This document shows, in pieces, positions 1 through 32,000 of a DNA stretch of 32,000 bases (its first letter is position 1; each line of letters starts with the position of its first letter). A program made the position numbers and the translations under genes. The stretch is from Candidatus Brocadia sp. (GTDB lineage Bacteria > Planctomycetota > Brocadiia > Brocadiales > Brocadiaceae), in the NCBI GenBank assembly GCA_021650915.1, contig CP091279.1, positions 2,100,001 to 2,132,000 of the forward strand. Reading direction: 5' to 3'. Below the pieces are notes generated by a model. It made no database searches, had not been told where the DNA came from, and saw only the letters and a list, made by a program, of their open reading frames with translations.

Positions 1-504
1 ATCCCTGATATTGCCTTATCGGATAACGTTTGCACTGGCCGATTGACCCTGATCGAGATAGAAACGGTTCATGATTTGTTAACGGTACTTCACGAAAAGC
101 TCAGGGATAAACCATGCGATGCAATTGTGCATGCCATGGCAGTGCTTGATTACACGCCGGAAACGTCCCGGAGCGATAAAATACGTTCCGATGCGGACAA
201 GATGGTAGTCACTTTTGTAAAAACCCCTAAAGTTATAAAATTCATACGAAAGTTGTGGCCTCATGCCTTTTTAATAGGGTTTAAGTTAGAGGTGGGTCTA
301 TCACAAGAAGCGCTTGTTGAGAGGGCATATACCTCTCTGCAGGAAAATGGAGCGGACTTGGTGGTTGCCAATAATCAGGATGAGGTTGCACGGGACAAAC
401 ACCAGGCCTATCTGGTAAATACACAGAAGCAAATTGTATCTTATTGTAAAACCAAACAAGACATCGCAAAAGCCCTCGTAACGGCAATCTCCAACTACTT
501 GTAG
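1..504 (+). CDS. coaB: Phosphopantothenate--cysteine ligase (CoaB/DFP domain), C-terminal part; 5' end lies outside the window
   Basis: Frame 1 is open from base 1 to TAG at 502-504. The translation (..AIVHAMAVLDYTP..KIR..LIGFKLE..GADLVVANN..) matches the C-terminal half of the DFP/CoaB fold by recall. Confidence 0.55.
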   Translation: MPDIALSDNVCTGRLTLIEIETVHDLLTVLHEKLRDKPCDAIVHAMAVLDYTPETSRSDKIRSDADKMVVTFVKTPKVIKFIRKLWPHAFLIGFKLEVGLSQEALVERAYTSLQENGADLVVANNQDEVARDKHQAYLVNTQKQIVSYCKTKQDIAKALVTAISNYL

Positions 505-651
505 CCAGGAAAAGGCGCTTTCCCGATAGACGCTAGCACGGACAGCTCTGCCCAACGAAAAACATCCTTCCGGATTGAGGATGGATTACGAGGTACTGCA
601 AGGGGGCCAGGCCGCTATAATCCTTATCGAACAGATGGTTTTAAAGAAATC

Positions 652-728
652 GTAACACTTTAGTTCTTTGAAAAATTAACAAGCGATTTTGCAAGCAAAC
701 CCAGAAGTCGTTTTCACCATAAGGGCAT
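652..728. repeat. Terminal inverted repeat (left copy) of the IS66-type element
   Basis: By-eye alignment to the reverse complement of 3044-3116. The same first ~27 nt recur at both ends of the MITE at 26865-27015. Confidence 0.9.
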
Positions 729-1758
729 TTTTTGCGCTTGCCAGAAGATTTTCCACTGGATTGATTCTTTGTAATTCAGCAGAACGAAGCAGAGACATGA
801 GGATGGCCTGTGTCTTAGCGCCATCCTCAGAGCGGTTCTGCTGTGAGACCTTTCTGGTCAATACTGGCTTTCGCATCTGTTGCTCAGCATGGTTATTATA
901 GGGACTGACATCCTCATGTTCCAGGAACGTAAAGAGTTCCTTCGTCTGGCCATGATACCGATAGGTATTGCCCCGTTTTGCACTGCCTTTGGTTTTTCCT
1001 ACACGGAGCCAATTAGCTGCCTGATAGCAAGTGCCTTGAAATCGCGCGGTATCAACAAAGGTCTCCGCCAAATACACGGGATGTCCGTAGACAGCTTCCC
1101 AGTCATTTGACAAACGCTTGAGGGCAAGGGATAATACCTTGGATGCAAGGTGTTTGACCGTAACCCAGGGGGGAATGAGGAATCGCACGTTACTGGCAAT
1201 TAAATGCAAGCGGGTACGTTTGGTGGTCTCATCCCATCCGATGAAACGGTCACGGTCTTTGACCTTCCATGCTGCGCTTGCCCATCCAAGACAGGCAACG
1301 ACCTGATTGCCGATATGTACGATGTGCCTGATGTGTTCGCCAACAAGCCGGGGACATCCGAGGTAGTGATAGTGATAGAGGAGATAACCCCAGAGGTAAC
1401 TCTCTTGAGGGTCTTTTACCACCTGGATCGTCGGGATTTCATACCCGGTGATAGTGCCTCCCAGTGTGCTTTTGACAAAAAGGGGTATCTGATCAAATAT
1501 CTTAGGTTTCAGATTGTTTTTTGGTCGTATGCGGCCTGGAAGCGCTACCAGGCCCTGTTCTTCCAATCGCAGAAGGAGGTCTCGTGCCGCGTATTCTTTC
1601 AGCTTGCCATTGGGCTGCACCCAGTTCCAACTTTTGCAAAGTTCACGGGAAATATAACTCCGCCCTTTGAGAAAATAACTATCAATGAGCGCCTTGATAA
1701 AGGCTATATCGTCTGTATGCAGTTTCCGTGAACGGTATTGGAATAGTATAGGCTTCAT
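676..1758 (-). CDS. DUF4338-like protein fused to the C-terminal tail of an IS66-type transposase (no DDE core)
   Basis: 360-aa ORF. aa ~120-272 carry YHYLG..IGW..N.RFLI..LAS..DW..YLAETFVD..F.GTCY.A.NW..G.T.G, which I recall as the DUF4338/DruA-type domain. aa ~276-340 (LFTFLEHEDVSPYNNHAEQQMRKPVLTRKVSQQNRSEDGAKTQAILMSLLRSAELQRINP) match the IS66 transposase C-terminal motif (TNN.AER..R....RK.S.G..S..G......SL..T......NP). The ORF end runs into the left IR. Confidence 0.7.
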   Translation of the reverse strand: MKPILFQYRSRKLHTDDIAFIKALIDSYFLKGRSYISRELCKSWNWVQPNGKLKEYAARDLLLRLEEQGLVALPGRIRPKNNLKPKIFDQIPLFVKSTLGGTITGYEIPTIQVVKDPQESYLWGYLLYHYHYLGCPRLVGEHIRHIVHIGNQVVACLGWASAAWKVKDRDRFIGWDETTKRTRLHLIASNVRFLIPPWVTVKHLASKVLSLALKRLSNDWEAVYGHPVYLAETFVDTARFQGTCYQAANWLRVGKTKGSAKRGNTYRYHGQTKELFTFLEHEDVSPYNNHAEQQMRKPVLTRKVSQQNRSEDGAKTQAILMSLLRSAELQRINPVENLLASAKNALMVKTTSGFACKIAC

Positions 1759-1850
1759 AAGCAGGTTCCTTTTCTCTGAAGCCTTTTATACCACAAAGGG
1801 AAAACTGACGCCAGCTTTTTTTGTATCTTATTAATCGTCTCATAATAATA

Positions 1851-3010
1851 TTAACATACTGCAGCATACCTCGTTGTTTTATTATTGAAATAAGCACGCA
1901 CTCTATCCTGTGTTTTTTGGATAAACCGCAAATGCTTTATTACTGCCCTCTGTAATTGCTTTGGATCGGTAATAATTTGTCGACCAATTGCATTATTCTT
2001 AACATCATTCCAAACGCACTCATCAGGATTCAACTCCGGTGAATACGGCGGCAAAAAGAATAACCGAAAGCGTTCCTTTATGGATTCAATAAACTTGGTA
2101 ACACTACGCGCCTTGTGTGCCGGATGGCCATCAACAATCAAAAAGACCGTACGACTGCTACCATGAATCAGTCGCTTGATAAACTTGATAAACTGCCGCG
2201 CTCCGACACACCCTTTCACCACCATAAAGCGAAACTCGCCTTGCGCACTCACCGCCGAGATCATGTTCAGCCCAAAACGTGCACCGGTACTACTCACAAT
2301 AGGAGTCTTCCCTTTCACTCCCCAGGTAGTACCTGCATGATGATCTGATCGAACTCCTGCTTCATCACCAAAAAATATCTGTGCCTTCATCTCCTGTGCC
2401 ATCTTTTTGATCCTGGGATACTCCTCATTCAACCACTGTTGGACTTTTTCAGGCCTTTGTTGGTAAGCACGCCATAGAGGACGTTGCGGTGTTAGTCCCA
2501 TTCGGGCTAACAGACGGCATACGGATGCCTTGCTCAGTTTTACACCAAAACGCTTATAGATCAACTCCCCTATCATTTTTGATGTCCACAACGCAAAGGT
2601 AAATTTCAGCTGGAGAGGGTTTTTATCGACTATCGTCTTGTATATCCATTGCAGTGCCTTGGCATTATTAAGGGTCTCATAATTGTATTGATTCGTCGTA
2701 TGCTTTCCTTCTCCAATATTGAAGCGCTAAACGGACAGCTTAATGTGTGTTCTATTATGAGACGATTAATAAGCCTGGGTTGGCGTCCTCCCCGTTTACG
2801 GGCATCCAAGGCTCCCCATCCACCACGGTTATACCGCGCCAACCAACCGTACATGGTTACACGGTTTATACCTATGGCTTTTGCCACTATCTCGGGACTT
2901 TGTCCTTCTTGCACACTATTTACCGCACGCTTTCTCAACTCGGTAAGCGTTTTGTGATCTAACCGTCTGGCATCACTCTTTTTCATAAATACATGATACC
3001 ATATTGGCAT
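1851..3010 (-). pseudogene. IS630-family (Tc1/mariner-type DDE) transposase, split by a MITE insertion
   Basis: ORFs 2630-3010 (HTH N-terminus) and 1851-2591 (DDE core, ..FLPPYSPELNPDECVW..). Deleting 2671-2768 (MITE plus one TA) restores one frame: ..[42 protein letters not shown].. Confidence 0.85.
2671..2766. mobile_element. 96-bp MITE derived from the IS630 ends, inserted at a TA inside the IS630 transposase gene
   Basis: Termini AGGGTCTCATAATTGTATTGA (2671-) and the reverse complement of the right end, ATCGTCTCATAATAG (-2766), match the IS630 IRs. TA lies at 2669-2670 and 2767-2768. Confidence 0.8.
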
Positions 3011-3043
3011 TACTATGTCAATACTATTATGAGACGGTTAATA

Positions 3044-3116
3044 ATGCCCTGATGGTTAAAACGCCTTCTGGGTTTGCTTATAAAATCGCTTATTAATTTT
3101 TTAAAGAACTAAAGTG
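3044..3116. repeat. Terminal inverted repeat (right copy) of the IS66-type element, 4 bp short of the GTAA terminus
   Basis: Its reverse complement (cactttagttctttaaaaaattaataagcgattttataagcaaacccagaag..) aligns to 656-728. Confidence 0.9.
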
Positions 3117-4432
3117 GGTTCTTCTCCCAATTAGTCAATAAGAATTGAGAAGAAAGTCCTTTAAATCATTGAAAAGAGTGGACATTTGGTGTTTCCTATA
3201 GATAGATATATACCGTTATAGAAACTATTTACAGGAGACCAGCAATGTCCCCATTAAGTATATTACCATATTTTCCTTTTCAGCGGGTAAGAATTACGAA
3301 GCAAACTGTTTTTCCTGATGCTGAGATATCTCAGCTTACTGCCGTGCCCGATGAACGATTTCGTCCAATATGTCATGCGTGTGGCAGCAAAGCACAGCGC
3401 ATTTACCGTCATGACAAACGATCTTTGCGGGATCTGAATCCTGGTTCAGTTCGCGTACGGATAAATTGTTCGTATCGTAAGATTGCCTGTGAGCCATGCA
3501 ATCGAATCGTAGTTGAAGACTTGGGTTTTTTTCAACCCTACAGTCGTGTTACGCATCGTTTAGCAGCGTATATTCACGAATTGTGTAAAGTGTTAACCGT
3601 AACCGAAGTTGCAAAACATTTTGGAATTAACTGGAAAACCGTAAAAACCATCGACAAGTTTTTTCTGGAACGACAATACGCGCAGACAGATTATCAGAAT
3701 CTTCGCATACTGGCGGTAGACGAAATCTCTGTTAAGAAGGGACAGCGCTATTTGACCGTTGTTCTGGACTATCTGAGTGGCCGCGTAGTCTGGGTGGGAA
3801 AGGAAAGAACAAAAGAAACCCTGGGAACCTTCTTTGCGGGTATGACAGAGGAACAAAGGCAGGCGCTTGAGGCCATTGCCATGGATATGTGGGATCCTTA
3901 TATTCATGCAGTAAAAAAGCACGTGCCTCATGTTAAGATAGTCTTTGACCTGTTTCATGTGGTTTCAAGTTTTGGTAAAGTTATTGACAAGGTGCGAAAT
4001 GCTGAATACCAAAAAGAGTTCAAAATATCTTTTGTTAAAAAACAAACGAAATATTCGCAGGAAAAAACATCGAGAACATCTCAAACAGCTCTTGTCGCTT
4101 AATGAAACCATAAATACCGTTCTGATTCTTAAAGATAAGCTCAAACATATTTGGACCTATACCTCACGGACGTGGGCGAGAAAAGCCATTGATGAATGGA
4201 GCCTCTTAGCGAAAACGCTCAACTATTCCGTCGTGAATAAATTTGCAAATATGTTTACAAAATACAGCTACGGAATCTTGAATCACTGCGATTATAAAAT
4301 TCATACCAGTAAACTCGAAGGGGTTAATAATAAGATCAAAGTTATCAAAAGAAAAGCTTATGGATTTCATGACGAACGGTACTTTTCATTAAAAATTATA
4401 CAAGCTTTTGCAAACTAATTGGGAGAAGAACC
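3117..4432 (+). mobile_element. ISL3-family insertion sequence (1316 bp) with perfect 18-bp terminal IRs; no target-site duplication
   Basis: GGTTCTTCTCCCAATTAG (3117-3134) is the exact reverse complement of CTAATTGGGAGAAGAACC (4415-4432). The 8-bp flanks ctaaagtg and gatttttt differ. Confidence 0.9.
3245..4418 (+). pseudogene. ISL3-family transposase, frameshifted
   Basis: ORFs 3245-4102 and 3945-4418 together give a zinc-finger N-terminus, HTH and DDE_ISL3-like core (..LAVDEISVKKGQRYLTVVLD.., ..KLEGVNNKIKVIKRKAYGF..). The frames switch at the A5 run 4011-4015 (NAEYQK / KSSKYLLLKN). Confidence 0.9.
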
Positions 4433-4566
4433 GATTTTTTTTATATTGTTCCTGAATTTTTTGGTAGAGTAGAAAAAGAGAGACTTGGTTAAAGAAAAAG
4501 CCCTCCAAATATGGTAAAAAATAGTTTTGATACAAGAAACTAAACCATAAAGAGAAGGAGGGCTAT

Positions 4567-5142
4567 ATGGGAGCAACCCCATGCACAGATGGTATCACAA
4601 TAGAATTTGGTTGTCAAATTCGGGTTGAATTAAAGGACGACAGCCTGGAGTCGATTCTCAAGGCATTTTGCAAGATACTGCCGGAGATATTAAGGGATTT
4701 TATTCAGAAGATCGTGGTTGGTTTTGGTGAGAGTGCGATGGCGCAATCACGGAAGCCATTTTGCTGCGACGAATGTGGGAATGACAAGGAGTTTATCTGG
4801 AAGACGAGGCATGGAAAAGAGACGAAGATACTGACAGTCTTTCAGTGGTTGAGATTAGAGCAGTTGCAGGTGCAGTGCAAGAGGTGCGGTCATAAGATGT
4901 ATATAACGCGAAAGCTTCTGGGGATGGAGCGGATGAAGCGAATACCACCGGAGACGTATCGGAGGCTTGGTCTGGTAGGGTCGTTAACGACCTACCGGGT
5001 GGCGAAGAAAATCGTGTCGATGTTTGGCTGGACCGTAGACAAGATGACGATATGGAAATCGGTACAAAAGACGGCAGCAGAGATAGATTTTCAACTCGAC
5101 GAGAAGGGACTTCCCTGGGAGAAGCAGACGGGACAGGGGTAG
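4567..5142 (+). pseudogene. Transposase N-terminal fragment (zinc-ribbon type; family not assigned, possibly ISLre2/ISKra4-like), truncated at the ISAs1 insertion
   Basis: 191-aa ORF with CCDECG..CKRCGH zinc-ribbon spacing and an HTH-like region; no catalytic domain follows. It ends about where the ISAs1-type IR begins (~5150). Family assignment is weak. Confidence 0.45.
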
Positions 5143-6802
5143 GGATTAAGCAGGGCTACGTCAAGCATAAACGCAAGTACTGACACGTAAAAAAGAAAAG
5201 GAATAAACTGACTTTTTCAAAATGGTTCTTGTATAATAGTTTCATGAACCATGAAGAGACACGAAAAAGCGCAGTACCATCGGGCGGTCTTCACGGCATT
5301 GAAGTAAGACCCATCCGTCGGGAAGAACGAACCCGATGGGACGAACTCATGCGCCAATACCATTATCTTGGGCTTCACTCTCTGATCGGGGAAAGCATCC
5401 GGTATCTGGCGATACACCAGGGACAATGGCTTGCCTTGATCGGATGGTCAGCAGCGGCGCTCAAATGCAAGGTACGAGACCGCTGGATAGGATGGCCTTG
5501 CTTTCTTCAGTACCGGCGGTTGTCTTTTGTTGCCAATAACAGTCGTTTCCTGATCTTCCCTCATGTCCGTATACCCAACCTTGCCTCTTATGTCCTCGCC
5601 CGGAATCTCAAACGATTATCCCAAGACTGGCAAACCATCTATAACCATCCGATCTATCTTGCAGAGACCTTTGTCGATCCGCGCTCTTTCAAGGGCACCT
5701 GTTACAAGGCCCAGGGCTGGGAGTTTCTGGGATATACCCGCGGGTTTGCAAAATGCGCTCACCGGTATTATTCCCACAACCAACCCAAGATGGTCTTTGT
5801 TCGTCCTGTTCTTCCCGATGGGAAAAGAAAACTCTCTGAACCGTATCTCGAAACCCGAAACACCCCAAAGGAGGTAAAACCGATGCGCCTTTCTCTGAAA
5901 GATGCTGAATCACTGAAAGAACGATTATCTCAGATTCCTGATCCCCGTCTATCACGCGGCAAACGACACAGAAAGCTCTCCGTCATGACCCTTTCTCTTT
6001 GCGCCCTTCTGTGTTCTGCCACAAGCTTTGCCGCTATCGCTGAGTGGGCAAAATCATGCAGTCAAAATATGCTCAAACGTCTCGGCTGTCGTCTGAACCC
6101 AAAGACCGGCATCTATGAACCTCCCAGCGAACCTACCATCCGCAGGTTCCTGCAAGACGTTGATGCCGAAGCGGTAGATACGGCCCTCTACGGCTGGCTT
6201 CAGTCCCTTGCCGGAGAAGATACTGCCCTTGCCATTGACGGGAAGACCCTCAAGGGCGCATACCAGGAAAACGGGCAGAAAATTCATCTCCTCTCTGCCT
6301 TTCTCCAGCAAAAAGGCGTCGTTATCGCCCAATGTCCCGTTGACCAGAAAACCAACGAAATCCCAACGCTGAAAACCCTCCTTGACCCCTTAGACATCAA
6401 GGACAAGGTGGTCACTCTCGATGCCCTGCATACCCAAAAAGAGACGGCGCGGTATCTCGTTGAAGACAAGAAAGCCGATTACCTCTTTACCGTAAAAGAC
6501 AACCAACCCACTCTCAGACAACATATCGAAGACCTCCGCCTGGTCTCTTTTCCCCCCTCAGCACAAAACCATCGACAAACATCACGGACGCATTGAAATC
6601 CGCCAGGTCTGGACCAGCGCCGATTTAAACCATTACCTTGCATTCCCCTTGGTTGGACAGGTCTTTTGTATCCACAGAAAATTTACCTACCTCAAATCCC
6701 AAAAAACAACCGAAGAAACGGTCTATGGCATTACCAGCCTTACGCAACAAAAGGCAGACCCTGCCCGCATACTCCGCTTGAACCGGGGACATTGGAGTAT
6801 TG

Positions 6803-8808
6803 GCGTGCCTTGAAGTATGGGATACCTGAGTGGTTGAAAATATCACCTCTGCGAGCCTAAATCCTCGTAGAGAAGTTTGTACCTATGCGTATACAAAGGA
6901 GCAATCCGTGTGCGTAGAAGGATAGCGTATTCCCGTGAGGGGTATGACGGAGTTACGAGGTACAGACGACCTTTTGGGGTGTATGAATATGGCGTGTTAG
7001 TTCGTGCCAACTGCCCTTTCTCAGTAAAGCACTGACAAATGTCCTTGTTGGAGATGATGCAAGCGATTCGGTGAAAACATCTCTGGATAATGCGTTTGAA
7101 CATACATCACGAAGGGAAAAGGGGTAATCCATATGACCGGGGGAGGACTTACGTCTTGGGAAGAAATTCCCTAACAGCGAGGTATAAGGGAAATCCGAAA
7201 TCCAAGCTGTATGAGATGGTGACGGACGACTGGCTCTCACAGGTCTGTCTTTGAAGTCGTCAGCAGCGCTCATAATAGTTTCTGGTGTAAGCCAGGAATG
7301 AAGGGGCATAACCGTAGTGGAGTTGATGAAACGTGGTAGATTGAATACGTTCCATGAGAAAAGAGACTCTTTGCATGGGCAAGTAGTAGCAAGAGACTCT
7401 CTTGTTTTGCCTCTGTCAGGAGGAATCTCGACTCAGGAAACACGATTGACAAGTCTATTATCCGGAATCAATCAAAAGGAACATATCGGGAGATGCTTAA
7501 GTATCATTCTTTAAGAGACAAGGTATTCAGTCTGAGAAACCTTTATGCGGCTTTTGGGCACGTAAAGAAGAATAAAGGCAAGGCTGGTCTCGACAGGGTA
7601 AGTATTAAGCAGTTTGAAAGTGACCTTGAGAATAATCTACAAGCTATTCACAAGGAACTGAAAACCGCCATATACAACCCTGCGCCCGTCTTAAGGGTCT
7701 ACATTCCCAAAGGCAGGCATGACAAGAGACCTCTTGGCATTCCCATTGTCAAGGACAGGGTAGTACAGCAAGCGTTCAGACAAATCATAGAGCCAATATT
7801 CGAGAAAGAATTCTCGGATAACAGCTTTGGATTTCGTCCAAACAGATGCTGTCATGATGCTATCAAACGGATTGAACAGTATAAGCAGCAAGGGTATCGG
7901 AACATTTTGGACGCCGATATAAAGGCGTTCTATGACACCATACCTCATAAGCTTATCATGAACTCCTTGCGTGAGAAAATCGCTGACGGATGGGTGTTGA
8001 ACAGTATCGAGAACATGCTCAAGGCAGGGGTCATGGAGGACGGCATCGTGCATGAGACAAATCAAGGCACTCCGCAAGGAGGCGTCATATCTCCCTTGCT
8101 TGCAAACCTTATCGGTGACATCATCGACAAGGAGCTTGAAAAGGCAGGATATAAATTTGTCCGCTATGCCGATGACTTCGTTGTCATGACTAAAACGAAA
8201 GAAGAACTCCCTGCCGCCCTTCAGTACGTCAAAGAAATCATCGAAGGGAAACTTGAAATGAAGCTGAGCGAGGATAAAACCAGGCTCACCAACTTCAAAC
8301 GAGGCTTCCGGTTTCTCGGATATAATTTCATGGGCAAGAACAAGGGTGTAAGCATGAAATCCCTGGACAAACTCAAGGACGCCGTCAGAGACATCACCAA
8401 ACGCACACAAGGCGTCAACCTGCAAGCCGTCATTGATACATTAAATCCTGTCATAAGGGGACATGTCAACTATTTTCGGCTGGGCAATGTACAAACGGTA
8501 TATCGCTCGTTAGACTGCTGGGTACGCATGAGACTGAGAAGTTTCAAGTTTTCGAGAAAATGGAAAACTGACAACAAACGTTTCCCGGTACACCGATTCT
8601 TTAAGATGGGGTTACTCTCATTTGAAAGAGAATTTCTTAAGGCACGTGCAAAGGCATGATAGGTTACTTTTCTCTGCTCCAGAGCAACACTATGGGGTCG
8701 CTAACTACGGGAAAGCCGTATGGTTTAAAAGGATACTTTGTCACGTTGTCCAAAGTATCTGGCGACGATTGGGGGTTGGAGGCGATTCGCCTCCTTCCTA
8801 CCAGCTAA
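6803..8808 (+). mobile_element. Group II intron (~2.0 kb); boundaries uncertain by about 2 nt at each end
   Basis: It encodes an RT/maturase ORF with ~690 nt of 5' non-coding and ~150 nt of 3' non-coding structured sequence. A domain VI-like hairpin at 8771-8802 has a bulged A at 8800. Flanking exons rejoin in frame to the ISAs1 motif GHWSIENSLHYVRDV. Confidence 0.85.
7493..8659 (+). CDS. Group II intron reverse transcriptase/maturase (RT plus X domain, no DNA-binding/endonuclease domain)
   Basis: 388 aa with RT blocks (..RPLGIPIVKDRVVQQA.., ..FGFRP.., ..DADIKAFYDTIPH.., ..GTPQGGVISPLLANL.., YADDFVV) and maturase-like LNPVIRGHVNYF. The protein ends soon after, with no HNH motif. Confidence 0.95.
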   Translation: MLKYHSLRDKVFSLRNLYAAFGHVKKNKGKAGLDRVSIKQFESDLENNLQAIHKELKTAIYNPAPVLRVYIPKGRHDKRPLGIPIVKDRVVQQAFRQIIEPIFEKEFSDNSFGFRPNRCCHDAIKRIEQYKQQGYRNILDADIKAFYDTIPHKLIMNSLREKIADGWVLNSIENMLKAGVMEDGIVHETNQGTPQGGVISPLLANLIGDIIDKELEKAGYKFVRYADDFVVMTKTKEELPAALQYVKEIIEGKLEMKLSEDKTRLTNFKRGFRFLGYNFMGKNKGVSMKSLDKLKDAVRDITKRTQGVNLQAVIDTLNPVIRGHVNYFRLGNVQTVYRSLDCWVRMRLRSFKFSRKWKTDNKRFPVHRFFKMGLLSFEREFLKARAKA

Positions 8809-9289
8809 AACAGCCTCCATTACGTTCGTGATGTCACCTTTGATGAAGACCGCTCCCCGATTCGAACAAACCATGCACCCAGGGTTATGGCCTCCCTCAA
8901 AAATTGCATCATCAGCATCTTTCGCTCACTGGGGAGAACCGCTATCGCACAAACTCTTAGAAATTTAACCTACCAACCTCACCTTGCCCTGAAACTCCTT
9001 CGCTTATAACGTCTCTTTCTTCCCCTTCCCCCCTTATTTCCCATGCCCTTCGAGGCACATGGGGATTCCCTTGTCTTTTATGCCTTTTTTTGTCATCTTT
9101 TCGTGTCTTTGCTCGTTTTTCCCTCTTCAAACCCCTTCTTTCCCTTGCCTTGCCACTCTCTCTTTTTTTGATCATCATGACTTTGACGTTACCCTGCCGA
9201 AAAAATCCTTGAATTGGCAATATTTTGTCATTACTATACTATCTGATTTCCCGTATTAGGCCGCCAAATATAATAGATCGTTCTGAAAC

Positions 9290-9469
9290 ATGGTATCCTG
9301 CAAGATATGTGGTCTTCATAAAGGTGAACGCCTGTGTATCGAATTGGGAGACTGGCTGTGTCCCGAGTGTTGTGGCCAACATCGAATCATAGAGATCAAT
9401 TGCTGGGCTTACTGCCCGTTCTTTTTGGGTGAGCAAACCTCCGTCAACCCGGGAAAGAATAAAAAATAA
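9290..9469 (+). CDS. Small cysteine-rich protein (59 aa), putative zinc-ribbon; below the ORF-track cutoff
   Basis: MVSCKICGLHKGERLCIELGDWLCPECCGQHRIIEINCWAYCPFFLGEQTSVNPGKNKK has 8 Cys, including CxxC..CxxCC. It is co-oriented with and 23 nt upstream of the next gene. The RBS is weak. Confidence 0.35.
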   Translation: MVSCKICGLHKGERLCIELGDWLCPECCGQHRIIEINCWAYCPFFLGEQTSVNPGKNKK

Positions 9470-9492
9470 ATCTTACAGGAGACCGCCTGTCA

Positions 9493-10428
9493 ATGCGCCA
9501 ACCACGGATAATTACCCTGCTGACGGATTTTGGCAATCAGGACGCATACGTGGGCATTATGAAAGGGGTAATCTCAGGTATTAATCCTGTGGCAAATATT
9601 ATCGACATTTGCCACAGCATTCCGCCACAGGACGTATTCAACGGCGCTTATCTTCTCTCCACAGCCTATAGATATTTCCCCAAAGGCGCTATTCACGTAG
9701 CTGTTGTTGACCCAGGAGTCGGAAGCGAGAGAGACATTGTCTGTGTTGAAATCCGGGATCATACCTTTCTCGCGCCCAATAACGGCATTCTCAGTTTTGT
9801 TATTCAGGAAGAAAGACCGAAAAGGATTTTTCGGGTAACAAACAGCAGATATTTTTTGGCGTCCCCCGGCAATACCTTTCACGGACGCGACATCTTTGCG
9901 CCTGTTGCAGCGCATTTGTCGCTTGGGGTAAAACCGCAGCAACTGGGCGACACATCCCATTCCCTGGAAACCCTTGATATCCCCCAGCCAGTGCAAAAAA
10001 ATCAGGGACAATTAGAAGGGCGCATCATTTCCATTGACCGGTTTGGAAACCTTATCACCAATTTTACACAAGCGCAGATTACAAGGCACTTCAGCAACCA
10101 AACGCAAAATGGTGGCGGGAGAACAGGGATTGGGAGGCTGAAGACAGACGACAGACGAATGACGACAGATACATTAAGAAAAACTTCTAAAAACAGGATG
10201 GTATTACTCTGTACCACGATGGAAACAACCCTTGGAAGAAAGAGAATTATCGGATTGAGTAATACCTATGCGAGTGTACCGGCAGGGACGCCGCTCGTCC
10301 TTTTTGGAAGCGCAGGCTTTTTAGAGGTATCTGTCAATCAGGGAAATGCCCGGCAATACTTTAAGATTGACAGAGGGGATGTCATAACCATTGGAAGCGG
10401 AAGAAAGAAACTCATTAAGACGAAATGA
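9493..10428 (+). CDS. S-adenosyl-L-methionine hydrolase (adenosine-forming), DUF62 / SAM hydroxide adenosyltransferase family
   Basis: The N-terminus IITLLTDFGNQDAYVGIMKGVI.., VVDPGVGS, FHGRDIFAPVAA and DRFGNLITN are family hallmarks. AGGAGA RBS upstream. Confidence 0.85.
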   Translation: MRQPRIITLLTDFGNQDAYVGIMKGVISGINPVANIIDICHSIPPQDVFNGAYLLSTAYRYFPKGAIHVAVVDPGVGSERDIVCVEIRDHTFLAPNNGILSFVIQEERPKRIFRVTNSRYFLASPGNTFHGRDIFAPVAAHLSLGVKPQQLGDTSHSLETLDIPQPVQKNQGQLEGRIISIDRFGNLITNFTQAQITRHFSNQTQNGGGRTGIGRLKTDDRRMTTDTLRKTSKNRMVLLCTTMETTLGRKRIIGLSNTYASVPAGTPLVLFGSAGFLEVSVNQGNARQYFKIDRGDVITIGSGRKKLIKTK

Positions 10429-10564
10429 GTTTGTCGTGCGACAGCGCCACAATCAAAAAACTTTTTAGCAATACGTTTGTGGGTACTATCGAAATACTGC
10501 AATGCGATGCAGGCTTAAATTCACGGATTAGTCTTCCTACCGAATCCACCTTCCCGCGTCCCTT

Positions 10565-11761
10565 CTATTTTATGGGAACAATTTCAGCCCTTCGGTTCAG
10601 TGCGCGCCCTGCTTCTGTGTCGTTAGGAGCGATCGGATTTTTATATCCAAAACCCACGGTAGAGATTCGCGATGCTTGAATACCTTTCCCGACCAGATAA
10701 TCCTTTACCGCCCTGGCCCTTTTTTCGGAAAGATCTATGTTATAAGCCATTGACCCAATATTGTCCGTGTGTCCTTCTATCCGTATACTCATATCCGGAT
10801 TTTTTTGCAAAATATCGACTATGTTGCCTAAATTTGAGTTAAACTCTTCTTTAATATCCCATTTCTTATAATCAAATGTAACTCCTTTGACTACCCAGCA
10901 TCCACGGGAATCGACAATGGCCCCTTTCGGTGTATCCGGACATTCATCGTCCTTATCGTAAACGCCATCACCATCAGTATCAATATCAATAGTGCTGACT
11001 TGTTTCGGTATAGCGGTCAAAAAAACCTTTTTTACAAATTCCGCCATATTTTCGCTGGACGCAATCTCATCGGCAGTTACTGAAAAACCACATGGCACTC
11101 CCCTTACAAGCTCCTGGAGCTCTTTTTCTCCTTCAACGGTGTTTCCTACAAATATGGTGTAGAGACACACCCGCTCTCCATACATTTCTTTTAAATCATG
11201 AACCCTCTTCAAGGGGCTCCCGATCAATTGTTCCCCGTCACTGATAAGTATCACTGCATTTTGGCCGCCCGACGTCAGCAACAGATTTTTTGCGTCTTTG
11301 ATGGCATTGCCAGCAGGGCTGCATCCATCAGGAATCGTTATCCCATTGAGCATGCCTTCCAGAAGCCCCCGCGAGTGCTTCGTAAGCTCATAGACAATAA
11401 ATGTCTTGTCCAGTGGCTTAAGAAATTCGTGTCCAAAGGTAACCATGGCGCTATTTACCTCGACTTCAGGCAGGGTATTATTCATTCTCATCAAAATATC
11501 TTTTGCTACAGCAAATTTAGAATGTCCTTTATTCACAATACCATTATATTCTTCCTTCATCGATGCGGATGCGTCTAAAATAATCACAAAACTTTCAATC
11601 TTTGATACATACTGCACATCCTGCGATTCTGCCTCCAAATTCTGAGGAACAAAACTTTCCATCGGTCCGATGGGTTTCTTTAAAGACGCGAGCTGCGCGC
11701 AACCTGTAAAAAAGGTAATTAACGCGATAAAAATCGATGCAGGTCGATAGATTTTCCTCAT
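10565..11761 (-). CDS. OmpA-family lipoprotein with vWA domain and thrombospondin-type-3 Ca-binding repeat
   Basis: Lipobox FFTGC in the signal peptide; vWA-like VIILDASASM; DTDGDGVYDKDDECPDTPKG; C-terminal OmpA domain (..HTDNIGS..YN..LSEKRA..V..YL...G......GFG...P.A.N....GRA.NRR.E). Confidence 0.85.
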   Translation of the reverse strand: MRKIYRPASIFIALITFFTGCAQLASLKKPIGPMESFVPQNLEAESQDVQYVSKIESFVIILDASASMKEEYNGIVNKGHSKFAVAKDILMRMNNTLPEVEVNSAMVTFGHEFLKPLDKTFIVYELTKHSRGLLEGMLNGITIPDGCSPAGNAIKDAKNLLLTSGGQNAVILISDGEQLIGSPLKRVHDLKEMYGERVCLYTIFVGNTVEGEKELQELVRGVPCGFSVTADEIASSENMAEFVKKVFLTAIPKQVSTIDIDTDGDGVYDKDDECPDTPKGAIVDSRGCWVVKGVTFDYKKWDIKEEFNSNLGNIVDILQKNPDMSIRIEGHTDNIGSMAYNIDLSEKRARAVKDYLVGKGIQASRISTVGFGYKNPIAPNDTEAGRALNRRAEIVPIK

Positions 11762-12064
11762 AATGAATCCTCAGTAAACGATGAGAGGCGAGATGTCAGG
11801 AAATCGTTTTTTCCCTTGTGTTGATAGCTTAGCAAAAACAAGGCAGATTGCAAGCTTTTTCCTTCTTTTCAGTCGTAGTGTACACACAAATGCGTTAAAG
11901 TGGCAAAGACACGGAGATCGTGCGTAAAAAACAAAGATGAAATGGCGGAAGCCCAGGGTAACATCAAAGTCAAGGGGAGAAAGAAAAAGAAGGGAGCGCC
12001 GGCAAATAAACACCGATGGTCCATTCTACGCTAAAGTCCGTTTGTCGAACGCAAAACCTTCATA

Positions 12065-12526
12065 TCAAACTGATGCCCTTTGCGATATTGCAAGAACGGC
12101 GTCTTTTAATGTCACTTGTTTGCGATAGGCCCAGTCGACGATAGTCATCCAGACAAATCCCAGCAAAGCAGTTCCTCCCGCTGCCAGAAGCCCTGAGGTG
12201 ATCCAGCCTATCGGGCCTAAAAAATTGGTAATCTCCGCAATCAGCCCCGTCGCACTTTTTGCAATCATATACCCGCCTCCCCCCGCCACGATGAGGAGTA
12301 TTCCCGATTTGCCAAGAATTTCCAGGATACTATGCTCAGAAATCTTTTCGCTAAAGTATTCTTCGTAAATCATTGCGCACATCACGACGTCGGTTGCGAT
12401 CAGGGCAATATGTGCCGGAATTTCAGCGCCTGGTTTTGGCGCACCACCAATGACAATATTCCCTGCAGAAAATTCTGCAATCTTCAGCACCGTCTTCCTG
12501 CGTTTTTTCCATATGCATGTTGACAT
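12065..12526 (-). CDS. Hypothetical glycine-rich membrane protein (possibly DUF697-like)
   Basis: The start was moved to the ATG at 12526, which has GGAGG 7 nt upstream. Hydrophobic Gly-rich segments (LLIVAGGGGYMIA, GLLAAGGTALLGFVW). No confident family call. Confidence 0.5.
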   Translation of the reverse strand: MSTCIWKKRRKTVLKIAEFSAGNIVIGGAPKPGAEIPAHIALIATDVVMCAMIYEEYFSEKISEHSILEILGKSGILLIVAGGGGYMIAKSATGLIAEITNFLGPIGWITSGLLAAGGTALLGFVWMTIVDWAYRKQVTLKDAVLAISQRASV

Positions 12527-12975
12527 CAGAAAGCCTCCTTGTTTTGGCAATAATCTATTTCCAGGGGTCACTCCAAGGTGATCATAGACATTTTATCTTT
12601 TTTAAACGTAACATATTTCCATTCATTTTTCAATCGCTTTAATCCCCGTCTGCTTCAGGTACGGATACATCCTAACGAAATGAGTCGCGTATATTGTGTT
12701 CTCCTGTAACCCCCTTTACGGCTATAAAAGAACAAGGGGATAGCTGATGTCCATGGGACAAAATATTCATTGCGCACACGTCCGATCGGTGATAAAATTC
12801 AGAAAATCGTCCTCAAATGAATACAAAGACCCACGATGGAGACGTTTGTGCGTGGGAAGAGGCGGGCTATCTTATCGAATCGTGATAACGAATAACATAG
12901 GAGGTTGGGTAAAGCGGAGCGCATCTTGGTCATTACGGATGCCGATCATGAACTTTATTATAAGGAGGTAGGATT

Positions 12976-13545
12976 ATGGAAAACAAAATAAAATGGGAAG
13001 AGAAGATGGACATGGCCATATCAAGGGCGCGATCTGAAAACAAGCCGGTGTTGCTCGATTTCTTTAACCCAGGCTGAATCGGATGTCAACAGATGGATAC
13101 AGTTTCGTATCCTGATGAAAAAGTTATCAAATTCCTCAACAATTTTGTAATTCCACTGCGTGTGCGTCATGATGCACAGCCTCTCGCCACGGATTTTAGC
13201 ATAAAGTGGACCCCCACACTTGTCATCCTTGATTCAGATGGCAAAGAACACCACAGGACTGTCGGTTTTCTGTCCCCTGAAGAATTAATCCCTTCATTAT
13301 TACTGGGTATTGCAAAGCTTCATTTTGACTTGAATGCGTTCAAAGAGGCGCTTTCAAACCTGGAAAAGATTTTGTTTGATTTCCCCAAAAGTAGTTCGGC
13401 GCCGGAGGCAATTTACCTAAAAGGTGTATGTTCGTACAAGGATACAAAAAATCCAAGGGGACTTAAGGAAGCTTACGAACAACTTCAGGCCAGATATCCT
13501 GAGAGCGAGTGGACAAAGCGGGCATATCCCTATCGGCTTTTGTAA
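12976..13545 (+). CDS. Thioredoxin-fold (Thioredoxin_7-like) protein with in-frame TGA: candidate selenoprotein (U-x-x-C)
   Basis: ATG at 12976 has AAGGAGG 7 nt upstream. The frame runs MENKIKWEEKMDMAISRARSENKPVLLDFFNPG-TGA(13075-13077)-IGCQQMDTVSYPDEKVIKFLNNFV.. and continues in frame into ORF 13093-13545. The TGA sits where the first Cys of the CxxC redox motif is expected. Confidence 0.75.
13095..13112 (+). promoter_or_regulatory. Candidate bacterial SECIS hairpin
   Basis: GGAUAC-AGUUUC-GUAUCC is a perfect 6-bp stem starting 17 nt after the UGA. The apical loop begins 23 nt downstream and has G then U at loop positions 2-3. Confidence 0.45.
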
Positions 13546-13616
13546 TAGATCTCACAGAACAGAAAAATCACAAACAATTACGTTTGTTCCCAAAGAATTT
13601 ATCAAACCTTCGAAGA

Positions 13617-13654
13617 CTTCCCCCCCAGGATCTCCCCCGTTTACGGAAAGATTC
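13617..13654 (+). terminator. Strong GC hairpin between the thioredoxin-like gene and the pirin gene (terminator-like, no U tract)
   Basis: CTTCCCCCCCAG (13617-13628) pairs with CTGGGGGGAAG (13644-13654) with one bulged C. No T-run follows. Confidence 0.3.
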
Positions 13655-13718
13655 TGGGGGGAAGGGATATGTAATTGAAATTTCCTATACATAAAATTAT
13701 GGGTATCGGGGAGGCGCT

Positions 13719-14633
13719 ATGACCGAAACACGAAAGATCCGCCAGGTATTGAAAAGTAAGCCTGCGATCGAAGGAGCCGGTGTCCACCTTAAACGGGCAT
13801 TCGGGCGTAGCCAGGTTCCGATGTTTGACCCTTTTTTGCTTCTGGACGATTTCCGCTCAGATAATCCAGAGGACTATATAAAGGGTTTTCCTTGGCACCC
13901 GCATCGTGGAATAGAAACAATCACCTATGTTCTTCAGGGAGATGTTGAGCATGGTGACAGCATGGGAAATAAGGGCGTTATATCGTCTGGCGATATACAA
14001 TGGATGACCGCTGGGAGCGGGATCATACACCAGGAAATGCCTAAAGGCGATCCAAAGGGTGTGATGCTGGGATTTCAACTTTGGGCAAACCTCCCCAAAG
14101 TCTATAAGATGATGGAGCCGCGTTATCGGGACGTGAAAAGCGGACAAATCCCGGAGGTAATGCTTGATAATGGCTCAAAGGTCAGGGTCATATGTGGTAA
14201 AGCTGGTGGCCAACAAGGACCTGTTCGGGATATTATTACCGACCCGGAATACCTTGATATAACCGTCACAGCCCGGTCAGAATTCGTACACCCGACAAAG
14301 CGCGGACACACTGTTTTTGCGTACGTCATTGAAGGCAAGGGATACTTTTGCAAGGAAAAGCTGCCGTTTTCCTATGAGATCGAAGGTGTCAACTATTTCG
14401 ATCTGCAAAGAGATCCCTTTGTAAGTAACGAGACTCTTGTCTTGTTTGATGATGGCGATCAGATGATGGTCTCGACGGAAGACGATGCAGTCAGGTTCCT
14501 GCTTATATCTGGCAAGCCCCTTGGTGAGCCGGTCGCCTGGTACGGCCCTATTGTGATGAATACGGAAGATGAACTACGGATCGCTTTTGATGAGTACCAT
14601 AATGGCACGTTTATTAAGCACAGGAGAGTTTAA
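13719..14633 (+). CDS. Pirin-family protein
   Basis: Bicupin signature ..GFPWHPHRGIETITYVLQGDVEHGDSMGN.G.I..GD.QWMTAGSGIIHQEMP.., length 304 aa. Confidence 0.9.
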   Translation: MTETRKIRQVLKSKPAIEGAGVHLKRAFGRSQVPMFDPFLLLDDFRSDNPEDYIKGFPWHPHRGIETITYVLQGDVEHGDSMGNKGVISSGDIQWMTAGSGIIHQEMPKGDPKGVMLGFQLWANLPKVYKMMEPRYRDVKSGQIPEVMLDNGSKVRVICGKAGGQQGPVRDIITDPEYLDITVTARSEFVHPTKRGHTVFAYVIEGKGYFCKEKLPFSYEIEGVNYFDLQRDPFVSNETLVLFDDGDQMMVSTEDDAVRFLLISGKPLGEPVAWYGPIVMNTEDELRIAFDEYHNGTFIKHRRV

Positions 14634-14814
14634 TATGATGTTGTCATATTTTTGAATATTGATACAAAGGAGACGAGCCGTACTTTTTCAGAAAACGAAC
14701 ATGGTACTGAAGGGCTTGTTCCTGAGATCGTCCCTGAAGAATCTCGAGTCATACCGGGCAGAGTAATGATAGGCAACCACAGAGTAGGCAAACCGTTTTT
14801 CTAAATAAACCTGA

Positions 14815-15300
14815 CTAATATTCATCCAGGTGATACCACTCCGCATTTTCAAGCCACGTAGAGGGCTGTGAAATGAAATTGATGATGTTTTCTAAGATAA
14901 CATAGTGCCTCTCCTCTTCGTCTGCAATCGTTAAAAAGGTTTCTCTTTGTGATTGGTTGTCTACTTCAGCAGCCTTTTCAGTATAAAATTGCCGGCTTTT
15001 TTTCTCAATTTCCTGTGCCTTCTTATAGAATTCTTTCTGCGAGACATTCACATCAAGGGTATCTTTCCCCGCCTTCATCTCCATAAAAATATTTTTGACT
15101 TTTGATAATATCTCACTATCGGGCAATTGAGTCTTTTCATTCTTTTTCATCTTCTGTAAAGTATCGTAATGCCTGACTTCGGCATCTGCCAGCATGTCCA
15201 GAATCTTTTTCAGACCGGCATTGCGCGTCTTTTGAATCAGGTTACGATAATACTGCTCACCGTCTTTTTCCATCTGCATGGCAAAGTCATAGATATTCAT
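14815..15300 (-). CDS. Rubrerythrin/ferritin-like diiron protein (no rubredoxin domain)
   Basis: 161 aa, four-helix-bundle-like, with two E..H pairs (ADAEVRHY and ADEEERHY) plus upstream Glu residues. Confidence 0.75.
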   Translation of the reverse strand: MNIYDFAMQMEKDGEQYYRNLIQKTRNAGLKKILDMLADAEVRHYDTLQKMKKNEKTQLPDSEILSKVKNIFMEMKAGKDTLDVNVSQKEFYKKAQEIEKKSRQFYTEKAAEVDNQSQRETFLTIADEEERHYVILENIINFISQPSTWLENAEWYHLDEY

Positions 15301-15393
15301 CGTGCGCCCTCCTGTTTTTCTTTCGGTGGATACATCCCGTGGAGATGTGTGCTGTTAAAAAAGATGTCTCTCTTTTTGTGAAATAGGCTATTT

Positions 15394-16413
15394 TCAGACG
15401 AGTTCCTCCATTTCAGACCTGGGGGCGCGCATCATGAGATTACTCACGGCCTCTAAGGGGTTTTTGTTCAGGAAGAGCACCGCGTAGATTTCTTTTGTAA
15501 TGGGCATTTCCACGGAAAATTTTCGGGAAAGCGCCATAACGGATTTTGTGGTCCATACCCCTTCAGCAATCTGTTCCATCGTCTCCAGAATTTCCTGCAG
15601 TTTTTTCCCTTTTCCAATCTGCTCACCCACCCGGCGATTCCTCCCGTAAGGACTGATGCATGTCGTTATCAGATCGCCCAAACCCGTAAGTCCTGAAAAC
15701 GTGCTTTTCTCCGCCCCCATGGCAATGCCAAGGCGGCTAATCTCTGCCAACCCCCGTGAAATCAGGGCGGCCTTTGAATTATCACCAAATTTCAGGCCGT
15801 CACATATGCCTGCGGCGATAGCAATCACGTTTTTCATGGCTGCACCCAGCTCAACACCGGTGACATCAGGGTTGGTATAGACCCGAAACCGATCGGTGGT
15901 AAAAACCCCTTGAACGATCCGCGCCAGGGTGTCATCTTTTGATGACACAACAACGGTAGTGGGCACGCCATGCGCAACCTCCTCGGCATGGCTTGGTCCG
16001 AGGAGCAAAGAAACGGGTCGTTTGCCCAGCACGTTGGTGATGATCTCGCTGGGCGTCATGAGCGTGTCATTTTCAATCCCCTTGGTGACGCTGACCATCG
16101 GTATCTCAGGGGAAAAGACGTCGAGAAATTTGGTAAGCACGGAGCGCAGGTAAGGGGTAGGTGTTGCAGACACCACAAGATGATTGTCTTTTAGCTCAGG
16201 TGAAATATCGGAGGTCAGGGATATCCCGGAAGGGATAGTAATGCCTTTTAAAAATTTGACATTTTCTCTTTTTTCCTTCAAACAATCCACGTATGACGCA
16301 TTGGCGCCCCATAGCGTAACCCCATAACCTTTTTTATGCAGAAGGATGGCAAGCGTCGTGCCCCATCCGCCATTGCCCAGAACCGCTATTTTTTTAATAA
16401 AGTATTTCAAATC
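15394..16413 (-). CDS. gpsA: NAD(P)H-dependent glycerol-3-phosphate dehydrogenase
   Basis: KIAVLGNGGWGTTLA Rossmann motif and GpsA-like sequence throughout. The start is placed at the internal ATG (MDLKYFIKK..) rather than the ORF-track start at 16476. Confidence 0.9.
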   Translation of the reverse strand, partial: DLKYFIKKIAVLGNGGWGTTLAILLHKKGYGVTLWGANASYVDCLKEKRENVKFLKGITIPSGISLTSDISPELKDNHLVVSATPTPYLRSVLTKFLDVFSPEIPMVSVTKGIENDTLMTPSEIITNVLGKRPVSLLLGPSHAEEVAHGVPTTVVVSSKDDTLARIVQGVFTTDRFRVYTNPDVTGVELGAAMKNVIAIAAGICDGLKFGDNSKAALISRGLAEISRLGIAMGAEKSTFSGLTGLGDLITTCISPYGRNRRVGEQIGKGKKLQEILETMEQIAEGVWTTKSVMALSRKFSVEMPITKEIYAVLFLNKNPLEAVSNLMMRAPRSEMEELV

Positions 16414-16500
16414 CATCCGTATCCGGGGAGAGAAAAAACAGGGCTGGATTGCTCCAGCCCTTGAACTGACCTGCAAAAACCAGGAAGAAACGGATCCGTG

Positions 16501-17766
16501 TTATTTTGCCTTCTGACACGCCTCGATCTCATATAAGGGATGCGCGGCACAGAGTTCCCTGACCGCTTTGCGAACGGCCTCCTTGGTCTGACTATCGTTT
16601 GGCTGCGAAAGGGCTTTGTCAATACAATCCGCTATGCGAATAACCGCCGCTTCTTTCATGCCCCGTGAAGTAACCGTAGGCGTTCCGATGCGGATGCCAT
16701 TTGGTTCGTTTGCGCTTGCGCCTTTTTCGTCAAAGGGGATGGTATTCCTGTTCAGGATAATGTCTGTGGTTTCCAGCAACATCTGAGCCTCTTTTCCCGT
16801 AATATTCTTATTGCGCAAATCAATGAGGAAGAGATGATTGTCCGTTCCGCCGGATACAATGGAATATCCCCGTTTCACGAATTCCTGCGCCATGGCCTTT
16901 GCATTCTGTACCGTTTGCCGCTGGCATTGCTTGAATTCTTCCGTCATTGCTTCTTTAAAGGCGACTGCCTTGGCTGCGATGATATGCATAAATGGGCCGC
17001 CCTGAATTCCCGGGAAGACCATGGAGTCTATCTGTTTTGCATACTTTTGTTTGCATAGGATCATGCCTCCTCTTGGCCCCCGAAGTGTTTTGTGGGTTGT
17101 CGTGGTGACAAAATCCGCATAGGGGACAGGGCTGGGGTGTACACCACCGGCGACAAGGCCGGCGATATGAGCAATATCGGCCATGAGGTATGCTCCGACC
17201 TCATCGGCAATTTTTCTGAACCGGGGAAAGTCGAGTATCCGCGGGTAAGCGCTTGCGCCGGCAATAATCATATGAGGTTTCGTTTTCAGGGCAATGGCAT
17301 GCACTTCATCATAATCAATATACCCCGTTTCTTTTTTTACACCATAATGGGTAATGTCATACATCATTCCCGAAAAATTCTTTTTAAACCCGTGCGTAAG
17401 GTGTCCACCATGCGACAAATCCATGCCTAAAATACGGTCTCCAGGCTTTAGCACTGAAAAGCAAACGGCCATGTTTGCCTGCGAACCTGCGTTTGGTTGT
17501 ACATTTGCATGTTCAGCCCCGAAGATCTTTTTCGCGCGCTCAACTGCCAGATTTTCCACGGTATCGACGTATCCACAGCCAGCATACCATCGCCTTCCTG
17601 CATACCCCTCTGCATACTTATTGGTCATGGAAGACCCCTGAGCTTCCTGCACTGCGGGACTGCAGATGTTTTCCGACGCGATCAGGTCTATGGTATTTTG
17701 CTGTCTTTCCGTTTCTTTTTGTATGGCTTGCCAAACTTCCGGGTCATCGTTTTCTAATCTAATCAT
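16501..17766 (-). CDS. glyA: Serine hydroxymethyltransferase
   Basis: 421 aa with typical SHMT motifs (..[21 protein letters not shown].. and ..[15 protein letters not shown]..). Confidence 0.97.
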
Positions 17767-17876
17767 AATTTTGCCTTATCCTTTAAAAGTGATTTTCTAT
17801 CATACCGATTCGTTGCTGGTATTGAGCAGGGAATAAATTCCGCGTTATAAACACTCTCCTGAAATCGTCAGAAGCA

Positions 17877-18981
17877 TTAGCGAGCTTTTGCCATTCTCCA
17901 TTTCAGATAGGCTTCCATAAACTCGTCAATTTCACCATCCAGTACGGCCTGGGTATTGCCTGTTTCCTTGTCGGTGCGCAAATCTTTCACGAGAGAATAA
18001 GGTTGTAACACATAGGAGCGAATTTGATGCCCCCAGGCGATTTCTCCCTTTTCATCATACGCCGCGGCGAGTTCCTTCTCTCTCTCCTTTTCCTTTATCT
18101 GATACATCTTTGCCTTTAACATGCTTAAGGCTACCCGCCGATTCTGGTGCTGTGAACGCTCACTCTGACATTGAACAACAATCCCCGTGGGGATATGCGT
18201 AATCCGGACGGCTGATGAGGTTTTGTTTACGTGTTGACCGCCGGCCCCGGACGCACGGTAGGTATCAACCCGCAACTCATTTTCATTGATTTCAATCTCT
18301 TCCTCTTCCTCAATCTCCGGGAGCACATCCACCGCTGCAAACGACGTATGCCTTCTTGCATTCGCATCAAAAGGAGAGATTCGCACCAAACGGTGCACCC
18401 CGATTTCAGATTTCAAATACCCATACACATAGTCGCCCTTTACGAGGACAGTGATTCTTTTGATTCCGGCCTCTTCGCCGGGTAATACGTCAATGAGGGA
18501 TTGTGTATACCCGCTCTTTTCAACCCAGCGGCCATACATGCGGAATAGCATAGAAACCCAATCACAGGACTCTGTCCCACCGGCTCCTGCATAAATGCTT
18601 AAGTAAGCGCTGCAATGGTCATGGGATTCACCCAGCAGGGTTCGCAACTCAAATTTTTCAAGTTTCTGTCTAAAAGACGTTATATCTTTGACAACTTCAG
18701 CCTCTGTCTCTTCATCCTGCTCTTCTTCAGCAAGCAGGGATAAACACTCGATATCATCAAGCGTCTTTTGTAATTCCTGAAGGGGTAAGATAATTCCTTT
18801 AAGCGACTTTAATTTTCTGATAATGTGCTGCGCCTTTTCCTTATTTTCCCAAAAGGTCGGCGAAGAGAATTGTTCCTCCAGAGTTGATCGTTCCCTTTCC
18901 TTGTTTTCCAGGTCAAAGAGAGTCCCTCAGGTGGAGTAACCGTTCTCGAAGGGGGGTTAATTCTTTTTCTCTACCAATCAT
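17877..18981 (-). CDS. prfB: Peptide chain release factor 2, with programmed +1 frameshift
   Basis: ORF0 is MIGREKELTPLRERLLHLRDSL-TGA (18981-18913). The +1 frame continues DLENKERERSTLEE.. into ORF 17877-18647, which contains SPF and GGQ (SGAGGQHVN). Confidence 0.95.
18912..18918 (-). promoter_or_regulatory. RF2 autoregulatory +1 frameshift site CUU UGA C
   Basis: The minus strand reads ..CTG AGG GAC TCT CTT TGA CCT.., the classical CUU-UGA-C heptamer with an upstream AGGG SD-like element. Confidence 0.9.
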
Positions 18982-19336
18982 AATGCCTTACCGTAAGTTT
19001 ATGCCTACCGAAAATCTTTTAATGTCTTTCTTCTGTTGCTCCGTGTGCTCTTATTTATCAAAAGCAGTGTGGTGTGCAACATTATTGGATAAAACGAAAG
19101 ATCACGGACAAGAGCAAAATTATAAATTATAAAATATGTCTGTGTCAACATAGAATTTAGAATTGACTTGAATGGAAAATATTCTTATTATGTACTTTTA
19201 TAAATTGCAGGGATATTGGCCCTTCGTCCTTTTCTTAAAAGTACTCTTTGGCGCCTGAATCTCAATCGTTCTGATTCCTTGATACGTCAGCGAGTGATAA
19301 AAGATGTGCGTCAGGAAAATAAACTCATAGACAGCG

Positions 19337-19930
19337 GTGCGGGTGATTGCAGGCAGTGCCAGGGGTGTTCATCTTGGTTCCGTTAAAGGAAGCGCAACAA
19401 GGCCTATACCGGACAGGGTAAAAGAATCGTTGTTTAATATCCTTGCCGGAGTCATTCCGGACAGCCGGATTATTGATATGTATGCAGGTACCGGTGCGAT
19501 TGGAATAGAAGCATTAAGCCGGGGGGCAAAATCCTGCATTTTTGTAGAGAATGACAGGTCGGCTCTTCAGGTTATAAAAAAAAACCTTGAGCTGACGAGA
19601 CTTCAATCGAATGCATCGGTTTTACCTTACGATGTATTTGAAATTACGCCACATCTTGAGAAGCAGCACGCCGTCGTTGATGTAATATTTGCCAGTCCTC
19701 CCTATCCACTCCTTGGAAAAACTTCATACAGAGACGATCTCCTGGCTGTATTCTCTTCTTTCTGCCAGAAACAGATACTTATATCGGATGGTTTGATTAT
19801 GCTGCAGCACAGGAAAACGTCTCGCGGGATGGCGCCAAAAGCGTCTACGCCGGAGTTGTTCGATACCAGGACGTATGGTGACACACAAATCTCTTTTTTT
19901 AAAAATATCATGCAGCAGGAGCAATGCTAA
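19337..19930 (+). CDS. rsmD: 16S rRNA (guanine966-N2)-methyltransferase
   Basis: GTG start; RVIAGSARG..L....G..TRP..DRVKESLFNIL..., SAM motif DMYAGTGAIGIEALSRGA, ..ASPPY. Confidence 0.85.
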   Translation: MRVIAGSARGVHLGSVKGSATRPIPDRVKESLFNILAGVIPDSRIIDMYAGTGAIGIEALSRGAKSCIFVENDRSALQVIKKNLELTRLQSNASVLPYDVFEITPHLEKQHAVVDVIFASPPYPLLGKTSYRDDLLAVFSSFCQKQILISDGLIMLQHRKTSRGMAPKASTPELFDTRTYGDTQISFFKNIMQQEQC

Positions 19931-20820
19931 TGCAATACTGGGAAGAACGAGGAAAAATAAAAATTGCAGCGCCTGCAAAGATTAATCTTTTTCTTGAAAT
20001 ACTGGGTAAGCGGCCGGACGGTTACCATGAGATTGAAACGGTTATGCAGGGGATTAGTCTCTACGATTACATCCATATGGAAAATCGTGGCAAAGACGTT
20101 GAATTTACCTGCTCGAGTCCCAAGCTTACCGCCGGCGAAGACAACCTTGTTGTAAAAGCGGTCCGTCTCTTCCAGAAAGAATCCGGGATTTCCCAGGGAG
20201 TGAAGATCCACCTGGACAAGAGAATTCCCGTTGGTGCAGGGCTTGGCGGTGGAAGCAGTGATGCCGTTGCAACCTTATTTGGATTAAATAAGCTGTGGCA
20301 GGTTGGATACGATGATGCAAAATTATCGTCCCTGGCTGAAATCTTAGGTTCTGATACCCCCTTTTTTGTCTTCGGAAATACCGCAGTATGCAGGGGAAGG
20401 GGTGAGGTGGTGACTCCCTGGAAGCTGAAGACGCCTTACACGTATATTGTTGTTTATCCGGGGTTCGAAGTGAGCACTGCAACCGTGTATAAAAATTTTA
20501 GAATTGTCTTGACAAAAAATTTGAAAGATGTTACGGTTTTCCTGCAATCGCTAGGTTCAGGAAACCCGGAAAAATTGGGGGCTTATTTACACAATCGGTT
20601 GGAAGAGGTTGTCTTTCGGCTTTATCCGGAGCTTGAGAAAATAAAAAAAACATTGGCAAAGTTTGATTTTTGTGGCATACTTTTGTCAGGAAGTGGTTCT
20701 GCTTTATATGGTTTATGCAGGGAGGAAAGAGATTCAAAAAAAATTGAACAACAGATAAAGATGCTTGGAATTGGCGACGTGTTTGTGGTAACCAGCGATT
20801 TCAATGACAATGCTAAGTGA
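19924..20820 (+). CDS. ispE: 4-(cytidine 5'-diphospho)-2-C-methyl-D-erythritol kinase
   Basis: APAKINLFLEILGKRPDGYHEIETV.., GHMP kinase motif PVGAGLGGGSSDA. Confidence 0.9.
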   Translation: MLMQYWEERGKIKIAAPAKINLFLEILGKRPDGYHEIETVMQGISLYDYIHMENRGKDVEFTCSSPKLTAGEDNLVVKAVRLFQKESGISQGVKIHLDKRIPVGAGLGGGSSDAVATLFGLNKLWQVGYDDAKLSSLAEILGSDTPFFVFGNTAVCRGRGEVVTPWKLKTPYTYIVVYPGFEVSTATVYKNFRIVLTKNLKDVTVFLQSLGSGNPEKLGAYLHNRLEEVVFRLYPELEKIKKTLAKFDFCGILLSGSGSALYGLCREERDSKKIEQQIKMLGIGDVFVVTSDFNDNAK

Positions 20821-20838
20821 AGAGGAAGGGGGAGAGCA

Positions 20839-21306
20839 GTGAATATTACTGAAGTCAGGGTGAAGTTAACGGAAGGCAAAAAAAACAGACTGCAGGCATT
20901 TTGTAGCATTACAATCGATGATGATTTTGTCGTAAGGGATCTTAAGGTTATCGAAGGACACAAAGGGACATTTGTAGCGATGCCCAGCAGAAAGCTTACT
21001 GACCGGTGCCCCAATTGTGGCGGTAAAAATCATTTAATGGCACAGTACTGTAATGATTGTGGCACTAAATTGAATGAAAAGCGCGCTTCCCGAGGCGCGG
21101 GCAGATTGAAATTACACGCAGATACCGCTCATCCAATAAATTCAAACTGCAGAGAGCTGATTCAGGAAAAGGTGCTCACCGCTTTTCGAGAAGAGGTGGA
21201 TAAGTCGAAACAACCAGGATATAAGCCTCCAAAATATGAAGATATCGAAGACGTTGATTATGACGATCTCATTGATGACCTGGAATCGGAAAAAAACGAT
21301 ACCTAA
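20839..21306 (+). CDS. spoVG: SpoVG-family protein with an inserted CxxC..CxxC zinc-ribbon and an acidic tail
   Basis: GTG start with GGAAGGGGGAG upstream. The SpoVG core is ITEVRVKL....LQAFCSITIDDDFVVRDLKVIEG..G.FVAMPSRK...AHPIN. Confidence 0.85.
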   Translation: MNITEVRVKLTEGKKNRLQAFCSITIDDDFVVRDLKVIEGHKGTFVAMPSRKLTDRCPNCGGKNHLMAQYCNDCGTKLNEKRASRGAGRLKLHADTAHPINSNCRELIQEKVLTAFREEVDKSKQPGYKPPKYEDIEDVDYDDLIDDLESEKNDT

Positions 21307-21508
21307 AGGAAATGCTTCCTGGTAAATTTGGTTCCCGCGGTTTTTACATCAGATCTTTGTTGAAATAAGGATTATTGATTGTTTGTAAAAGTTTGCGCTC
21401 CTTCCCCGTCAACATACCTTTTAGAAGGTGCTGTTCACGCAAGTGTGCTGTTTCTCTGTAAGTCCATATTTTCTATTTCATAAAATCGGTTTACCGTAGA
21501 GCAAATCC

Positions 21509-23185
21509 ATGATTAAAACAGGTTCACAAATTTTAGTCGATGCATTAATAAGGGAAGGGGTTGAATACGTCTTTGGAATTCCTGGTGGTGCGGTTTTACC
21601 CTTGTTTGATGTATTATTCGAGTCTCCCATACGGTTTGTTTTAACCAGGCACGAACAGGGAGCAGGCCATGCAGCGGACGGATATGCGCGGGCTACGGGC
21701 AAGGTTGGCGTTTGTCTTGCCACGTCTGGTCCTGGCGCAACGAACCTGGTTACCGCAATTGCGACAGCCTACATGGATTCCATCCCTATGGTAGCGATAA
21801 CCGGTCAAGTCAAAACATTTCTCATCGGAAATGATGCTTTTCAGGAGGCGGATACGGTAGGGATTACCCGTCCTGTAACAAAACACAGCTATCTCGTAAA
21901 GGATATTAAAGACCTTGCAAAAACGGTAAAAGAGGCTTTTTATATAGCAAATACGGGAAGACGGGGTCCCGTGTTGATCGACCTGCCGGTTGATATTACC
22001 ATGGAAAAGTGTGAAGAAGTAATACCCGCCGAAGTGGATTTGCCAGGATATAAACCCCGATATGAGGGCAATATTCGTCAAATCAATGTTGCCGCTGAAG
22101 TCATTAACAGCGCCCGGCAGCCTGTTGTGTATACCGGCGGCGGAATTATTGCCTCTGAGTGCTCGAGAGAATTGCTTGACCTTGCAGAAAGGGGAAATCT
22201 TCCCGTAACGACAACCCTGATGGGCCTTGGTGGATTCCCTGAAGACCATCCTTTATCTTTGGGGATGCTGGGGATGCATGGCACTGCGTATGCAAATTTT
22301 GCCGTAACGGAATCTGATGTATTGCTGGCAATCGGAGCGCGATTTGACGACCGTATTACGGGGAAGATTGATGAGTTTGCCCCCCATGCGAAAATTATCC
22401 ATATCGACATTGATCCGGCATCCATCAGCAAAAGTATTCAGGTCGATATCCCCATTGTGGGTGACGCAAGCAACATCTTACAGGAACTCATCAAACACAT
22501 CCGTTTTGTTGAGAGAAAGGAATGGTTTCAAAAAATTAATTCCTGGAAAGAAAAAAATCCCTTATCCTACAATAATAGCGGAAGTGTTATTAAGCCTCAG
22601 TATGTAATTGAGCAAATTTGTGATATAGCAAAGGGAAACGCAATTATCACGACCGAGGTGGGGCAAAACCAGATGTGGGCAGCACAATTTTTCACCTATA
22701 CAAAACCGCGTACTTTCCTGTCCTCGGGTGGACTGGGCACCATGGGTTACGGTTTTCCTGCGGCAATTGGCGCGCAATTAGGGTGTCCGGATAAAATTGT
22801 CGTGGATATTGCCGGTGATGGTAGTATCCAGATGAACATCCAGGAGCTGAGCACCGCCGTTCGTTTGAATATTCCCGTGAAAATAGCCATATTAAATAAC
22901 GGTTATCTGGGTATGGTACGGCAGTGGCAGGAGCTGTTTTACAGCAAACGGTATTCGAGTGTTCATTTAAACGGCAATCCGGATTTTGTCAAGCTGGCAG
23001 AGGCATATGGCGCGAACGGCTTTTTAGTAGAAAGGAAGGAGGACGTGCGCCCAACGATAGAAAGGGCCTTTTCTGTTCAAGGTCCCGTTATTATGGATTT
23101 CAGGATTGACCCAAACGAAAATGTCTTTCCGATGGTTCCTGCCGGGCAGGCGATTCATAAAATGATGATAGGAACCATGGCGTAA
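21509..23185 (+). CDS. ilvB: Acetolactate synthase (acetohydroxyacid synthase) large subunit
   Basis: 558 aa ThDP enzyme with ..GIPGGAVLPLFD.., TRHEQGAGHAADGYARATGK, SGPGATNL and GLGTMGYGFPAAIGA...DIAGDGS.QMN.QEL. Confidence 0.95.
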   Translation: MIKTGSQILVDALIREGVEYVFGIPGGAVLPLFDVLFESPIRFVLTRHEQGAGHAADGYARATGKVGVCLATSGPGATNLVTAIATAYMDSIPMVAITGQVKTFLIGNDAFQEADTVGITRPVTKHSYLVKDIKDLAKTVKEAFYIANTGRRGPVLIDLPVDITMEKCEEVIPAEVDLPGYKPRYEGNIRQINVAAEVINSARQPVVYTGGGIIASECSRELLDLAERGNLPVTTTLMGLGGFPEDHPLSLGMLGMHGTAYANFAVTESDVLLAIGARFDDRITGKIDEFAPHAKIIHIDIDPASISKSIQVDIPIVGDASNILQELIKHIRFVERKEWFQKINSWKEKNPLSYNNSGSVIKPQYVIEQICDIAKGNAIITTEVGQNQMWAAQFFTYTKPRTFLSSGGLGTMGYGFPAAIGAQLGCPDKIVVDIAGDGSIQMNIQELSTAVRLNIPVKIAILNNGYLGMVRQWQELFYSKRYSSVHLNGNPDFVKLAEAYGANGFLVERKEDVRPTIERAFSVQGPVIMDFRIDPNENVFPMVPAGQAIHKMMIGTMA

Positions 23186-23358
23186 CGGAACGAATTTCCT
23201 GTTTTTCGTGTTAAAAATATTAAATGTGCTCGTTCAAGAAAAGGCACATCCATGAAATCACTGGTGAAGTAACTCAAGGAGCAAGGAGCAAGGAGCATAG
23301 AAATTTACAATGCAACCGAATAGTCAATGCTCAATGGTAAGGCAGTAAGGAGTGAGCG

Positions 23359-23911
23359 ATGACCGTTATAACGGGCAAGAAAAGAATGACGTATGCGGAT
23401 TATTTAAAGCTTGATGATAATAATCGCTACGAAATTTTAAACGGAGAATTACGTATGGTTCCCGCGTCATCAACAGACCATCAGGGCGTATCAAGGAATT
23501 TAGAGTTTTTCCTCTGGAATTTTATGAAAGAAAAAGGGCTTGGAAAGGTTTTTGATGCCCCCCATTGACGTTGTTTTCGATGAAGATGAAGTATTCCAGC
23601 CCGATATCGTTTTTATTAAAAGTGAAAATCAAGACATAATACACAAGACTGCAATCCACGGTATACCCGACCTTATCATTGGGATAGTATCTCCAGCGTC
23701 CACTTATTATGACACGGTAGAAAAGAAAGAAATTTATAGAAAATATGGTGTAAAGGAATGCTGGCTCATATTCCCCGATGAAAGAGTTATCGGGATTTTA
23801 ACCTTAGAAAGTGATGAATACCTGGAGTTTTGCAAATCCAAAAAGGAAGGTCTCGTAAAATCTAAAATCGTTGAAGGATTGGAAATAAATTCCCAGGATG
23901 TATTTGATTAA
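23359..23911 (+). pseudogene. Uma2-family (DUF820) putative endonuclease, frameshifted
   Basis: ORFs 23359-23568 and 23540-23911 join as ..GKVFDAP/IDVVFDEDEVFQPDIVFI.. if one C is removed from the C6 run at 23558-23563. YEILNGEL...PAS..H and PDL..EI.SP.. are typical motifs. Confidence 0.8.
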
Positions 23912-23945
23912 AATTTTTTAACGAATAAATTTTTGGAAAAATCAC

Positions 23946-24770
23946 ATGGAAGTACTTTTAGGCGCTGCTATTACGCTCGTCATTTTGGGTGCAGTTTTTG
24001 GGATGGGCCTTGCCATTGCCTCGGATAAATTTGCCGTTAAAGTCGATTCCCGGATTGAAAGTATTAATGAAGTACTTCCGGGGGTAAATTGTGGTGCATG
24101 TGGTCAACCCGGTTGCAGCGGTTTTGCCCAGGCCGTTGTTGAAGGCAAGGCGCCGGTAACTGGTTGTACGGTGGGACAGGCTGCCGTTGCTGAGCTGGTG
24201 GCAAATATTATGGGCGTCACGTTTGAAAAAAAGGAGCGGACGGTTGCCGTCGTAATGTGCCATGCGAAGGGTGTTAAAAATAAATTCGTCTACCAGGGAG
24301 TCAGAGACTGCCGTGCGGCGCACGTTGTTGGCGGTGGTTTTCTTGGATGTGATTATGGATGTCTGGGCTTAGGCACCTGTGTGGAGGCATGTAAATTTGA
24401 AGCTATGTACATGGGAGAAGAGGGCCTCCCTAAGGTAATTGAAGAACGATGCACGGCATGCGGAAAATGCGCAGCAGTATGTCCCAGAAAACTTATCAGC
24501 ATTGTGCCAGTATCAAAGATGGTGCACGTGCGTTGCAAATCCCTTGATAAAGGCGCTGTCGCGAAAAAGATTTGCCAGGACTCTTGTATCGCCTGCAAAC
24601 GGTGCGAGAAGATATGCCCATACGATGCCATCCATGTACAAAACAATCTTGCCGTAATTGATTACCATAAGTGCACTTCCTGTGGCAAATGTGTTGAGGT
24701 TTGTCCAAATCATACCATTATTAATCTTGCCAGAAAACGCAGTCTCGCAAAACGCACCCTAACCGTCTAA
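23946..24770 (+). CDS. RnfB-type membrane-anchored polyferredoxin (multiple 4Fe-4S domains)
   Basis: N-terminal TM helix, CGACGQPGCSGFA motif, then several CxxCxxCxxxCP ferredoxin motifs. No other rnf genes are adjacent. Confidence 0.75.
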   Translation: MEVLLGAAITLVILGAVFGMGLAIASDKFAVKVDSRIESINEVLPGVNCGACGQPGCSGFAQAVVEGKAPVTGCTVGQAAVAELVANIMGVTFEKKERTVAVVMCHAKGVKNKFVYQGVRDCRAAHVVGGGFLGCDYGCLGLGTCVEACKFEAMYMGEEGLPKVIEERCTACGKCAAVCPRKLISIVPVSKMVHVRCKSLDKGAVAKKICQDSCIACKRCEKICPYDAIHVQNNLAVIDYHKCTSCGKCVEVCPNHTIINLARKRSLAKRTLTV

Positions 24771-25508
24771 ATGCATCAAGATCGCTTTTATCTATCGTAC
24801 ACCCCAGAGACACAGGAAATTTGGCTTGATAATGGTGAGGCGCATCATGTTCTGCATGTAAAACGAGCAAAACCAGGGACAAAAATAACCCTGTTTGATG
24901 GAAGAGGGTTTGAATACCTGGCTCATGTTACTGAAATCTTACGCGACAAAGTAAAGGTATTTATTGAACAATCCAGGGCAGTTGACAGAGAATCTCCGGT
25001 AGATATTACCATCGCATTTTCTATCCCGAAAGGAAAGCACGCTGCCTTTTTAATTCAAAAATGTTCTGAGTTAGGCATCAAGACGCTAATTCCCATCTTT
25101 TGCAGACGAAGCGTTGTCGATATTCGCGATACGGCGGGTGAAAAAAGTGAAAGATGGAGCAAGCTTGCAATTGAGGCATCGAAACAATGCAAGCGAAATT
25201 GTGTTACCCAGATTGAAAACCTAATGCCCTTTGCTGATCTTGTAAAGAATGCTTGCCATTACGATCTTCCTCTCATTGCATGCACCGAGCCGCACGCAAA
25301 GACATTGAAACACCTTGTCCGTGAATATCCGGCGGCCAAAAAGATCATTTGTATCATAGGACCGGAAGGTGGTTTTGCCGAGAACGAGATTAGAGCAGCA
25401 GAAGAAGCGGGTTTTATGCCCGTCGTTATCGGGAATTCAACCCTCAGGGTTGAAACGGCGGCCATTGCAATTTCATCTATGCTCCTTTACGCCTATTCTG
25501 ATGGGTAA
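24771..25508 (+). CDS. rsmE: 16S rRNA (uracil1498-N3)-methyltransferase
   Basis: 245 aa with a PUA-like N-terminus (..HHVLHVKRAKPG..I.LFDG.G) and a SPOUT C-terminus (IGPEGGF...E........LG...LR.ETA). Confidence 0.9.
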   Translation: MHQDRFYLSYTPETQEIWLDNGEAHHVLHVKRAKPGTKITLFDGRGFEYLAHVTEILRDKVKVFIEQSRAVDRESPVDITIAFSIPKGKHAAFLIQKCSELGIKTLIPIFCRRSVVDIRDTAGEKSERWSKLAIEASKQCKRNCVTQIENLMPFADLVKNACHYDLPLIACTEPHAKTLKHLVREYPAAKKIICIIGPEGGFAENEIRAAEEAGFMPVVIGNSTLRVETAAIAISSMLLYAYSDG

Positions 25509-25540
25509 AGGATGCCCTATTTAACCGTATTGAATCTGAC

Positions 25541-25568
25541 TTGACAAATCATATAATTTCGGGATAAT
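25541..25568 (+). promoter_or_regulatory. Possible sigma70-type promoter for folD
   Basis: TTGACA (25541-25546), 16-nt spacer, GATAAT (25563-25568), ~65 nt upstream of the folD ATG. Confidence 0.3.
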
Positions 25569-25634
25569 TTGGCACAAGTATTCCATTCATTGTGTTTTGT
25601 CTCAACATCTTTTAGGAAGGGACTTGTTGCATTT

Positions 25635-26546
25635 ATGGTTGCAAAATTGATTAAAGGAACTGAAATCGGAGAGCAAATTCTCAAGGAAATCACTTCTGAA
25701 GTAGCGCAAATTAAGGAGAAATATGGTGTTGTGCCAGGTCTGGTAACGATACTGGTAGGCAGTAATCCCGCTTCTTTATCGTATGTTACCCTGAAGATTA
25801 AAACCGCTCATCGGTTGGGGTTTAAAGAAGTGCAGGATAATCAGCCAGCGACTATTTCAGAAAAGGACCTGCTTGCACTTATTGACAAGTACAACAAAGA
25901 TAATTCCATTCATGGCATCCTTGTTCAACTTCCCCTTCCAAAACAGATTGATGAAAAGAAGGTGATCAATGCCATTGATCCTGACAAGGACGTCGACGGT
26001 TTTCACCCCGTCAATGTCGGACGCCTTATGATCGGAGGCGATGAAGTAAAATTCCCGCCGTGCACGCCGGCAGGTATTCAGGAATTGATTATCCGTTCCG
26101 GCATTGAAACGAGCGGCGCTGAGGTAGTCGTGGTCGGGCGCTCAAATATCGTGGGAAAGCCCATCGCCAACATGCTGGTACAGAAGGGAAGGGGGGCTGA
26201 CGCAACGGTTACCGTTGTTCATACGCGCACAAAGCATCTGGCGGAACATTGCAAGCGCGCAGATATCTTAATCGTTGCAGCGGGTGTTCCAGGCCTGGTA
26301 AAACCGGAGTGGATTAAGCCTGGCGCATGTGTCATAGATGTAGGCGTTAACCGGGTCGGTGAAAAACCCAGCAAAGACGACCCAAAAAAGATGGTTCCTC
26401 TTTTGAAAGGTGACGTTGATTTTGAAGCAGCCAGAGAGATTGCCGGATACATCACCCCTGTTCCTGGTGGTGTTGGGCCAATGACCATTACTATGCTGAT
26501 GAAAAATACCCTAAAATCCCTGAAATGCAAGTTAGGCATTCTATAG
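25635..26546 (+). CDS. folD: Bifunctional methylenetetrahydrofolate dehydrogenase / methenyl-THF cyclohydrolase
   Basis: The start is placed at ATG 25635 (MVAKLIKG..). Motifs: PGLVTILVG.NPAS..YV..K, GILVQLPLP, DVDGFHP.N.G.L, VVGRSNIVGKP, PVPGGVGPMT. Confidence 0.95.
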   Translation: MVAKLIKGTEIGEQILKEITSEVAQIKEKYGVVPGLVTILVGSNPASLSYVTLKIKTAHRLGFKEVQDNQPATISEKDLLALIDKYNKDNSIHGILVQLPLPKQIDEKKVINAIDPDKDVDGFHPVNVGRLMIGGDEVKFPPCTPAGIQELIIRSGIETSGAEVVVVGRSNIVGKPIANMLVQKGRGADATVTVVHTRTKHLAEHCKRADILIVAAGVPGLVKPEWIKPGACVIDVGVNRVGEKPSKDDPKKMVPLLKGDVDFEAAREIAGYITPVPGGVGPMTITMLMKNTLKSLKCKLGIL

Positions 26547-26641
26547 GATTGGCAATACCCGATCGTACGGGCCATTTCGCAGGGCCAGCGGATCTTTACT
26601 GCACAGCAGTTTTCCCGTAAGCGGGAAATGATAAAATGAAA

Positions 26642-26669
26642 TTGAAAAGAAACAGTATTCTGCTATAAT
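26642..26669 (+). promoter_or_regulatory. Near-consensus sigma70 promoter for the tRNA gene
   Basis: TTGAAA (26642-26647), 16-nt spacer, TATAAT (26664-26669). The tRNA 5' end is 17 nt downstream of the -10 element. Confidence 0.5.
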
Positions 26670-26685
26670 GTGCCGTCATCTGAAG

Positions 26686-26759
26686 GGGCCCATAGCTCAG
26701 CTGGTTAGAGCAGCGGACTCATAATCCGCGTGTCCAAGGTTCGAATCCTTGTGGGCCCA
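26686..26759 (+). tRNA. tRNA with CAU anticodon (elongator Met or lysidine-modified Ile2; not initiator)
   Basis: The cloverleaf folds by hand: GGGCCCA/UGGGCCC acceptor, GCUC/GAGC D stem, GCGGA-CUCAUAA-UCCGC anticodon arm, CAAGG-UUCGAAU-CCUUG T arm, discriminator A. No CCA is encoded. A paired 1:72 and the absence of three G-C pairs in the anticodon stem argue against an initiator. Confidence 0.95.
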
Positions 26760-26864
26760 TTTTCCCATCAATAACTCCTCGGTAGTTCATACTTCTCCAT
26801 CAGTTAAAACCTTACGTGCCCGTTTGAAAGTCACTTTTGGCGCCTCCAACGGGTTACATATTTC

Positions 26865-27015
26865 GTAACACTTTAGTTTTTTGAAAAAGTAGGGGCGAAG
26901 CATTTGCCATCTTGGGGTGTGAATACATTTATACCAATTTATGGCAAATGCTTCGCCCTTACACAGTGCGGCAACATCGTTATTATGGTAATTTTTCAAA
27001 AAACTAAAGTGTTAC
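26865..27015. mobile_element. 151-bp MITE with IS66-type GTAA termini and a perfect 8-bp target-site duplication
   Basis: Ends are GTAACACTTTAGTTTTTTGAAAAA (26865-) and its exact reverse complement (-27015). An internal second IR is GGGCGAAGCATTTGCCA. Flanking CATATTTC occurs at 26857-26864 and 27016-27023. The termini match those of the element at 652. Confidence 0.85.
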
Positions 27016-27032
27016 CATATTTCAAGTTACGA

Positions 27033-27122
27033 GTAGGGTGGATTAAGGCGTTGGTTTTTACGCCGAATCCACCACAACTATTTCCTGGAAAGGTGGATTC
27101 GCTCTCGCTTAATCCACCCTAC
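27033..27122. repeat. Two tandem hairpins sharing identical arms (GGTGGATT / AATCCACC), nested in an outer 15-bp inverted repeat
   Basis: Hairpin A spans 27037-27073 (GGTGGATTaaGGCG..CGCCgAATCCACC) and hairpin B spans 27092-27118. The outer pair is GTAGGGTGGATTAAG (27033-27047) with CTTAATCCACCCTAC (27108-27122). Confidence 0.6.
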
Positions 27123-27161
27123 CGTAAACCAGCTTAAATAAAATGAAAATTCCTATACAAT

Positions 27162-28454
27162 TCAATTACCATGTATGCTATAGCTACTGGGAGAGTTGGT
27201 GATGGTTTTCGTCCGTAACGTAAGTTTGTTCCCCCAACTCTCATTATGCTGGATGATGAGAAAACCATATCCTCCAATCATGAAAACAACCAGGACTCGC
27301 TGCACAATACGTCTCAACGGGATGGCGCGCGGAGATAGGGTGCGATCGGTAATCCGGTAAATGAGAATCCCTTTTGCTACGCAAAATCCCATCACCGGGA
27401 TATAAAGGTACCGCTCGGCCATAATATGGTTTATCGGAATGATATTCATGACGGGTAGGAGTGTGATAAAAAACCACGACATCCAAACAGCGAACATATT
27501 CCTCGTTTTGTATAACATTGCAAATATGACAAAAACAGAGATTAAGAAGGTTATGGCAAGAATAGATGCCCATTCCCAGGGATGCACTGCCGGGGGAATC
27601 ACATAGTTTGCATTGAGATGAAGCGGGAAAAACGATAGTTTGATGTACGATGCCAGAATTTTTATCATAGTGAAGGTATTGACCCACAAACCACCCGGTT
27701 GGTAAGCAGATTTTACTGAAGAATTGCTGAATACCATAAACCGAATGATGAGGTAGAACAAGGAAAGAGCAAGGTATCCTGTATAAATTCCCTTTAATCT
27801 TTTCGCAAGGGATGACCATGGTTTTTGGTGAGGAAATATCGTAAAAACTATGAGCAGTATGGGGAGGGTTATCGCCATTTCCTTTGAAAAAACGGCACAG
27901 AGATAGGAAATGAGTGAAATGGTGTAATAAGCGGCGCCTCGGATTATTTGCCCCTTTTCTCCGGAAAAAAGTAGGTCAGATTTTATGAAATAAATAAACG
28001 AGACAAGGAAAAAAGTGGCGGTCAGGAGGTCATCACGATAGCTAATAACGTTTACGGTTTCCGCGAGAACAGGATGGGTAAGAAAGAACAGGATTGAAAG
28101 AAAAATAATCCTGGTATTGGATAAAACGGCACGGAGGAAAAGATAAAACAATATCGTGTTCACGGTATGTAAAATAACATTGGTAATGTGAAACCCGATG
28201 GAGTTTCCTTGCCAGATGGCATAATCAATGAAGTATGAAATGGTGACCAGGGGGCGGTAACTCATCTCCCCGGAGAGTGAAAAATAACCCTTCGTAAAGA
28301 CCTTTGGAAGATATCGCCATTCCCGAAGAAAGGGATTCTCTACAACAATCCCAAAATCATCATAGGTAAAATTCCTGCCAATGGTATTTCCGTAGAGCAA
28401 CACAGAAAACAACGATATGAAGACAAGAATAAAGGCAGTGGTGGATAATCTCAT
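27162..28454 (-). CDS. Polytopic membrane protein, GT-C-type glycosyltransferase-like (PMT_2 / TMTC-DUF1736-like N-terminal region)
   Basis: 430 aa with >10 predicted TM segments. The N-terminal motif ..FTYDDFGIVVENPFL.. / ..SYRPL.. recalls the PMT/TMTC family. Family assignment is tentative. Confidence 0.5.
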   Translation of the reverse strand: MRLSTTAFILVFISLFSVLLYGNTIGRNFTYDDFGIVVENPFLREWRYLPKVFTKGYFSLSGEMSYRPLVTISYFIDYAIWQGNSIGFHITNVILHTVNTILFYLFLRAVLSNTRIIFLSILFFLTHPVLAETVNVISYRDDLLTATFFLVSFIYFIKSDLLFSGEKGQIIRGAAYYTISLISYLCAVFSKEMAITLPILLIVFTIFPHQKPWSSLAKRLKGIYTGYLALSLFYLIIRFMVFSNSSVKSAYQPGGLWVNTFTMIKILASYIKLSFFPLHLNANYVIPPAVHPWEWASILAITFLISVFVIFAMLYKTRNMFAVWMSWFFITLLPVMNIIPINHIMAERYLYIPVMGFCVAKGILIYRITDRTLSPRAIPLRRIVQRVLVVFMIGGYGFLIIQHNESWGNKLTLRTKTITNSPSSYSIHGN

Positions 28455-28567
28455 AGAAATAAAAATCCCCCTATATTTTGTTACGCCTGTGCAATATAGG
28501 GGGATTATATCATTTTGGCGTTTGCGGTAAAAATGCCAAAATTAATTTGCCTGAAACACAAAAATAA

Positions 28568-29782
28568 TTAGAACAGATACGCTACATCAATTGCCGTGGT
28601 AAGTTCGTCATTACGATCATTGAATATATCCTGACTCGCCTCGTCATAGCGGACTTCTGGTCTCACCAGGAGATTTTCCCTGATCTTGAAATTGGCGGTA
28701 AGGGTGACTTCCCAGAGATGAAGCGCTGCAACTCCGATCCTTGCAGCATCCTGATCATCAAAATATTCACCCCTCAGGGCTAAGCCAAAATAATCCGTGA
28801 TCTCCTGACTAACGATACCAGAGAATCCCCACCATTTACCGGTGCCTGATCCTGCTGCAAAACCACCGGCTGCTCCATTGCCCTCTTCTTCCGTGCCAAA
28901 GTCGAAGTTCAGATTAAAAGCAGTTTTTTCAAAAGGTTTTAATGTCAGAATAATATCCCAGAAGTGCCTCATATTACTATCGGCGTCCGACACAATATCT
29001 TCGTCTTGTTCAGCGCCGTGACTTCCATTTACAATGAAGCTCGTATTATCACTTACCGTCCAGTTGAACTGATACCCAAAAGTTTTGCTATCGTTATTGT
29101 CAACGAAGGTATCCCATCCATTTACAAGATAAAAGGTAGTCGTTAACTGATCCAGGAGGGGATAACTAATTGCCAGACCGGTATTGGTAAACGGGATCGC
29201 ATTTTGATAGAGGAGCGAACGGGAAAAATTCGGATTGTCTACGCTTTCCCAAAGTTCAGCGCCGATCCAGGTAGCAAATTTGCCGAATTTAAAATCCAGT
29301 CCCTTCCCCACCGGCGCCTTATAGGTTACAAATCCCTGGCTTACCGTGAAGTCATCGTCATCCACCCTGCCATCGCTCGGTACAAAAGTTAACCGCTGGG
29401 CAATTTCACCATAATTTGTCGTAAAACCAAACCCGATAGGATCTTTTTCGGTAGACTGCTTGAAAACCGATATCTCTATATTATCTAAGGTAAAAGAATT
29501 GTTTTCCCTGTCGAATGCCCTCACATCTATCCAGTCGCCTTCATGATCATCACGAACGTTTGTTGGTGTCGTGCCCCTTTGATCATCCGGTTTTGAAAAG
29601 TTATAGCTATAATACGTATCAATAAATCCACTTACTTCTACGCTCTTGAAGAAATTGGCTATCTTGCCTTCTTCTGACGTTGCTGAGAGTGGCATAGCTT
29701 CTTCAGCAAAAATCGGTGTGGCAAAACCGATCATTGCGCTACAAACAATCCCGGCAAAACCCCAATGATATAAATTCTTCAT
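28568..29782 (-). CDS. Outer-membrane beta-barrel porin (OmpL-like / BBP2-DUF1597-like)
   Basis: Signal peptide, then ..VSGFIDTYYSYNF.. at the start; alternating beta-strand pattern; C-terminal ..AIDVAYLF aromatic terminus typical of OMPs. Confidence 0.6.
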   Translation of the reverse strand: MKNLYHWGFAGIVCSAMIGFATPIFAEEAMPLSATSEEGKIANFFKSVEVSGFIDTYYSYNFSKPDDQRGTTPTNVRDDHEGDWIDVRAFDRENNSFTLDNIEISVFKQSTEKDPIGFGFTTNYGEIAQRLTFVPSDGRVDDDDFTVSQGFVTYKAPVGKGLDFKFGKFATWIGAELWESVDNPNFSRSLLYQNAIPFTNTGLAISYPLLDQLTTTFYLVNGWDTFVDNNDSKTFGYQFNWTVSDNTSFIVNGSHGAEQDEDIVSDADSNMRHFWDIILTLKPFEKTAFNLNFDFGTEEEGNGAAGGFAAGSGTGKWWGFSGIVSQEITDYFGLALRGEYFDDQDAARIGVAALHLWEVTLTANFKIRENLLVRPEVRYDEASQDIFNDRNDELTTAIDVAYLF

Positions 29783-30417
29783 TAAAACTTCCTCCTTTTC
29801 TACAATAAAAAGGACATACTAATTAAATTCACGGGCTTTCCAAAGAATGAAGAAACAACAAAGTCAACTATCAATAAATCACGTCAATAAATTATATATC
29901 CATCCCTCCTTTCTTAAGCATTTTAAGTGAAGAATTGGGCAAAAATAATACCTAAAGTATAAATATGGTGTTTATGAAATTTTCATTATAATTAAATTAT
30001 AACAGACTTAAAAACGCTAACTTATTTTGTAATAATGAGTTCCATGATAAAAAACTGAAATTAAGATATTGGAGGTTCAGGATTATACTTTGCAATATTT
30101 GATTATGGCAATTGCCTTTTGCGGTTTTTTACTGTCTGTAATCTAACAGTAAAATGGCTGATATGGTACACTTGTTGGTCTAAACTCTGCTTAAGCATTT
30201 TATATTTATAAAAGTTCATGTCAATAAAAAATTTAAATATATTTATGAAAATCATGGCATTTTGAATCATTTTTCTTGATCTTGTAAGTTTTACCAGTAT
30301 AATTGCGAAATTCTACAATTGCGTTTTGATAAAATATATGCTTTTTAGCGTCTTGACAACCATAAATTTAGTGAAATTTGGTTTTTACTTAAAGGATATT
30401 TTACGGAGGTAAAACGA

Positions 30418-32000
30418 ATGGCATTGGATCCCACCAAGCATGCAGATTGGGAAATAGCAGAAGATGCTGAAACGAAAATGAAGACGGTTCATCATCTGGC
30501 TGAACAATTAGGACTCCAGAACGAAGAACTCCTCCCCCATGGACACTATGTGGCAAAGGTTGATTTCAATAGGGTTTTAAAAAGGGTAGAGAAGAAGCCG
30601 GATGGAAAGTTTATTGATGTGACCGCGATAACTCCAACTCCCCTTGGTGAGGGAAAATCGACGACAACCATAGGATTGGTCCAGGGATTAGGGAAACGCG
30701 GGAAAAAAGTTATCGGTACGATCCGACAGCCATCAGGCGGGCCAACGATGAACATTAAAGGGTCTGCGGCAGGCGGAGGGCTTTCCCAGTGTATCCCCTT
30801 AACACCCTTTTCTCTTGGGCTAACAGGGGACATCAATGCCATTATGAATGCCCATAATCTGGCCATGGTTGCACTTACCTCCAGAATCCAGCATGAATTT
30901 AATTATAATGACGAAGAGCTTGCAAAAAAGAATCTGAAACGGCTTGATATAGATATCGACCGGATAGAAATTAAGTGGATTATCGACTTTTGTGCCCAGG
31001 CCCTGAGAAAGATTGTTATCGGCATTGGTGGCAGGATGGATGGTTTTATGATGGAGTCCGGCTTTGCCATAGCCGTATCTTCCGAGATTATGGCAATTCT
31101 CTCCGTAGCGAAGGATTTAAAAGATATGAGGGAGCGGATTGGCAGGATGGTTGTTGCTTACGATAAGAAAGGCAAACCAGTGACAACGACCGACCTCGAA
31201 GTTGCCGGTGCGATGACCGCCTGGATGGTGGAAGCGCTGAATCCGAACCTGATGCAAACCATCGAAGGGCAGCCGGTATTCGTTCATGCGGGACCTTTTG
31301 CCAACATTGCCATTGGACAGTCATCAATTATTGCAGACAGAATTGCCTTAAAACTAGGTGATTATGTTGTTACTGAATCGGGATTCGGGGCAGATATCGG
31401 ATTTGAAAAGTTCTGGAACTTAAAGTGTCGTTACTCAGGACATCGCGCCAATGCAGCCGTAATTGTTGCCACGATCCGGGCGCTGAAGTGCCATGGCGGC
31501 GCTCCCATCCCGGTACCTGGGCGTCCCTTGGATCCATGCTATAAAGAAGAAAACGTCGGATGGGTGGAAAAGGGTGTGGAAAATCTTGTCCACCATATTA
31601 ACACGGTAAAGAAGGCCGGTATTAATCCGGTTGTTTGTATTAATCACTTCTATACGGATACCGATGCAGAGGTAAAGGCAGTCCGCAAGCTGGCTGAAAA
31701 AGCGGGCGCCCGCGTCGCCCTGTCTCAGCACTGGCTTAAAGGCGGCGATGGCGCCTTAGAATTGGCTGATGCGGTAGTTGATGCATGCAATCAACCCAAT
31801 AATTTCAAATTCCTCTATGAATTAAACGTTCCGTTGAGGACGCGTATTGAGATGATTGCAGAACAGGTTTATGGTGCGGACGGTGTAGATTTTACCCCCG
31901 AAGCATTGACAAAGGTTAAGGCATTGGAAAACGATCCGGACATTTCAAAGCTGGGAACGTGCATGGTAAAAACCCATCTTTCCATTACGGATAATCCGCA
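30418..32000 (+). CDS. fhs: Formate--tetrahydrofolate ligase (3' end outside the window)
   Basis: ATG at 30418 with GGAGGT 8 nt upstream. Frame 1 is open to the window end; it is missing from the ORF track because no stop is reached. Motifs: [42 protein letters not shown]. Confidence 0.97.

Follow-up and report, generated by a model that had tools for sequence, protein, structure and literature searches.

The window analysed here, a 32,000-nt stretch of a Candidatus Brocadia sp. genome, carries at 652–3116 an element with long terminal inverted repeats around an ORF and a later insertion, and several further mobile elements lie beyond it. The features, with coordinates and strand, are as follows.

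652–732, minus strand: terminal inverted repeat at the transposase-tail end, tip GTAACACTTTAG intact
676–1758, minus strand: 360-aa in-frame fusion ORF, a DUF4338 part followed by an IS66 tail
933–941, minus strand: deletion junction, where the 9-nt repeat AGGAACTCT survives as a single copy (codons K273-E274-L275)
1759–1830, minus strand: 5' leader of the fusion ORF, parted from the other inverted repeat by the IS630 insertion
1831–3041, minus strand: IS630-family insertion, TA duplication at 1829–1830 / 3042–3043
3040–3116, minus strand: inverted repeat on the side of the ORF start, missing its final 4 nt (GTAA when read on the element strand)
3117–4434, plus strand: ISL3-family element with 19-nt inverted repeats GGTTCTTCTCCCAATTAGT and a frameshifted transposase, which abuts and truncates the IS66-type element
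5229–6596, plus strand: 455-aa ORF, a DUF4338-ISAs1 fusion and the second, independent DUF4338-transposase association in the window
26865–27015, no strand assigned: 151-bp MITE with GTAACACTTTAG... termini and a perfect 8-bp duplication CATATTTC at 26857–26864 / 27016–27023

Ends, unit and fusion ORF

The inverted repeats at 656–732 and 3040–3116 are 77 nt long and 90% complementary, and shuffled sequences gave an expectation of 0 for their 24-nt core. The imperfect repeats of ~75 bp described in the earlier note are therefore real, but they start with GTAA at the 652 end only; the 3116 end is short of its last 4 nt because the ISL3 element abuts there. The tip at the 652 end is identical in L001, L011–L013, L160 and L161, and the stop codon of the fusion ORF (676–678) falls within this repeat. 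Both tips are intact in L001, L166 and L167, and inspection of the flanks of these three copies and of the window copy found no 8-bp target duplication.

The IS630 transposase at 1831–3041 is itself split by a MITE of ~100 bp with IS630-like ends (about 2665–2772). L001 and L168 lack the insertion at this locus, and there the leader (1759–1830) is contiguous with 3044–3116, and the IS630-family gene of L001 is a different element, since the two have no DNA similarity. When the IS630 insertion is taken out a unit of 1,256 bp remains, very close to the predicted ~1.26 kb with one 360-aa ORF, and exactly this unit is found uninterrupted in a Ca. Brocadia assembly (L001). The flank past the ISL3 element differs from that in L001, while L168 has the same ISL3 junction.

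Pfam scanning of the 360-aa product gave a match to PF14236 (DruA) over aa 107–278 (E = 2.9e-36, 125.6 bits against a cut-off of 27), in agreement with the DUF4338-like core recognised earlier from the sequence. Residues 1 to ~275 correspond to the DUF4338 gene, with an N-terminal helical DNA-binding-like domain and a Mom-like GNAT core, and residues ~273–360 to the final ~88 residues of an IS66-family transposase. The IS66 models match this C-terminal part only, PF03050 (DDE_Tnp_IS66) with its last 60 profile positions at aa 256–315 and NCBIfam transpos_IS66 with positions 287–382 of 387 at aa 248–340 (62.6 bits against a cut-off of 180), so the window copy lacks the DDE core, as had been proposed. 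By the definition of IS66 through a DDE transposase matching PF03050 / NF033517, the window copy is not itself an IS66 element. The separate domain DDE_Tnp_IS66_C (PF13817), which had been expected over the tail, did not appear; the tail matches the C-terminal end of PF03050 instead. The canonical accessory genes of the IS66 group, tnpA and tnpB, are absent from window-type elements, where the DUF4338 gene is found in their place.

The intact parent element

The closest homologues of the fusion product are 292–293 aa long and their similarity to it stops at ~aa 276; intact 293-aa versions are found in Ca. Brocadia sp., B. sinica and Jettenia. Full-length relatives are IS66-family elements of 2.36–2.42 kb with ~75-nt inverted repeats, GTAA/GTAT ends and two overlapping genes, orf1 for the DUF4338 protein (292/293 aa) and then the IS66 DDE transposase (456/457 aa). 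The overlap is 14 nt, and the GGAGG ribosome-binding site of the transposase lies inside the end of orf1. Without exception, the DUF4338 gene of a full-length locus has downstream of it a transposase scoring above the NCBIfam IS66 equivalog threshold (248–249 bits against 180). Target duplications of 8 bp surround L003/L005, L006, L007 and L008, so that full-length relatives with such duplications, as sought in the earlier note, do exist, although the window copy has none. More than 100 relatives hold DUF4338 and a complete IS66 transposase within the same repeats, and a four-gene version, tnpA-tnpB-DUF4338-tnpC, is found in L100 and L108. Judged from this gene content, DUF4338 belongs natively to this IS66 subgroup, as a gene of its own upstream of the transposase. 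Residues 1–275, for which the possibility had been raised that they are an ordinary part of the subgroup's transposase, are indeed an ordinary part of the element, but as an accessory gene and not as transposase.

The nearest known IS type we take to be the ISBst12-like subgroup of the IS66 family, which presumably has the transposase only. Full-length relatives resemble it in their zf-IS66 and DDE_Tnp_IS66 domains, GTAA/GTAT termini and 8-bp duplications and in being without tnpA/tnpB. They differ in the added 292-aa upstream DUF4338 gene, translationally coupled to the transposase, and in their unusually long repeats (~75 nt), and the window copy differs further in having no DDE core. The IS66 proteins TnpA/TnpB (PF05717) are, like DUF4338, encoded by small accessory genes upstream of the DDE transposase in the same element, but they are not homologous to it, and DUF4338 does not replace them, since all coexist in the four-gene elements.

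Origin of the 1,256-bp derivative

The junction between the two parts of the ORF had been placed near 931–945 and is found at 933–941. The sequence AGGAACTCT is present twice in L161, L160, L016 and L011, with a spacing of 1,153–1,166 bp in the full-length relatives. The restored element aligns to L014, L011, L016 and L161 in two segments, 5–975 and 967–1256, which overlap by 9 nt. Parent-type copies from anammox bacteria (L160, L161) are 99% identical to the window copy on both sides of the gap. The window copy is colinear with the full-length relatives save for this one deletion of ~1.15 kb, and a foreign junction is absent.

A deletion between the two AGGAACTCT repeats removed ~1.15 kb. Lost with it were the final 17 codons of orf1 along with ~366 codons from the start of the transposase, and the remainder was joined in frame to give the 1,256-bp unit, with both ends kept and the catalytic core gone. 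In the window lineage an ISL3-associated rearrangement next took 4 nt from one tip, after which IS630 inserted itself between the shortened repeat and the ORF, and the small MITE within IS630. The element at 652–3116 derives from an IS66-family insertion sequence with two genes, is non-autonomous and dead, and is no longer mobile; of this structural and evolutionary account of the window copy we are highly confident. The earlier note had considered that the DDE core of an IS66 element was swapped for an incoming DUF4338 cassette, and the window copy viewed alone, with its IS66-type ends, IS66 C-terminal tail and DUF4338 body, would fit such an exchange. Set against the many relatives with both genes inside the same repeats, and against a parent that is 99% identical and separated from the window copy by a single 9-nt-repeat deletion, the exchange is refuted and left with next to no probability: DUF4338 is the native upstream gene and the deletion explains the copy.

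Other non-autonomous IS derivatives and MITEs likewise keep both repeats without a working transposase, are colinear with an autonomous parent and occur at more than one locus. The window unit differs from them in that it keeps a long intact ORF, the accessory gene fused to the transposase tail, and in that a target duplication is visible at neither of the loci of the derivative.

Two loci of the derivative and the status of its ORF

The derivative is found at locus A (the window, L001 and L168) and at locus B (L166, L167), with unrelated flanks and an identical junction. Mobilisation in trans is probable because a derivative with the same junction sits at a second, unrelated locus: the 1,256-bp unit would have moved at least once by means of transposase supplied from full-length copies. 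The 151-bp MITE at 26865–27015 shows that a matching IS66-type transposase was once active in the lineage. The suggestion that the element is non-autonomous and was mobilised in trans thus gains support from the shared junction at two loci and from this MITE with its 8-bp duplication.

As neither locus has an 8-bp duplication, however, the same repeat-mediated deletion could have happened twice, in two resident full-length copies, and the derivative would then never have transposed. All close parents have kept the 9-nt repeats, which leaves the deletion free to recur. Recombination between the two loci, with exchange of their flanks, was tested as the reason for the missing duplications and was rejected, the matches that it predicts being absent. 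Against a double origin, all five derivative copies, which differ from each other by 5–22 nt, share a state at alignment columns 692 and 1013 that is different from that of all six 99% parents; two 9-nt repeats separated by 1.15 kb make a poor substrate for deletion; the deletions of other decayed relatives lie elsewhere; and the 151-bp MITE shows that elements of this lineage can be mobilised in trans. We therefore regard two independent deletions as unlikely, and a single derivative that moved in trans probably accounts for both loci.

A related question is whether the 360-aa fusion is itself a functional, selected chimera, for example an inhibitor or regulator of transposition that keeps the C-terminal helices of the transposase and the DUF4338 enzyme. 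None of the five copies sampled at the two loci has a broken ORF, despite the nucleotide differences between them. Variable codons are 8 synonymous to 8 non-synonymous, which is more synonymous than the neutral expectation, a count among derivative copies that is small, confounded by gene conversion and too little to decide on selection. The junction also lies within a β-strand (residues 273–279 in the model), in which the new KELFTFL retains the alternating pattern of KDLYLYPL. The fusion has nevertheless lost a nearly invariant C-terminal segment (L277, Y278, P279, L280, F284, R285, R286, L288, D291), and a join has a 1-in-3 chance of being in frame regardless. Gene conversion from functional parents may have imported variation, L168 being nearer to L167 than to the window copy. 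In the window IS630 stands between the ORF and its upstream repeat, the fusion is confined to one 90% cluster from anammox samples, and the relatives L002, L060, L071 and L032 carry different, non-equivalent deletions. Selection for the chimera is on this evidence improbable.

DUF4338 and transposases across the family

A transposase lies directly downstream of the DUF4338 gene on the same strand at 72 of 80 metagenome loci (58 IS66, 9 IS1182-like, 2 IS630, 2 ISAs1 and 1 ISKra4-like); of the other loci, 5 have no room downstream and 2 have no transposase. These 80 loci are those most similar to the query (38–67% identity) and so are not representative of the whole family of 9,779 clusters. Among 60 genome loci at least 50% identical to the query and with downstream sequence, nearly all have an adjoining IS66 transposase. 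Standalone DUF4338 genes without a nearby transposase are found at L078, L097 and L098.

Fusions are also found, with other relatives joined to ISAs1, IS701-type (DDE_5) and Tn5-like transposases. The DruA domain is present in all of 41 long representatives, together with additional Pfam domains of ISAs1 type (14), DDE_5 (8), Tn5-type Tnp_DNA_bind (5), IS66 (3) and IS630-type HTH (2). Within the window, the ORF at 5229–6596 has a DUF4338 GNAT core 46% identical to the first one (E = 1e-47), joined to an ISAs1-type transposase (DDE_Tnp_1_assoc and DDE_Tnp_1) and truncated at both ends. Inverted repeats enclose DUF4338 and a transposase in IS1182-like (L091, L095), IS630-like (L141) and four-gene IS66 (L100) elements. 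A DUF4338 tree built by neighbour joining and labelled by partner lacks support values and serves as an indication only.

DUF4338 is linked or fused to at least 7 transposase families, and its repeated recruitment as a module by mobile elements, the other possibility raised in the earlier note, is strongly supported. As one module is found beside, or fused to, IS1182-like, ISKra4-like, IS630, ISAs1, IS701-type (DDE_5) and Tn5-like transposases, it behaves like an accessory of transposons in general. That the partners come from at least 7 unrelated DDE families points to a generic transposon need and not to recognition of the ends of one element; the orf1 product would serve such a need, for example by marking or protecting DNA.

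A predicted fold like that of phage Mu Mom

The structure prediction and fold search suggested for the core proved informative. AlphaFold, with an alignment of 98 sequences, gave a confident model of the natural 293-aa protein (pLDDT 92.3, pTM 0.84), which superseded a poor model of the 360-aa chimera from 34 close homologues (pLDDT 55). Its best PDB match is phage Mu Mom (8bv8_B, E = 2.4e-6, TM 0.59 on the target), followed at similar E-values by GNATs, namely protein, aminoglycoside and polyamine acetyltransferases, and by TmcA. Mom-family proteins also rank high among viral models in a structure search, and DUF4338 has been classed independently as a GNAT (PMC10853773). Profile searches of PDB sequences gave nothing useful. 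The window protein scores 19.4 bits against the Pfam Mom model (PF25680; gathering score 27.1), while the relative P0147 scores 29.6 bits, above the gathering score, and several relatives have a precomputed PF25680 match.

Mu Mom (PDB 8bv8) is a Gly-tRNA(Gly)-dependent N6-adenine DNA aminoacyltransferase that acts on double-stranded DNA (PMC13219725). Its residues H58, Y59, R111, S124, D149, R151 and Y159 correspond in DUF4338 to H131, Y132, R192, S206, D/E236, R239 and Y245, the pairings of R192 with R111 and of R239 with R151 resting on a manual shift by one residue. These seven positions are conserved in 92–98 of 98 diverse sequences. An hhalign comparison with Mu Mom was weak (E = 0.013, probability 3.4, from a single sequence). 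The two proteins are alike in their GNAT fold and in the motifs HY, R, S, F.D and G..YQA.N, which bear the essential residues of Mom. They differ in that identity is about 16%, that DUF4338 has an extra N-terminal helical domain, and that the essential HTH-like insertion of Mom (175–209) has no evident counterpart in DUF4338. Mom is encoded in a phage late operon with Com, whereas DUF4338 is found in insertion sequences beside transposases.

Since Mom is the closest structural relative and the equivalents of its catalytic residues are near-invariant, we expect the orf1 product to have enzymatic activity. Produced alongside the transposase, it would acylate nucleic acid, most likely DNA, and we give a Mom-like nucleic-acid-modifying activity, as predicted from the model, almost an even chance. 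A role of this activity in transposition is more tentative still. DUF4338 may instead not modify DNA at all: it could acetylate a protein, either the transposase or one of the host, act on charged tRNA in the manner of TacT, or bind DNA as an adaptor without catalysis. This possibility is a serious one, if somewhat doubtful, as the fold matches after Mom are other acetyltransferases and TmcA at similar E-values, and as the GNAT fold by itself does not predict the substrate (PMC13219725). It has to be weighed against the position of Mom at the top of the PDB matches and near the top among viral models, against conservation of a specific set of Mom residues beyond the fold, and against the fact that the enzyme always comes with a helical, DNA-binding-like domain and with DNA transposases; a non-catalytic role in particular is made less likely by its near-invariant polar residues. 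Overall, we are confident that the best explanation of the locus is a deletion derivative of an element whose orf1 product has a predicted Mom-like fold.

Relation to Druantia and significance

PF14236 is named after DruA, and several IS-borne relatives are called "Druantia anti-phage system protein DruA" by NCBI. From these names the ORF might be taken for what is left of a type I Druantia defence system. Neither the window protein nor P0002 matches the PADLOC DruA model at E ≤ 0.001, however; the window has no DruB–E-like genes or large helicase (DUF1998); and the neighbours are insertion sequences (IS630, ISL3) and DFP, with the relatives lying within IS boundaries. A remnant at the window locus is ruled out by the PADLOC result, the absence of druBCDE and the IS context, and we give it virtually no weight. 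The window protein does share PF14236 with Druantia type I DruA, over the GNAT core, but the PADLOC model has 407 positions where the IS-borne proteins have 292 aa, and the latter are near-universally linked to transposases. No function of DruA was found in the searched literature, and the YprA/Druantia preprint is silent on DruA itself. The searchable literature likewise gave no account of the DUF4338-carrying IS66 subgroup, of the multi-family accessory role or of the Mom-like fold, while the gene arrangement may already stand in ISfinder/TnCentral.

Taken by itself, the window element is common IS debris. A conserved DUF4338 gene is part of a large IS66 subgroup that has both two-gene and four-gene forms, and IS-borne genes annotated under the Druantia name can inflate or confuse counts of defence systems. 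The likeness to Mom gives a testable hypothesis for DruA and raises the possibility of DNA modification by insertion sequences. We may speculate, though we think it rather unlikely, that DUF4338 is primarily a transposon-encoded Mom-like DNA-modifying enzyme, with an aminoacyl-tRNA or acyl-CoA donor, which was repeatedly recruited by at least 7 IS families, and that DruA of Druantia type I is a borrowed version supplying a DNA mark. If this is true, many insertion sequences would chemically mark or protect DNA within their life cycle.

Structure of the window copy

The element studied, at window positions 652–3116, and the insertions in and beside it comprise:

656–732 and 3040–3116: inverted repeats, 77 nt, 90% complementary
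676–1758, minus strand: fusion ORF of 360 aa
1831–3041: IS630-family element with TA duplication
2665–2772: MITE of ~100 bp with IS630-like ends TTATTAAGGGTCTCATAAT / ATTATGAGACGATTAATAA, inside the IS630 element
3117–4434: ISL3-family element with 19-nt terminal repeats GGTTCTTCTCCCAATTAGT

The fusion ORF, the inverted repeats (with a core for which shuffled sequence gives an expectation of 0), the IS630 insert and the lack of a DDE core are all present as the earlier note described. Subtraction of the IS630 element leaves a unit of 1,256 bp, and an uninterrupted, 99% identical unit of this length is found in another Candidatus Brocadia assembly (L001, GCA_029760155.1) at the same locus. Pfam places the anticipated DUF4338 domain (DruA/PF14236) at aa 107–278 of the protein (E = 2.9e-36); the tail, expected to match PF13817 (DDE_Tnp_IS66_C), instead matches the C-terminal end of PF03050 (DDE_Tnp_IS66), over no more than the final 60 of the 284 positions of the profile. 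The NCBIfam IS66 model is matched at positions 287–382 of 387 only, with 62.6 bits where the cut-off is 180. Since only C-terminal parts of the IS66 models are matched, the DDE core is absent from this protein. The predicted GTAA tip is found at the 652 end; the opposite end stops 4 nt short because the ISL3 element abuts it. No 8-bp duplication was found around the window copy and none was seen around the ISL3 element, whose transposase lies in two overlapping ORFs (3245–4102 and 3945–4418). The IS630 transposase is broken into ORFs 1851–2591 and 2630–3010 by the MITE.

Three copies at this locus (locus A) differ in their insertions, from which the order of events can be read. In L001 the unit has both tips and is free of further insertions, L168 has the ISL3 junction without IS630, and the window has ISL3, IS630 and the MITE inside the IS630 transposase gene. 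L001 does not match the window beyond the ISL3 element, and this unlike flank suggests that a rearrangement accompanied ISL3.

Full-length IS66 parents

The closest homologues of the 360-aa product are proteins of 292–293 aa with DUF4338 only, the similarity running from residue 1 to ~276 and then ending. In L003–L016 and many other loci the DUF4338 gene (orf1) is followed by one for a 456/457-aa protein, which contains zf-IS66 and DDE_Tnp_IS66 and scores above the NCBIfam IS66 equivalog cut-off; the genes overlap by 14 nt and a GGAGG site lies inside the 3′ end of orf1. The elements are 2,362–2,369 bp long in the more distant relatives (L003–L013) and 2,408 and 2,422 bp in two 99%-identical parent copies, where the greater lengths are probably assembly errors. 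Their termini are GTAACACTTTAG or GTATCATTTTAG, perfect 8-bp duplications surround those in L003/L005, L006, L007 and L008, and several occurrences are found within one sample. From the coupled transposase, termini, duplications and multiple copies, these are genuine two-gene IS66-family insertion sequences. Thus, the full-length relatives sought were found, and the proposal that a DUF4338 cassette had replaced the DDE core is wrong, as the relatives carry orf1 and a complete IS66 transposase in one element. The full-length element qualifies as a member of the IS66 family. The window copy lacks both the transposase and the duplication and is best seen as a derivative that is non-autonomous and by now immobilised.

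Origin of the fusion by deletion

The restored unit aligns to full-length elements as two blocks, 5–975 and 967–1256, which lie ~1.15 kb apart in the parent and overlap by 9 nt. The overlap, AGGAACTCT, occurs twice in L161, L160, L016 and L011, spaced by 1,153–1,166 bp, and once in the window, at 933–941. A deletion between the repeats took the last 17 codons of orf1 together with ~366 transposase codons and joined the frames at K273-E274-L275. Residues 267–359 of the fusion share 72% identity with residues 363–455 of the L011 transposase. Copies of the parent type from anammox metagenomes (L160, L161) match with 99% identity on either side of the deletion. Intact proteins of 293 aa fall into one 90% cluster with the fusion protein; they come from B. 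sinica JPN1, Jettenia caeni and Ca. Brocadia sp., the last with several per genome. Internal deletions lie elsewhere in the relatives L002, L060, L071 and L032; such decay is common and not targeted to one site.

Probable mobilisation of the derivative

At a second locus, B (L166, L167), a 1,255/1,256-bp unit has a junction identical to that at locus A between flanks unrelated to those of A. The five derivative copies differ from one another by 5–22 nt and all keep the 360-codon ORF. The window also contains a further element:

26865–27015: MITE of 151 bp with IS66-type GTAACACTTTAG ends like those of the studied element and a perfect 8-bp duplication, CATATTTC

We consider it fairly probable that a single deletion was followed by mobilisation. 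The rival, that the identical deletion recurred independently at the two loci, gains from the finding of no target duplication at either, which a simple flank-exchange model leaves unexplained. Against recurrence, however, two states are common to all five derivative copies and differ from those in all six 99% parents, and the 151-bp MITE, with its matching termini and perfect duplication, indicates that a matching transposase has acted in trans in this lineage. Both tips are intact, with no 8-bp duplication, in L001 (5852–7107) and L166/L167 (2353–3607); the flanks there are A/T-rich and similar to duplications of relatives (e.g. AAAAATTC in L008), a hint of some preference in target.

DUF4338 beside transposases across the family

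Searching 1.84 billion representatives with a profile gave 9,779 clusters at E ≤ 0.001. Among the best 150, all 41 members of 400 aa or more contain the DruA domain, with additional Pfam domains of ISAs1 type in 14, DDE_5 in 8, Tn5-type DNA-binding in 5, IS66 in 3 and IS630-type HTH in 2. In metagenomes we took the best 80 of at least 596 confirmed loci (at least 600 pattern matches). In 72 of these 80 the DUF4338 gene is followed directly by a transposase gene on the same strand; 58 are IS66, 9 IS1182-like (on a sub-threshold NCBIfam match, E about 1e-19), 2 IS630, 2 ISAs1 and 1 ISKra4-like (on E = 1e-41). Of the remainder, 5 have no room downstream and 2 no transposase. The idea that mobile elements have recruited DUF4338 repeatedly is therefore strongly supported; in a rough tree the DUF4338 sequences mostly cluster by partner family, with several switches.

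Inverted repeats enclose DUF4338 and transposase together in IS1182-like elements (one repeat, equally spaced in L091 and L095), in the IS630-like L141 (34 nt, 94%) and in the 3,554-bp IS66 element L100. The last shares a four-gene arrangement with L108:

L100, 35–3588: enclosed by 29-nt repeats
L108, about 2670–6040

The order in both is tnpA-like, tnpB (PF05717, E = 4.5e-29), DUF4338, tnpC; DUF4338 therefore adds to TnpA and TnpB and is no substitute for them.

In L088, L090–L092, L095 and L096 (e.g. L091, 221–3362), DUF4338 precedes a ~610-aa protein weakly like IS1182 transposases (NCBIfam 67–69 bits against a cut-off of 270; no Pfam match above threshold), the pair being enclosed by conserved 17–20-nt repeats. 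These elements may be an undescribed IS1182-related group. On the Thiodictyon plasmid pTs485 (L075, 3339–8837), a standalone DUF4338, an integrase and IS91 pair and an IS4-family transposase lie between two DUF2235-annotated fragments; the arrangement looks like a DUF4338 and IS4 element that was in turn split when IS91 inserted.

A second fusion lies in the window, with two neighbouring features:

4567–5142, plus strand: 191-aa ORF, two CxxC pairs, no Pfam match, lying between ISL3 and the fusion below
5229–6596, plus strand: DUF4338 core fused to an ISAs1-type transposase (DDE_Tnp_1_assoc and DDE_Tnp_1), 455 aa
7493–8659, plus strand: group II intron reverse transcriptase/maturase (RVT_1 and GIIM), just after the truncated fusion

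The DUF4338 core of this fusion shares 46% identity with the one in the 360-aa ORF. Both the N-terminal helical domain and the end of the DDE domain are missing from the fusion. The same architecture is found in a gene on a Thiodictyon plasmid that is annotated “ISAs1 family transposase”. The intron may interrupt the fusion, and the 191-aa ORF may derive from part of another transposase.

Predicted structure and resemblance to Mom

The structure prediction and fold search that had been proposed for the core gave a GNAT fold. The model of the natural 293-aa protein (pLDDT 92.3, pTM 0.84; 98-sequence alignment) has an N-terminal three-helix domain (aa ~15–67), a basic linker and a GNAT-type alpha/beta domain. 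In the PDB it matches phage Mu Mom best (8bv8, E = 2.4e-6) and then many GNATs, and Mom-family proteins are also among the top viral models matched. BFVD matches include several phage proteins of 400–700 aa annotated as homing endonuclease or endonuclease-like (e.g. A0A4Y5JUX8, I7KLM9, A0A8S5QH23); a domain of this Mom-like GNAT class may also accompany another kind of selfish DNA element.

Mom was recently found to use Gly-tRNA(Gly) as donor when it adds glycine to adenine, at N6, in double-stranded DNA (PMC13219725). In its active site (H58, Y59, R111, S124, D149, R151, Y159), R111, S124 and R151 are essential, and activity drops strongly when D149, H58, Y59 or Y159 is changed to alanine (PMC13219725). 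By profile alignment and inspection of motifs, the DUF4338 residues H131-Y132, R192, S206, D/E236, R239 and Y245 fall at these positions, and they are conserved in 92–98 of 98 diverse sequences. One homologue (P0147) exceeds the Pfam gathering score for Mom, a sequence-level link that is weak but real for some members. Another group independently classed DUF4338 as GNAT (PMC10853773). DUF4338 thus resembles Mom in predicted fold and residues, short of established membership of the Mom family. We infer from model and alignment that the orf1 product may be a nucleic-acid-acylating enzyme, probably acting on DNA, produced together with the transposase. Its association with many DDE transposases that are unrelated to one another suggests that it may perform some general service, for example marking or protecting DNA.

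Annotation and significance

A role as a Druantia component was rejected, as the PADLOC DruA model gave no hit to the 360-aa protein and no druB–E genes are present in the window. DUF4338 proteins borne on insertion sequences (e.g. P0041, P0097, P0277, P0301, P0509) are called “Druantia anti-phage system protein DruA” in NCBI records despite adjoining transposases, likely a systematic misannotation. In the full-text literature searched, we found no description of this association of DUF4338/DruA with IS66 or other transposases. The region itself is ordinary; what is unexpected and testable is the family-wide pattern of association with transposases and the link to Mom.
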